From a virus (taxonomy: Duplodnaviria > Caudoviricetes), in the IMG/VR virus record IMGVR_UViG_3300036791_000154, positions 1 through 52,616 of that record: a stretch of DNA of 52,616 nucleotides. One strand, given 5' to 3'. Of the stretch, positions 1 through 52,616 are shown piece after piece. The notes below the pieces were generated by a model. It was given only the letters and a program-made list of their open reading frames with translations. It made no database searches and was not told where the DNA came from. The position numbers and the translations under genes were made by a program. Within the stretch, counting starts at the first letter, position 1. Each line of letters begins with the position of its first letter.

Positions 1-3000
1 CAAATCTAAGTGTTTCTGTATATGTTGGATTGCCTGGCAGAGTTATACGTCGCTGTACCACAAGCCCAGTAGCACCAAGTGTAATCTCGGCTCCAGCATT
101 GTCGCTTAATGGGTGTGCATGGGTCGCACTGCCACCAGCCATACCTGGATTTCCACCATATGGGAAACGACTATTCATGCTAGGCAAATCAAAGGTAGTT
201 GTGCCATCTCCAACACCGTATGCCGTACCAATAGCTGCAAACAATGCCGAGTAAGTTGATCGACTTACTGCTGATCCATCACATAGCAACCATCCTGATG
301 GAGCAGCGTTTCCAGCAAACATCATTACCGATGCTGTCGGTGCTGCACCAGATGATGGTCCAGCCGCACCTTGTGGACCTGGAATGCCTTGTGGGCCAAC
401 TAAACCTGGACCCTCAGCATCCATAAACCAACGGCCACCAACTGAGACATAGCCGTTAGTACCACCATTGCTAAGGAATACTAAAGATAGTGAGCCATCT
501 TGTAATGCATCAATACGAGCACCAGCATTATCATATGAAACATTCACGAATATATGCTCATATTTAGGTGGGAATGGAATACTTCCAGCAGCACACAGCA
601 ACGTATTTACCGATGTAGTACCACCCTTGATGAGACCACGTACCGTGCAAACACCATTCTTATTAAGTGTGAACGTCAAGCTAGCAAAGCCAGCACCGTA
701 GTTCGCCCATGAATTGAGCAGCGTTGGAAATCGCCAATCACCTTGCGGGCTAGCAAGGACAACGCCATCTAGGCAAACCCATCCATTACTACCACCGCCA
801 GTATATCCATTGAGATAGATATTGCCATTACTCCAGATATCAAGCCGTGCCATAGCTGTACCAGCGGTTCCAGCACAAGCAACAACAAACATCTGATTAG
901 CATCTGGCCTAATATTGGCTGGTAGTGTAGCGATAGCCGATGGCTGGATTGAGCCATTTTGGATTGTACCGGATAGATGAACATCACCAACATTATCAAC
1001 GTAATATCTAGCTGGCGCACTACTGTAATTAGTCCAGCCACTGCCTAATGTTAACGGCTGCCAATTCAATGATTGGGCATCATCAGCCATAAATGTTATG
1101 CCTTCAACACCATAACCACCAGCAGTAGCAACACCAATCCAGTAATATACTTCACCAGTTGGATTAATACGCCAACAGGCACCACCCCATGTTAATTCAT
1201 AGATAACATAGCCAGGTCTAAAGCCAACAGGCAATGTAAATATGGGTGTTGTTTGTGATGGTGCGATGTTGTTAAAGAATCCTTCAAGAAATACACACCC
1301 AGCTTGATCACGACGAAATCGACCAGCCGTATATGTCTTACCAGTAGCATCATATCCAGCAGCGTTACGTACTGGCTCGCCAGGCTGAGCTAAATAATGC
1401 CAACCAGAATCTGATGGACCACTAGGTATAACAGTTTGCCATTGCGCGTCATAATCAGTATTGGATTTCTTAGCCAATGCTTGGCCAGTAGTACCGCCAG
1501 GTGGAATACCATTAAAGGCTGTCGGCGACTGAGCAATACTAAGATTGGCTCTATCGCATTGGGCATTCCCACCGCCACTAGGCAAGTTAAGCGTGACAAC
1601 AAAGCGCATAAGACCGACACCAGATGGAATCATGAATGTCGGCGCTTGATAATGCGCCCATGTTGACGTCAAAGCTGTTGGCGCTAAGACATCATTAACA
1701 ACTGAACCAGTTACAAAGTAATCAGGATTGCCACCAGGCGGCGCAGTGATCAATGTTAGTTGAACTGTTGCGCCAGGCGTTGGCGACTTTGCCCATACGT
1801 CACAAGTCCAAACTTGCCCAGGTGTGACGGCAATAACCTGATTTTCAAATCGCTGATATGACTGGGTTGTGCCACTAATCTGGGCACCATTCGCATCATA
1901 TGAATTGGGGTAAATAATATGCGATATTGTTGGGTTACCAGTCTGCCAGTAAATACCCCATGCGCCTGGTGTATTCGCGTTTTGCCATTGATCAAATGAA
2001 TAATCAACGAGCACATTCGCTGCTGGATTATCTGGTGGTCCTGGCGGTCCTGCTCCACCGGGTACACCTTGTGATCCTTGTGGACCTTGTGTGCCTTGAA
2101 TTCCCTGCGGTCCTTGCGGTCCAGGTGGTCCTTCTAATTGGCCATCTTGATTCCATTGGGTGCCATCATAGACCCACATTATCCCAGTATCATAAAGGAA
2201 AACGTCACCGTTAGCGGGTGATGGAACGGAGCCAGCATCATTATATGGCTCGCCTTGCACATACCATTTAGTTCCAGGTGGTCCTGTTGGTCCAGGCGGT
2301 CCACCGGGCGTCCCTGGAACACCTTGCGCGCCTGTATCGCCTTGTGGTCCTTGTGGACCTAATGGTCCTTGTGGACCTGTTGGACCAGCAACACCAGCAG
2401 GTCCAGTATTACCTTGTGCGCCAGTTGCTCCAGTGGGACCGATTGGCCCAGTAGCGCCTGGCAATCCTTGCGCGCCAGTAGATCCAGCAGGTCCGGTAGC
2501 GCCAGTATTTCCAGTTGCACCCGCTGGTCCAGCCGGTCCAGTTTGCCCTTGTATTCCTTGCGGTCCTGTTGCTCCAGTCGGACCTTGCGCGCCGTTTGCC
2601 CCAGTAGGCCCAGGTATTCCTTGCGGTCCTTGCGGTCCAGGCACTGTTGACGCTGGTCCCGCTGGGCCTTGTGGTCCAATTGGCGAAGCTTCTAAATCAA
2701 CCAACCAACGCATTGCCAATGAAACATAGGCATTCGTGCCACCTGATTGAAAACCTTGGAAGCTAAGCGAACCATCAATCATGATGTCAACGCGACAACA
2801 AGTATTTGCATTGGCACCATTGACATACAGATATTCATATCGAGGCGATACGCCAGGATTGGGGAAGTTATTAGCTGCTACAACTGGTGTTGGGATAGTG
2901 ACAGTGCCACCCTTTATCAAACCGCGAGTAGCAGATACACCAAACTTATTCTGACAGTGTTGTGCTGGTGCCCATACAGAACCGTAGTTCACCCATGAGT

Positions 3001-4090
3001 TAGTTAGTGTCAAGTTTCCCCATGTACCACTGGGGTTCGAGATGACTATGCCATCTAAACTTACTGCGGCATTGCTGCCAGTGCTAGCAAAGCCCATGAC
3101 CATAAGGTTGCCGTTAGCGTCAAGGTCAACCCTGGCTGTTCCACCTCCACCAGCACCACCAGCAGCAGCAACATATATCGTCTGGAAATTACCAGTCGAT
3201 GCTAAACCAGCAGGCAATGTTGCAAAGAAATTGCCAACGCCAGTAGTACCACCAGCGATGCGTCCTGATAGGTGAACATCACCAGCTGGATCAACATAAT
3301 ATCGTGCTGGTGCATAGCCAGACATGTTTGTCCAGCCGCTACCTAATGTTAGTAGCGTCCATACTGGTGGCGATGCAGAATCCTCAGCCATATACTGACA
3401 ATTATGGAATGCGACTGGCTGGCTCGTATTGCCAATGTCGCCATTGTAGAACACATCACCATTGGGATTGATGAGAATAGCGCCAGTGTTTCCACCACCA
3501 CATTGACCAATCATTACAATGGGATACGCAGGTCTAAAGCCTGGCGGCATTGTAAAGACTGGCACTGTAGATGATGGCAACATAGAGCCAATAAACAAAT
3601 CAATCCATACTTGCCCTGCACCATCACGTCTAATGCGACCGCGACCAAACCCAATTGCACTTTGTGTATATGGTGCCGCTGGAGATGCAGGGTTGAATGA
3701 GATATCCCCACTGACACCAAAGTAAAGCCAACCGCTATCTAGTGATGATGCTGCGCCTCCACCGGCGGCTTCTGTTATCCAGTGAGTGTCATAATCAGTA
3801 GCACTTTGCTTCGCTAATATCTGGCCGGTTGCACCCGCTGCTGGAATTCCTTGCCCTGGATTTCCTTGTGGCCCCGTTGGCCCAGTAGCACCAGCCGATC
3901 CAGTATTACCTTGTGCGCCTTGCGATCCTGTGGGACCTTGCGGTCCTGTCGAGCCTGTTGGACCTGTTGGCCCAGTTGGTCCTGCTGGACCTTGCGCGCC
4001 TTGTCCTACATAGGTTTTGCGCTCCAGTACGCCAACACGACCATTCAAATTGTCTAGCGCCTTTATAGGATTGGGAGGCAATGTGGCCAT
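1..4090 (-). CDS. Long tail fibre / receptor-binding protein with collagen repeats, six repeated beta modules and a C-terminal tail-collar domain (runs off window start)
   Basis: ATG at 4090 ([41 protein letters not shown]...). It is absent from the ORF track, consistent with no stop before position 1. It has Gly-X-Y runs, and a tail-collar motif near 340-150 ([49 protein letters not shown]). Confidence 0.9.
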
Positions 4091-4102
4091 GTTTTCACAT
4101 CC

Positions 4103-5155
4103 TTAGTACGGCATAAATGGTGGCTTGACTAAGGTCAAATTAACCTGATGATCAGCACCATCATCAGATAAAGTAAGGTCCAATTGGGTTATGCGGTAGT
4201 TGTCGTTGATGTTGATGCGACCACTTTTGACGATAAACTTTATGATGTCGCCAACCCATGCGTCAGCCTGATTAATCCAAACGCCTTTCTTTAGCTGGCA
4301 TGTCCATGTCGCTGCGACTAGTTGCATGTTAGTTGCTTGCTGATTAGCGAACGCTACTAAGTGAGAATGATCAACGATACTTGGGTCACTTGCTACATTC
4401 ATTAATCGACCTTGCGGGGCAGTCGCGATGCCTGCTGCATCTTGCACTATTGGAGTAAGTGCCATATCACCGCTAGCAAAAACAGAGTCGGCAAAAGACC
4501 CAGTATCAAGGCTTCGACTAACCTGCGCAACTGCACCGCCATACTCCATAACGAAAGTATTGTTTTGCCGATAGTAGAATGGCGAAACGGCTTTCAGGTT
4601 TAAGCCCAACAATGAAACTGGAATCACTTGCCAGCCAAAGCCATTCATGGACGCAATGACATCTTTAGCTGTACCGCCAACCAACGTATCAAAGTTAATT
4701 GTGCTTGTTGGCATCTGACTTGAATCAAGCGTTAACTGTGGCTGTATCCCAGGACGCCCCAATATCCAAACGAGAATGTCGTTCATGACTTTTGCTGATG
4801 TCACGCCACGCCACGATAAGGGTGCGCCAGGTCCAAGGATTTGCCGACCTAACCATTCACGATAATCAAAGCAATTTATCGTTGTCTTATGGCTTTGCTC
4901 ATCAATTGCATCTGACGTTGTGCCAACGCGCCCACGCCAAAATAATTGGCCATACCGATAAACCCATACATCAGTTACTAGTTCTGTGATGTACTGGAAT
5001 ACCGTGTCATGGCCATCTAATATAAACTGAAACTTGCTCGCATCATCGACTAAGAAATTAAATTGCCTCCCAGTTGCATTAGCGATAGCGACTTGCGGAC
5101 CAGTATTCCACTGCCCCGCAGCCATTGTCCATGGTGACTGTGTAGTAGCAGTCAT
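4103..5155 (-). CDS. Minor tail protein (baseplate hub / Gp37-like)
   Basis: 350 aa ORF between the Dit-associated genes and the tail fibre; the LFWRGRV and GDIIKF..YRI motifs are typical of siphophage hub proteins. Confidence 0.7.
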   Translation of the reverse strand: MTATTQSPWTMAAGQWNTGPQVAIANATGRQFNFLVDDASKFQFILDGHDTVFQYITELVTDVWVYRYGQLFWRGRVGTTSDAIDEQSHKTTINCFDYREWLGRQILGPGAPLSWRGVTSAKVMNDILVWILGRPGIQPQLTLDSSQMPTSTINFDTLVGGTAKDVIASMNGFGWQVIPVSLLGLNLKAVSPFYYRQNNTFVMEYGGAVAQVSRSLDTGSFADSVFASGDMALTPIVQDAAGIATAPQGRLMNVASDPSIVDHSHLVAFANQQATNMQLVAATWTCQLKKGVWINQADAWVGDIIKFIVKSGRININDNYRITQLDLTLSDDGADHQVNLTLVKPPFMPY

Positions 5156-6378
5156 GTCCTAGCCAGGCGCGTTAAAGTCATTTTCACTGGGACAGTGTTG
5201 CTATGCGCTGGATATGAACGTGTAGCCAAACTATCCTGATACACATCCATTTCTATTGCAGTACCAGCCGTTAACCAATCCATGCCGCTAAGAGTGTCGG
5301 CAACACCAGTAACCGCTGCATGCAAACTTTGACTAATGATTACACCAGAAGTCGCATTGTTGATTCGCAGACCAACACGCCCAGTTGCTGATGCATGCTG
5401 CACGGCACAATTGATTTCCCAGAAGCCATCAGTAGGCACCTTGACTTGCGCGCCAGTGATCGTAAATAAACCGTCTGGCTCACTTGATTTTGGATAAGCT
5501 TGCTTTGTCATTGTCAAGCCTGTCCACGTTGCATTGTTAACGTTTTGCACTGCCGCATGCGTTGCCACACAACGCGATGGTGCCGTAACTGGAATCCATG
5601 TTCCCCATACGCCACCGACTAAAGCTCGCGTCCACATAACCGTCGGTGCCGCTAATGTCATTGCCATTTGCGTTTGATTATTGGCATCTTGCACAGCGAC
5701 ATACAACAGAGAACCACTAGCAATTGATGGGGTATTCGCGTCTCCAGTACCGATGTAGTAAAAGCCGCTATGCATAATCGCATTAGCATCTGGAGCATGC
5801 ACTGCTAAAGGATTGTTTGACGCATGCGGCTGAACATTTGTAATCATGTTAGTGAGGATGTTCACCCCACCAACAGAACGCAAAATCGTTGCCAAAAGTA
5901 TTGCGTCATTGGGTGTCGCGGGTATTACCGGCGTCGCTGCCTCTTGCCCCGCAATCGCTTGAATTGACCAGCGATAGTTATGGGTATTTGTTATCTGGCC
6001 ATCTTCGATGACAAGGCAAATGATGTCGTAACGCTGATACGTTACTGGCTGACTTGGAGGCTGCACATTGACAGTCGATGGGTTATAAACGAGATAACTA
6101 CCCTGATTAGCAATGGTAGTTCCTGGGATTATTGCAGTGCCTAGCGAGACATTGCACGTAGGATCACCGTTGCCATTTTGGGTAACATTGAATTCGCCAT
6201 TGTTAATGACGCCTGGCGATGTGAATACAGCGCCAATCAATGACCTAAAGTTTTGCGAGCTATAGCAAATTTGCGCATCACCTGGAGCTGGCTGCATCCA
6301 CACTGGTGGGCTTGCACCATAGGCGATTGGCCCACTAGCCAAAGGCGAAACTTCTGGAGCCAGAGTTTCAGTTGTCAT
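5152..6378 (-). CDS. Minor tail protein
   Basis: ORF in the tail module, likely start MTTETLAPE after AGGAG. The RYDIICL...PATP..AILLATI motif is common in actinophage minor tail proteins. Confidence 0.7.
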   Translation of the reverse strand: MTTETLAPEVSPLASGPIAYGASPPVWMQPAPGDAQICYSSQNFRSLIGAVFTSPGVINNGEFNVTQNGNGDPTCNVSLGTAIIPGTTIANQGSYLVYNPSTVNVQPPSQPVTYQRYDIICLVIEDGQITNTHNYRWSIQAIAGQEAATPVIPATPNDAILLATILRSVGGVNILTNMITNVQPHASNNPLAVHAPDANAIMHSGFYYIGTGDANTPSIASGSLLYVAVQDANNQTQMAMTLAAPTVMWTRALVGGVWGTWIPVTAPSRCVATHAAVQNVNNATWTGLTMTKQAYPKSSEPDGLFTITGAQVKVPTDGFWEINCAVQHASATGRVGLRINNATSGVIISQSLHAAVTGVADTLSGMDWLTAGTAIEMDVYQDSLATRSYPAHSNTVPVKMTLTRLART

Positions 6379-6386
6379 GGCTACTC

Positions 6387-7292
6387 CTAAATCCACCTAT
6401 GGCGATATTGCATAGTGCAAGTGCCAGCAGCGCTACCGCTAAACGTGTAATTGATTTGATTCATACCTGGAGCCAATGTCAACCACGAGCTTTTCGTATA
6501 GTCATATAAACTAAGGCGATTAAGCGTGGGATCATTGTTCTCATAAATAGTGCGGTTATGACAGGCAATCCATAACACTTGTCCAGGATTTACCGTACCA
6601 TTTAAGTAGATTCCCTGCTTAGTTGTCATGTTGATAATCGCAGGATTGACTACTTGCCCAACTATGATAATGATTGGGTAGACAACGACATTGCCTTCAT
6701 TATCAATCTCTGTCGTTGTCCCTACATAGCCTTGTGGGATAGTGAACGCACAAGGATCGGCACTAAAGCAATACCCAGTGTTTGTTACACAAAGTCCACC
6801 AGTGCCTACTCCAGCAGCAATCGGCGATGACACTTGATCAGCAGATTCACTAACACCTGCTGGGGCTTTCCACGCTGCGCTCGCTGAAATGACAGGTCCA
6901 TATTGGCGCGTCAATGGCGACGTTAATGTGTCACCGCGTAATTGAATTCGACGCTCACCGTCATAACCATTCTCTTGAAAGTAAATCCATGGCCGTCGTG
7001 ATGGTGCCGCAAGTGCGCGAATCTTATCCCATATTACTGCGGGATAAGGCGCATCCTGTGTCGGCACAACATAGCCATTCCACGTTACTGCTCTGTCACC
7101 CCAGAATTGCGTAAGGTCAGTTACCCCATCGCTATTGGGGTTATTGTTCTCGACTGCTCTGGGTGCTGGCCAACCATAATCAATCGAGCCAGTGAATATC
7201 GGACCAGCGCAAAAGTGTGGATCAGCGTCATCGTATTGCAACTGGATTGATTCACCAGTAATTTCGTCAACTAATCGCGAGGTAGTAGCCAT
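6387..7292 (-). CDS. Distal tail protein (Dit)
   Basis: Directly after the tape measure gene; C-terminal WLTLAPGMNQI..YRHRWI is a Dit-type signature. Confidence 0.75.
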   Translation of the reverse strand: MATTSRLVDEITGESIQLQYDDADPHFCAGPIFTGSIDYGWPAPRAVENNNPNSDGVTDLTQFWGDRAVTWNGYVVPTQDAPYPAVIWDKIRALAAPSRRPWIYFQENGYDGERRIQLRGDTLTSPLTRQYGPVISASAAWKAPAGVSESADQVSSPIAAGVGTGGLCVTNTGYCFSADPCAFTIPQGYVGTTTEIDNEGNVVVYPIIIIVGQVVNPAIINMTTKQGIYLNGTVNPGQVLWIACHNRTIYENNDPTLNRLSLYDYTKSSWLTLAPGMNQINYTFSGSAAGTCTMQYRHRWI

Positions 7293-9460
7293 CAGAGCCT
7301 ACTTGCTACTAAGGCAGCTTCCAGCTTTTGCACAATAGCTGCTGGGGAATTGTGCCCAAAGTCGATAGTCGCATTAGGGAATAGATTGATGATACGACCG
7401 CCTGCACTATGCCCAGCCAGACTTACTCCATGACCACTAATCTCAGGTATTGCACCAGCCGCCATCATGCTGGATGCATTCGCTACTAGATGCTTATTCT
7501 TAGTGATGCCACCAGCCATACCCTGCACTACATTAAGACCAATCTCTTCCATCACCTTAGATGGTGACAGCATCTTTAAGACTTTTCTGATTGGAGCAGG
7601 GATGCTATTAACGACAGTGCTTGTAACCGCTGAGACAAGCGAACCAGCCATACTAGTAATGCCATTAATCAAGCCCTGGATAACACTGTTGCCAGCGCTA
7701 ATAAGCCATGATCCAGCACCGCTAACGGCATTGAGCGCATCCTGTCTCAATCCGCTTAAACCGCGACTGATAGCCCCACCTACGGTGCCTGCAAGACTGC
7801 CCAATGCACCCGCTATTCTGCCTGGCAAACTTTGGAACCAACTAGTCGCACTGCCAACAAGGTTAGAGATTGCGCCTATCGCGCTATGCCACATTCCAGT
7901 TACAAAGCCAACGACATCGCTAGCCATACGACTAACAAAGCTTGAAACATCACGCCAAAGCTTCTCAAAGAATGGGGCAATCACATTCCAGTGTTGAATG
8001 ATCAGCAACGGTATGCCGATAAACGGCATGGTCGCAGCAAGGATAATTGGCCCATATTTCTTGATGATATTTACAACAGTCTTCCAAGTATCATCAAAGA
8101 ATTTGATGAAGTCTTTGAATGCACTAGTTACGGCATGCAACGCATCCATGAAGTATTGCTTTAGATCATGCGCAACCAAATTGACTAAATCATGGAACGG
8201 CTTGATCTTCATGTATGCCAGGATAAAGCCACCAGCCAAAAGAGCAATACCAGCAACGATAAGGATAATCGGTCCCAGTGCTGCATCCTCTGATAAGCCC
8301 AAAGCGACGTTAACGCCAGTCGATATCTTGGCGATAGCGTTTTGCAGCTTTTCTATTTCCATGAATTCTTTGAATGCTTTAACGCCTCTTCCTAGCTTGC
8401 CAATAATGCCAGACTCAATGATTGCACCGAGACCCATCATAACTGGCCCAGCAGCTTGTATCGCCGGACCAACCTTTTGCCCCACAGTAGAAGCGAAATC
8501 TTCGATTCTTGCGCGTGCCGCTTTCATGTGTCCAGTGAATGTATCGGCAGCTACGCTTGCCTGTCCAGCAAGCTTTTTAGCTAAAAGATCAGAGGCAGCG
8601 GCACCAATATTGGTGTTCGCAGTCATGCCCTTTATTTCTTTCTGTAAATCCTTTGCTTTTATAGTGTTCGTTGCGATCGCTGCTGTTAACGCCGCGCGCG
8701 TTGCTTTATCCTTTGTATTTATTTTTTCCAGTTTCTCTGTCTCGATTGCTGATTGAAGCTTTGCTAACGCATCTTCCTTTTCTTTCCTAACGCCAGTGTC
8801 AGAAAGTTTATTAATCTCGGCAGTAGTAATCCCATACTGTTTAAGCGTCTTTGTATTGCCGTTCATTACTCTTGCGACGATGCCTGCAGCATTAGCTAGG
8901 CTGACATGTTTTTGGGAAGCAAGGTCAGTTACTAACTGCATGTTTTTATATGACTCAGAAACGTTTCCAGTACGAGATACTAAGACACCCATAGCCCTAG
9001 CGGTATCTACTGCCGTATAACCAAAGTGCTCTTCATGATGGATTGTCTCTTCTGTTTTCTTGCTGTATTCATCCCACGAACCACCAGCATTTACAACGAC
9101 ATCCTTTAGCTGGCCCATGGCGATTTTATCCTTATCACCCATGGTTACAAGCAATGTTCCAGTGGCTGTCGCAGCGGCACCGACACCCAAAAGGCTCTTG
9201 CCTACCTTGCTTTTCATGCCTTCTGTTGCAGTGCCGAATGTGTCCACCTTATCAAGCAATTCTTGCACTGGCGCTAACGCTGGACTAAACGATGACATTA
9301 GCGTGCCACTCATTGCCTTAAACGCAGTGCGAGCACGGTTGGAAGCTTGCTCTGATTTTTGACCGACTTGCTTTTCAACCTGATTGCCAGTGTTCGCTAA
9401 CGCTGGGGAAAACTCATCTTTCATCTTAACGTTAATGAAAGCTTCGCCAAGAATTACCAT
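7292..9460 (-). CDS. Tape measure protein
   Basis: 722 aa Ala/Gly-rich helical protein with hydrophobic segments and a SPSKVM motif; follows the tail assembly chaperones. Confidence 0.9.
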   Translation of the reverse strand: MVILGEAFINVKMKDEFSPALANTGNQVEKQVGQKSEQASNRARTAFKAMSGTLMSSFSPALAPVQELLDKVDTFGTATEGMKSKVGKSLLGVGAAATATGTLLVTMGDKDKIAMGQLKDVVVNAGGSWDEYSKKTEETIHHEEHFGYTAVDTARAMGVLVSRTGNVSESYKNMQLVTDLASQKHVSLANAAGIVARVMNGNTKTLKQYGITTAEINKLSDTGVRKEKEDALAKLQSAIETEKLEKINTKDKATRAALTAAIATNTIKAKDLQKEIKGMTANTNIGAAASDLLAKKLAGQASVAADTFTGHMKAARARIEDFASTVGQKVGPAIQAAGPVMMGLGAIIESGIIGKLGRGVKAFKEFMEIEKLQNAIAKISTGVNVALGLSEDAALGPIILIVAGIALLAGGFILAYMKIKPFHDLVNLVAHDLKQYFMDALHAVTSAFKDFIKFFDDTWKTVVNIIKKYGPIILAATMPFIGIPLLIIQHWNVIAPFFEKLWRDVSSFVSRMASDVVGFVTGMWHSAIGAISNLVGSATSWFQSLPGRIAGALGSLAGTVGGAISRGLSGLRQDALNAVSGAGSWLISAGNSVIQGLINGITSMAGSLVSAVTSTVVNSIPAPIRKVLKMLSPSKVMEEIGLNVVQGMAGGITKNKHLVANASSMMAAGAIPEISGHGVSLAGHSAGGRIINLFPNATIDFGHNSPAAIVQKLEAALVASRL

Positions 9461-9464
9461 GAGA

Positions 9465-9793
9465 TCACCCCTTTGCAGACTGGTGAATCTTGATTCCCAT
9501 TTGAGCCATCATCGCTGGTGACATCTTGAAAGGCTCTGGTTCCACCTTTATGTTGCGCTTGATCATCTCTGCTTGCACCATGTCACTAAGACGCTTATCG
9601 ACTATCTCGCGAGCCTCAACCCTGGATATCTCGAAGTTCATTAAATCCGAAATAATCATGCTGTAGCAAACGTTAACCAATTGCCTCGCATTCATCTTGT
9701 ATGGATTTTGCCCTGCTAATAACAAGCGACCTTCTACATCTTGCCAATTAGCGCGTGCCCAGCCGAATATGACTAGGCACTCTAAGTAGGGCG
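9465..9793 (-). CDS. Tail assembly chaperone, -1 frameshift extension
   Basis: The -1 frame is open from 9803 through the track ORF 9465-9725 (..YLECLVIFGWARANWQDVEGRLLLAGQNP..). It sits in the classic G/GT position before the tape measure gene. Confidence 0.6.
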
Positions 9794-10123
9794 GTCTCCA
9801 TATTCACCAGCTAACCATTCGAGAATTTCCCCCAGTGTTTCAATGGGAATCGCCGTATCAACGTCATTGATCAATGTCTTGAATCTCGCTCTGTCATAAG
9901 GCATTAAAGCCCCATCAAATAAACGAATCAATTCAGTAGACTGTATGCCAATTTCTGCATTCATTGCCGCTGCGATTTGCAATAGCAAACCACCAGCAAC
10001 ACTTGGGCGCGCTTGAAATTTGTCAGTCTGCTCAACAAATTCGTCATTGACCATGCGATCGTAAGTAACCTCGAAATCCAACGGTGGCCTCTTATCGCGA
10101 GGCGCTTTAAATTGCTTCGGCAT
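9782..10123 (-). CDS. Tail assembly chaperone
   Basis: 113 aa ending EWLAGEYGDRPT*, an ending typical of actinophage tail assembly chaperones. Confidence 0.75.
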   Translation of the reverse strand: MPKQFKAPRDKRPPLDFEVTYDRMVNDEFVEQTDKFQARPSVAGGLLLQIAAAMNAEIGIQSTELIRLFDGALMPYDRARFKTLINDVDTAIPIETLGEILEWLAGEYGDRPT

Positions 10124-10593
10124 TATCCCTCCACCGTTAGATGCAAGTTGTCTGTCAGATATCGATTAGGTGATGTTCCAGGATGTTGCACAACCATCGC
10201 TAATGCAAATCCGCCAGGCGCCCACGCTGCCGGGAATCGCAGAATCTTCGCTACTCGTGGGCGAATCTCATGCGGCTTAGTACCCTCATGATGCATAAGC
10301 GCTATTGGATGCTGACTTCCTACTTGCGCTTGAGGCATACTATCGGGATATTTCCCAGGCATAATGCGTTTGACAATGCTATCGCGAAGATTGCCGTAGC
10401 CTCCACCAGCGTGAACATGCCCCATGCGTATTTGATTTTTCGCTGCATCTTGCAAGACAACACAACGCTTAATCAGGTAGACCATTGCCATGCCATCAGG
10501 TCCATCCAAGATATTGGCAAGAACCTGATTATCAATGATAAAGGTTATGTTCTTGCTATTGTTGGGTCTGCCGCCAATCATTAGCCTACCCAC
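10123..10593 (-). CDS. Neck / tail-completion protein (HK97 gp10-like)
   Basis: GNLRDSI..., HEGTKPHEIRP and HPGTSPNRYL motifs; position in the head-tail module. Confidence 0.7.
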   Translation of the reverse strand: MGRLMIGGRPNNSKNITFIIDNQVLANILDGPDGMAMVYLIKRCVVLQDAAKNQIRMGHVHAGGGYGNLRDSIVKRIMPGKYPDSMPQAQVGSQHPIALMHHEGTKPHEIRPRVAKILRFPAAWAPGGFALAMVVQHPGTSPNRYLTDNLHLTVEG

Positions 10594-11081
10594 CCTGTAG
10601 GATTCATGACAAGCTCAACTGAATACATAATCTGATTGGCAACAAAGCCACCCATTGGGCCAATTGTATTCAATTGCCCCACAGTTGTGGGGATATTGCG
10701 GGGTACTACGAGATGCTGCGCATCGATGGCCTCCAATGATTGACGCAAATACATCGCATCATTCATCGTTATTGCCGATGTATTTTCCATGTCTTGCACG
10801 TCAGGCGCGCTACCGTCATCGTTGATTGTTGGGCAGCATCTCACTAACGTTATAAAATACTCGGCTGACCTGCGCATGATTGCATGCATGATTGGTCGTG
10901 GAGAGTCTTGACTTTGAAAGTTGGTAATGATTCTCGATAGATGAATCGTCAGTTGCTCGCAGTCAAAAGCTACGTCCATGCCAGGCGCGCAATAGACACG
11001 CTCTGGGATAGAACACCCCAATGACGTAAGCTGATTCTGCGTCTCAGTCAAAAGACTTTGCGCGAATACGTGAAGATCCAT
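10581..11081 (-). CDS. Probable tail terminator / head-tail joining protein
   Basis: Position, plus the DCEQL..VRCCP..GPMGG pattern seen in actinophage neck genes. Confidence 0.5.
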   Translation of the reverse strand: MDLHVFAQSLLTETQNQLTSLGCSIPERVYCAPGMDVAFDCEQLTIHLSRIITNFQSQDSPRPIMHAIMRRSAEYFITLVRCCPTINDDGSAPDVQDMENTSAITMNDAMYLRQSLEAIDAQHLVVPRNIPTTVGQLNTIGPMGGFVANQIMYSVELVMNPTGWVG

Positions 11082-11383
11082 CAGAATTCAACCGCCTGCT
11101 TAATGCCCTTTTCGTTGACTAAATCAACCGTTGCCGTGTATCTCTGTCCAGGCGAATACTCGACATACTTGTGGACAGCTAAATTAGTGCTGCCTGCCAA
11201 TGGTTCGGCTTCGCCATCGCCCCAATCAACAACCCATTCTTCACCGCTATTGTTAACGGTGATTCTTATCGCGCCAGCAACTTTCTTGCTGTATTCAACA
11301 CCAATAACGCCTTCCCATCCAGCAGCACTTTTGCTAGGTTGTGATGGGGTAAACGGGTCCATGTATGTCATGATGCTGGCCAT
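11081..11383 (-). CDS. Small virion protein with PKD-like motif
   Basis: VVDWGDG...HKY..PG.Y PKD-type signature. Confidence 0.5.
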   Translation of the reverse strand: MASIMTYMDPFTPSQPSKSAAGWEGVIGVEYSKKVAGAIRITVNNSGEEWVVDWGDGEAEPLAGSTNLAVHKYVEYSPGQRYTATVDLVNEKGIKQAVEF

Positions 11384-12195
11384 GTCTGACGACGACCAAT
11401 ATTGACAGTATCTGGACTGAATACCATTGGCTTCCTTATCTGATGATTTGGATTGAATGACCTTAAAAACAAGTCAACTTGATACAACCCAGTAAAGCCA
11501 TCTTTCATAAACGTCATAGGGTCTAACACTGCAATGCTGACTCCCTGACGAGTTATGGAAGATACGCGCGATGGTAGTTTGCAGCTACCCGCTAACGCTG
11601 GTGTCATGGACTTGTAAATCTCGCTTGCTAATAGCGTCGCTGCGTTCGAGCCTGCTTGCGGTGGATCTTGGCCGAATGTGAATGAAACTGCGAATGTATT
11701 GGATTCATCCGTAGTTCTCGATAAATCTTGGCATGTCGGCCAACCTGAATAGTCTTGACGGACAAGCCACTTTCCATCATCGACTCGGTAGTCTGCTGGA
11801 TCCAATACTGCTCCATCAATCATCACACTTTCTACGCTGATAATTGGACTTCTACCTAAGCCGATAGTATGCGGGTAATTGCAGCCAGTGAATCCGCATC
11901 CGTAGCAGATTCCCCATAGCCAATTGGCGTTAAAGCCGAATCCCCAGCTATTAGTGCGCATTCTCGATGACCACATATGATCAGGGATTTGTTCTGGACG
12001 AGCAGTTGGCCTAACATCCGCTGACAAGCTTCCTGGATATTGCCTGCCAGATAACGCATAAAGAGTTTCGCTTGCTACTTCCACCGAGTTATCAAGACGC
12101 GCCTGCCCAGCCGTGTCATCAGCCGCAGGCGCATCATTCCCCAATAAATCCGATACATTCTGCGATGATGTCCACAGTTGAGCAGGCGCAGTCAT
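11368..12195 (-). CDS. Head-to-tail adaptor
   Basis: Likely start MTAPAQLW at 12195 (the track start overlaps the major tail gene). Motifs LYALSGRQY, WPTCQD and CKLPSRVSSITRQGV. Confidence 0.75.
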   Translation of the reverse strand: MTAPAQLWTSSQNVSDLLGNDAPAADDTAGQARLDNSVEVASETLYALSGRQYPGSLSADVRPTARPEQIPDHMWSSRMRTNSWGFGFNANWLWGICYGCGFTGCNYPHTIGLGRSPIISVESVMIDGAVLDPADYRVDDGKWLVRQDYSGWPTCQDLSRTTDESNTFAVSFTFGQDPPQAGSNAATLLASEIYKSMTPALAGSCKLPSRVSSITRQGVSIAVLDPMTFMKDGFTGLYQVDLFLRSFNPNHQIRKPMVFSPDTVNIGRRQTWPAS

Positions 12196-12215
12196 GATAA
12201 CTTTGCTCCCTTCTA

Positions 12216-13064
12216 TTACGGTGCTTGCCCCACTTGCCAGGCAGTGCCATCCCAATAGGTATGGCTGTTGTCGCCGAGCACAACGTAATCGCCAGTAACC
12301 CATGCAGTTGTTGGCGATGCAACAATTGATGTGCTCATCTGCGAGAAGTTGGCCGGTGGAGACGCGCCTGCTGGCGTCCATGTTCCAGGTGTGCCAGCGG
12401 TTGCGCCTGTCGCAACTTGACCTGGAACTTTTTGCATGCCTATCTGAATGGTAGGCAATGTGTCGTCATACATGACCTGGACAACTTTACTGCTGTCGAA
12501 AGGCCAATCTCCCAGCGGACCATCGCCCCACGACGGATTCTCGATTGCGAATCCATCAAAGATTGTGGCCATTGAGTTAATGTCCACAGTGCGATTGCCT
12601 TTGCGCAAATACATACGCGGCCACAGCCAACGTAGATACGGTTGCCCTGCTGGCTGATATCCGTCCACGACATAGCGTGTCCACGCTTCTACGCCAATGC
12701 CATTGGGTGTCGGATCAGTCAACAATGCCGGGTACTGGAAGCCCATGACATCGGTGGGCTGTGCTGTTGCGTAGAAGATTTCCCCACCAGTCATTAGCAC
12801 TTCTAGCTCTGGGTCTGGAACACAAAGCTCTGTCTCAATCGTTAGACGCTTGAGTAAATCTGGCGTCCGATAAACAACGCACAGATTGCCACTAGCCCCA
12901 CGATTGCTGATTTCTTGCCCCGCTTCGATATCAGGGTTGAAATCGATTTTGACAAGCTGATCGCTGGTATACATGTTGTTTCCAGCAGCAGGTGATCCAT
13001 CAAAATCAAGAGCCGTTACTCTGATAGCCGCACATTGTAGTGAGGCTCCAGCCTGATTCGCCAT
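12216..13064 (-). CDS. Major tail protein
   Basis: 282 aa; RVTALD.DGSP and NP.WGDGP motifs, plus a C-terminal ATGATAGTPGTWTP..YWDGTAW accessory domain. Confidence 0.75.
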   Translation of the reverse strand: MANQAGASLQCAAIRVTALDFDGSPAAGNNMYTSDQLVKIDFNPDIEAGQEISNRGASGNLCVVYRTPDLLKRLTIETELCVPDPELEVLMTGGEIFYATAQPTDVMGFQYPALLTDPTPNGIGVEAWTRYVVDGYQPAGQPYLRWLWPRMYLRKGNRTVDINSMATIFDGFAIENPSWGDGPLGDWPFDSSKVVQVMYDDTLPTIQIGMQKVPGQVATGATAGTPGTWTPAGASPPANFSQMSTSIVASPTTAWVTGDYVVLGDNSHTYWDGTAWQVGQAP

Positions 13065-13079
13065 GCTTTTTGCCTCCCC

Positions 13080-13958
13080 TCACAATGTGATTGTTGTAGA
13101 AACGCGAGCGAATGCAACGCCATCCCACGACGCGCAAGCCATTCGATACGCACGAGTTTCCACAGTGTTTGTAACCTTGTTTAGCGCTTGATACATGTCT
13201 CCTTCTGGCCATGGAATAATCGAGCCGATTCTTACATCCGTTATTCCAGTTGCATAGATGTTGAAAGTACCCGTCGGTGCAACTGGCGGGCCACCCACCG
13301 AGCCAGGGTATAAACCATACCCAGAGCCAGGTACGAGAATCGTATCGCGAACAGTGAGAAGCAAATTACCATCTCGGCGCATTGCTCCTGCGGGTAGGTA
13401 AGCCGAAACCCACGCTGGCATATGGATAATCCCACGTCCACCATATGTCATCTGCGAGAGATAAGACTCGCAAATTGCGAGTGCCTCGACTACCGAAGTA
13501 GCGGTATAAAGATCCACACCGCTGCCTTGCTCTAAATACAAGTTATGGTATCCAGCAGCCTGCGTTAACAAGCCATGCCATAGCTCGTATTCAAGCAACT
13601 TTGGCGTTGCTGCATCGAGTAATCCTTGGGCGCGCTTCTGGTGTTCTGCAAGATCAGCGCCCATCGCTGAGCATGTGTACTTCGATGACAGAATGTATGG
13701 CGTCCAGAATCTTGCCGCCGCATTCTTTGTAACTGGAACAGCGATATTGTCTCCAGCACAAGCATCATCAATGTTTAGTTCACCATCGCTCAGCGGTAAA
13801 TAACTAAACCCTTGCTCCCATCTAACATCCGCAGTATCAATGGGATTTCTCGATGATCTAACGAGATTCACTGGCGATTGAGTTAGTGGCGCAGGATCGC
13901 TGACACCAGCGAATGCAACCATTGCACCCAATCCGAATTCAACAGTTTCTGTCATCAT
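13080..13958 (-). CDS. Second capsid protein (putative pentamer / minor capsid protein)
   Basis: Directly after the major capsid gene; the E.ELW.G and GIIHM..T.LVPGSGY pattern resembles cluster-B-like actinophage capsid pentamer proteins. Confidence 0.55.
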   Translation of the reverse strand: MMTETVEFGLGAMVAFAGVSDPAPLTQSPVNLVRSSRNPIDTADVRWEQGFSYLPLSDGELNIDDACAGDNIAVPVTKNAAARFWTPYILSSKYTCSAMGADLAEHQKRAQGLLDAATPKLLEYELWHGLLTQAAGYHNLYLEQGSGVDLYTATSVVEALAICESYLSQMTYGGRGIIHMPAWVSAYLPAGAMRRDGNLLLTVRDTILVPGSGYGLYPGSVGGPPVAPTGTFNIYATGITDVRIGSIIPWPEGDMYQALNKVTNTVETRAYRMACASWDGVAFARVSTTITL

Positions 13959-13990
13959 GGCCTCCTAATTACCATGGGGAGGTTTGATGA

Positions 13991-15652
13991 TCAGCCTGGA
14001 ACGTCGCCAGTATTGACGGTACCAGCCGAAAGTCCAGTCGGCTTGCATGTGATAGTGACCTTGAGAGATTCGTTGCCACGCATGGCCAAACCCTCAAAAT
14101 CCTCGCGCCAGATTTCGTAATCGTTGGTGCTGTTGAGCGTGGAATCCCGAACAACGCCAAGGTCAATCTGCCCGCCATCCAAGAACTGGAATGTGCCTTC
14201 TGCGAACAGATACGCGACGAATGTTGCTGGCCACAATTGAGCAGGTCCAGCAGCGGGCGGCGTCCACGGTGCTGCCAGAGTTTCTAGCAGCCAGATAGGC
14301 GAACAATTGCGCGCCATAAACCACGCATCGATATCAGCGTCACTGATCGCAAGCGGATCGCGATTGTCAGTGTCGTGCGCGAGTTCCATCGCGATGTCTG
14401 CTCGCATCATGTCATGCACCCAGTCAGGCAATGCCATACGCAGTACGGCATTCGCCAAACGATGCCGATATTCATACGACGAAATGATGCGATCGAGTGT
14501 CGTAAGAATCGTGCGCGCGGCACCCAAAACATCAGTAGCCGTAAGGGCAAGACTCGCTGCATCGATCGCAGTAACCAACTGCAATTCAGCAGTACGAGCA
14601 GCCGCAACATCCAGCAATGCCGTTTGCGCGGTAACTTGTTCAGGATTGAATTTGCCCAGCATATTGCCGACTTTGACACACACTGGGATGCCGTAGATTT
14701 CGGCTGATGTGAAAGGCTCACATACAACAGTCATGCAAGCCTTTGTTGCAGTACCGGCCTGATCCATCGCAACAGTCCATGGGACTGGCGGGGTGATCGC
14801 CGAGAGCTTTGGCGGCACCATGAATTGCACGCCACCGCGCGATGCACCGAAATTCGGCAATGCCGACTTCAATGGACGCACGGTATCGCCGATGGTCTCC
14901 ACCGTGTAGTCGATGGGCAATGGTGCGCAGATTCCACCATATGCCACAAGGGCTTTCGGCGCCATCGCTTCACGGAACTTGCGACTGTTCACAGTCGCAT
15001 CGTCGCCCAGTTGACGCTCTTCTGGGAATTCCTTGATAACCGATGCAACGAGAACATCGTCAGGCGTTCCACCGCGACCCAAGCCGTGAAGCTTGCGAAT
15101 GATTGCCTGCGACAGTTGATCACTGGTAGTGATTTCTTGTCCGACACCAAAGCCTGGAATATCGCCAGCAGCGACAAGGCGTGTCTTAACACGCATGCCA
15201 TTGTTGTTCTTTGCTGGAGGATTGCCCTTGCCAGCAACGCGATTCAGGCTTGGACGCTTCGGCTTCGCAGACGCCGCGACAGGCTCTGTTGCCTTTGTCG
15301 AAGATGAATCTAAACTGGAATCAGTTTCGTCATCATCTTCATCAGAATCAGAATCGCTACTGTCGTCGCTGCCAGAGTCAGCAGAATCCCCAGTAGGATC
15401 AGGATGAACATTGGCGCGCAATTCAGCAAGAGTTTCGGCAGCTTCTGCCTCAGCCGTTGCTTGCGCTTCTTGGGCGGCTCTGACATCTGAAATGGCTCCA
15501 CTGATACCATTGAGATCAGTCAGACTCCCACCGTCACTGTCTGCCTTATCGAATGCATCGATAAGCTCTTGCTCCAAGGCAGCAAGCTCATCAGAGGACA
15601 ATGTCCCCAGATTCGCAAGCCTTTCCTCGAATGCCGTTCTCCACTCTTCCAC
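13991..15652 (-). CDS. Major capsid protein with N-terminal acidic scaffold segment
   Basis: 553 aa; coiled-coil/acidic N-terminus, then ALVAYGGICAP, RGGV.F and LDGGQIDLGVVRDSTLNSTNDY motifs. Confidence 0.85.
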   Translation of the reverse strand: MEEWRTAFEERLANLGTLSSDELAALEQELIDAFDKADSDGGSLTDLNGISGAISDVRAAQEAQATAEAEAAETLAELRANVHPDPTGDSADSGSDDSSDSDSDEDDDETDSSLDSSSTKATEPVAASAKPKRPSLNRVAGKGNPPAKNNNGMRVKTRLVAAGDIPGFGVGQEITTSDQLSQAIIRKLHGLGRGGTPDDVLVASVIKEFPEERQLGDDATVNSRKFREAMAPKALVAYGGICAPLPIDYTVETIGDTVRPLKSALPNFGASRGGVQFMVPPKLSAITPPVPWTVAMDQAGTATKACMTVVCEPFTSAEIYGIPVCVKVGNMLGKFNPEQVTAQTALLDVAAARTAELQLVTAIDAASLALTATDVLGAARTILTTLDRIISSYEYRHRLANAVLRMALPDWVHDMMRADIAMELAHDTDNRDPLAISDADIDAWFMARNCSPIWLLETLAAPWTPPAAGPAQLWPATFVAYLFAEGTFQFLDGGQIDLGVVRDSTLNSTNDYEIWREDFEGLAMRGNESLKVTITCKPTGLSAGTVNTGDVPG

Positions 15653-15785
15653 CGCTGATCACCTTCCAAACGTGGTAGTTGTTTACAACGTTTGGCAATA
15701 GGGATCAATGTTCAAAGCTACGTGAGAACCTTGATCTTGCTTGCCTGCTAAGCCATTGCTACGCAAGGCTTCGGCAATTGTAGCC

Positions 15786-17615
15786 TTATTTAATTGGACG
15801 GTGTACTTCATTTCTCAATGCAGTGCGAGCCTGTCGTGAAAGAATTTCTGTTGCTGTTGCAAGTGTTGAGTCTTGCTTTGCCTCCATAGTTTGCCCTTGC
15901 TCTGTCGATAGTTTCTTCATCCGATCACGCAAACGAATAACGTTCGTTGGCGTCATTGCACCAGCAGCAACCAATGCGACTGGACGTCCACTCGCCGTCC
16001 TTGCTTTCGGACGCTTGATTGGGAAGCCTTGAACATTAACGGCCAAAGCCGCAATCAATTCGAGATGTCCACCAATTTCTCGCCAGTCGCCAGACAATGC
16101 CGCGCCTCGCAAACGTCGTGGAGTAAGCTCATCAACGTCTGGTCTGAGAGCGCCAGCAACCCATATGCCGTAAGGGTCATCTCCAACGGCAATGTCAGCG
16201 ACAACAAGTCCAGTGTTGTCATAGTGCGCCTTTGAACTTTCGGGACTCTGCCAAATTTCAGCATGCCCGGTATTCATCGTGATTACCCCAGTAGGGATTG
16301 ATGATCCGTCATCAGACAGAACATATCCAGTAGTGAAGTATGCATAGTCAGATGCACTATGGGGCGCCCTCATGCAACTATCGAGATAGCCAATATGGCA
16401 ATCCGTCCACGCCGCAAGATGGCCATAAATTTGGCCATCTTCGGTAACGGTAATTGGGTTGATTTCATCGAACATTGGGTCTTCAAACCACTTGCTCGGC
16501 GGGGTAATCGGTGCAGCCGCAGCAGCAGTCAAACCGCTAAACACTCTTGGGGATTTCTGCATAACGTGCATACTCGGCCACCTTTCTCCATCGTATCCGG
16601 CCGATGCTGCCATCGCAGTTTCCCCAATGACTACATAGGCATCCTCGAATGCAGGGAATGGGCAGATTGTTGCGCCCATGATTCGCCCGCTGATAATTTT
16701 CTCGCCAAGCGTCACGCCATCGGCAGAGGCAGTGAATCCGAAAAGCAAGTCGAATAAATCCCAGTCGTCATTGTCCTCGACTTCATTGCCGTCAGCATCG
16801 ATCCACACTAGATCGCTTACGGCGTCGCCGATATCTGCGCTAACGCCTCTTAGCATGCCATCGCTAATAAGGCGCGCGACTTCTTGGGCATCAGCAGCCG
16901 TATCAAATTTCCCTTGTGCAGAAAGGATTGATGTGCCTTCTGGATATGGCTGGCCAGTGCGACCATCCACCGCATCTGGGTCAACTGGCTTACGCTCGAT
17001 GCCAGTCAATTTCCCAGCAAGGCTCGCGCCTTCATGGCCATATCCGCCGGTAGTCAGTTTCGCCATAGCTGGTAAGGGCAAACTTCTCCAGCTAAGTGCG
17101 TCGTTGTTGATAAAGCGACTGTCACCAGTCCAGACGCCTTCCATCAGCATGATAGGCATACTGAATGTGTTGTCTGATGTCTGATCCTGTGGGTCGGCAT
17201 TGTCAATAACGCCGACAGACTCACCATCAGCAGTAACGCCCGATGATTGCAAGTCTGGAGGCTCTGCGCCTGAATCCGCGATATGCTTTGACAAGTGATT
17301 GTAAACAGCGGTCTTTTCGTCCGCCGGGACACTATGTCCACCGCGCGCACCATTCAATGCTGCAATGCCCGATGAGCACGCCGTAGTGTTTGCTGCGCCA
17401 GGCGTCCCATCAGCATTGATATTGTGATGGGGAAAACTGTAGCTGGTCTTTGCGTCAGGATCGCCACTGGGATCAACGTATGCATGTGCCCCGCGTAAAT
17501 CAGATTCGTTAGCATTAACAGCCTTTGTAGCTGCGCCACCATCCCAGGTGCCAGTCGCATCAGTCGCAGTCGAGTGCGACCTAATGGGATCGAAAGTCTT
17601 TGTTTCTTTGGCCAT
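15786..17615 (-). CDS. Capsid maturation protease
   Basis: EGVWTGDSR, GH.GA, RGVSAD, GATICPFPAF, and SGDWR...ALAVNVQGFP motifs; lies between portal and capsid genes. Confidence 0.8.
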   Translation of the reverse strand: MAKETKTFDPIRSHSTATDATGTWDGGAATKAVNANESDLRGAHAYVDPSGDPDAKTSYSFPHHNINADGTPGAANTTACSSGIAALNGARGGHSVPADEKTAVYNHLSKHIADSGAEPPDLQSSGVTADGESVGVIDNADPQDQTSDNTFSMPIMLMEGVWTGDSRFINNDALSWRSLPLPAMAKLTTGGYGHEGASLAGKLTGIERKPVDPDAVDGRTGQPYPEGTSILSAQGKFDTAADAQEVARLISDGMLRGVSADIGDAVSDLVWIDADGNEVEDNDDWDLFDLLFGFTASADGVTLGEKIISGRIMGATICPFPAFEDAYVVIGETAMAASAGYDGERWPSMHVMQKSPRVFSGLTAAAAAPITPPSKWFEDPMFDEINPITVTEDGQIYGHLAAWTDCHIGYLDSCMRAPHSASDYAYFTTGYVLSDDGSSIPTGVITMNTGHAEIWQSPESSKAHYDNTGLVVADIAVGDDPYGIWVAGALRPDVDELTPRRLRGAALSGDWREIGGHLELIAALAVNVQGFPIKRPKARTASGRPVALVAAGAMTPTNVIRLRDRMKKLSTEQGQTMEAKQDSTLATATEILSRQARTALRNEVHRPIK

Positions 17616-17621
17616 TGGATC

Positions 17622-20282
17622 TCACTCCTCGCTTTGGCTTTCTGATTCGCTGCTTTCTGGTTGTGTCCAATTGACGTAGAAATCGCAACCGCAACCATCA
17701 TGATCACCTGGCATGTAGTAATCACGATCAGGGAAATCCCCAGTGTTTGCAAGGACATCGTCCGTCCAGCCGTTAAACTCTGTGCCATCTAAATCAGCAT
17801 GCGGCTGAAATGGATTAGGCACATAACCATGTACCCACGTATAGCTGCCAACGTTTAAACCGTTATCCGATAAGGTGTCTGTAACAATCGGCCCAGACGT
17901 TATGCCAGTCATCGGCGTTACCGTCGTGGGATCACTATCGCCAAATTTCACGCCAGGGCTATTAGCGGTGGGTTGTCCGCCCGCTCTGCTGATGGCCTCT
18001 TTGATAAGATCCCACGGCACTAATTGTGTCGTTGTTATCTCTTCGGCTTCTCCAGCGACAGACGCCGAGTCACTGAGATATCCCTTTGCTACTTGGGACA
18101 ATCTCTGCTCAAGCCAACCCCAACCAGCGTCAGCACCCTCGCTCAAACGATCAGCCATATCAACGAAATCGCCGGTGGGCATCTTTAGCATTTTGGCAAT
18201 TGCATTGGCCGTATCAATGCTGGCAGAATCCATATACTCTTGCCACTCAGTTTGCAGTTGTCCCCATGAATTGCTGAGCAAAGTCTGCTCATCAAGTCCA
18301 GCAGCAGCGATCATCGCATTGCTAATCAGGAAGCAAAGCTCAATGTTTGAATGCCCCATGCACCATGCTCGCCCAGATGCTGTCTTACCAACGTTAGTGC
18401 GAATTCGCGCGCCAGCCTTTTCTAATGCTCGTGACATTGCCCCATTAGCGGCAGTCTGAATCTTCGCTGTTAGATCAGATTCAATGCGCGCTAATTTGGC
18501 ATTACCTGCTTTTATATGGGAGTCATCTGCCTTAGTTGCTGCGACTAACGATGCAACTGTCGGTGCTGGACTAGGCGGATTCGGCGTTGTTACTGGAGCA
18601 GGATTTCCTTGCTGTGGTTGACCATTTTGGGGTGGACCCTCACCAGAGCTGGGAGGCGATATCCCTGATGAGGGTCTCCCAACTGGCGCGCCTGCGGGAT
18701 TTTGAGTCGCGGGTGTGCCAGGCGCAGGAACTACAGCGCTAATATCGAGCGTTGTATCCATCCGCTTAATCAATTGCGCTGCAATTGTTGGATCAAGCCT
18801 TGTTTGTTTAACGACAAGTCTTTCTAGAATTTCTGTCTCGCTCGGTGCCATAGTCTCAGGGAAGCCCATGGTGTCGCGCAATCCCTCTTGCGATAAGGCC
18901 ATTCTGTCGTAAGCCTGAATCGCATCTTGACTGCGATCTGGGTGCCTCACAAGCCGCGTGGCATCATGCCATATCAAGACACGATTAACCCATAAAGGAT
19001 CTAGCCCTTCTGTCTCTGCGAGCATCACACGCAAATAGCCTGCGGTAAGAGCATCATCCATGACGATAATTAGCGGCTCGATATGGTCGCTAAACGTATC
19101 ATCAGAGACAGCCCATGCCGTCCAGTGATTGAGATCAGCCTTACCAGTAAGCACTTCTGCTGGAAGATCGATGCTCGTTGCAATGCGCTCGATTAGCTCG
19201 ACTCGCTTTTGAGCATTCGCAGCTTCTGGACGCGAAATTGTTACTTGCCTAACGGCTGCAAGTGCGTCCATTGGTCCGCGAACGATTAGCGGCACGATTG
19301 CGCTTGCACTGCCTTCATCCTGTATCGCAGTCATAGCAGCCGAGATTAACTCTTGCATAAATGGGTCTTGCTCTTCATCGTTGGCATCTTCGGCAGTGCT
19401 GGATTTTACGACGGTAAGACTGTCAGGCAAAAGCAGTAAACCGTTATTTGCTAAGCGGCTTCTACCGCTAGCGCGAACGTCGCGCGACAGAATTAATAGC
19501 TCTTCGCAGATGTCGAGAATGGCAGCAAATGGAGAGTCAGCTAACGCCTTGATACGCGGGTGTGGATACCAGAGTCGCGAATAAAAAGAGCCGCTAGGGA
19601 TAGGCTCTCCAGAGCCAGTCATGCCAGCTTCCTTGACTAAGATATCCCCATCATTTGTTGCCTTAACTTCACTGACGCTGCGTATCTCCCATAGCTCATC
19701 AGGGTTGTCTTGTGTGGGGCATAGCATCGGCGGCCAACCGATAAGACTGCACTCTCCAGCTACCTCGAAATTCTCGGTAACGTCACGCAAAAGCCCTGCC
19801 ATTGCTGATGGATTGGCAGCTAAGCGCTCCATCGCATCGGTAGCAGCCGCTAACACGTTTGCCGGGCATTCGTCGATTTGTTCAAGCGGTATTGGATCTA
19901 ACTCGCCTGGCATGTATGCCGCAGGGAATAGTTTTACGCGCCTGGCAGCATTGCCCAAGTATGTCGTGGCATAACGCAATTCACCTACTGAATCGCGATA
20001 AGCCCAGGCATCCTCTTGCCATGCTTGCCTAAGCTTTGTCAATCGCGCGGCTTCTGTGCGATTAACCGTCGTCCCATTGATTATGTTTGTTGCGCTCGCC
20101 ATAAGCGCGCGTTGTTGTCTTTTACCGTCTGGCGCAGTGCCCCAAAAGCCTTGTCGCCGTGGAAGAGTTTGCCCTTGCTGCTCTGGGGCTTCATGCTTGC
20201 TTGTTTGCGGGCGCGCGAATGGCAACACGGCATTGCTTTTATGCCCATTGTGTCTAGGCTCGTTGCGCTTCAATAGTGGCAT
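17622..20282 (-). CDS. Portal protein with C-terminal MuF-like extension
   Basis: WQEDAWAYRDSVGELRY and NHWTAW portal motifs, a Pro/Gln linker, and a C-terminal PGDHDGCGC motif. Confidence 0.85.
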   Translation of the reverse strand: MPLLKRNEPRHNGHKSNAVLPFARPQTSKHEAPEQQGQTLPRRQGFWGTAPDGKRQQRALMASATNIINGTTVNRTEAARLTKLRQAWQEDAWAYRDSVGELRYATTYLGNAARRVKLFPAAYMPGELDPIPLEQIDECPANVLAAATDAMERLAANPSAMAGLLRDVTENFEVAGECSLIGWPPMLCPTQDNPDELWEIRSVSEVKATNDGDILVKEAGMTGSGEPIPSGSFYSRLWYPHPRIKALADSPFAAILDICEELLILSRDVRASGRSRLANNGLLLLPDSLTVVKSSTAEDANDEEQDPFMQELISAAMTAIQDEGSASAIVPLIVRGPMDALAAVRQVTISRPEAANAQKRVELIERIATSIDLPAEVLTGKADLNHWTAWAVSDDTFSDHIEPLIIVMDDALTAGYLRVMLAETEGLDPLWVNRVLIWHDATRLVRHPDRSQDAIQAYDRMALSQEGLRDTMGFPETMAPSETEILERLVVKQTRLDPTIAAQLIKRMDTTLDISAVVPAPGTPATQNPAGAPVGRPSSGISPPSSGEGPPQNGQPQQGNPAPVTTPNPPSPAPTVASLVAATKADDSHIKAGNAKLARIESDLTAKIQTAANGAMSRALEKAGARIRTNVGKTASGRAWCMGHSNIELCFLISNAMIAAAGLDEQTLLSNSWGQLQTEWQEYMDSASIDTANAIAKMLKMPTGDFVDMADRLSEGADAGWGWLEQRLSQVAKGYLSDSASVAGEAEEITTTQLVPWDLIKEAISRAGGQPTANSPGVKFGDSDPTTVTPMTGITSGPIVTDTLSDNGLNVGSYTWVHGYVPNPFQPHADLDGTEFNGWTDDVLANTGDFPDRDYYMPGDHDGCGCDFYVNWTQPESSESESQSEE

Positions 20283-20288
20283 GGGCTA

Positions 20289-20624
20289 TTAACCTCGCTC
20301 ACTTATTAAGCCAGCGATTGTGCTAATTGATAGCACCGCTGCAATCAAAATCCACCATGGGCGTGTCGCGTCAAAGTACGTCAAGACTGCCGCAACAATC
20401 GCGAGCCAAAAACTCAGGCACCATATGCAATTAACCAACGTAACAAGCGAACCGTGATAGTGCGCTTCCAACCTATGCCGCGATTTATCGCTAACGCTGT
20501 CTTGGGCGATGATGCGCGCGACGCGATAAACACCCAGTGCTGAAACGAGAATCCAGAACGTTAGCTCCCACGCGCTTGGGTTGCTAACGACAAAAACTGC
20601 TGGCCAGTGACCATGATTAATCAT
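20289..20624 (-). CDS. Membrane protein (DUF1360-like)
   Basis: YRVARII..D and C.WC.SFW motifs with hydrophobic segments. Confidence 0.65.
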   Translation of the reverse strand: MINHGHWPAVFVVSNPSAWELTFWILVSALGVYRVARIIAQDSVSDKSRHRLEAHYHGSLVTLVNCIWCLSFWLAIVAAVLTYFDATRPWWILIAAVLSISTIAGLISERG

Positions 20625-21094
20625 TGATAACCTGCCGTTACTTGCTGCGTTGCTGGGTGATTTTGTGCTTGTGGCACTGGGTGATTCATCATGGGGAAGT
20701 GTGCCGCTAGGGTTTGCTCGATTGGCGTGCGGTTATTGATTTCATGTTGTGTCGGCGGTAGTTGCTTTAGCCTGCTACCGCACCCGCAACCTGGCAACGC
20801 TTGGACGTGAATGTCCGCTGAAATAAGGCCAATCTCGACTGTTAGCTCGACGTATTGACGCTTACGCGGGTACCGTGGGTTAAGCGTGCTTTCGATTATG
20901 TCAATGATTGGCGCAGTGAAAACAAGCATTGGCTGATGGGGATATAACGCTTGTTCAACCCATACCTCAATGTAGGTTTGGTTAGTGCGCACTCGCGCAC
21001 GTTGATAAAGCGTTGACGTGTCACCTGTTGTAATTCGCACGTCTGCGGGGTGAACGTCAATGTTGCGATCGCGCCAGTCGGTTTGGGTTGTCAT
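20621..21094 (-). CDS. Hypothetical protein (GCGCGSRL motif)
   Basis: Start MTTQTDW overlaps the terminase stop (ATGA). Confidence 0.6.
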   Translation of the reverse strand: MTTQTDWRDRNIDVHPADVRITTGDTSTLYQRARVRTNQTYIEVWVEQALYPHQPMLVFTAPIIDIIESTLNPRYPRKRQYVELTVEIGLISADIHVQALPGCGCGSRLKQLPPTQHEINNRTPIEQTLAAHFPMMNHPVPQAQNHPATQQVTAGYQ

Positions 21095-22722
21095 CGCTGC
21101 TTCACCAGCCTTGTTGCTTGGCTGATCGCTGGATGAGAATGCCGTTGATAAAGCTGGACATTTCTGGGTGGTGGCGTAATGGCAATTTGCGTGCTTCGCA
21201 TGCTGGGCCAAAGTGCATACAAAAATGCATCGGCGTTGTCTGGTGATCTGCCGATGCGAGATTTGATGTCTTCCTTAGCCTCAATCCATATCTTGCCTTT
21301 CTTGATAAAGTATCGTGGCTGCAAAAGTTGCGCTTCTAAGTCCATTTGGTTGTCAGCTTGGCTTGTGTCAATCATGCCATCTTGAAAGAGTGTTCTAGCC
21401 GTCCACCAAAGCTCGGCGCGCTGATTACCGTACTCTTTTGAATGTGGCGCCTGAGAGGCGTTAAACCCAGTAATCGTGGGTTGTTTGTTAGCGGGGAGCG
21501 ACTGGATGGCCTCGTGTTGTTTCACGCTCGCAAGAATGCCAAAGCCGACCCCAATGCTGTCAATGATCACTTGGCTGGGCATTGTAGTAATGATTGCCCT
21601 AACAATGTGGTCAGTGACTTCGATGGGATCGGCGGTACGTGCGCGCCATTCAACCGTTGGCTTGTGAAGTTGATGGATGTTGTTGGTTGTGCTTGTGTTG
21701 CTATGGGTTGTAACAAGGCGAATCACTGTCTCATCGCCTGTGTCTGACCCAGCAACGTCAACGCCTAAAACCGTCGCACTGGTTTGGGGAATGGCGCTGA
21801 CTTCGCTGGGTGGCTTGTTTGCCCTTTCGCTAAAGGGAATTCTTGCCTTTATCAAGTCATGCAACTTGATAACGCTGCTGGTGTCAATCGGTGGGAATTC
21901 GGCTTCAACCTTTGACAGCCAGAACGGATGTTGCTCGCCCCACGCCTTACGTCGCGCTTCAACCCATTCAGTGCTGAGCAAGACTTCCCTTAGTTCATTG
22001 GGGAAAGGTCTGCCAGTTATGGGGTCTTGTTTATCTGGGTTGCCCTCATCGGTAAAGTTTGGTGTGTCCCACGCGCTAATTTTGATGGTGTGATAGCCGT
22101 GCTTTATCGGATCATTGTGAATCTGAGCAAACAAAGAGGCTGGATCGTCAGGGTTGCCAATCATTAAAATGCGCGCATGAACGTTGGTCGCTAACGTCTC
22201 TGCCGCGTCAATCAATGCGTTGGGTACGCCTGATGCCTCATCAATGATAATCAGCATGTATCGCGCGTGCATGCCCTGGAAGGCAGCGGGGTTGTAATCC
22301 GATGGCTTGCGACCAACGCCCGCAAGATACGAGCCAATCCACCATTCGGTTTGATTCATGCGCCCAGGCAAATCGTAGTTCGCGTGAAGCTGGTTAAGCT
22401 CAACCCAGAGAATGCCCTTAACCTGCATGGCTGTTGGCGCAGTTGTGATAACGCGCGCTTGCCCAATGGGGTGAACGTCAAGCCATCGCGCGGCAGCAAT
22501 TGCCGCAGTAAAGCTCTTACTGCTATCGTGGCACGCTCGCACAGCAACGCGATTGTGGACGGTTAGCGCCTCAAGTATTTCACGTTGCTTTGACCAAAGG
22601 TAGACACTGGGCAACGCCGTTTGCACCCAGTTTAGTGGGTCGTTAATTTGCGTTGCCTTTTGGGCTTGTTTTATGGCTTGGCGAAATGGAGCGTCGGCGT
22701 CTAGTGACTTTGGCTGCTTCAT
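21091..22722 (-). CDS. Terminase large subunit
   Basis: Walker A-like RACHDSSKS, Walker B IIIDEA, IGNP, nuclease LGVDVA, and C-terminal SPDNADA. Confidence 0.92.
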   Translation of the reverse strand: MKQPKSLDADAPFRQAIKQAQKATQINDPLNWVQTALPSVYLWSKQREILEALTVHNRVAVRACHDSSKSFTAAIAAARWLDVHPIGQARVITTAPTAMQVKGILWVELNQLHANYDLPGRMNQTEWWIGSYLAGVGRKPSDYNPAAFQGMHARYMLIIIDEASGVPNALIDAAETLATNVHARILMIGNPDDPASLFAQIHNDPIKHGYHTIKISAWDTPNFTDEGNPDKQDPITGRPFPNELREVLLSTEWVEARRKAWGEQHPFWLSKVEAEFPPIDTSSVIKLHDLIKARIPFSERANKPPSEVSAIPQTSATVLGVDVAGSDTGDETVIRLVTTHSNTSTTNNIHQLHKPTVEWRARTADPIEVTDHIVRAIITTMPSQVIIDSIGVGFGILASVKQHEAIQSLPANKQPTITGFNASQAPHSKEYGNQRAELWWTARTLFQDGMIDTSQADNQMDLEAQLLQPRYFIKKGKIWIEAKEDIKSRIGRSPDNADAFLYALWPSMRSTQIAITPPPRNVQLYQRHSHPAISQATRLVKQR

Positions 22723-23345
22723 TGCGGTTTGCCGTTGGTTTGTTGGGTGTCGTTGGTTTGGCCGTTGGTTTGGCCTTGTGGCTCTGGGTGTTCTGGGTCA
22801 AGCAAGGCGTCGAAAATGGTTTGTTGAACCTTTGGGTCGGCAGGGTCAAGCTTGTTTAACAAGGCAAAGCGGGTGATCGCAAGAATAAGTTTGTCGGCTT
22901 GTTGCCGGGTAAACTCCATGTTGTCAAGCTTAATGCCAAGGCCAATTGCAGCGCTTGTGGCCTGGACTAAGTGGTGTCGCTCAGTCTGTAGCTCTTTGAT
23001 TGCCGGGTGAGTGCTTTGCTTTATGGTCTGGGACTTCTGTTGCCTTTTGCGGTTAATTTCAAGCTGGTAAGCGGGGTGACCTTGTGGCGTGGGCTTGCCG
23101 TACCGCGTTATTTCGTGCTCTTGCAATTGGTCTTGCGCCATGTTCTGGAAGATGCTGTCTTTTGTTAGGTTGGTCGCGATGTAGTTTTCGAGCCAAAGAA
23201 TGTGGGAGTGAGTGCGGCGGATGTCGTCAAGCAAGGCTTCTAAAGCGGTAATGTCGCTAGGCGCATTAACGCCATAAGTGTTGTGAAGATACTCATGGGC
23301 GACAGAGTCCCTATGAGGATCATAGAAAGGAACAATGTCGCCCAT
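22719..23345 (-). CDS. Probable terminase small subunit
   Basis: Helical protein immediately upstream of and overlapping TerL; first gene after the putative late promoter. Confidence 0.55.
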   Translation of the reverse strand: MGDIVPFYDPHRDSVAHEYLHNTYGVNAPSDITALEALLDDIRRTHSHILWLENYIATNLTKDSIFQNMAQDQLQEHEITRYGKPTPQGHPAYQLEINRKRQQKSQTIKQSTHPAIKELQTERHHLVQATSAAIGLGIKLDNMEFTRQQADKLILAITRFALLNKLDPADPKVQQTIFDALLDPEHPEPQGQTNGQTNDTQQTNGKPQ

Positions 23346-23420
23346 TGCTGACTGCCTTATGGCTCGCTGATTACCCTTGATTTATTGGGGAATTTGGCGA
23401 TCGGATAGCACCCTGGGTAG

Positions 23421-23449
23421 AAGATAGCACCCTTTTAACATTGGGTCAA
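23421..23449 (-). promoter_or_regulatory. Sigma70/SigA-type promoter for the packaging/structural operon
   Basis: On the minus strand, TTGACC-17 nt-TATCTT with TGC (extended -10), about 75 nt upstream of the 23345 ATG. Confidence 0.6.
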
Positions 23450-23583
23450 GAGGCAATAGTACGTACTTTAGTTTGGTTTTAGAATATTTTTTGGAAGGGT
23501 GGGGTAGTTAATCTGGCGATATCATGCGATCCATGCGCATGATTATTATTTTTCTGCATGCATTTTTGTATGGCACGGCACCC

Positions 23584-23603
23584 AAAGTTGTCTAGACAAC
23601 TTT
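23584..23603. repeat. Perfect 20-bp palindrome AAAGTTGTCTAGACAACTTT
   Basis: Read directly; an imperfect second copy GTTGTCTACACAAC lies at 23636-23649. Confidence 0.8.
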
Positions 23604-23652
23604 CAAATTGCTACCCAAGGCAGTACCCGCTATGTGTTGTCTACACAACTTG

Positions 23653-24147
23653 TCAGAGCGGCGTTGTTGACTCCAAGCCTCGCTTCTCTATCAACTTAGT
23701 ATAGATTTCTGGGTGCTGAGTTACCCTGCGAACTAAGGTGATTAGGTGCCGCGTTGCGTCCATGGCATGCGGTCGTCCACGCTCCCATAGGTCATTGTCC
23801 TTTAGATAATCATCCCTAATCGTTGTCATTGCCAAACTCGGTTGTTGCAATATCCAACGTTGCTTGTCTAACCAAAGCAACATGCCTAGTTGATTCGCTA
23901 CACGCACTGGACTTAAAAACCAACGCGCCTTATCAAGTCGCATTGGGATAAAGTCTTCGATCACAACAGCGCATGGGCGCAATGCTTTGATCATTGAGTA
24001 TAAGTCGAATGCCTGTTGAAACTCATCGCCGTTTAATTGCCCTGTCATCCAAGGCCAATCGCAACACGTCATGCGGGTGTCTAAGTCGGAGCATGCCGCC
24101 CACCCAGTCGTTGTCCCTGGATCAATCGCAAACACACTTAGAATCAT
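23653..24147 (-). CDS. RuvC-like Holliday junction resolvase
   Basis: AIDPGTTTGWA, VVIEDF and HAMDA.RH RNase-H-fold motifs. Confidence 0.8.
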   Translation of the reverse strand: MILSVFAIDPGTTTGWAACSDLDTRMTCCDWPWMTGQLNGDEFQQAFDLYSMIKALRPCAVVIEDFIPMRLDKARWFLSPVRVANQLGMLLWLDKQRWILQQPSLAMTTIRDDYLKDNDLWERGRPHAMDATRHLITLVRRVTQHPEIYTKLIEKRGLESTTPL

Positions 24148-24228
24148 GGGGCAAACTCCTCTGGACTGGCAGAAATCCTTTTATAATAAGGCTAATCGGG
24201 CAGGCATTAGATACCCACAAGCTGGCAA

Positions 24229-24693
24229 TAGTCACCCTGGCAGATAAGTGCAAATCGCTCCAGGCCTTATCCTTACTACCTCTAGTCACCCTAGACACCC
24301 TATTAGGTAAGTAGAGAATATATGGTTTAGAAGTTGATCTCCAAGGAAATTCCCTTGGGATACAACGGCTTGTGGTCCCAATCGATCTTGAACGCTCTAC
24401 AGCATTAGGTATAAGGGCAGGGTAGCTATAGCTAACTAGCAAGATCAACTGACCTACTTTGCCCTAGTATTCCTGGCATCCAATCGATTCTCCATTAGTC
24501 ACCCAGCCTAGTTGTTGATCATGAAACAGGGTGACTAAGGTATCTCTGACCTAGTTTTGCTATACAAAACGGTTATATACATTGTGTCGCTTCCATCAAA
24601 CCCAGGGTCCAACTAGCTACCCTAGTCACCCACATCAAAGAATCACCCACCAACATAAGGGTATCTAAGCTACCTAAGTTAGTCTAGTCACCC
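24229..24693. repeat. Iteron-like TAGTCACCC repeats (candidate replication origin)
   Basis: Copies at 24229, 24283, 24496, 24623 and 24685, an inverted copy at 24529-24537, and variants at 24292, 24614 and 24420 (inverted). All lie in a non-coding gap downstream of the primase. Confidence 0.65.
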
Positions 24694-24735
24694 TAACGAC
24701 AAACCAAAGCGACCTAACGCCAAACCACACCCAAA

Positions 24736-24969
24736 TTAGCCAACAACAACAACGCAATCATAATCGCGCGAGACACCATCATTAAGCGCACAATGTGCCA
24801 CCCAATTACCAAGATTCTCGCCACTAACAAGCATTCGTTCTCCGATTGGTCCGCTGCCATGCCAGTGGATTGCCCCGCAATGTGGGCACTTGCCGCAAAG
24901 CGACGCCTCACGCAACTTACGCCCATCAAACGACGTCCACCGAATGTATCGGTTAACCGTGACATACAT
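24736..24969 (-). CDS. Small Cys/His-rich hypothetical protein
   Basis: MYVTVNRY...CPHCGAIHWHG...AHC; start chosen just after the primase stop. Confidence 0.5.
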   Translation of the reverse strand: MYVTVNRYIRWTSFDGRKLREASLCGKCPHCGAIHWHGSGPIGERMLVSGENLGNWVAHCALNDGVSRDYDCVVVVG

Positions 24970-24991
24970 AATCGCACTAGCGCCACTGTAA

Positions 24992-27838
24992 CTAGCGCCC
25001 ACGCCCACGCCCACTGCTTCCACCGGCAATTCTGCCATCATCACTACCGCCAATCCATGTCCACGGTACGCGCCATGCGTTAACCTGCCGACCATTTCCC
25101 CATATGGCAGACGACGAGCGTAGCTTTTCATACCCGCGAGCGCCAAGTCCAACCAAAAGCGAACTAAACTTTTGCACGGTATTAATCTGCTCTGCACGTT
25201 CTGCGTCGGCAATCTCTGCCCATGAATGCCAGTTGTTGAATAATCCGCCAGTTGCAACAATCGCGCCATCTTTGCCAGCACTAGCTCGCGTCCACAAACC
25301 ACTAGTCTCGAAATAAGCCGACAACGGATCACTACTATCCCACAAGGCTTGTGTTGCCTCGATAACCTTTTTAGCCTTAATTACAAAGCCACCCAAGCCT
25401 TCATCACTAACAACTAAGCCATTCCCACCGCGCACAATGACACGCAATAAGCCTTCATACATCCAGGTGAGAATAACGTCAGCCATTGGCGCCCATGTTT
25501 CGCCTGCTCTGCCAATAACCCTGTCTTTATAATCACCGTGTCTCAGTTTCACTCTGCCGTCTTGGACGCCACTGCGATATTCGTCTAGACCAATTACGCT
25601 TTCATCAACGAGCGATAAGTTCCACTGCACAATGACAATGCGCCCACGCAACGCCTCCGACACATCACCCCGCAAATCAAGATCTTTGTTCGTCATTGCC
25701 CAGAATGTGCCTACGTTTACGACTGATCCCCATGCACCATAAAGTCTGCGACCCATCATCTCTGTTTCACCAGTGAAAGTCTTTAATAGGTCAATGTCTA
25801 ATGGTCTATCGCCGACTTCGGTTATCTTGATAAGTCGCTTATGACTCATCTGGGCAATAGCGCTTGACTTAGCGTTCGATCCTGCGCCAGAACCTCGCAT
25901 ACTACTACCGCGAGTCAAGATATCCCCAGAGATTTCATACGAATACTCGCCTAGTGCAAACTTCATGCCATCCATAAGCATTGACTTACCACTACGTCCA
26001 CTGCCACGTAATACAATCAATGCCTCATCTAGTTTGCCGCGCAAACACAAGCCACCATATTCTTGCAGCATGCGCACGACGTCTGCGCCATCTTTATCTG
26101 GATGCCATTCATCAAGCATTTGATTCCAGAAGTCAACACAGATGTTCCACTTATCGCCCCATTTAGTTACACCAGAATCACCCAATAAAATAGACCCATT
26201 CGTTGTCAGCGAGCAGTATTGGTTACGTGCTTCCATGCCGCTAAGTAACTTGCCATTAATCAAGTCGAATACACCATTGGGCGTACCTAACATCATCGGA
26301 TTGTTATCCCATATTTCATTGATGCCTGGGTCTAACTTGCACAATCCAAGATGGCCACACATCGAAACAATGTTGCCTATTCGCCCCGCACTTTGCGTTG
26401 ACTTTGCCCATTTAAACAAGGTAACCGCTAATGCAGTGTTGCCATTATCTCTTGCTGCGATTGCCTCTTCTGCAATGTAGTTGCTAATTCTTGCGGCATG
26501 ATCCCACACTTGTGATGTGCCATCGCGCCATTGAACGCCATCCCAATATAACCAACCGCGAACAGGATGATAGACAAGGAATGGGAAGTAATGATTGAGT
26601 CGATAAGCATTAGCCTTATCAGTGTTTAAATCGTCAACAGCAGCAGTATCCAAGAATGAGCGCGAGACATGGCCATACACAAACGACACAGTAAGTTTAT
26701 CGGCTTTAGGTATTTCGCGGTCCCACATTTCAATCAACTTGTTAACGACATCTTCCTGGACTAACTCTGCGAGCGTCCATCCTTTGCGACTTGCTAATCG
26801 TCCAAAGTGATATGAGCCTTGCGCGCGACTGCCACCATGATTACGTGCATATTGCAATGACAACGATAACAATTCATCAATCTCTATAAGGTGAATCCCA
26901 CTTACCAATACATTGTCAAGCGTTGGCTTCGACGACACAATTTCACTAATGCCCAATAGTGATCGTGCTGCATTAACGCCAACGCCTGCACTTTCAGCAG
27001 CATTCAATAATGGGCGACCAACACGCTCTCCATGTGGCGACTTTGACCATCGCATTAAGTCGCTAATATCCCAGCCGTCTTTCATGCCTGACTCTTGCCA
27101 ACCAACTATCTGCCTAAGATCAATTGCTCTAACGCCAGACCAATTGCTACCGCCCAACAAGTCACTAGCGCGCCCAGTTTCGTCCTCTGCAACTAAACCG
27201 CTAATCATCTTCTCTAATGCATCAACGAATTGCACGCTGCCTAATCGTCCAGTGTCGTCAACGTCAAAGCACACGACGATGCCACGCAGATTCCCCAGCA
27301 AAGTAAGGGCATTCGCGCTCCCACCAAACTCGCGCAATAGCATCTCAGGTTGCGGGTGCGATGCCTCGCCATTGATTGACGTTGTCGCAAACCACCCAAC
27401 CGACCGCAACTGCAAACAATCCCATTCACCCGCAGTAAACCAAAGCCAACGCTTTTCCCATGGCACACCACCAACGCCATTAGCGTTGCCCAAGTGATCT
27501 AAAAACCAACCAACGTCAAACAGTCTGCCGATTGGCTCGTTATTGCGTTCAATCATTCTTGTTGTTGCCCAGCCTGCTGTAATCCATTTGCCGCCACTAG
27601 GTCGCCATAGTTTTGCGGCATACCTAACACCATGGACATTCCACAATGGCAATACCCAACTACTAGTCTCGGTATCAAAGCCGAGACCAGCAATTGCCGT
27701 TAACAATTGCCCAGCGTCATCGAAGCCTCGCAATGTGCAAAGCTGCGCTAACCTTTCATCAGTTAACGCAGCCTCACACTTTGCAAACCATTCTTCGGTT
27801 AGCTGGCGGTTTGCCCATTCACCAGGCTTACTAGGCAT
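24992..27838 (-). CDS. DNA primase/helicase (TOPRIM + D5-type SF3 helicase)
   Basis: TOPRIM motifs AGEWD and CFDVDDTG; D5-N motifs GWLYWDG..W and TPNGVFDL; Walker A GSGRSGKS. Confidence 0.88.
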   Translation of the reverse strand: MPSKPGEWANRQLTEEWFAKCEAALTDERLAQLCTLRGFDDAGQLLTAIAGLGFDTETSSWVLPLWNVHGVRYAAKLWRPSGGKWITAGWATTRMIERNNEPIGRLFDVGWFLDHLGNANGVGGVPWEKRWLWFTAGEWDCLQLRSVGWFATTSINGEASHPQPEMLLREFGGSANALTLLGNLRGIVVCFDVDDTGRLGSVQFVDALEKMISGLVAEDETGRASDLLGGSNWSGVRAIDLRQIVGWQESGMKDGWDISDLMRWSKSPHGERVGRPLLNAAESAGVGVNAARSLLGISEIVSSKPTLDNVLVSGIHLIEIDELLSLSLQYARNHGGSRAQGSYHFGRLASRKGWTLAELVQEDVVNKLIEMWDREIPKADKLTVSFVYGHVSRSFLDTAAVDDLNTDKANAYRLNHYFPFLVYHPVRGWLYWDGVQWRDGTSQVWDHAARISNYIAEEAIAARDNGNTALAVTLFKWAKSTQSAGRIGNIVSMCGHLGLCKLDPGINEIWDNNPMMLGTPNGVFDLINGKLLSGMEARNQYCSLTTNGSILLGDSGVTKWGDKWNICVDFWNQMLDEWHPDKDGADVVRMLQEYGGLCLRGKLDEALIVLRGSGRSGKSMLMDGMKFALGEYSYEISGDILTRGSSMRGSGAGSNAKSSAIAQMSHKRLIKITEVGDRPLDIDLLKTFTGETEMMGRRLYGAWGSVVNVGTFWAMTNKDLDLRGDVSEALRGRIVIVQWNLSLVDESVIGLDEYRSGVQDGRVKLRHGDYKDRVIGRAGETWAPMADVILTWMYEGLLRVIVRGGNGLVVSDEGLGGFVIKAKKVIEATQALWDSSDPLSAYFETSGLWTRASAGKDGAIVATGGLFNNWHSWAEIADAERAEQINTVQKFSSLLVGLGARGYEKLRSSSAIWGNGRQVNAWRVPWTWIGGSDDGRIAGGSSGRGRGR

Positions 27839-27887
27839 AACAAGAAAACCCCCAACGAACTAAGGCCAAACTCAATCGATCAACTAA

Positions 27888-27905
27888 AGTCAGTCAACTA
27901 ACTAA
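27888..27905. repeat. 18-bp repeat AGTCAGTCAACTAACTAA, copy 1
   Basis: Identical to 29899-29916. Confidence 0.8.
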
Positions 27906-28933
27906 ATTGATCGCGATGGTTTGAACGTGCGATTAGTTTCTCTTGCCCATGGGAAGTCGCATTGCTCATCGACTTTCTCCCACCCTTGAAAAGTGCAGGC
28001 ATGCTGCGTGATGCCACCATCAATTGATTGCCGCGTTTTCTCGCAACTAATGCGTGGCTCTGCCCCAGTACCAATGATCCATGGCGATTGATCCTTTAAC
28101 AATCTGCCCATCTCGCGAACGACATGCACGATTTCCCAGTTAAACATTGAGCATGCACGATAGTCATACACTGCGAGAAACTCCCGCAATGAATACTCGC
28201 ACATAATGTAATTCTCTGTGCCTTCTGGGAGAATGTACCTTGCATCTTGATACGAGATATCGGCTTCGCACGCCATGCGATAAGCGCGCCTAGAATAAAA
28301 CAATGCTTCTGTCCAGGCATCGATTAACTCTTGATTTGGCTCGCTAACATCAAAGCCACTAACGCCACCGCTTTCTTGCATTTCTCGCCATACTGACTCA
28401 GGTACGCGAACGTTTGCTGGGGTGCCATCGATGTCCACATACGATGTTGCGCGTTGTGATTGCTGGTGAAATCCAGCACGCCGTGACCTAACAATCTGGT
28501 GCGTGCAAGCGCGACTAACACCAGATACCTCGAAGACAATCACAAACGCTTCCATGACAGCCTGCAATCCGCCGCGCAAGATGTCTTCCCAATGCTCGTC
28601 AATAAGCTCATCACTTTCAACAAGCGATGGGTCATAAGTTTTTACGTCAAAGCCAGTTGTTGCATTCATTGCCCGCGACATTACCTGGGCGACTTCCCTG
28701 CGTGGCGGTAAACCACGCAATAACCTTACTTGAATCCCATCAATGCCGACGTGGTTTATCCCTTGCGCCAAAGGCGAAACGTGATGCCAACCTCCAGCCG
28801 CATTCTTGCTATGGCTGTTAAAAGCAACATCGCGCAGTAGTGGTCGTGGGTCCAATTCATTGTCATCTCGCGACCATTCACTATCGTCCATGTCATGGCC
28901 AGTATGCCTGTCGTTAGTGCTTTCATCACTCAT
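27902..28933 (-). CDS. thyX: Flavin-dependent thymidylate synthase (divergent)
   Basis: FEVSGVSRACTHQIVRSR...QQSQR, QDARYILP and WEI motifs. Confidence 0.8.
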   Translation of the reverse strand: MSDESTNDRHTGHDMDDSEWSRDDNELDPRPLLRDVAFNSHSKNAAGGWHHVSPLAQGINHVGIDGIQVRLLRGLPPRREVAQVMSRAMNATTGFDVKTYDPSLVESDELIDEHWEDILRGGLQAVMEAFVIVFEVSGVSRACTHQIVRSRRAGFHQQSQRATSYVDIDGTPANVRVPESVWREMQESGGVSGFDVSEPNQELIDAWTEALFYSRRAYRMACEADISYQDARYILPEGTENYIMCEYSLREFLAVYDYRACSMFNWEIVHVVREMGRLLKDQSPWIIGTGAEPRISCEKTRQSIDGGITQHACTFQGWEKVDEQCDFPWARETNRTFKPSRSI

Positions 28934-28954
28934 TACTTTCGCCTCCCAGCGATG

Positions 28955-29392
28955 TTAGATCGATCCGCTAATACCAAAGTCTGGTAATTCGTTAGTGCCA
29001 TCTACTCTGCCCCATAAGTGCAATGCCATTGGATGAATGTTAACGTGTACTTTCTCAGGCACAAACACTTGATAGGCATAACGCTTGCGTCCAAAGATTG
29101 CCCTATGCAATAAGGCTAAATCTTCATACGTTGGCATCAGTTGCTTACCATTCGGCTTCTTTTCCCATTTAACAACAGATGCATGCATCCACATGTTGCC
29201 TAATTCATCGCCGATAGGTTGCGGCGCTTCTGTGACAATGTATTCAGTCATTATCATGTCATGGGGCACATGCTCCATAAGAATCTTTATGCCTCTTATG
29301 CCAAATGCCGAATAGGCAACAACGCGCAAGCCAGCATTCTTTAGCACAATCTCCATGCCATTGTTAATTGTCAAAGCATTGTCAGACGTCAT
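28955..29392 (-). CDS. Conserved phage hypothetical protein
   Basis: W.H.SV..MPTYEDL..HVNIHP.ALHLW, a motif family common in phages. Confidence 0.65.
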   Translation of the reverse strand: MTSDNALTINNGMEIVLKNAGLRVVAYSAFGIRGIKILMEHVPHDMIMTEYIVTEAPQPIGDELGNMWMHASVVKWEKKPNGKQLMPTYEDLALLHRAIFGRKRYAYQVFVPEKVHVNIHPMALHLWGRVDGTNELPDFGISGSI

Positions 29393-29657
29393 AAGAGTCT
29401 AACCATGCTGTCGCGATCGCTGCGATGTTTACCAATGCCCTTTCAATATCGCTCTTATCGCTAATGCCATTGTTACTACTCGTGTTAGCGATATGCCCAG
29501 TAAGTTGCGTGACAGATTGCATCAGCATTGACAAACGATCAATGTTAGTCATGTCAGGCGCATTGAAATCGACATGCTGGGCATTCATGATAACGCGAGC
29601 GCCAGCAATGGCATTCAGCGTTAAACCGCTACCAGCCTTGAAATCCGTTGCAGTCAT
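29382..29657 (-). CDS. MazG-like all-alpha NTP pyrophosphohydrolase fold (degenerate)
   Basis: C-terminal ALVNIAAIATAWLDS resembles phage MazG-like proteins, but the acidic catalytic residues are poorly conserved. Confidence 0.4.
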   Translation of the reverse strand: MTATDFKAGSGLTLNAIAGARVIMNAQHVDFNAPDMTNIDRLSMLMQSVTQLTGHIANTSSNNGISDKSDIERALVNIAAIATAWLDSYDV

Positions 29658-29684
29658 GAGTGATTCTCCCTCGCTCAATCTCGG

Positions 29685-29885
29685 CTAATGACGTTGCTTT
29701 TCTTGCACGTTGTGCTTATGCCAGTCATTCATAAACTTGGAATACAATGCCATCATTGCGACTCGCTTATCATTGTTGGCATCGTTATCGTCATCACTCC
29801 CATGATTATCGAGCCATTCTTGCATTGCCTCTTGCAATACTTGCGCCTGCAATTCATCAGGCAGCAATTGTCCTACGTACGCCAT
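29685..29885 (-). CDS. Hypothetical protein
   Basis: 66 aa ORF with GGGAGG RBS. Confidence 0.6.
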   Translation of the reverse strand: MAYVGQLLPDELQAQVLQEAMQEWLDNHGSDDDNDANNDKRVAMMALYSKFMNDWHKHNVQEKQRH

Positions 29886-29898
29886 AATGCCTCCCAGC

Positions 29899-29916
29899 AG
29901 TCAGTCAACTAACTAA
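29899..29916. repeat. 18-bp repeat AGTCAGTCAACTAACTAA, copy 2
   Basis: Identical to 27888-27905. Confidence 0.8.
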
Positions 29917-30033
29917 CATTTGTTTGCGACATCAACCCAAATGCCGCAAGTCTGATACCCGCGTCACACCGTAATCGCTCACCCAGCATAAGCCACTAAT
30001 GCTGCCCATGAGCGCATCAGACTTCCCCGAATT

Positions 30034-30228
30034 TCATTCGTCGCTATCGCATGCGTGGCAATCTCGACAGCAACCACCATCCACAATATCCCAGTAAGTA
30101 TTGGTGGAACCACATACCCCACAAGCGTCGCCAGGCTCCCATGACGCCTTATCACTTCTATTATCAGAGATTGTATGGCTCGTACTGCTTTGCTCCTGGG
30201 GCATGATCTTCTGCCTTTCTTTTAGCAT
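30034..30228 (-). CDS. Small Zn-ribbon-like protein (start uncertain)
   Basis: CGVCGS...CCRDC. Confidence 0.45.
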   Translation of the reverse strand: MLKERQKIMPQEQSSTSHTISDNRSDKASWEPGDACGVCGSTNTYWDIVDGGCCRDCHACDSDE

Positions 30229-30367
30229 CTAATGCCTCGAAGAATGTTGCACCTGACTTCCACCCGCATTCGCACTCTGCCCAATAAACCCTCATCTTCC
30301 AACTATCATCATGCCGTGTGTATAAGCGAAAAGTGTGCTTGCTGTCGCTATCTTTGTCTGGCATCAC
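30164..30367 (-). CDS. Small hypothetical protein
   Basis: AECECGW..H motif; start overlaps the upstream stop. Confidence 0.5.
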   Translation of the reverse strand: MMPDKDSDSKHTFRLYTRHDDSWKMRVYWAECECGWKSGATFFEALDAKRKAEDHAPGAKQYEPYNL

Positions 30368-30534
30368 TCCCTACGCTTGGGCTTGAAATACTTTAAGCGT
30401 CGATACATTCTGTCGGCATCTTCTGGCCAACAAGCGACACCTTTAACCCATCTGACTTTTACCCCACACCATGCGCAATAATCCTCTCCAGGTCTTGCAT
30501 GATGGCCTGTCGCTGACTCTGGACAATTACTCAT
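30364..30534 (-). CDS. Small Cys/His-rich hypothetical protein
   Basis: MSNCPESATGHH..CAWCG; tightly packed between neighbours. Confidence 0.5.
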   Translation of the reverse strand: MSNCPESATGHHARPGEDYCAWCGVKVRWVKGVACWPEDADRMYRRLKYFKPKRRE

Positions 30535-30922
30535 CAATACCGACACTGTTTATTTTGTCAGGCCAAATCCGAATGAATGCCTCGCCAAAGTTTGGCTTAA
30601 CGCCAATCTCAACAATGCGTCCAAGATTAGTTCCACCGGATGTCATTGCAAGAGCCTGGCCTCTGATTTCGAGCATTCTTGGCCGCCATGGATCAAGTAG
30701 CAAGTCATCAATAACTATTGCTGCCCAGCCTGTATCCTTAACGTCATTAAATCGCTTAGTCTGTAGTACATGATGTCCACCAACGTCAATCGTTCCTAAT
30801 TCATAGTTGTAATTGAGCGTTGTTGGCACAACATGCGGGATGCCATCTAAACCAACTGTCGCGATGCGCCCAAGCAATTGGCTTTCAAGATAAGCGATTT
30901 GCTTATCAGTCAGCTTTGTCAT
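30527..30922 (-). CDS. PPOX-class (pyridoxamine 5'-phosphate oxidase family), probably F420-dependent, oxidoreductase
   Basis: YLESQLLGRIATVG.DG.PHVVP..IDVGGH...K.F..V...IVIDD...PWRPRMLEIRG matches actinobacterial PPOX-class split-barrel enzymes. Confidence 0.8.
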   Translation of the reverse strand: MTKLTDKQIAYLESQLLGRIATVGLDGIPHVVPTTLNYNYELGTIDVGGHHVLQTKRFNDVKDTGWAAIVIDDLLLDPWRPRMLEIRGQALAMTSGGTNLGRIVEIGVKPNFGEAFIRIWPDKINSVGIDE

Positions 30923-33900
30923 TCTGGATCAATCACCCACATTCTATTGACTTCTATCTTTCGCCCAAAGGTTTTATTGCGGTATCCGTCAACAACGAGC
31001 AAGTCATGATCTAGTCGAATACGCATCACCAAATCCTTTAAGTGAGGGAACTTCCAGCGATTAACACGCACGTTTATCTCATCTGTGTCGTCGTAACCAT
31101 GCATAACAACACTGCCTGATAAGTCTGGGCGCTTAATTGAATTGGGGTCTAAGTCTGTGCCATATCGTGATCGGTGCTCTTCAAAAATATCCTGCAAGTT
31201 TCGCGCGTGAATCCTGCCAACCCACACAACAGGTATTGAGTCATAACTCCAGATGACATTGCCATTCTCATCATAGAATTGAACGCCAATATCTAGCGGT
31301 AAATCCTCTGACTTATGCGAGGTAGCAGGCAACATTACCCCATAACTATCGATCAATTGGCCATTACGCAATAGTTGCCGAGTCTCATTCAACTTATCGC
31401 GCAATGCGCTAATACCAAACGGATCGACGCTCTTTCTATTGGTCCATGTTTTAACCACTTCTAGTTTCTTTGGGCCAATTCCTGGCAATCCACCGACATC
31501 ATCGATGCCCCAGTTTTCCCCACGTTCCCAAGCAACATCTCTATCGGCAACCATTAACAATGCTAGCGATTCGCCAATGCCTGGCATCTGTGCAAACCCT
31601 GGGAGAATACCATCACTATTGACTGCCCATGTCATTTGCGATAGCTCTAAATCTGCGCCAAGTATCGACACTGGCTTACCATTACCCCGCTTAACGCAGA
31701 ACTTTTGATCTTGCGCATCACGCATTATCGCTTGCCATTTGTCTTTGGGTAGCTTTCGCAATTGCGCCGCGTAGAATTCTCGTGGGTGATAGGTCTTGAA
31801 GTACATACTCCAATAGCCAAGCAAACTGTATGCAACAGCGTGTGCAAAGTTGAATGTATACTGTCCAGCAGTCATCATTCGCTTAAAGATAATCTCTGCC
31901 ATTTTCTCATTGATATCGACTGTTGCCGCGCCTTCTACAAACCTTTGCCGATATGCATTGAATGCTGCCTCACCATATTTCCATGAAACAATGCGCCTGA
32001 TTTGCGCAGTGACGATCCAATCGAATTGGCCAATCTCTCGGCATATCGAAAGTAGTTGTTCTTGGAAGATAATCTGGTATTTTGTTTGCTCGCAAATACG
32101 AGCCATTATAGGGTTGTATGTCCAGGCATTTCTTGGCTCGTCTCGATCCCAGTTTCCCCATTTAATGCTGATGTAATCGAGCGTTGTTCCTGAGTGATAT
32201 GGTCCAGGTCTTGATAATGCGTTGATATCGATAAGCTCAAGAAAGTTATCTGGTTTAAGCTGAGTGACAACGTTACGAGTAGTTCTGCCTTCATATTGGA
32301 ATATGCCTCTAACATCGCATCGACGAAATGCGTCAATAATTCGCTCGTCATTAGTTGGGAGTCTATAGAGTTCATCTAATGTCATGCCTCCAACTAGCTC
32401 CATGCAATTCTTCAACATCCCCAATGTTGTAAGGCCAAGAAAATCAATCTTCATCATGCCTAGGTATTCAGCATCGCGCTTATCGACAGACAGCACCGAT
32501 AGTTTGCGCTTTGGCCCACCAGCGACTCTAGACTTTAGTTCGCGGGTGTATAGCGCGACCGTATCCGTTAATGGTGCTTCGGATACAACTAAGCCAGCAC
32601 TATGGACGCCAAAGCCTTTGAGATTCCCCTCTAACGGTAAGGCTTTCTCTAACTCTGGATGCTTGTCCCAGATGGCTTTGGCCAAAGGGAATTGCTCGAC
32701 AGTGTCCATCAATGTCTTTGTTGCTCGCGAGTCTGCGTTAGTGCGATCAATGATGAATTCTTTAAATCGCTCGATATCTAATCTGGGCAATGAATGAACG
32801 CGCGCAACGTCATCAATCGCGTTGCGACCTTTCCATGCCGTATACGTGCCAATGTTGCCGACATGGTCGCGACCATATTTCCCCATCAAATACTGGCGAA
32901 TCTCATCTCGACGTTCATCATCAAAGTCAAGATCAATGTCCGGCAGGTCCATGCGATTAGGATCAATAAAGCGTTCAAAATACATCTGCGGATAGAGCAT
33001 GGGGTCGATTTCTGTAATGCGCAATAGATACACAACAAGGCTGGCAGCGGCACTACCGCGTGCTGGACCAACGAGTATGCCATTATTCTTAGCCCATCGG
33101 ACGACATCGGCCAACATTAGAATTGAATCGACGTAATCCTTTTCGATAATGACATCCATTTCTCGTTTTAATCGAGCAACATAATCATCGCTTGTTGTAT
33201 TGGGTGCTAAGTGCATTGTCATATCGCGATGTCGCCAACCATCACGCAACCATTCCCACATTAAATCAACAGCCGAGTTTACCCCAGTAGGCAAAGGGAA
33301 TCGCATGCGCTCTGTCTTGGGCAAGATCACATTGCAACGCTCGGCAATCTCTAACGTTGTGTCTAATGCAGCAACGCATTGCTCATGATTTAAGCCAGTC
33401 ACTTTCAATCGTCGTCCGATTTCTTGCCTGTCAAGCAATGTCATCGGTACGTCATAATCCCATTCGGCCTCTTGCTGGTCAACCGTTTTCTTACCCGCTG
33501 CTCCACCGCGCGCTATTGCGTGAATCAATGGATGCATCTCTTGATTATCGAGTCGCGGGTAATGCGCATCAAGCGTGACCACTAAAGGAATCCCCAGTGT
33601 TTCCGACACATTCGCAATCATCTGATTGAATTGCTGCGTCTTTGGTAGCTCTGGAAATGCCTGTACTTCGAGGTAATATCTGTCGCCGAATTTGTCACGC
33701 ATTGATTCTGCGATTGTTAGTGCTGTCTTGATTCCACCACCCACAGCGACATCTTTTCCACCAATCGACTTGCAGGCAATCGCTGAGCCGAGACAGCCAG
33801 ACAGCACGATTAGCCCATCATTATGGGTGAAAAGATTATCGCTAGTGGTAGTCGGATGATAATAAAAGTTTTCCCATGAGCGACTGACAAGCCGTAATAG

Positions 33901-34197
33901 ATTCTGGTATCCGCCCGCATTCATGGCCAATACCCCAAGATGATATTTGTGCTTGCTTGGCTCGTTGCGGGTGTATAACTCACAGCCATATATCGGCTTA
34001 AATTCAAAGCCTTCATCGCGTGCCGCTTGGGCAGCCTTTTCAAGTTTTACATGCGAACTAACATTGCCATGTTCCGTTAGCGCTAGAGCAGTTTGCCCCA
34101 ATTCTATCGCACGATTCACGAATTCTGCTGGCTGTCCAAAGCCATCGCCATACGAGTAAGTCGAGTGCGTGTGAAGCGAGACAAAGTCATTTCGCAT
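30919..34197 (-). CDS. dnaE: DNA polymerase III alpha subunit
   Basis: PHP motif HTHSTYS..DG; GPARGSAAASL, PDIDLDF, KIDFLGL and FN.AHA.AY motifs. Confidence 0.95.
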   Translation of the reverse strand: MRNDFVSLHTHSTYSYGDGFGQPAEFVNRAIELGQTALALTEHGNVSSHVKLEKAAQAARDEGFEFKPIYGCELYTRNEPSKHKYHLGVLAMNAGGYQNLLRLVSRSWENFYYHPTTTSDNLFTHNDGLIVLSGCLGSAIACKSIGGKDVAVGGGIKTALTIAESMRDKFGDRYYLEVQAFPELPKTQQFNQMIANVSETLGIPLVVTLDAHYPRLDNQEMHPLIHAIARGGAAGKKTVDQQEAEWDYDVPMTLLDRQEIGRRLKVTGLNHEQCVAALDTTLEIAERCNVILPKTERMRFPLPTGVNSAVDLMWEWLRDGWRHRDMTMHLAPNTTSDDYVARLKREMDVIIEKDYVDSILMLADVVRWAKNNGILVGPARGSAAASLVVYLLRITEIDPMLYPQMYFERFIDPNRMDLPDIDLDFDDERRDEIRQYLMGKYGRDHVGNIGTYTAWKGRNAIDDVARVHSLPRLDIERFKEFIIDRTNADSRATKTLMDTVEQFPLAKAIWDKHPELEKALPLEGNLKGFGVHSAGLVVSEAPLTDTVALYTRELKSRVAGGPKRKLSVLSVDKRDAEYLGMMKIDFLGLTTLGMLKNCMELVGGMTLDELYRLPTNDERIIDAFRRCDVRGIFQYEGRTTRNVVTQLKPDNFLELIDINALSRPGPYHSGTTLDYISIKWGNWDRDEPRNAWTYNPIMARICEQTKYQIIFQEQLLSICREIGQFDWIVTAQIRRIVSWKYGEAAFNAYRQRFVEGAATVDINEKMAEIIFKRMMTAGQYTFNFAHAVAYSLLGYWSMYFKTYHPREFYAAQLRKLPKDKWQAIMRDAQDQKFCVKRGNGKPVSILGADLELSQMTWAVNSDGILPGFAQMPGIGESLALLMVADRDVAWERGENWGIDDVGGLPGIGPKKLEVVKTWTNRKSVDPFGISALRDKLNETRQLLRNGQLIDSYGVMLPATSHKSEDLPLDIGVQFYDENGNVIWSYDSIPVVWVGRIHARNLQDIFEEHRSRYGTDLDPNSIKRPDLSGSVVMHGYDDTDEINVRVNRWKFPHLKDLVMRIRLDHDLLVVDGYRNKTFGRKIEVNRMWVIDPE

Positions 34198-34281
34198 GAT
34201 TCTTTCCTTTGATTCGCTATTGCCTTTGAGATGGGCTGACCAACTGGGGGTTTAGAGTCAGCCAGCCCATCGGCCATTTAG

Positions 34282-34509
34282 CTAAGCGTTCTCGCCTGGG
34301 ACTTCTGTCGCATCACTAAAGGTGAAAATGATGTCCAGGAAAATCTCTTCGCCATCTTCATCGAAAGTGCCAAGGTCATTGTCGTTAATAACCTCTTCGA
34401 TTGCCGAATTGACGTTGTTGGGGTTTAAGCCATTGCCTGGCTCTTTTGGGTTGCCCTCTTCATCCACTGTCTCGGCAACACCAGTAATCGTGAAGTTAAA
34501 CTTAGCCAT
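34282..34509 (-). CDS. Small highly acidic protein
   Basis: 75 aa with 18 D/E versus 2 K; GGGAGG RBS. Confidence 0.65.
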   Translation of the reverse strand: MAKFNFTITGVAETVDEEGNPKEPGNGLNPNNVNSAIEEVINDNDLGTFDEDGEEIFLDIIFTFSDATEVPGENA

Positions 34510-34536
34510 TGCGACTGCCTCCCGCTTTAAATGGTT

Positions 34537-34857
34537 TTAGAATGTCCTGCCTTCTGTGGGTGTTCCCTCGCCCCAATCCCTAGACATCACCTCCAGCCAA
34601 GGGAATTCAGCACCGCGCAATATTGGCATCATGTTGTAGTGAATTGCTGCTCGCATGCTTGGCACAAAGCCCACACGTTCGCGCATGTATTGCTTGGCAT
34701 TGTCGCCTAGTTGCTTATATGAGCCGTGGACGTAATCGAATAGCATTTCTTGCGTGACAACAACAAGCCTTGCCTGTAAGGCGAAAACGACTTGATTCAT
34801 GGGCGCGCTATCAGGCAGCAATGGCGGAATATCATTCGTAAACATTACTAGTCCCAC
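34537..34857 (-). CDS. Hypothetical protein
   Basis: ORF contiguous with the enzyme cluster. Confidence 0.55.
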   Translation of the reverse strand: MGLVMFTNDIPPLLPDSAPMNQVVFALQARLVVVTQEMLFDYVHGSYKQLGDNAKQYMRERVGFVPSMRAAIHYNMMPILRGAEFPWLEVMSRDWGEGTPTEGRTF

Positions 34858-35354
34858 GATTCATCAGAGTCCCAGCCAATCTTTTGCACTGCTTTGATGT
34901 TCATTCCGATGTGATCATTAAGGTCCCACATCGCCTCCTTGAATCGAGTTTTCCCATGTAAATAAGGGTTTGAGTGATCAAGCGTCACAAACTTGTACCA
35001 CGGTTCAACTCCGAAATGATCTTGGATGTCTTTGACATCGGCTTCTACATTCTGGGTATAGTAAGCCATGTGCGAGACTCCACCGCTTCTGATGTCATGC
35101 GGATAATGCACAATGGGTCGCCAGTATAGAAGCTCGTATTGGAAGCCAGGGATGATGTCGAAATTGAAAGCGAGCACGGCTGTTACATGCTCATCAGATT
35201 TGATTGGGCCAGTCTGAATACAGTAGTCAATTGCCCAGTTTTTAAAGCCAAACTTCATCCATTGCAATCGAGTGTTGCGCCATGTATCAAGTTCTGTATG
35301 CACAATCGATACCTGATTGAATGCCCCAGAATTGATTGTGTCAATGATGTTCAT
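34848..35354 (-). CDS. VOC/glyoxalase-superfamily protein
   Basis: QVSIV...YELL...VSHMAY..NVE pattern of vicinal-oxygen-chelate folds. Confidence 0.55.
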   Translation of the reverse strand: MNIIDTINSGAFNQVSIVHTELDTWRNTRLQWMKFGFKNWAIDYCIQTGPIKSDEHVTAVLAFNFDIIPGFQYELLYWRPIVHYPHDIRSGGVSHMAYYTQNVEADVKDIQDHFGVEPWYKFVTLDHSNPYLHGKTRFKEAMWDLNDHIGMNIKAVQKIGWDSDESWD

Positions 35355-36070
35355 TTACCGCACCTAACTTCGACAATGCTTCCAGTCATTGCTAATGGTG
35401 CATCGTAAAGCAACCATAGCGCGGTCTTTGCTACCTCATCCTTGTATGCCATGCGCCCCAAAGGATTGTTGTTGAAATCGGCTCTGATCTTCGATTGCTC
35501 CCACTCGCGTAGCTCGCCAATACGTATCAAATCCTCATCTGTCATTGGGGTATCGTCGATTACCGTTGGCCTAACGCCAGTAATAAACCAGTCTGGCGCT
35601 AGCTCGCGTGCAGCGACTTTTATTGACATCTCTAACGCTGCCTTGCTGGAGCAATAGGCTGCTGTTGTTCGCATTGGCGTTATTGCTGCCTCACTAGTAA
35701 TAACGCACATTCGCACGGCACCTTGCGAATTCATCAAGCCTTTAAGCACGTTGTAAAAGCCAAAGACATTGACGTTGTAAATCTCTTTCATTGCTTCCAC
35801 GTCTTGATTGCGAATAAACTCAAGCTCTTTGTATCCAGCGCAATAAAACACGTAGCCGAATGCGCCAAACCCCATGGCCATATGGTTTGTTAGAAACTTT
35901 TCGATGCTATCTGGATCGGTAACATCGAATGCCTCTGGTGGCGGCATCCAGACTTTTTGATAACGCGGATCATCGCCTAGAATTTGCCTGAATTCTTTCC
36001 CAACGCCATTTGTTGTACCGCCGATGATAAGCAGATTTCCCCATAATCTACTAGCTGTTTTCTGTGTCAT
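35351..36070 (-). CDS. Short-chain dehydrogenase/reductase (SDR)
   Basis: IIGGTTNGVG Rossmann motif, catalytic YCSSK, VRPTVIDDTPMT and MTGSIV. Confidence 0.85.
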   Translation of the reverse strand: MTQKTASRLWGNLLIIGGTTNGVGKEFRQILGDDPRYQKVWMPPPEAFDVTDPDSIEKFLTNHMAMGFGAFGYVFYCAGYKELEFIRNQDVEAMKEIYNVNVFGFYNVLKGLMNSQGAVRMCVITSEAAITPMRTTAAYCSSKAALEMSIKVAARELAPDWFITGVRPTVIDDTPMTDEDLIRIGELREWEQSKIRADFNNNPLGRMAYKDEVAKTALWLLYDAPLAMTGSIVEVRCGK

Positions 36071-36359
36071 CAGATACACCCAAGACCCTATCCATCGATG
36101 CGATTGTTAGAAAACAATGCCCCACTAAATCAAGGAGAATCTCCCTAGGCTGCTCACCCCGCAATTCTTGATCATCCCATATTGCTCGCTTTAGTTTGCC
36201 AACCTTGCGGTAGATATCGACAAAGGCACCCTTAGTTCCCAAGCGATTCGCGTCATCGCCATAATCGACATTCTTTTCGGCGAACCTTGCGCGCCATTCT
36301 GGCAACAGACATTCCACGATGTATTCAAAATCGCTATCGCCTAATTCTCTTTGCCTCAT
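36051..36359 (-). CDS. Nucleotide-modification-associated domain 1 (Nmad1/DUF1599-like) protein
   Basis: F.EKN.DYG...K..KL...E...E.L.DL.G pattern. Confidence 0.65.
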   Translation of the reverse strand: MRQRELGDSDFEYIVECLLPEWRARFAEKNVDYGDDANRLGTKGAFVDIYRKVGKLKRAIWDDQELRGEQPREILLDLVGHCFLTIASMDRVLGVSDDTENS

Positions 36360-36966
36360 CGATTAATCCCCTGATTGTCTCGCGAGCTTCCCATAAATCT
36401 TTAACAGATCGGTAGGAATCACTGGGCCTATCTCGATTGTGCAATCGCTCAATCAAGATTGGATAGAGTCCAACTCTTGTTGCTTGCGCGCACATTTCTG
36501 GTAAGTCATCGAGCACGCAAACGACATTCTCTGGGGCAACAATCTTAGCTAGTTGCCGATACTTGTAATCGCCATAAATCGCGTTGTTGTATTTGATATG
36601 GCGACGTTGCAGCCAATGTCTTGTATCTGGGTCCATCGTGTCTAATCGCAAGTATGGTCTGCTCGTGCATATCCAGATAGAAACACCCATGCTTGAAAGG
36701 GATTTCGCTAACTCTGGCGCACCCTCATACATGGGCATACTTCGCTTCATACCGCCAAGCCTATAAGCTAATTTTATCTTGCGATAGGTGTCTCGACTAA
36801 TGCCCAACGACGAATAAAACTGAAACTTACTGGCACCATTCGGCCAACCCAATTCAGGCGTCATTTCGACATCGCGGCCTAACCACAATGCAGCGAATTG
36901 CGTAAAATGGGTGTAGTGATCGCCCAATGTGCCATCAATATCGAGCGCCACTATTGGCGTAGTCAC
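36334..36966 (-). CDS. HAD-superfamily phosphatase / 5'-nucleotidase
   Basis: ALDIDGTL, CTSRP, K and LDD HAD motifs I-IV. Confidence 0.85.
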   Translation of the reverse strand: MTTPIVALDIDGTLGDHYTHFTQFAALWLGRDVEMTPELGWPNGASKFQFYSSLGISRDTYRKIKLAYRLGGMKRSMPMYEGAPELAKSLSSMGVSIWICTSRPYLRLDTMDPDTRHWLQRRHIKYNNAIYGDYKYRQLAKIVAPENVVCVLDDLPEMCAQATRVGLYPILIERLHNRDRPSDSYRSVKDLWEARETIRGLIDEAKRIRR

Positions 36967-37772
36967 AACACCCCAAGCGCCATCTCGAATGCGTCATGGG
37001 AAAGAATGCCCTTTTGCCATAAGCCATATCTTCCAGCACGCACAATGTACGGCCAGCAATCGCAATTCGTTCTAATCGGCTTAATGACTGGCATAACGCC
37101 GTGTGGCATGAATTGATTTATTGCAGCACCAGTCCACTCGGTATTCGCATGATCAAAGATAATCGATGTGCGATACCAGCCTGTCTGTCTTGGATGTGTG
37201 GCATCGAATAGATTGCCATTGCACAACACAACATGCCTTGTGCCGTAACGCTCTTTGTTGCGCTCGATATCCCCACCGTGCCAAGTGTTATCTATCCAGA
37301 CTTTAACGCTAGTGAACACATGGCGTTCGCGTTGATAACACAATGACTTTGCCGGTATCGTGGATATGATCGTGTCGTATTTCTCCATGGCATGTAACAG
37401 GTAATCTTGATCGATTACCTCGCTGATTATCATGGCTTGATACTTCTTCCAGAGCCTGTGGTAAGCCTCGCGAATAGACCATGCTTCATGAAAGCCCTGG
37501 AATAGTTCTGGACTTACCGCGATATCCTCATCGGCATCATCGCCATAGACTTTCGTCCTATAATCGTTGATGTTTCCCTGGAGGACATAGGAAAGCTTGA
37601 CCGATGAATTCAAGTCAAGCTCTGGGATAGTTCTATGCATGTATTGCGCGCCAAGCATTGATGACTTGCGTTTGTTGCTAATTATTGTGACACTGCACCC
37701 CACTAACTTTGCTGCGTGAGCAGCCAGCAATCCCGCTGGTCCACATCCAAGAATTGCAACCTTATTCGGCAT
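36963..37772 (-). CDS. FAD/NAD(P)-binding oxidoreductase
   Basis: ILGCGPAGLLAA dinucleotide-binding motif, ISTIP, and C-terminal GRYG.W. Confidence 0.8.
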   Translation of the reverse strand: MPNKVAILGCGPAGLLAAHAAKLVGCSVTIISNKRKSSMLGAQYMHRTIPELDLNSSVKLSYVLQGNINDYRTKVYGDDADEDIAVSPELFQGFHEAWSIREAYHRLWKKYQAMIISEVIDQDYLLHAMEKYDTIISTIPAKSLCYQRERHVFTSVKVWIDNTWHGGDIERNKERYGTRHVVLCNGNLFDATHPRQTGWYRTSIIFDHANTEWTGAAINQFMPHGVMPVIKPIRTNCDCWPYIVRAGRYGLWQKGILSHDAFEMALGVL

Positions 37773-37789
37773 CTGTTTAGCCTTAATTT

Positions 37790-38488
37790 CTAACGATGGT
37801 CGTGTGTGTCATACACTCTTTTCTGATGAAAGCGATCATGGAATGCTTTCAATAGAGATAACCCAGGATCATCCGATGATATTGGGGTTTTGATGTCTGG
37901 CAGCAAGTTATGGAATGTGTTCGCATGCCTGGCAAATTCGGTATCTAGCATTTCTCTTGCTGTTTGAAATACTGGCTTGCCATCAATGATGTAATCGAAT
38001 TTGCCGTCTGGCGAGGGTTGCGGACCATACGTCCATCTATCCGTATCAACCCTAGGCCACCAGTCGCAGATACCTGGATCATCATTGGCGAATAACCCAC
38101 CGTACCATTCGCGGTTACGACGTATCATCGCCGCGCGATTACTCTCATGAAATTTCTTATGGCCCCACCACCATGGAAACTTTAGTTGACTTGTCGGCAA
38201 CAGGGAATACCCCATGAGTTTAAGGGTTTTGTTGTACTCGACTGCTAGGGAATCAACGTCGTTATTAACCGCGCACCATTCCATATTAACCGAGTGCGCA
38301 ATACACGCGAGTAAGTCATCACTAGTAATCCACATTGTGACTCCTGGATGCCATTGCCAGCCTTTCGCTTTGCCGCCAATGGTCTCCAGAATAGTCATCG
38401 CGTTATTGCGCTGAATGGTTAGATCATCCTCGCTCAAACACGTTGTGTTGAGCTTGATATCGTCGTATGGGGTAAAGATTCGCATCAT
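37790..38488 (-). CDS. Pyrimidine-dimer DNA glycosylase-like protein (MSMEG_6728-like)
   Basis: M..F.PY.D.....L....L..QR...GW..HP.V.MW and PWW.G...H.S motifs; start overlaps the upstream stop (TAATG). Confidence 0.6.
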   Translation of the reverse strand: MMRIFTPYDDIKLNTTCLSEDDLTIQRNNAMTILETIGGKAKGWQWHPGVTMWITSDDLLACIAHSVNMEWCAVNNDVDSLAVEYNKTLKLMGYSLLPTSQLKFPWWWGHKKFHESNRAAMIRRNREWYGGLFANDDPGICDWWPRVDTDRWTYGPQPSPDGKFDYIIDGKPVFQTAREMLDTEFARHANTFHNLLPDIKTPISSDDPGLSLLKAFHDRFHQKRVYDTHDHR

Positions 38489-39090
38489 TAGAACGGTGGG
38501 TCTCCACCAGTAACGTGCGAGTCGCCATCTGCCCAAGGATCGTCGCCACTATTCCACGCATCGTCGCCAAATACATCATCGCTGGATTCTGGTAACAGAG
38601 AATCCTCATACGCAGTAGCACTTTCGCTTGCGTCGATATCTTCTGTCGTTACCGTGCCAGGCAATGGCGCAAGATTCTTGATTCCCATACGCTCTTGCCC
38701 TTTGTACCTCTCAACTACGCTGTTGATTAGCAGATATGTTTTGCCAGGACGAGCCGATCCAATGCGTGTGACATTGCCCTTATCATCCGTATCAACTGCT
38801 GACTTTGCGCCAGTACCTAGCGCGGTAAACAATTCCTTCATTTTCCACGCTGTGCTTGCCTCATTGGTAATGTTGTGAAATGCCGGGCAACCGTTGTATT
38901 GCACAACAGATTCTTTCGTAGATTCAAGCACAAACAACACTTTGAGCATCGGCTTCCCAGTGCTCGACTTCACCCACCAGCCTTTCTTGAATAAAGCCTT
39001 ATACAAGCCGTTTGGCGGAATAGGTCCGTCGTATGCCTGGAATTGCCCGCTGTCTGGCGCGTTGGTTGTGTCGATGATGATTTTGACCAT
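38488..39090 (-). CDS. Probable single-stranded DNA-binding protein
   Basis: YDGP.PP.G.Y..KSSTGKPML OB-like N-terminus; acidic tail ending DPPF; follows the AAA ATPase. Confidence 0.6.
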   Translation of the reverse strand: MVKIIIDTTNAPDSGQFQAYDGPIPPNGLYKALFKKGWWVKSSTGKPMLKVLFVLESTKESVVQYNGCPAFHNITNEASTAWKMKELFTALGTGAKSAVDTDDKGNVTRIGSARPGKTYLLINSVVERYKGQERMGIKNLAPLPGTVTTEDIDASESATAYEDSLLPESSDDVFGDDAWNSGDDPWADGDSHVTGGDPPF

Positions 39091-39093
39091 TGC

Positions 39094-40056
39094 TTAAAAC
39101 TCCTCTGGATCGTTGTTGGTTTGTGCTTGTGCTTGTGCAGCAGCGGGTATCTCTCGTGGCGCGACTACCTCCGCATCATGGACGTCTGTTGCCGTTTGGG
39201 TTGCCGTCGGCGCTGGAGTTTCCTCTTGTTTCACTGGGGATTCTGCGCCTGCTGGCTGTTCGTGGATGACAATCGGCGTTGCGACTGCCTTATTTTTGTT
39301 GATCAACTCTTCTATCTGTGGGATTGTCGGATTGTCCAGAAATGGGCCTTGGCCTGGCGTCTTTAGAACGTCGTAACGATCCTTTGCACGGTATGGCCCC
39401 ATGGTCTGGAAATAGACGCGACGAATTGTTATCGCCTTATCGTCTTTATCCTTGATCGTTCGCTTGACGCCGTGACCAACAACATGCATATATCCCATAG
39501 CCTGCTGGGCTAATCCTCCCTGCTTGCCATCGATTGCAGGCAAGAAATATGGGTTGCCGTTAGCATCATCTAAGCGATAAGGCAATGCCGTATACAAGCA
39601 ATTGATGCTTAGATCATTGAATCGGCGCAGCATGTTTAGCGTTTGATTCTGCACCTTGAGATGATCTTGAATCTGTGGGACATCTGGATCGCGACTTTCG
39701 TCTTTGAAATGTGCGATTGCTAGCGCGGTATTCATCGAAAGCTTTTGCATCTCAGTGATGCTATCGAGAATGCACCATTGATATTCGCGTTGACCGCCAT
39801 TATTCAAAAAGGCGAATCCCTCTTGTAAATCACGCCAATTCTGAATCGGCCAAACATCGGCGGTACTCCCCATGCGCGAAGCAGAAATGGTCCCACGCTC
39901 TGTCGCTAAGAACAAAGCCTTGGGACCATTCTGCTTACGCTGGTCGGCAGTACCCGCGAGCACAGTCTTACCCCAACCTGATTCAGCGATGATCATCATA
40001 TTGATTGATTCATCCCATGATTCAAGACTGATGATTGCTTCTGGAAGATCGACCAT
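39094..40056 (-). CDS. AAA ATPase (Sak4-like recombinase)
   Basis: Walker A AESGWGKT, LDSITE and AKDR motifs; adjacent to the nuclease and SSB genes. Confidence 0.8.
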   Translation of the reverse strand: MVDLPEAIISLESWDESINMMIIAESGWGKTVLAGTADQRKQNGPKALFLATERGTISASRMGSTADVWPIQNWRDLQEGFAFLNNGGQREYQWCILDSITEMQKLSMNTALAIAHFKDESRDPDVPQIQDHLKVQNQTLNMLRRFNDLSINCLYTALPYRLDDANGNPYFLPAIDGKQGGLAQQAMGYMHVVGHGVKRTIKDKDDKAITIRRVYFQTMGPYRAKDRYDVLKTPGQGPFLDNPTIPQIEELINKNKAVATPIVIHEQPAGAESPVKQEETPAPTATQTATDVHDAEVVAPREIPAAAQAQAQTNNDPEEF

Positions 40057-40093
40057 TGCTAGAGTTTCTCCTTATTTCGCTGGGGATTTAAGC

Positions 40094-40300
40094 TTACGCC
40101 GATCGCTGATCTTCATCAATTCTGCGAGAATCGCCAGAAATGATTTCGATTAGCTTGCTTTCGATTTCCTCAATGCGATCACTGATGTAATCGAAATCAA
40201 CCTTAGTAAGCTGACGCCTGCCGTAATCGTGAGCAACTCGCTTTTTGAATTGCCCAAGATCACGCAAGCCCTGAGTAGTCGCTGACAACATGACTTTCAC
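40094..40300 (-). CDS. Hypothetical protein
   Basis: ORF with GGAGG RBS. Confidence 0.5.
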   Translation of the reverse strand: MKVMLSATTQGLRDLGQFKKRVAHDYGRRQLTKVDFDYISDRIEEIESKLIEIISGDSRRIDEDQRSA

Positions 40301-40511
40301 CTCCCTCCAATAGATTCATTTGATAGACCTTTTCATTAAGCGCTGGGTCTCTGAGCTTCCTTGCTATGATGCGTAATTGTTTCAAACGTCTAGGCCACTC
40401 TGGGTGATTCCACTCGTGATACTTGCTGCCATAGCCCAATGCTTTAGCCTCTTTGTAAATCAGCATTCGCACCATTGCATATTGGCCGTTAGTCAATTCA
40501 AACTGATTCAC
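40260..40511 (-). CDS. Hypothetical protein
   Basis: ORF whose start overlaps the upstream stop. Confidence 0.5.
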   Translation of the reverse strand: MNQFELTNGQYAMVRMLIYKEAKALGYGSKYHEWNHPEWPRRLKQLRIIARKLRDPALNEKVYQMNLLEGGESHVVSDYSGLA

Positions 40512-40645
40512 GACGTGCTCTTTCTAACGCACGGATTCTTTGTTACAGGATCTTTGTGCGGGTAAAGCTTGCCATACTTTGTAAGCGAAACTCGCTTGCT
40601 ACAATATGGGCATTTTGCAGTCTTTGGCTTTTCTGCTGTAAACAT
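40508..40645 (-). CDS. 45-aa Zn-finger-like protein (not in ORF track)
   Basis: MFTAEKPKTAKCPYCSKRVSLTKYGKLYPHKDPVTKNPCVRKSTS*; fills the gap between neighbours. Confidence 0.55.
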   Translation of the reverse strand: MFTAEKPKTAKCPYCSKRVSLTKYGKLYPHKDPVTKNPCVRKSTS

Positions 40646-40648
40646 TTT

Positions 40649-41635
40649 TTACGCCTCTTTCATTGCTATGCGATGATCGCTGTATGGATCGCGCTTGTTA
40701 TACATGGCATCTCGGTATTCTTGCCAATCGTCTCCAGAGCCGTGAAGCTGGCACATCGCAAAGAAATCACAATCCCACGAGCAATCTTGCATTGCTGTTT
40801 TCGTTATCCCTAACTCGCCATTGCGATAAGCGAGCATTAGCTTTACGTCATTGACAATTTCATTCTTTGTCATCTGACGTTGCCTATCATTGCGCCATAC
40901 TGGATGCCGCATAAATCGAGCCGTACCTTGGACCTTGCTTATTGATCCGTCTTTATTCAGATATTGCCCGCGTTCATTGCGTAGCCTGTCATCAGGCATT
41001 GCTTTGCGAAGAAAGTTGTACGTGATGCCTTCTAGCTTTTCATTGGGCTTCATAATCCCTTGAAATTTAAGGATATTCTCGGCCACCATGAAATACGAGC
41101 TTGCTTGCGTGTCAAGTTCGAGGTAGCCAATGTTGGGCAATTGCAATGCTGTCTTATGCTCCATCAGCCACAATTTCCCTGTTGCCGTATCACGGTAAAC
41201 GCCATCGAACGTACCAGCGTAAACAATGCGTCTGCCGAAATCGGCTTTGATTAATGCCTGGAATTGTTGCTCTGTTGCGATGACGTCCCATTCTTCATCA
41301 TCGCCGTATTCTTCGCGGTAAGAGTCAAGCATCGCAACGCCCATGTCACGCGCATTAACCCATTTTTCTTGATCGATCAAGCCGTTACTATTGCGAATGA
41401 ATGTCTCTTCACGACCAACAAAGCGCATCCATGTTTCTGCTGGATCAGTGCCTCGCTTGCTACCCGCTTGATACCATTCTGCGAGCGCTACATGGATGCC
41501 TGCACCGAACCAAAGTTTATTGTTAATCTCCTTTGGTACAAGGCCATTTCTCCATGCCCACCACCATTTCTGCGGGCATCGATGCAACGCAGTGCGCTCG
41601 CTAGTCCGCACAATGATTTCGTTATTCACTGTCAT
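40649..41635 (-). CDS. Cas4-like PD-(D/E)XK exonuclease
   Basis: RTSER..HRCP.KW, GTFDG, EHKT and C.WDC...C motifs. Confidence 0.85.
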   Translation of the reverse strand: MTVNNEIIVRTSERTALHRCPQKWWWAWRNGLVPKEINNKLWFGAGIHVALAEWYQAGSKRGTDPAETWMRFVGREETFIRNSNGLIDQEKWVNARDMGVAMLDSYREEYGDDEEWDVIATEQQFQALIKADFGRRIVYAGTFDGVYRDTATGKLWLMEHKTALQLPNIGYLELDTQASSYFMVAENILKFQGIMKPNEKLEGITYNFLRKAMPDDRLRNERGQYLNKDGSISKVQGTARFMRHPVWRNDRQRQMTKNEIVNDVKLMLAYRNGELGITKTAMQDCSWDCDFFAMCQLHGSGDDWQEYRDAMYNKRDPYSDHRIAMKEA

Positions 41636-41774
41636 TCTTTATCTCTTCCCAGAATGCAGCAATCTCGATTTCTTCCTGTGTGTCTGGGCGTGTGCGCTCG
41701 CGAGCAACGCTAAGCATTGCAACGCTGATAACGCAGCTAATGACTAACAGACTCGCCTCAATCAATAAGCCCAT
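41622..41774 (-). CDS. 50-aa membrane protein (not in ORF track)
   Basis: MGLLIEASLLVISCVISVAMLSVARER...; TAATG overlap with the upstream gene. Confidence 0.5.
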   Translation of the reverse strand: MGLLIEASLLVISCVISVAMLSVARERTRPDTQEEIEIAAFWEEIKNDSE

Positions 41775-42019
41775 TAGTTCAATCTCGCTTTTCTGTGTCG
41801 GCGGATATCCTCAGCGACCGCGTGAATGTACTGGACGAAATCTTCATCTAATATCAGAGTGATAATTTCGCCATCATCAGGCAATCGCATTTTGCCATCA
41901 TCGCCCAGCATGTTGATATGCCCGCAGTCAGTGCAAATGACGAAATCGCCTGGCTGCATTGGGTGAATCTCGCACGTTTCATGCTCCGTGCCGCATGCCG
42001 CGCATGGAAGCGTACTCAT
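41774..42019 (-). CDS. Small Zn-binding hypothetical protein
   Basis: CAACG...ICTDCG. Confidence 0.6.
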   Translation of the reverse strand: MSTLPCAACGTEHETCEIHPMQPGDFVICTDCGHINMLGDDGKMRLPDDGEIITLILDEDFVQYIHAVAEDIRRHRKARLN

Positions 42020-42390
42020 GCTGAATCATCTACCTCGATGTTTTGGCCATGCGTTAACAGCATTTGGCGGATAATGGCAAGCCGTAGTTCACCCTTATCA
42101 TCCTTGGACATTCTGCCCCAGGCTGGGATTAGATATCCCTCGCGATAGACGTAACGTCGCTTTAGAATATCCCCACTACGCCCACTAATCGTGCGATAAC
42201 GCCTGCTAAAGCAACGCGAGCAGCGCAAGATTTCTTCGATTAGCATGGACCTGCGATCAATCGATGCATCATAAGCACGCCATGAATGCCCCCAGTCACG
42301 ACATTCTTTAAAGCTCTGCTCCATGTTGGCAATAACGACGCTAACGTCAGCCTGCTGGACAACCTTTAGATGATTGCTTCGCTTAGCCAT
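42016..42390 (-). CDS. Conserved actinophage-type hypothetical protein
   Basis: CRDWGHSW...RCSRC..R...Y.Y..GY motif. Confidence 0.65.
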   Translation of the reverse strand: MAKRSNHLKVVQQADVSVVIANMEQSFKECRDWGHSWRAYDASIDRRSMLIEEILRCSRCFSRRYRTISGRSGDILKRRYVYREGYLIPAWGRMSKDDKGELRLAIIRQMLLTHGQNIEVDDSA

Positions 42391-42812
42391 TATGACGCCT
42401 TCCGAAAGACTTCTGGATGCCTAGACTTAACGTGTCCAGCTAATCCGCCACCAGCTTTAGCAACAAAGCCGCAACCCTTTACTGGACAAGGCTTCGGCGT
42501 GTCCTTGCGCGTCTTTCGCTGCGCTGGCTCGCTTGCGATTACCTCGCTCGTGATTTCCCTTGCTACCTTGGGTGAAACTCGCTTCGGCTTGGCGTCTTGC
42601 TTCGGCTTAGCATCTGGCTTAGCGCCAACGTCCAGCATGCATTCAAGCACTGGGCTTACAAGACTGGCGAAATGCTCTTGACATAGCATCAATTCTCGCG
42701 TTGTGTTTTTGATGCTTAGTACGCCAGTCCAGGATGATTCGACTTCCTCACCCTTAGCATTATGCACATCGCATAATTCCTGGACGATGATTTTTCTTGG
42801 CAACTTAGCCAT
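42390..42812 (-). CDS. Lsr2-like dimerisation domain fused to a C2H2 zinc finger
   Basis: N-terminus (IIVQELCD...LSIKNTTRELMLCQEH..L) resembles the Lsr2 N-domain; C-terminus is CPVKGCGF......L.GHVKSRH. Confidence 0.5.
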   Translation of the reverse strand: MAKLPRKIIVQELCDVHNAKGEEVESSWTGVLSIKNTTRELMLCQEHFASLVSPVLECMLDVGAKPDAKPKQDAKPKRVSPKVAREITSEVIASEPAQRKTRKDTPKPCPVKGCGFVAKAGGGLAGHVKSRHPEVFRKAS

Positions 42813-43039
42813 CCTCCCTGTTGCGCCTGTCTGACAGCCACAAAATGGCTCCCCAGATAATGAATGAAATCATTAGCATGATTGCTACTAACAACTTTCA
42901 CCTTATTCTATTGGGGGATTTAGGGTGCGCCTGTCCAAAACGCACCCACTCCCAAACCCTACTAAACATACCTACTTACTAGACAAACCCTACTCCCCTA
43001 GGGCAAAAAGGTATAGGTCCGTTACCGAACCGTTACCTT

Positions 43040-44878
43040 TTACCTGATACCTCCAATGATTGCCCGAATGTAATTATCGACGCCTCGCCTACCGTCAAGA
43101 ATTGCTTTTGTTATGGCTTCCTTTCTCCCTGTTACGTCACTGATGTATTCGTCGATAGTGTCCTTACACTTCAAGTAATAAATCGTGACTTGATGAATGC
43201 GACTAACGCGGTGGATACGATCTTCCAATTGCTCTTGATCGTCAGGCGTCCACGTTTCGTCAATGATGACAAGCTCATCGCAATAGGCATCGAGCGTGAT
43301 TGACACGCCTCCAGCGGTAGTGTTCATGAGCATTACGCGCGGTCCACCCGCTGCTTGCCAGCGACTAGTAACCGCTACCCTCTCAGATTCCCTTACTTCA
43401 CCAGTAATCTTTAGAGTTTCAACGCCGATTGAAGCTAACCATTCTTCGCAAGAATTGATGACTTGCGTAAACTGGCTTGCAATAACAATCTTGTTTTCAC
43501 CCTGTCGATCATCCTTTGGACCTGCGATGCCACGCTCTTCCAGCATCTCCAAAATCACCGATGCCTTACCGCTATGAATCGGCTCAAACATCGCTACTGG
43601 CTTAGGTGTCTGTACGGCTCGCCATGCGCAATTAGAGAATTGCTTTAAGCGAGTTATAACCGCGAGGATACCCACAGCGCTAAGGGCTTCATCTTCCATG
43701 TCGATAAGCTCAGCCATAGCCTTATCGCGCATCTGCACATACATTCGTTGCTGAGCGTCGGTCATATCGCAATACACCGTAATACGCTGCTTTGGCGGTA
43801 GCTCTTTTACAACTTCTGCCTTAGTGCGGCGCAGCATTACATCATCCAAGGATTTGAAGAATTCCTTTTCAGCGTAAGGCTTAACCTCACCGTAGGTAGT
43901 TCCCCAGCCGCTGTTATACATGACTAGGTATCTTTCAGCCCACTTCCAAAACGACGGATATTGCTCTGGCCTAAGCCAATGCAACGTACCCCACAGATTC
44001 TTAGGCTTACCCCGCATCGGTGTACCTGATAGCGCAATTTTCACGCCATCATTTGCAAGTTTAAGTCCAAGGATGCCTTTACCTACTTGCGTGACATCCT
44101 GCTTGCCTTTCACGCCGCTAAGATATTTGTGACTCTCGTCCAAGACAAGAGCTTGAAATTCTAGCTCGCATAAAAGCTGGTACTTTTTCTTTGCATCTCG
44201 CACCATTTCGGGATTCACCACTAGAATATGTGGCGATTCAGGGTTATCCAGATAGTGTTCAACCCACTGCTGGATGATTACCCCACGTGCATAAGCGGAA
44301 TCTCGCTTCTGTGGCACACCAATTACGGTGTACGCATCAGGCGCGTACTTTTTAAGCTCAGTATCCCAGACAGGACGTAATGACGTTAGCGGAGCAGCAA
44401 CTAGGATCAATCCTTGCCAACAATCGGCTTCGATCAATCCAGCTATTGCCTCTAACGTCTTGCCCAATCCTGGCTCATCCGCGATTAATGCTTGCCTTTG
44501 TTTTGCAATGAATTTCGCACCGACTTGCTGATATGTGCGCGTAGACATTGCTTCAACTAACCGCTGATGATTACCTAGCTTATCCAGTTTGGCTTCGCCA
44601 GCTTTCACCATCTCTGCAAGGGCATTCTCTTCTGCTATGGCGTCACGCGCCCAAGCATTGAGTTTCTTACCAATCTGCAATTCCTTATCGAAAAACTTTC
44701 GCAGATTACGGCACATATCAAGGGATAATGGCATATGCCAAAGTTCCCTTTTCTTGTCCCATCTTGCACCTAGGCGCCTAAAGTAATACTGATTACCGTA
44801 GGGTGTCTGAGCCCAGATTTCGCCATTGAAGATTTCGACCTTAACGATTCTTTCTGGATCTACGTTGTCGTCAGCCAC
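43040..44878 (-). CDS. SNF2-family helicase
   Basis: ADEPGLGKT, LDESH, LSGTP, LRRTK and QLEDRIHR motifs; likely GTG start at 44878. Confidence 0.9.
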   Translation of the reverse strand: MADDNVDPERIVKVEIFNGEIWAQTPYGNQYYFRRLGARWDKKRELWHMPLSLDMCRNLRKFFDKELQIGKKLNAWARDAIAEENALAEMVKAGEAKLDKLGNHQRLVEAMSTRTYQQVGAKFIAKQRQALIADEPGLGKTLEAIAGLIEADCWQGLILVAAPLTSLRPVWDTELKKYAPDAYTVIGVPQKRDSAYARGVIIQQWVEHYLDNPESPHILVVNPEMVRDAKKKYQLLCELEFQALVLDESHKYLSGVKGKQDVTQVGKGILGLKLANDGVKIALSGTPMRGKPKNLWGTLHWLRPEQYPSFWKWAERYLVMYNSGWGTTYGEVKPYAEKEFFKSLDDVMLRRTKAEVVKELPPKQRITVYCDMTDAQQRMYVQMRDKAMAELIDMEDEALSAVGILAVITRLKQFSNCAWRAVQTPKPVAMFEPIHSGKASVILEMLEERGIAGPKDDRQGENKIVIASQFTQVINSCEEWLASIGVETLKITGEVRESERVAVTSRWQAAGGPRVMLMNTTAGGVSITLDAYCDELVIIDETWTPDDQEQLEDRIHRVSRIHQVTIYYLKCKDTIDEYISDVTGRKEAITKAILDGRRGVDNYIRAIIGGIR

Positions 44879-45059
44879 GATTATCACTGACAAACAACTT
44901 GCTGATTTGGCAGATGCGCAAAGCACATTTGCCATCAACGTTGACCCAGATTACCTTGCCATCTTCCCTGAATTCGACTTCTACGATGTCGGGAGCAGTA
45001 ATATCTAGCATCCCTTCACTGTAGTTATATCGTCCAGGTAATACTGGCTCGTTATTCAT
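44871..45059 (-). CDS. Hypothetical protein
   Basis: ORF after a GGGAGGCAC RBS hairpin. Confidence 0.65.
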   Translation of the reverse strand: MNNEPVLPGRYNYSEGMLDITAPDIVEVEFREDGKVIWVNVDGKCALRICQISKLFVSDNRG

Positions 45060-45148
45060 TCAGTGCCTCCCAACACTAAGGTCTGACTATCGATTTGATA
45101 GCCATGAAAAGCAGCAAACTAGTTGCTGCTAATCATGAACATCATTCG

Positions 45149-45559
45149 TTAGAAAACGTCATCTCCAGAATCAAGCTCGCGCAATAATTCGCGCGCACGC
45201 TCAACACGCGCCTCCATTCTGGCTCGCTGCTCTGCTAATTTTGCCGCTCGGGCCTTGTCTTTCTCCAAATGCTCTTCTGCCTCTTTTGCAGTCATCGGCT
45301 TATAGCGCTCTGGATCTATGTCTGCCGATATCTCGAATAGAACATCATTCGCGACGATATCAGCAGGCACATTTGTGCTCCAGAACCAATCGCCTTCAAG
45401 GCCATTAAGCAATAGCACGACTAGCGCTTTTTCAAGCTCATTGTCATACGCGCCTTGGGCTTGCAGACTGTTGTAAACCTCCGAACAACGTTGCTGAGCC
45501 GAACCGTTAGGCGCGTACTTTTGCAAAATCCCCAGTAACGCATAGGCATTTTCATTCAT
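45149..45559 (-). CDS. Early-region hypothetical protein
   Basis: 136 aa, C-terminal coiled coil, ATGA overlap. Confidence 0.65.
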   Translation of the reverse strand: MNENAYALLGILQKYAPNGSAQQRCSEVYNSLQAQGAYDNELEKALVVLLLNGLEGDWFWSTNVPADIVANDVLFEISADIDPERYKPMTAKEAEEHLEKDKARAAKLAEQRARMEARVERARELLRELDSGDDVF

Positions 45560-45894
45560 CGGTCATACTCCAGACGCTTGCCTGAGCCTTTAATGCGATC
45601 GTTGGCAGCATCAATCAATTGATATATCGACTTGCCAGTCATCTGGGTATACGCTCGCGCATACCCTTCTAACCAACCTTTTCGATATTCAGTCGATTGA
45701 TCGAATCCAGCAGTCATCACGATTAACGAGATGGTTTGAGCGAATGTTTTTTCGATCAATCCATTGATACCCGTTCTATCGGGAGTATCTGCCCGCGACT
45801 TGTTTGGAGAGCCATACCACGATTCATTGGCGAATTGATCTTCGCCATAGTTCCCAGTGATGTGGCGGTCCAGTGACTCTTGCCATCGTTCCAT
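45556..45894 (-). CDS. Early-region hypothetical protein
   Basis: LDRHITGNYGEDQF motif; SD hairpin upstream. Confidence 0.7.
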   Translation of the reverse strand: MERWQESLDRHITGNYGEDQFANESWYGSPNKSRADTPDRTGINGLIEKTFAQTISLIVMTAGFDQSTEYRKGWLEGYARAYTQMTGKSIYQLIDAANDRIKGSGKRLEYDR

Positions 45895-45920
45895 GTGCGC
45901 CTCCCTGACGCTATTCTGAT

Positions 45921-45979
45921 GGTCTCATCAGACAAGCATTTAGCTTGTGACACCCTTACAAAATAAGGGTGTTTCGACC
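45921..45979 (-). ncRNA. Type II hammerhead ribozyme HHR1
   Basis: GGUC-GAAA-CACCCUUA(UUUUG)UAAGGGUG-UC^-ACAAGC(UAAAU)GCUUGU-CUGAUGA-GACC; predicted cut between 45949 and 45948. Confidence 0.93.
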
Positions 45980-46228
45980 TTAGATCGGCAACGATCGATC
46001 ATCCGCGCGCATGATATCCGCATAGTTATCGTGAATGTATGCATGAATACGTGACGCCTCATGCGTTGCATCCGCGATGACATCGTCCAGAGTGCTTGCC
46101 CTGACGTTATCGGCACTTCTGCCATTCTGCATGCCGCTAGCGCGAATAGCCTCTTGAATAAAGGCTAACTCTTCGGCGTCCAATGAAATCATCGTTGTGA
46201 CGACAACTTCATTCTTGAAGCTTGCCAT
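45980..46228 (-). CDS. Early-region hypothetical protein
   Basis: Start MASFKNE after GGGAGGCACA; the stop TAA abuts HHR1. Confidence 0.7.
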   Translation of the reverse strand: MASFKNEVVVTTMISLDAEELAFIQEAIRASGMQNGRSADNVRASTLDDVIADATHEASRIHAYIHDNYADIMRADDRSLPI

Positions 46229-46256
46229 TGTGCCTCCCAGCACTAGTGTTTCTGAT

Positions 46257-46315
46257 GGTCTCATCAGCGCACGATTAACGCGCGGACACCCTTACGCTTA
46301 AAGGGTGTTTCGACC
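46257..46315 (-). ncRNA. Type II hammerhead ribozyme HHR2
   Basis: GGUC-GAAA-CACCCUU(UAAGCGU)AAGGGUG-UC^-CGCGCG(UUAAU)CGUGCG-CUGAUGA-GACC; cut 46285/46284. Confidence 0.93.
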
Positions 46316-46325
46316 TTTCGCGCAT

Positions 46326-46366
46326 AACAAAAGCGAGCCAACCCAAGTTAGGCTGACTCGCTTTTG
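46326..46366 (-). terminator. Intrinsic terminator-like hairpin
   Basis: GCGAGUCAGCCU(AACUU)GGGUUGGCUCGC followed by UUUUGUU, about 25 nt after the 46392 stop. Confidence 0.65.
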
Positions 46367-46391
46367 CTACGCGACTTTTGCAGAAAAGCCT

Positions 46392-46949
46392 TTAGAATGC
46401 TGGCTCTTCTTGGGGTGCTGGCTCTGCGGGAGTCTCTGCGGTAGCAGCTTCGCCCGCTTGTCCAGCAGCCATTTTCGCCTGCAATTCGCGGACACGCGCG
46501 GCACGTTCGGCGTAACGCTTCGCCTGCGCTTCCAGTTGCTTCATCCGCTTTTCGTCCTTTGCCAATTGCGCGGCAGCCTCTTCTGGGGTTGTCGGCAAAG
46601 GCTCTTCCTTTGGACGCGGTCCCGCTGCTTCCAACTCTTCCGAAAGCTTGATGAATTCATCCGTCTTTCGGAAGACCTGATAAAGCGCCTGGCAAGCAAC
46701 GATAGTCGCCATGTCCATGGTGTACTTTTCGTTGCTTTCGCGATTGATCCAATTGGCAAAGGCAACGTGTTTCGGCGCATTCCAATTACGCTTCATCGCC
46801 TTGTCAATTGTCGTCGCGAAATCGGCGTCAACTTCTGTCGCCTCTTCGGTGTGATCCGCTTTTGCTTCGGTGCTCGCAGCATTAGCAGCATCGGTGCTCG
46901 CATCGGTGCTAGGTGCATCGGTGCTCGCGATGTCGGCAACGTCTGTCAT
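46392..46949 (-). CDS. Acidic Ala-rich coiled-coil hypothetical protein
   Basis: 185 aa with ASTDA repeats; SD hairpin and a long structured leader upstream. Confidence 0.75.
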   Translation of the reverse strand: MTDVADIASTDAPSTDASTDAANAASTEAKADHTEEATEVDADFATTIDKAMKRNWNAPKHVAFANWINRESNEKYTMDMATIVACQALYQVFRKTDEFIKLSEELEAAGPRPKEEPLPTTPEEAAAQLAKDEKRMKQLEAQAKRYAERAARVRELQAKMAAGQAGEAATAETPAEPAPQEEPAF

Positions 46950-47065
46950 TTCCTACCTCCCAGTAGGTTCTAGCTAGCCTGTCTGACTAGCTCCTATCAA
47001 TGCTGACACTAGCGGTTAGAGTGCTAATCCGCTAGACCTTATCGCCAATTTTTCTAGCTCATTTT

Positions 47066-47124
47066 GGTCTCGTCAGTGTGCGCGTTACGCACAGACACCC
47101 TTTGTTACTAAGGGTGTTTCGACC
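47066..47124 (-). ncRNA. Type II hammerhead ribozyme HHR3
   Basis: GGUC-GAAA-CACCCUU(AGUAACA)AAGGGUG-UC^-UGUGCG(UAACG)CGCACA-CUGACGA-GACC. The only core change is at the variable position 7. Cut 47094/47093. Confidence 0.93.
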
Positions 47125-47132
47125 TAGCTTGC

Positions 47133-47288
47133 TTAGGCTTCTAATGCCGCTAGTAGCTTGCGGCACCTATCGGAAACATTCCCACGATTAGTGCCTAACC
47201 GCGTGAATTCCAACGCTTGCATCATCGTTCGATATTCAGCGTTGCTAAGCACAATCACCTTGTTTCCAGTGGCAATCCGCGTTGCCAT
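47133..47288 (-). CDS. Early-region hypothetical protein
   Basis: Start MATRIATG overlaps the upstream stop (TGATG). Confidence 0.55.
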   Translation of the reverse strand: MATRIATGNKVIVLSNAEYRTMMQALEFTRLGTNRGNVSDRCRKLLAALEA

Positions 47289-47584
47289 CACTTTTGCCCT
47301 TTGAATATAGGGCATGTTTCCAAGTGTGGCTCAGTGTGGCATTCATACAATGATGAAAGCGCAAATTCATTGGCTTCTAGATAAGCGTTTTTCTCTTCTC
47401 CAGAGGCCATGCCTGCGTATTTCTCAGTCATCGCATCAATGTATTTCCAATCACCCTGGCTCATGATGCATTCGATTTCAGCGATCTTTTCGGCTTCTGA
47501 GTCATTCGCCCAGGCATATTTCAATAGCCATTCGCGAATTTCTGCCTCCAAGAACACTGGCTTGTCTGATTCATTTTCAGTCAT
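47288..47584 (-). CDS. Early-region acidic hypothetical protein
   Basis: 98 aa; TGATG coupling at both ends. Confidence 0.65.
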   Translation of the reverse strand: MTENESDKPVFLEAEIREWLLKYAWANDSEAEKIAEIECIMSQGDWKYIDAMTEKYAGMASGEEKNAYLEANEFALSSLYECHTEPHLETCPIFKGQK

Positions 47585-47820
47585 CAGACGCGCCTATCTT
47601 CTGGACCGCCGAGCTTCGCAATATGCGCATTAAGATCAGCTAGCGCACCCTTGCGAGTGCGAGCTTTCGTAATGCCCTGTCGCTGTAACGCCTTTAGCGT
47701 TGACTGACGAAACATGATGCCCTTGATTTCCAAGTGCAATCGTCCGCGCATGCTCAGCAGTGCGAACATATTGATTTCGTCTGGCGTGTCCAGGATAATG
47801 TCGCCATTATCGTTAATCAT
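47584..47820 (-). CDS. Early-region hypothetical protein
   Basis: 78 aa, L.LEIKG motif; SD hairpin upstream. Confidence 0.7.
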   Translation of the reverse strand: MINDNGDIILDTPDEINMFALLSMRGRLHLEIKGIMFRQSTLKALQRQGITKARTRKGALADLNAHIAKLGGPEDRRV

Positions 47821-47907
47821 TTGTGCCTCCCTGACACTTGTAATTGATCTTGCTTATCCTAATCGGATAGGGAATCACCCACATTCCATGGGTAATTCGC
47901 AATCGGA

Positions 47908-48105
47908 TTAGTTGTCAGCTAATGCCTTGTCACCCTCAATAGCGCCAACTAGCAGCGCATCAGAAAGCGAGCAATAACGTCCAACAGCGGTTAGCGTAAC
48001 CGAACCGTCGGAATTCCAAGACATCTTCGATAGTGTTGCCGTAGCGTCACCATCTCTCTGAATTACAGCATGACTTTCGCCGTAATAGATTATGCCTTTT
48101 TGCAT
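47908..48105 (-). CDS. Early-region hypothetical protein
   Basis: 65 aa; SD hairpin upstream. Confidence 0.65.
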   Translation of the reverse strand: MQKGIIYYGESHAVIQRDGDATATLSKMSWNSDGSVTLTAVGRYCSLSDALLVGAIEGDKALADN

Positions 48106-48144
48106 TTTGTGCCTCCCATGACACTGGTATTTCTAATTTCTGAT

Positions 48145-48203
48145 GGTCTCATCAGTGACGCATTAAGCGTCAGACACCCTTACGAACAAAGGGTGTTTCG
48201 ACC
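48145..48203 (-). ncRNA. Type II hammerhead ribozyme HHR4
   Basis: GGUC-GAAA-CACCCUU(UGUUCGU)AAGGGUG-UC^-UGACGC(UUAAU)GCGUCA-CUGAUGA-GACC; cut 48173/48172. Confidence 0.93.
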
Positions 48204-48205
48204 TT

Positions 48206-48706
48206 TCACCAATCGTATTTTTTAGCGCAGATTGGTCCAATACCGCGTGCAATCGACTCAGGATCGGTTAGCGGACTACCGCAAATACCGCATGCGCCAA
48301 CCTGCATTCCAAACGCCTGACTCGCAAGCGCAGGATCTTTTACGATTTCCGCGACAGCAAATCGCCAATCGGCAGCGCTAACGCGCGTGTACCGGAAATC
48401 GCCAGGGCTTCCAAGAACCTTTTGCACATAACGTCTTCCGTTATTGCGCGAGGTAGTAACCCTAAAGAAACGCCAGGTGTTGTCAGTACCGACAATCGCG
48501 TAACGACCATCGGGAATCGTGTCAGGCACAATCCAAGAAGTTGCCTTCTTAGGCATGCCTAAAAGCTGCTCAATAATCGTGCTAGCAGCAACGCGATCCA
48601 GATTTGGCCGTAACTCAGCGAGCTTTATCACGTAGTCAGCGGGTATTTCTCTACCCTCCAACAGACTATCGATAAAAGCGCTCTGCTTTTCGGTTACATC
48701 AGCCAT
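48206..48706 (-). CDS. DUF6011-type Zn-ribbon protein
   Basis: C-terminal CGICGSPLTDPESIARGIGPICA; start MADVTEKQ after the SD hairpin. Confidence 0.75.
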   Translation of the reverse strand: MADVTEKQSAFIDSLLEGREIPADYVIKLAELRPNLDRVAASTIIEQLLGMPKKATSWIVPDTIPDGRYAIVGTDNTWRFFRVTTSRNNGRRYVQKVLGSPGDFRYTRVSAADWRFAVAEIVKDPALASQAFGMQVGACGICGSPLTDPESIARGIGPICAKKYDW

Positions 48707-48752
48707 TGTGTTTGTGCCTCCCATGACACAGTGCAATAGAGTGACTATTGCT

Positions 48753-48811
48753 CATCTCATCAGACAAGTAACTAACTTGTGACACCCTTATTTCGTAAGG
48801 GTGTTTCGATG
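48753..48811 (-). ncRNA. Type II hammerhead ribozyme HHR5
   Basis: CAUC-GAAA-CACCCUUA(CGAAA)UAAGGGUG-UC^-ACAAGU(UAGUU)ACUUGU-CUGAUGA-GAUG. Stem II covaries (CAUC/GAUG). Cut 48781/48780. Confidence 0.92.
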
Positions 48812-48816
48812 TTTGG

Positions 48817-49113
48817 CTATCGATACGTAACGCCGTTATGTATCGCGAATTCGCCGATTTGCGACTGTCGCGCAATCTCGGTAATTGGCCACCATGTCTC
48901 GAAGCCGTTTACCAACGTGACTCGCACGTAGCAATCTCTGACGTCATCGGGACGCGGCGAATCGTTGTCTCCAGAAAGGTAGCGAAGCGTACCCTCTGCG
49001 ATTTCACCGCCCGGCATGTATCGCCTGACTTTTGCGTTATGCATAAGCGCGCGCATGACATCAGCTAAGCCGTAAACTTCACCTGGCGTTAGCGGACCAT
49101 GATTTTTAGACAT
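48817..49113 (-). CDS. Early-region hypothetical protein
   Basis: Start MSKNHGP after GGGAGGCACA. Confidence 0.7.
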   Translation of the reverse strand: MSKNHGPLTPGEVYGLADVMRALMHNAKVRRYMPGGEIAEGTLRYLSGDNDSPRPDDVRDCYVRVTLVNGFETWWPITEIARQSQIGEFAIHNGVTYR

Positions 49114-49152
49114 TGTGCCTCCCTGGCACTCACTGCGAAGCGATCGCAGGAA

Positions 49153-49211
49153 AATCTCATCAGGCAAGTAGCTAACTTGCGACACCCTTATTTCGTAAGG
49201 GTGTTTCGATC
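49153..49211 (-). ncRNA. Type II hammerhead ribozyme HHR6
   Basis: GAUC-GAAA-CACCCUUA(CGAAA)UAAGGGUG-UC^-GCAAGU(UAGCU)ACUUGC-CUGAUGA-GAUU. Overlaps the upstream TGA stop. Cut 49181/49180. Confidence 0.88.
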
Positions 49212-49626
49212 ATGCGCTAACAAGCGCTGCAAGCATGGCTTCCAACTCAGCGATCAGTGACGCAGTGTCAGAAGCGGTAACCGTGACTGTCTCAGTCGCA
49301 ACAGGCGCGGTCTCCATGGTGGCAGCCTTAGCAAGCTCGCGAGCAGCCTTACGGGCCGCGCGAACCTTGATACGGTCGCACTTGGCAGGCACTTCCACGC
49401 CCGCCATCTTGTGGCAAACCTTGCAGCCAAAGAGTCCAGAATCGACTGCCTCAGCGTAAGTCATGCCTGACGTACCCGTTAGACGGTACGTTGTGAAAAC
49501 CTCATTGCCCTGGCTAGCGTGAGTCGTCCAGCCAAGCACAACCCCACGGCAGTCATCGAAAAGGTGAAAGTGGTTACCGTTCACACTGTTGATAACGAAT
49601 GACTCAGGGTTAATTACGGTGCTCAT
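49210..49626 (-). CDS. First early gene, hypothetical (H..DC...CKVC metal-binding motif)
   Basis: 138 aa; SD hairpin upstream; follows the long non-coding region. Confidence 0.7.
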   Translation of the reverse strand: MSTVINPESFVINSVNGNHFHLFDDCRGVVLGWTTHASQGNEVFTTYRLTGTSGMTYAEAVDSGLFGCKVCHKMAGVEVPAKCDRIKVRAARKAARELAKAATMETAPVATETVTVTASDTASLIAELEAMLAALVSA

Positions 49627-50542
49627 TTTGCCCTCCCAGGCGATAGTTGCTTATCCCTTTGACAAGCAGCCAGTGACACAAGCCTTGCAAGTGTTGCTCT
49701 TATGTCCTAGGCAATCTGTCAAACGACAGCTTGCGAAAAACGACCTAGCAGCTTTTGTGTTTCGGGAGGCCACTAGGTCTCGGGAGTCTCTATTTAATGT
49801 CTACCCGCAAGGTTAAAGGGTTGATATTCCCTGTACATGCTTGACCACACGAGACAGAATTTACGTAGCTACCGCTGAATGCAACTACCAGCCAGCATGT
49901 CGCGTAATCATCAGATAGGCTTGAATCTTGCGATTCCGCCACTTCCCTGCATCCGCGCGACCATCGTTTCAGATGTGCTCTCGATAGGTCACTAGTCAGC
50001 GCTTGCGTAAAACTCGCGCTATCAAGGTGCCTTACCCTTGCGAATCTATTTTCTTGTTTTTCGCTTGCAAGAGAATCTTCGCACGGATTCCCAGAAAACC
50101 TCAACTTTTGAGGCTCGTTGTTACCAAACCGTGACCATACCGTTATGGAACCGTGACTTAGTGTCCCATATTGCCCTACTTTGTCCGATTCCCTGATTGT
50201 CGGCATCGCGTGGACCGTCGGCAATGTCCGATTCCTGGATTGCCTCGATTGCCTGGGATGTCCGAATACTGGGCCTGCCGACGGCACAAGATGTCGCGAT
50301 TGTCCGTATTTTGGGACCGTTACCTTACGGCGTGACCTTGCGAGATTTGCCGATTGCCGAGCTTGTGAGCCAATCTGAGACATGTTGATCTTGACCTAGT
50401 AGGGTCACACCCCGGATTACTTGATCTTGTTAGCGTCGATTCTAGGCGTTCGATAGTTCGCGAAACTAACTATCTCTTGCGATTTCGGCTCGTTGGACCG
50501 CCAGACTCCCGTATTTACTGGCCTGTAGCCCTGGATTGGCCG

Positions 50543-50728
50543 TTAACGAGCCTGAGATGGCCGTAGGCCCAAGATCATTTAGCATGCTTGCAGCCACCCT
50601 AGGTACCCCAAAAACTCCAGCCTACGGCGATCTGGGTCTTAACGGCTCTGAGATGGAGTCTAAGCCATGATCTTTTAGCATGGTCGCAACTACCCTCGAC
50701 ACCCCAAAAAAGTCGCTTAGGCTCCATC
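50543..50728. repeat. Imperfect tandem duplication (96-bp period), each unit closed by a covarying stem
   Basis: Units start TTAACG at 50543 and 50639; stems GCCGTAGGC/GCCTACGGC and GATGGAGTCTAAGC/GCTTAGGCTCCATC. Confidence 0.65.
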
Positions 50729-50876
50729 GACCCTATTTGATCTTGGAATCGAGTTTCGCCTTATTCTATAAGCCCAAACGAGTTTGCCCTTGCAAAATAA
50801 GGGCAAATGGAAAACTAGGCTCGGTGAGGCCCAAGCCTAGTTCTCCTACCATATTTAGTTGTTCTGTTTCTCCTAC

Positions 50877-50918
50877 AGAATTAGTAGACAACCCGTGGAC
50901 CTTTTGTCTACTAATTCT
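50877..50918. repeat. 15-bp inverted repeat (one of several hairpins downstream of the lysin)
   Basis: AGAATTAGTAGACAA-12 nt-TTGTCTACTAATTCT; other hairpins near 50782-50806 and 50813-50842. Confidence 0.7.
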
Positions 50919-51027
50919 AGTAGTCCTATAGATAACGTCCAGGTAGCGGAGTGTGGCCTCTGTCCCAATCCTCTTAACCGCGTTTAAATGCATTAATCAA
51001 TGCGAGGCACCTGGACAAGCCTATTAG

Positions 51028-51852
51028 TTAGTAAGTAAAGAGATGCGCCCAGTCATCCGACCAACATTGCCCATAAAGCGTTGTCGTCGCTGAGTATTCT
51101 TCACGTTGCCATGCCGCGCATGCGTCCGTCGTTGGCTGCTCCCACTTGCCGTCGGCCCATGACGAGCTGGGATTACTAACGCCTGGCACATAGCCCAACT
51201 CAATCAGCCTTTGTTGTATGGCCTTCACGTCAGGCTGCTCGTTGGCGTAATAACCACCATGCGATTCATTGGGACCGTTGATATCGCCAAAGTAATCGTT
51301 TGGCCCCATATAACTGGGCCATTGTCGATGGAGAGTACCTCCCCCAGACGCTGGTGGCGGGGTAATTGGCACGCCTCCACCGCTAGCTCCCGCAGTAATC
51401 ACGGCTGCAATTCCCTGTAGCGCTGGGCCATCGTTGCAGTATTGACGCAGAATCGACAGATGGACATGCCACAGATGGGAATCATCCGATGTGCATGGGT
51501 AATTGCCCTTGTAGTCATAGCCAATGACGTTGTAGCCATCAGCACTGCCAAAGAATGACCGCGCTGGATTCATTCGAGAATCGTTGGCAGCATTGAGCAA
51601 TCGTTGGCTAACCGTGTAATGATCGCTTGCACTGTTCCAACTGATGTCAAGCGCGCTAGCAGCTTCTCCATCGCCTTGCTTGTCTTCGGCGTATTGGACA
51701 CTGTAGTCATCACCGCCGACATAATTGCGTCCGCGATGGTAGCCATAAGTGTGTGCAGAATCGCCGACAATCCCACCCATCAATGCCGATGGAATGGCAC
51801 TTTGGACCGTGTTGAAAAGGTCTTTGATGGCTTGCGGCGCATACTCACTCAT
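51028..51852 (-). CDS. Endolysin (Zn-peptidase-like domain + peptidoglycan-binding domain)
   Basis: GYH...ALDIS...SHLWHVHLS catalytic pattern; C-terminal DVKAIQQRLIELGY...DG.W...T...WQR peptidoglycan-binding motif. Confidence 0.8.
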   Translation of the reverse strand: MSEYAPQAIKDLFNTVQSAIPSALMGGIVGDSAHTYGYHRGRNYVGGDDYSVQYAEDKQGDGEAASALDISWNSASDHYTVSQRLLNAANDSRMNPARSFFGSADGYNVIGYDYKGNYPCTSDDSHLWHVHLSILRQYCNDGPALQGIAAVITAGASGGGVPITPPPASGGGTLHRQWPSYMGPNDYFGDINGPNESHGGYYANEQPDVKAIQQRLIELGYVPGVSNPSSSWADGKWEQPTTDACAAWQREEYSATTTLYGQCWSDDWAHLFTY

Positions 51853-52013
51853 TCGTCTGTGCCATTCTCTGAGTCTTTGTCTTGCGGCTCGTGGCGTTCA
51901 CTACGCTCTCCATGCCGCAATTCTTTAAACCAATCTGGCGCCTTATCCTTTAGTCGCTCGCGGTCGCCAACATCACGAAATTCAGGCTCTTTGCTTGGCT
52001 CTTTGCTGGTCAT
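51849..52013 (-). CDS. 54-aa charged hypothetical protein (not in ORF track)
   Basis: MTSKEPSKEPEFRDVGDRERL...; GGGAGG RBS; ATGA overlap with the lysin. Confidence 0.55.
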   Translation of the reverse strand: MTSKEPSKEPEFRDVGDRERLKDKAPDWFKELRHGERSERHEPQDKDSENGTDE

Positions 52014-52022
52014 TCTGCCTCC

Positions 52023-52364
52023 CTAGGCTATTGGAATACGGTTGCCTTCCGCATCAAAGTAAAGCATGGCTATTTCTGGATAATCACCTTGTACCGCCGA
52101 TAGAATCTGCTCATCTTGGATGCGACTTGCGATGACTGCGCCATCCTCATCAGCAGCACTATCCGCCATGCCTGGAGCAGAAGCAGCCATACGGATAAAG
52201 GTAGAGATGATGGACTGATTGTTGCGCAGGCAGTCTGTCGCCAATGCCTTAATGTCTGCCCGTGTGTCATTGATGTATGTCTGGGATTGCTCGTTAACAC
52301 AAGCTGAAACTCGCTCGTTGAACTCAACATCTTGGGCAAGATTGGCAATCGCCAGGTACGTCAT
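52023..52364 (-). CDS. Hypothetical protein
   Basis: 113 aa; ATGA overlap with the upstream gene. Confidence 0.65.
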   Translation of the reverse strand: MTYLAIANLAQDVEFNERVSACVNEQSQTYINDTRADIKALATDCLRNNQSIISTFIRMAASAPGMADSAADEDGAVIASRIQDEQILSAVQGDYPEIAMLYFDAEGNRIPIA

Positions 52365-52555
52365 GATGAACCACCATTCTTGTGATTGTTACTTGTTGGC
52401 AATGAGACGACAACGATTGCCAGTCCACCAAGAATCCCAATAGCAGCAAGGATATCTGTCGATGAATCACGGTTCAAAATAAAGACAATGATGGACAACG
52501 TCAGCACAGCAACGCCAAGCAAAATCATGATTGCGAGCTTGCGCGTAGGTGTCAT
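52361..52555 (-). CDS. Two-TM membrane protein (holin candidate)
   Basis: Two hydrophobic segments; lies between the tail fibre end and the lysin. Confidence 0.55.
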   Translation of the reverse strand: MTPTRKLAIMILLGVAVLTLSIIVFILNRDSSTDILAAIGILGGLAIVVVSLPTSNNHKNGGSS

Positions 52556-52557
52556 GA

Positions 52558-52616
52558 TCACGTCTTGATAATGAAGTTGAATGCTTGGAACGGTGGCAAT
52601 TCTGATATTGTATCAG
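52558..52616 (-). CDS. C-terminal fragment of the tail fibre (wraps from position 1)
   Basis: Reads DTISELPPFQAFNFIIKT*, the typical tail-collar protein C-terminus. Confidence 0.75.
   Translation of the reverse strand, partial: DTISELPPFQAFNFIIKT

What the first reader, a model, noticed from the sequence alone, without database searches (positions are those of the whole stretch)
45921..49211. Six type II hammerhead ribozymes punctuate the phage early operon
Seen in sequence: six 59-nt intergenic elements on the coding (minus) strand at 45921, 46257, 47066, 48145, 48753 and 49153. Each reads stem II 5' strand - GAAA - stem III - GUC^ - 6-bp stem I with 5-nt loop - CUGANGA - stem II 3' strand. 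The core is invariant except at position 7, which is known to be variable. Stem I differs in sequence between copies yet always pairs (ACAAGC/GCUUGU, CGCGCG/CGUGCG, UGUGCG/CGCACA, UGACGC/GCGUCA). Stem II covaries (GGUC/GACC versus CAUC/GAUG), and G10.1-C11.1 is kept. U1.7 is present in all six, and an A precedes stem II in five, matching the known minimal A-U tertiary contact. Established: this is the hammerhead consensus with stem II open (type II). Inference: the early polycistronic mRNA cuts itself into gene cassettes of 400, 608, 1079, 809 and 336 nt with hairpin-protected 5'-OH ends. That would be a protein-free analogue of RNase III processing of T7 early RNA. Isolated hammerheads near phage genes are known; I cannot tell from sequence alone whether such a gene-by-gene array has been described.
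Basis: partly seen in the sequence, partly recalled or inferred. Interest (0 to 1): 0.96.

Follow-up and report, generated by a model that had tools for sequence, protein, structure and literature searches.

The report
Hammerhead ribozyme array in phage operon
Six small self-cutting RNA motifs (hammerhead ribozymes) sit between the small genes at the start of an uncultured soil phage's main operon, a real and well-supported example of an arrangement that was already described for phages in 2011.

Summary
Six 59-nt elements on the minus strand (45921, 46257, 47066, 48145, 48753, 49153) carry a complete hammerhead core and three helices in type II order. All 108 pair cells are paired. Stem I covaries at 6 of 6 pairs and stem II at 2 of 4. 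Three related IMG/VR phages carry the same element upstream of the same helicase gene: 12, 7-9 and 1 copies. Across 24 copies, 15 of 18 pairs show compensatory changes.

The elements belong to a pseudoknot-free "minimal" type II subclass. Stem II has 4 bp, U is at position 1.7 and an A precedes stem II. Rfam's curated threshold misses all six.

Self-cleavage of the operon transcript into five cassettes, four of them with one gene, is the best reading. No RNA data exist for it.

The idea is not new. Perreault et al. 2011 described multiple hammerheads flanking single genes in prophages, proposed this processing, and showed cleavage for triple arrangements. Unrelated viral contigs carry arrays of 5-9 copies.

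Verdict: a real, ordinary-to-nice new member of a known kind. Interest is moderate.

The parts
49153..49211 (-). Hammerhead copy 6 (first one transcribed). Stem II is GAUC/GAUU. Predicted cut lies between 49181 and 49180. The first 2 nt overlap the TGA stop of the upstream 138-aa ORF.
   Evidence: The covariance model gives 84.7 bits. Stem II adds no predicted stability.
48753..48811 (-). Hammerhead copy 5. Stem II is CAUC/GAUG. Predicted cut lies between 48781 and 48780. It lies 46 nt upstream of the DUF6011 gene. A hammerhead precedes the DUF6011 homolog in all four related phages.
48145..48203 (-). Hammerhead copy 4. Stem II is GGUC/GACC. Predicted cut lies between 48173 and 48172.
   Evidence: The covariance model gives 94.1 bits.
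47066..47124 (-). Hammerhead copy 3. The core has C at position 7 (CUGACGA). Predicted cut lies between 47094 and 47093.
46257..46315 (-). Hammerhead copy 2. Predicted cut lies between 46285 and 46284. This is the only copy that Rfam reports, as RF02276 at 27.3 bits, below the gathering score of 37.
45921..45979 (-). Hammerhead copy 1. Predicted cut lies between 45949 and 45948. It starts directly after the TAA stop of the upstream 82-aa ORF.
48140..48155 (-). Core-masking hairpin CUGAUG-AGAC-CAUCAG, which overlaps C3-G8 and the 3' strand of stem II of copy 4. The same hairpin occurs at 46252-46267 (copy 2) and 45916-45931 (copy 1).
   Evidence: The minimum-energy folds form this hairpin instead of stem II. 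The motif occurs in 5 of 25 copies in the clade and 5 of 188 elsewhere, against a chance rate of about 0.003 per element.
45556..49626 (-). The ORFs that the array separates, in order of transcription:
- 49626-49210 (138 aa), then copy 6
- 49113-48817 (98 aa), then copy 5
- 48706-48206 (166 aa, DUF6011), then copy 4
- 48105-47908, 47820-47584, 47584-47288 and 47315-47133 (65, 78, 98 and 60 aa), then copy 3
- 46949-46392 (185 aa), then copy 2
- 46228-45980 (82 aa), then copy 1
- 45894-45556 (112 aa)
   Evidence: ORF lists come, and start codons were read. Only the DUF6011 gene matches Pfam (PF19474, E 1.3e-16), and it matches phrog_636. The 78-aa ORF matches phrog_19182. The other 8 of the 10 ORFs scanned have no family.
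47838..47907 (-). The only spacer inside the array without a hammerhead. It forms two adjacent hairpins that line up with stems III and I, but the core is missing (GAAUU in place of GAAAC, and no CUGAUGA). It may be a decayed copy.
   Evidence: The covariance model does not detect it at E<=10, so the homology is only suggestive.

Best explanation
The six elements are catalytically competent type II hammerhead ribozymes. They belong to a minimal subclass without a pseudoknot. Stem II has 4 bp and is open. Stem I is a 6-bp hairpin. In place of the usual loop I to 3'-tail pseudoknot, an unpaired U1.7 probably contacts the A that lies just 5' of stem II.

The elements are transcribed as part of a long minus-strand RNA. 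That RNA starts somewhere in the 1.4-kb non-coding stretch at 49627-51027 and runs into the helicase and replication genes.

Each copy cuts after its GUC. This releases five cassettes of 400, 608, 1079, 809 and 336 nt, plus the downstream replication mRNA.

Each upstream product ends in the stable stem III hairpin with a 2',3'-cyclic phosphate. Each downstream product starts at a 5'-OH, directly in the stem I hairpin. In three copies a second hairpin forms from the former core and stacks next to stem I. The next Shine-Dalgarno site and ATG lie 26-116 nt beyond the ribozyme's 3' end.

The likely purpose is to uncouple the stability and translation of neighbouring small early genes.

What is shown: motif, structure, covariation, positional conservation, intergenic placement and strand.

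What is inferred: transcription, cleavage in vivo, the nature of the ends, and the purpose.
For: Core and structure:
- The core is complete in 6 of 6 copies. The pairs next to the core are standard (G10.1-C11.1, A15.1-U16.1, and N1.1-N2.1 paired).
- 108 of 108 cells are paired, and stem I covaries at 6 of 6 pairs.
- RNAalifold finds the same junction independently.

Related phages:
- The relatives share a helicase at 55-59% identity.
- The covariance model finds 12 plus-strand copies in L009, 7 in L010 and 1 in L019. It finds 0 in the other 8 more distant loci.
- My descriptor finds 10 copies in L009 and 9 in L010.
- All copies lie on the coding strand upstream of the helicase. None lies elsewhere in those records.
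- Across the 24 aligned copies, 99.5% of cells are paired and 15 of 18 pairs show compensatory change. The only invariant pairs are the three next to the core.
- H17 is C in 25 of 25 copies. Position 7 is U in 23 and C in 2.

Positions are conserved:
- A hammerhead follows the stop codon of the 138-aa gene's homolog in the window, L009 and L010.
- A hammerhead precedes the DUF6011 homolog in all four phages.

Placement in the window: five copies lie within 0-8 nt of a stop codon or overlap it (gaps of 0, 2, 5 and 8 nt, and a 2-nt overlap), and all lie 26-116 nt before a start codon.

Subclass features are tightly linked in unrelated contigs.

Literature:
- Triple prophage arrangements cleave in vitro and in E. 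coli (Perreault 2011, passages).
- Three type II hammerheads of Desulfovibrio vulgaris cleave in vivo (abstract and passages).
- An unpaired U1.7 contacting the fourth tetraloop nucleotide on a 4-bp stem II gives fast minimal hammerheads (O'Rourke 2015, as described in passages of PMC11875169).
Against: - There is no RNA evidence of any kind for this phage. The host is unknown and there is no cultured close relative (helicase at most 41.9% identical, capsid protein at most 39.3%).
- No copy reaches Rfam's gathering score.
- With flanks included, the nearest-neighbour minimum-energy fold forms stems III and I in all six copies but never stem II. The hammerhead secondary structure lies 2.5-7.2 kcal/mol above the minimum. 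In copies 1, 2 and 4 the competing hairpin sequesters C3-G8. Stem II of copy 6 adds nothing. Such models ignore the energy of the core's tertiary contacts, so this weakens the claim but does not refute it.
- The close relative L019 has only one copy, and that copy has an extra U after A9. The array is therefore dispensable in this clade.
- One cassette holds four genes, so the array is not strictly one ribozyme per gene.
- 'Early' rests on gene order alone.
Confidence: 0.8

Rival explanations
1. Conditional rather than constitutive cleavage. The hairpin CUGAUG/CAUCAG in copies 1, 2 and 4, and the competing pairings of the weak stem II in copies 5 and 6, hold part of the transcripts uncut. The array would then set graded or condition-dependent ratios of polycistronic to processed mRNA. 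After cleavage, the same hairpin would lock the 5' end.
For: - Minimum-energy folds prefer the masking hairpin by 2.6-7.2 kcal/mol.
- The 6-nt complement recurs in the same register in 5 of 25 copies in the clade. These include copies in L009 and L010 that have a different stem II. It also recurs in 5 of 188 unrelated copies. About 0.08 and 0.6 are expected by chance.
- Perreault 2011 raises regulated cleavage for phage hammerheads (Discussion passage).
Against: - Only 10 of 213 elements have the masking hairpin, so it is optional.
- The three window copies share their flanks and may owe the hairpin to common descent.
- Cleavage is practically irreversible, so a rapidly exchanging mask only slows it.
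- No experiment has been done.
Confidence: 0.2
2. The repeats act mainly at the DNA level as boundaries for cassette exchange. The conserved 20-30 nt of core plus stem III would give short homologies that let small early genes be swapped, gained or lost. Ribozyme activity would be secondary, or would be the trait of a selfish module that travels with the genes.
For: - The region is highly mosaic. Of the 10 window ORFs within the array, only 4 have a homolog in L009, L010 or L019.
- Copy number varies among phages whose helicases are 55-59% identical: 12, 7-9, 6 and 1.
- Homologs of two genes that have no hammerhead in front of them in the window are each preceded by one in L009 or L010.
- Perreault 2011 notes that the flanked genes are not constant.
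Against: - DNA homology alone does not explain a perfectly conserved catalytic core together with compensatory changes in every stem across 24 copies.
- It does not explain why all copies lie on the coding strand.
- Stem I is only about 31-33% identical between window copies, which shortens the usable homology.
- This reading is compatible with the best explanation as an added effect, not a replacement for it.
Confidence: 0.12
3. Ligation rather than mere cutting. A cassette carries the 3' half of one ribozyme at its 5' end and the 5' half of the next ribozyme at its 3' end. The shared 4-bp stem II could bring these halves together. The hammerhead's reverse reaction, or an RtcB-type ligase, could then join the 5'-OH and the cyclic phosphate. 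The result would be circular or rejoined mRNAs.
For: - The type II order places the two halves exactly this way.
- Stem II is identical (GGUC/GACC) in 4 of 6 copies. The mixed pairs of neighbours would still form 3 bp (sequence; the pairing is my inference).
- Stem III is 100% identical among the six copies, while stem I and loop III have diverged to about 33%.
Against: - Perreault 2011 looked for spliced or circular products in their arrangements and detected none (data not shown in the paper; passage).
- Four base pairs bridging 300-1000 nt is weak.
- No RNA data exist for this phage.
- No ligase gene was looked for here.
Confidence: 0.05
4. The elements are non-catalytic structured repeats. 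They would be stabilising hairpins, protein-binding sites or RNase sites that only resemble hammerheads, or they are dead relics.
For: - Rfam scores are below threshold.
- L019 carries hairpin-only elements at corresponding intergenic positions, and the window has one such spacer. Hairpins without a core are therefore tolerated there.
Against: - All 13 core positions are intact in 25 of 25 descriptor-positive copies, while the stems change freely with compensation.
- One chance match was found in 1.39 Mb of shuffled sequence.
- Relics would accumulate core mutations, as the two variant copies do (L009 4602-4705 and the L019 copy at 8536-8620).
Confidence: 0.03

Closest known systems
Clustered hammerhead ribozymes flanking genes in prophages (Perreault et al. 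2011, PLoS Comput Biol, PMC3088659; passages read)
   Same: [quoted passage not shown]
- The authors propose that long phage transcripts are processed into operon-length or single-gene mRNAs.
- Triple arrangements cleave in vitro and in E. coli.
   Different: - Here there are six copies in 3.3 kb, and 12 in 5.4 kb in a relative. The arrangements named in the passages I read are triple ones. I could not see Figure 3 or the supplements, so larger published arrays cannot be excluded.
- The published type II consensus has a pseudoknot between loop I and the 3' tail, and these copies lack it.
- This is an uncultured soil phage contig, not a prophage of a cultured bacterium.
Rfam RF02276, Hammerhead_II (clan CL00010)
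   Same: The same core, the same circular permutation (stem II open, stems I and III capped), and cleavage after C17.
   Different: - The best score is 27.3 bits against a gathering score of 37, and 5 of 6 copies are not reported even at E<=10.
- Hairpin I is 17 nt long.
- There is no pseudoknot partner downstream of stem II.
Engineered minimal hammerhead HHmin-AL4:U1.7 (O'Rourke, Estell and Scott 2015). I know it only through passages of PMC11875169; the paper itself is not held.
   Same: Stem II has 4 bp. An adenine sits at the position of the fourth tetraloop nucleotide (the nucleotide 5' of 11.4). An unpaired U lies seven nucleotides after the cleavage site. Here the A occurs in 23 of 25 copies and U1.7 in 23 of 25.
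   Different: - These elements are natural and act in cis.
- Stem II is open instead of being capped by a GNRA loop.
- The Hoogsteen contact is inferred from co-occurrence, not shown.
HHphage of haloviruses HF1/HF2 (described in Perreault 2011, Discussion passage)
   Same: - It is a hammerhead in the early region of a lytic virus, 13 nt upstream of a DNA helicase gene that opens a polycistronic transcript. The mapped 5' end of that transcript lies within 3 nt of the cleavage site.
- In L009 and L010 the last hammerhead of the array likewise sits directly in front of the helicase gene.
   Different: - It is a single variant ribozyme in an archaeal virus.
- In this window two ORFs lie between the last hammerhead and the helicase.
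RNase III processing of the phage T7 early transcript (recalled textbook knowledge; no call)
   Same: It works alike. An early polycistronic RNA is cut in intergenic hairpin structures into mostly single-gene mRNAs with structured ends.
   Different: - It is not the same family. T7 uses a host protein enzyme acting on double-stranded sites, and this gives 5'-phosphate and 3'-OH ends.
- A hammerhead needs no protein and leaves a 5'-OH and a 2',3'-cyclic phosphate.
Type II hammerheads of Desulfovibrio vulgaris shown active in vivo by cyPhyRNA-seq (PMC8782182; abstract and passages)
   Same: They are type II hammerheads next to hypothetical and phage-like genes. The method maps exactly the ends predicted here.
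   Different: They are three separate loci in a bacterial chromosome, not an array within one operon.

Membership tests
Hammerhead ribozyme (clan CL00010) | Conserved core: C3 U4 G5 A6 N7 G8 A9, G12 A13 A14, A15.1-U16.1, and H17 (not G) | tested here: met
   6 of 6 window copies meet it, and 25 of 25 descriptor-positive copies in the clade. Position 7 is U in 23 and C in 2. H17 is C in all 25.
Hammerhead ribozyme (clan CL00010) | Three helices around the core, with standard pairs directly next to it (10.1-11.1, 1.1-2.1, 15.1-16.1). These are the acceptance rules quoted from Perreault 2011's Methods. | tested here: met
   108 of 108 cells are paired in the six copies, and 99.5% in 24 copies. 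RNAalifold gives the same junction.
Hammerhead ribozyme (clan CL00010) | Helices supported by compensatory substitutions | tested here: met
   8 of 18 pairs within the window, and 15 of 18 across 24 copies from four phages. 0 of 500 shuffles reach these values, and slid controls give 31-42% paired. That alignment was fitted to the model, which favours pairing. The MAFFT alignment was not fitted.
Hammerhead ribozyme (clan CL00010) | Mg2+-dependent self-cleavage after H17, giving a 2',3'-cyclic phosphate and a 5'-OH | not testable with these tools
Type II hammerhead, Rfam RF02276 | Circular permutation with stem II open and stems I and III closed by loops | tested here: met
   The order of segments was read. 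The one Rfam alignment spans model positions 1-66 of 66.
Type II hammerhead, Rfam RF02276 | Score at or above the curated gathering threshold (37 bits) | tested here: not met
   0 of 6 copies at gathering. The best is 27.3 bits, and the other five are not listed at E<=10. There were also 0 hammerhead hits in L009, L010 and L019 at gathering.
Type II hammerhead, consensus of Perreault 2011 | A pseudoknot of 4 or more bp between loop I and the nucleotides just 3' of stem II | tested here: not met
   - Window: 1 of 6 copies has a 4-bp complement, with 0.7 expected from shuffled tails.
- Clade: 6 of 25, with 4.75 expected.
- Positive control: 117 of 122 unrelated type II copies with 22-24-nt hairpin I have it, with 48.8 expected.
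- The paper itself says 'a majority' of type II copies have it, not all.
Minimal hammerhead with a single A-U1.7 tertiary contact (O'Rourke 2015, second-hand) | A 4-bp stem II, an adenine at the L2.4 position, and an unpaired U at 1.7 | tested here: met
   - Stem II cannot be extended to a fifth pair in 24 of 25 copies.
- The A is present in 23 of 25, U1.7 in 23 of 25, and both together in 21 of 25.
- In 8 of 25 copies U1.7 could instead close a 3-nt loop by a wobble or standard pair.
- The two features co-occur in the 17-nt-hairpin subclass elsewhere, in 46 of 50 each.
Minimal hammerhead with a single A-U1.7 tertiary contact (O'Rourke 2015, second-hand) | Formation of the Hoogsteen A-U pair and its effect on the cleavage rate | not testable with these tools
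   This needs a structure, or kinetics of mutants at the A and at U1.7.
Clustered phage hammerheads (Perreault 2011) | Several copies in one orientation flanking single genes or short gene blocks in a phage genome | tested here: met
   - Six copies lie on the coding strand between ORFs of 60-185 aa.
- The contig encodes a terminase, portal, capsid and tape-measure protein, DNA polymerase, primase and helicase.
- IMG/VR classes it as a virus record, 73% complete.

The most novel reading that the evidence does not exclude
The type II order and the shared 4-bp stem II are not accidental. Each excised cassette carries complementary ribozyme halves at its two ends. These can reassemble and be religated, either by the hammerhead itself or by an RtcB-type ligase. 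The phage would then make circular or re-joined early mRNAs, which amounts to cassette shuffling or stabilisation at the RNA level. This could also explain why stems II and III are kept uniform within the array while stem I and the loops have diverged to random identity.
Probability: 0.05. Interest if true: 0.85.

Novelty: new member of a known kind. Interest (0 to 1): 0.42.

Why it matters
The biological role of bacterial and phage hammerheads is still called largely elusive in reviews (passages).

This phage clade offers a natural comparison series. Phages with the same replication module carry 12, 7-9, 6 and 1 copies. The copies lie at partly matching positions. In one relative, hairpin-only elements sit where the others have ribozymes.

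That comparison gives concrete test constructs for a clear question. Does cleavage itself, or only the terminal hairpins, set the stability and translation of small early genes?

There is also a practical point. The pseudoknot-free subclass with A and U1.7 falls below Rfam's threshold, so routine annotation will miss such arrays. In my pattern-selected sample, 16 of 130 distinct loci had three or more copies, and 9 had five or more (with the two duplicate loci removed). That sample is biased and is not a prevalence estimate.

Tried and rejected
- **Rfam at gathering thresholds.** The window gave no match. Six related loci gave only a tRNA.
- **Similarity searches against cultured phages.** blastn of the 3.6-kb region and of one 59-nt copy found nothing. 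I therefore found no cultured phage with this array. That collection cannot be scanned with a covariance model.
- **Exact pattern of this window's stem III.** It gave 0 hits in IMG/VR (the window's own record may be left out of that collection). In genome contigs it gave 2 hits, both in metagenome-assembled genomes and uninformative about the host.
- **Public sequencing runs.** No RNA holder is listed. The only full holder is a soil DNA metagenome that may be the source of the contig. Read laying was not used, because DNA contigs cannot show RNA ends.
- **Host.** I could not assign one. The nearest cultured relatives of the helicase and capsid protein are actinobacteriophages at 42% identity or less. 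The window's GC content of about 45-53% does not settle it.
- **A second copy family or another known ribozyme class in the relative L019, which lacks the array.** A permissive Rfam scan gave only chance-level snoRNA and miRNA hits. The two-hairpin elements there remain uncharacterised.
- **Terminator reading of stem III.** I rejected it. Stem III is followed by C17 and stem I, not by a U run, and the consensus scan lists no terminator at any copy.
- **Literature searches for larger arrays or for this subclass.** The listings and the passages I read named nothing beyond Perreault 2011 and the reviews. I could not see the figures or supplements of Perreault 2011 (Figure 3, S1-S5), which may show array sizes and tertiary-contact classes. 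I therefore do not claim that either is unpublished.
- **Papers not held.** Hammann et al. 2012 and O'Rourke et al. 2015 were not held.

Full report
**What the window is.**
- The window is a whole IMG/VR virus record of 52,616 bases. It is linear and estimated 73% complete.
- In my greedy ORF pick, 69 of 89 ORFs, including every ORF above 120 aa, lie on the minus strand.
- PHROGs names a helicase (43040-44938), exonuclease, Sak4-like annealing protein, DNA polymerase, primase, large terminase, portal, capsid protein and tape-measure protein, in that order of transcription.
- The region of the finding lies just upstream of the helicase. It lies downstream of a 1.4-kb stretch without ORFs (49627-51027).
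- Calling it 'early' therefore rests on gene order only.

**The observation.**
- A MAFFT alignment shows that the core, stem III and U1.7 are invariant, while stem I and loop III vary.
- On the hammerhead structure, 108 of 108 cells pair. Stem I covaries at 6 of 6 pairs and stem II at 2 of 4. No shuffle (0 of 500) reaches the observed values, and slid controls drop to 31-55% paired.
- RNAalifold predicts the same three-way junction unaided.
- A covariance model built from the six copies finds only these six in the window with filters off. It finds only these six in the record as a whole.
- My descriptor for type II hammerheads gave 1 hit in 1.39 Mb of shuffled sequence, against 222 in real loci.
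- Rfam, however, lists none of the six at its gathering thresholds. In permissive mode it lists only 46249-46315, as Hammerhead_II at 27.3 bits against a threshold of 37.

**Relatives.**
- The helicase protein retrieved 11 IMG/VR loci.
- The model finds 12 plus-strand copies in L009, 7 in L010 and 1 in L019. It finds none in the 8 more distant loci.
- The descriptor finds 10 copies in L009 and 9 in L010.
- Scanning the whole records shows that all copies lie upstream of the helicase.
- Two extra L009 copies are variants. One has a C-A mismatch in stem I. The other has C at core position 4.
- The single L019 copy has an extra U after A9.
- In the 24-copy alignment, 99.5% of cells pair and 15 of 18 pairs carry compensatory changes. 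Only G10.1-C11.1, A15.1-U16.1 and C15.2-G16.2 never vary. That alignment was fitted to the model.
- Positions are partly matching between phages. A hammerhead abuts the stop codon of the 138-aa gene's homolog in the window, L009 and L010. A hammerhead precedes the DUF6011 gene in all four phages.
- Otherwise the gene content is mosaic. Only 4 of the 10 window ORFs in the array have homologs in the relatives.

**Which kind of hammerhead.**
- In 25 clade copies, the nucleotide before stem II is A in 23. Position 1.7 is U in 23. Stem II cannot be extended beyond 4 bp in 24. H17 is always C.
- Among 188 type II copies in those unrelated loci, two classes separate cleanly.
  - A 17-nt hairpin I goes with U1.7 (46 of 50) and the A (46 of 50). 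It has no pseudoknot (4 of 50, with 5.1 expected).
  - Hairpin I of 22-24 nt lacks U1.7 (present in 4 of the 106 copies with 22- or 23-nt hairpins). It has the loop I to 3'-tail pseudoknot in 117 of 122, with 48.8 expected.
- The pseudoknot form is the published type II consensus (Perreault 2011, passage; de la Pena 2017, figure legend).
- The window's copies belong to the other class. That class mirrors the engineered minimal hammerhead, in which an unpaired U1.7 contacts the fourth loop nucleotide above a 4-bp stem II (O'Rourke 2015, as described in PMC11875169).
It also explains the low Rfam scores.

**Mechanism.**
- Five of the six copies start within 0-8 nt of a stop codon or overlap it: an overlap of 2 nt for copy 6, and gaps of 0, 2, 5 and 8 nt. 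Copy 2 follows a 25-bp hairpin instead.
- All six end 26-116 nt before the next ATG.
- Cutting after C17 would leave stem III (8-10 bp) at the 3' end of each upstream product. It would leave stem I at the very 5' end of each downstream product.
- Four of the five cassettes hold one ORF, and one holds four.
- The caveat is thermodynamic. With flanks, the predicted minimum-energy folds keep stems III and I but never stem II. The hammerhead fold lies 2.5-7.2 kcal/mol higher. In copies 1, 2 and 4 a hairpin CUGAUG/CAUCAG masks the core.
- That mask recurs in 5 of 25 clade copies and 5 of 188 others, well above chance. It may delay cleavage, or it may cap the new 5' end after cleavage.
- These models leave out the energy of the folded core.

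**What is known.**
- Perreault et al. [quoted passage not shown]
- They state that this implies processing of long phage transcripts.
- They report that triple arrangements from three bacteria cleave in vitro, and one of them in E. coli.
- They report that no spliced or circular products were detected.
- Reviews repeat this and call the function unresolved.
- The arrangement is therefore known.
- My scan shows it is also common. Same-strand arrays of 5-9 copies occur in L023, L044, L045, L046, L081 and L109. Five of these share no detectable homolog of the window's helicase or early genes, and L046 shares only a distant polymerase match. In L109 six copies alternate cleanly with ORFs of 108-159 aa.
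- I found no text naming arrays this large. I could not see the figures or supplements, so I do not claim priority.

**Unexplained.**
- Within the window, stem III is 100% identical among the six copies. Stem I strands (31-33%) and loop III (33%) are at random identity. Base pairing alone does not require this.
- In L019 and at window 47838-47907, hairpin-only elements occupy places where relatives have ribozymes.

**Verdict.**
- It is a new member of a known kind, with moderate interest.

Noticed in passing
L019:7106-7174, 7397-7482, 7711-7800, 9821-9910 (+); window 47838-47907 (-): L019 is the close relative that has only one hammerhead. Its intergenic spacers instead carry a recurring two-hairpin element: a long hairpin around CAUG...CAUG, then a 5-bp hairpin. 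The element at 7106 sits directly after the homolog of the 138-aa gene, where the window, L009 and L010 have a hammerhead. The window's only spacer without a hammerhead aligns with these elements. There is no Rfam match. It could be a decayed hammerhead, an RNase site or something new.
   Followed up: partly
window 46320-46370 (-): A 25-bp near-perfect hairpin (-40.9 kcal/mol, z -9.6) lies between the 185-aa ORF and hammerhead copy 2. Its 3' arm runs into UUUUGUU. It is either a terminator with read-through or a double-stranded processing site placed directly in front of a ribozyme.
   Followed up: partly
window 45916-45931, 46252-46267, 48140-48155 (-); also L009:9908-9964, L010:9878-9933: The six nucleotides after stem II (CAUCAG) are the exact complement of core positions C3-G8. 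A hairpin therefore competes with the active fold. This was seen in 10 of 213 type II hammerheads, always in the same register.
   Followed up: partly
window 45921-49211 (-): Stem III (8 bp) is 100% identical in all six copies. Stem I strands and loop III are only about 31-33% identical. Pairing constraints alone do not explain a fixed stem III sequence.
   Followed up: partly
window 48711-48726, 49116-49130, 48111-48125, 47825-47839 (-) (approximate): The ribosome-binding sites of several cassette genes share an extended motif, GUGYC-A(U)GGGA-GGCAC-AA..AUG. It folds so that part of the Shine-Dalgarno sequence lies in the loop of a 5-bp hairpin.
   Followed up: partly
window 49627-51027 (-): This is a 1.4-kb stretch without ORFs upstream of the operon. 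It contains a promoter-like site (TGGACG, 16 nt, TAGAAT; 50941-50914) that overlaps a perfect 15-nt inverted repeat (50877-50918). It also contains three 11-nt-spaced repeats (50120-50157). Two tandem 96-nt units (50540-50731) each fold into a long hairpin of about -33 kcal/mol, with compensatory differences between the two units.
   Followed up: partly
L009:4602-4705 (+); L019:8536-8620 (+): These are two variant hammerheads. One has C instead of U at core position 4. The other has an extra U between A9 and G10.1. They are possibly weakened or decaying copies.
   Followed up: partly
L045:2151-5076, L044:8401-11318, L081:3616-6700, L109:9380-11775, L023:6230-9037, L046:3829-6397: These are other IMG/VR contigs, and five of them share no detectable homolog of the window's helicase or early genes (L046 has a distant DNA polymerase match). 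They carry same-strand arrays of 9, 7, 7, 6, 5 and 5 type II hammerheads between small ORFs. In L109 the alternation of ORF and ribozyme is perfectly regular.
   Followed up: partly
L019:1832-2790 (+): Long runs of 9-nt GGN-NNN-NNN repeats are present. They indicate a collagen-like Gly-X-Y protein, probably a tail fibre, right next to the early region of that relative.
   Followed up: no
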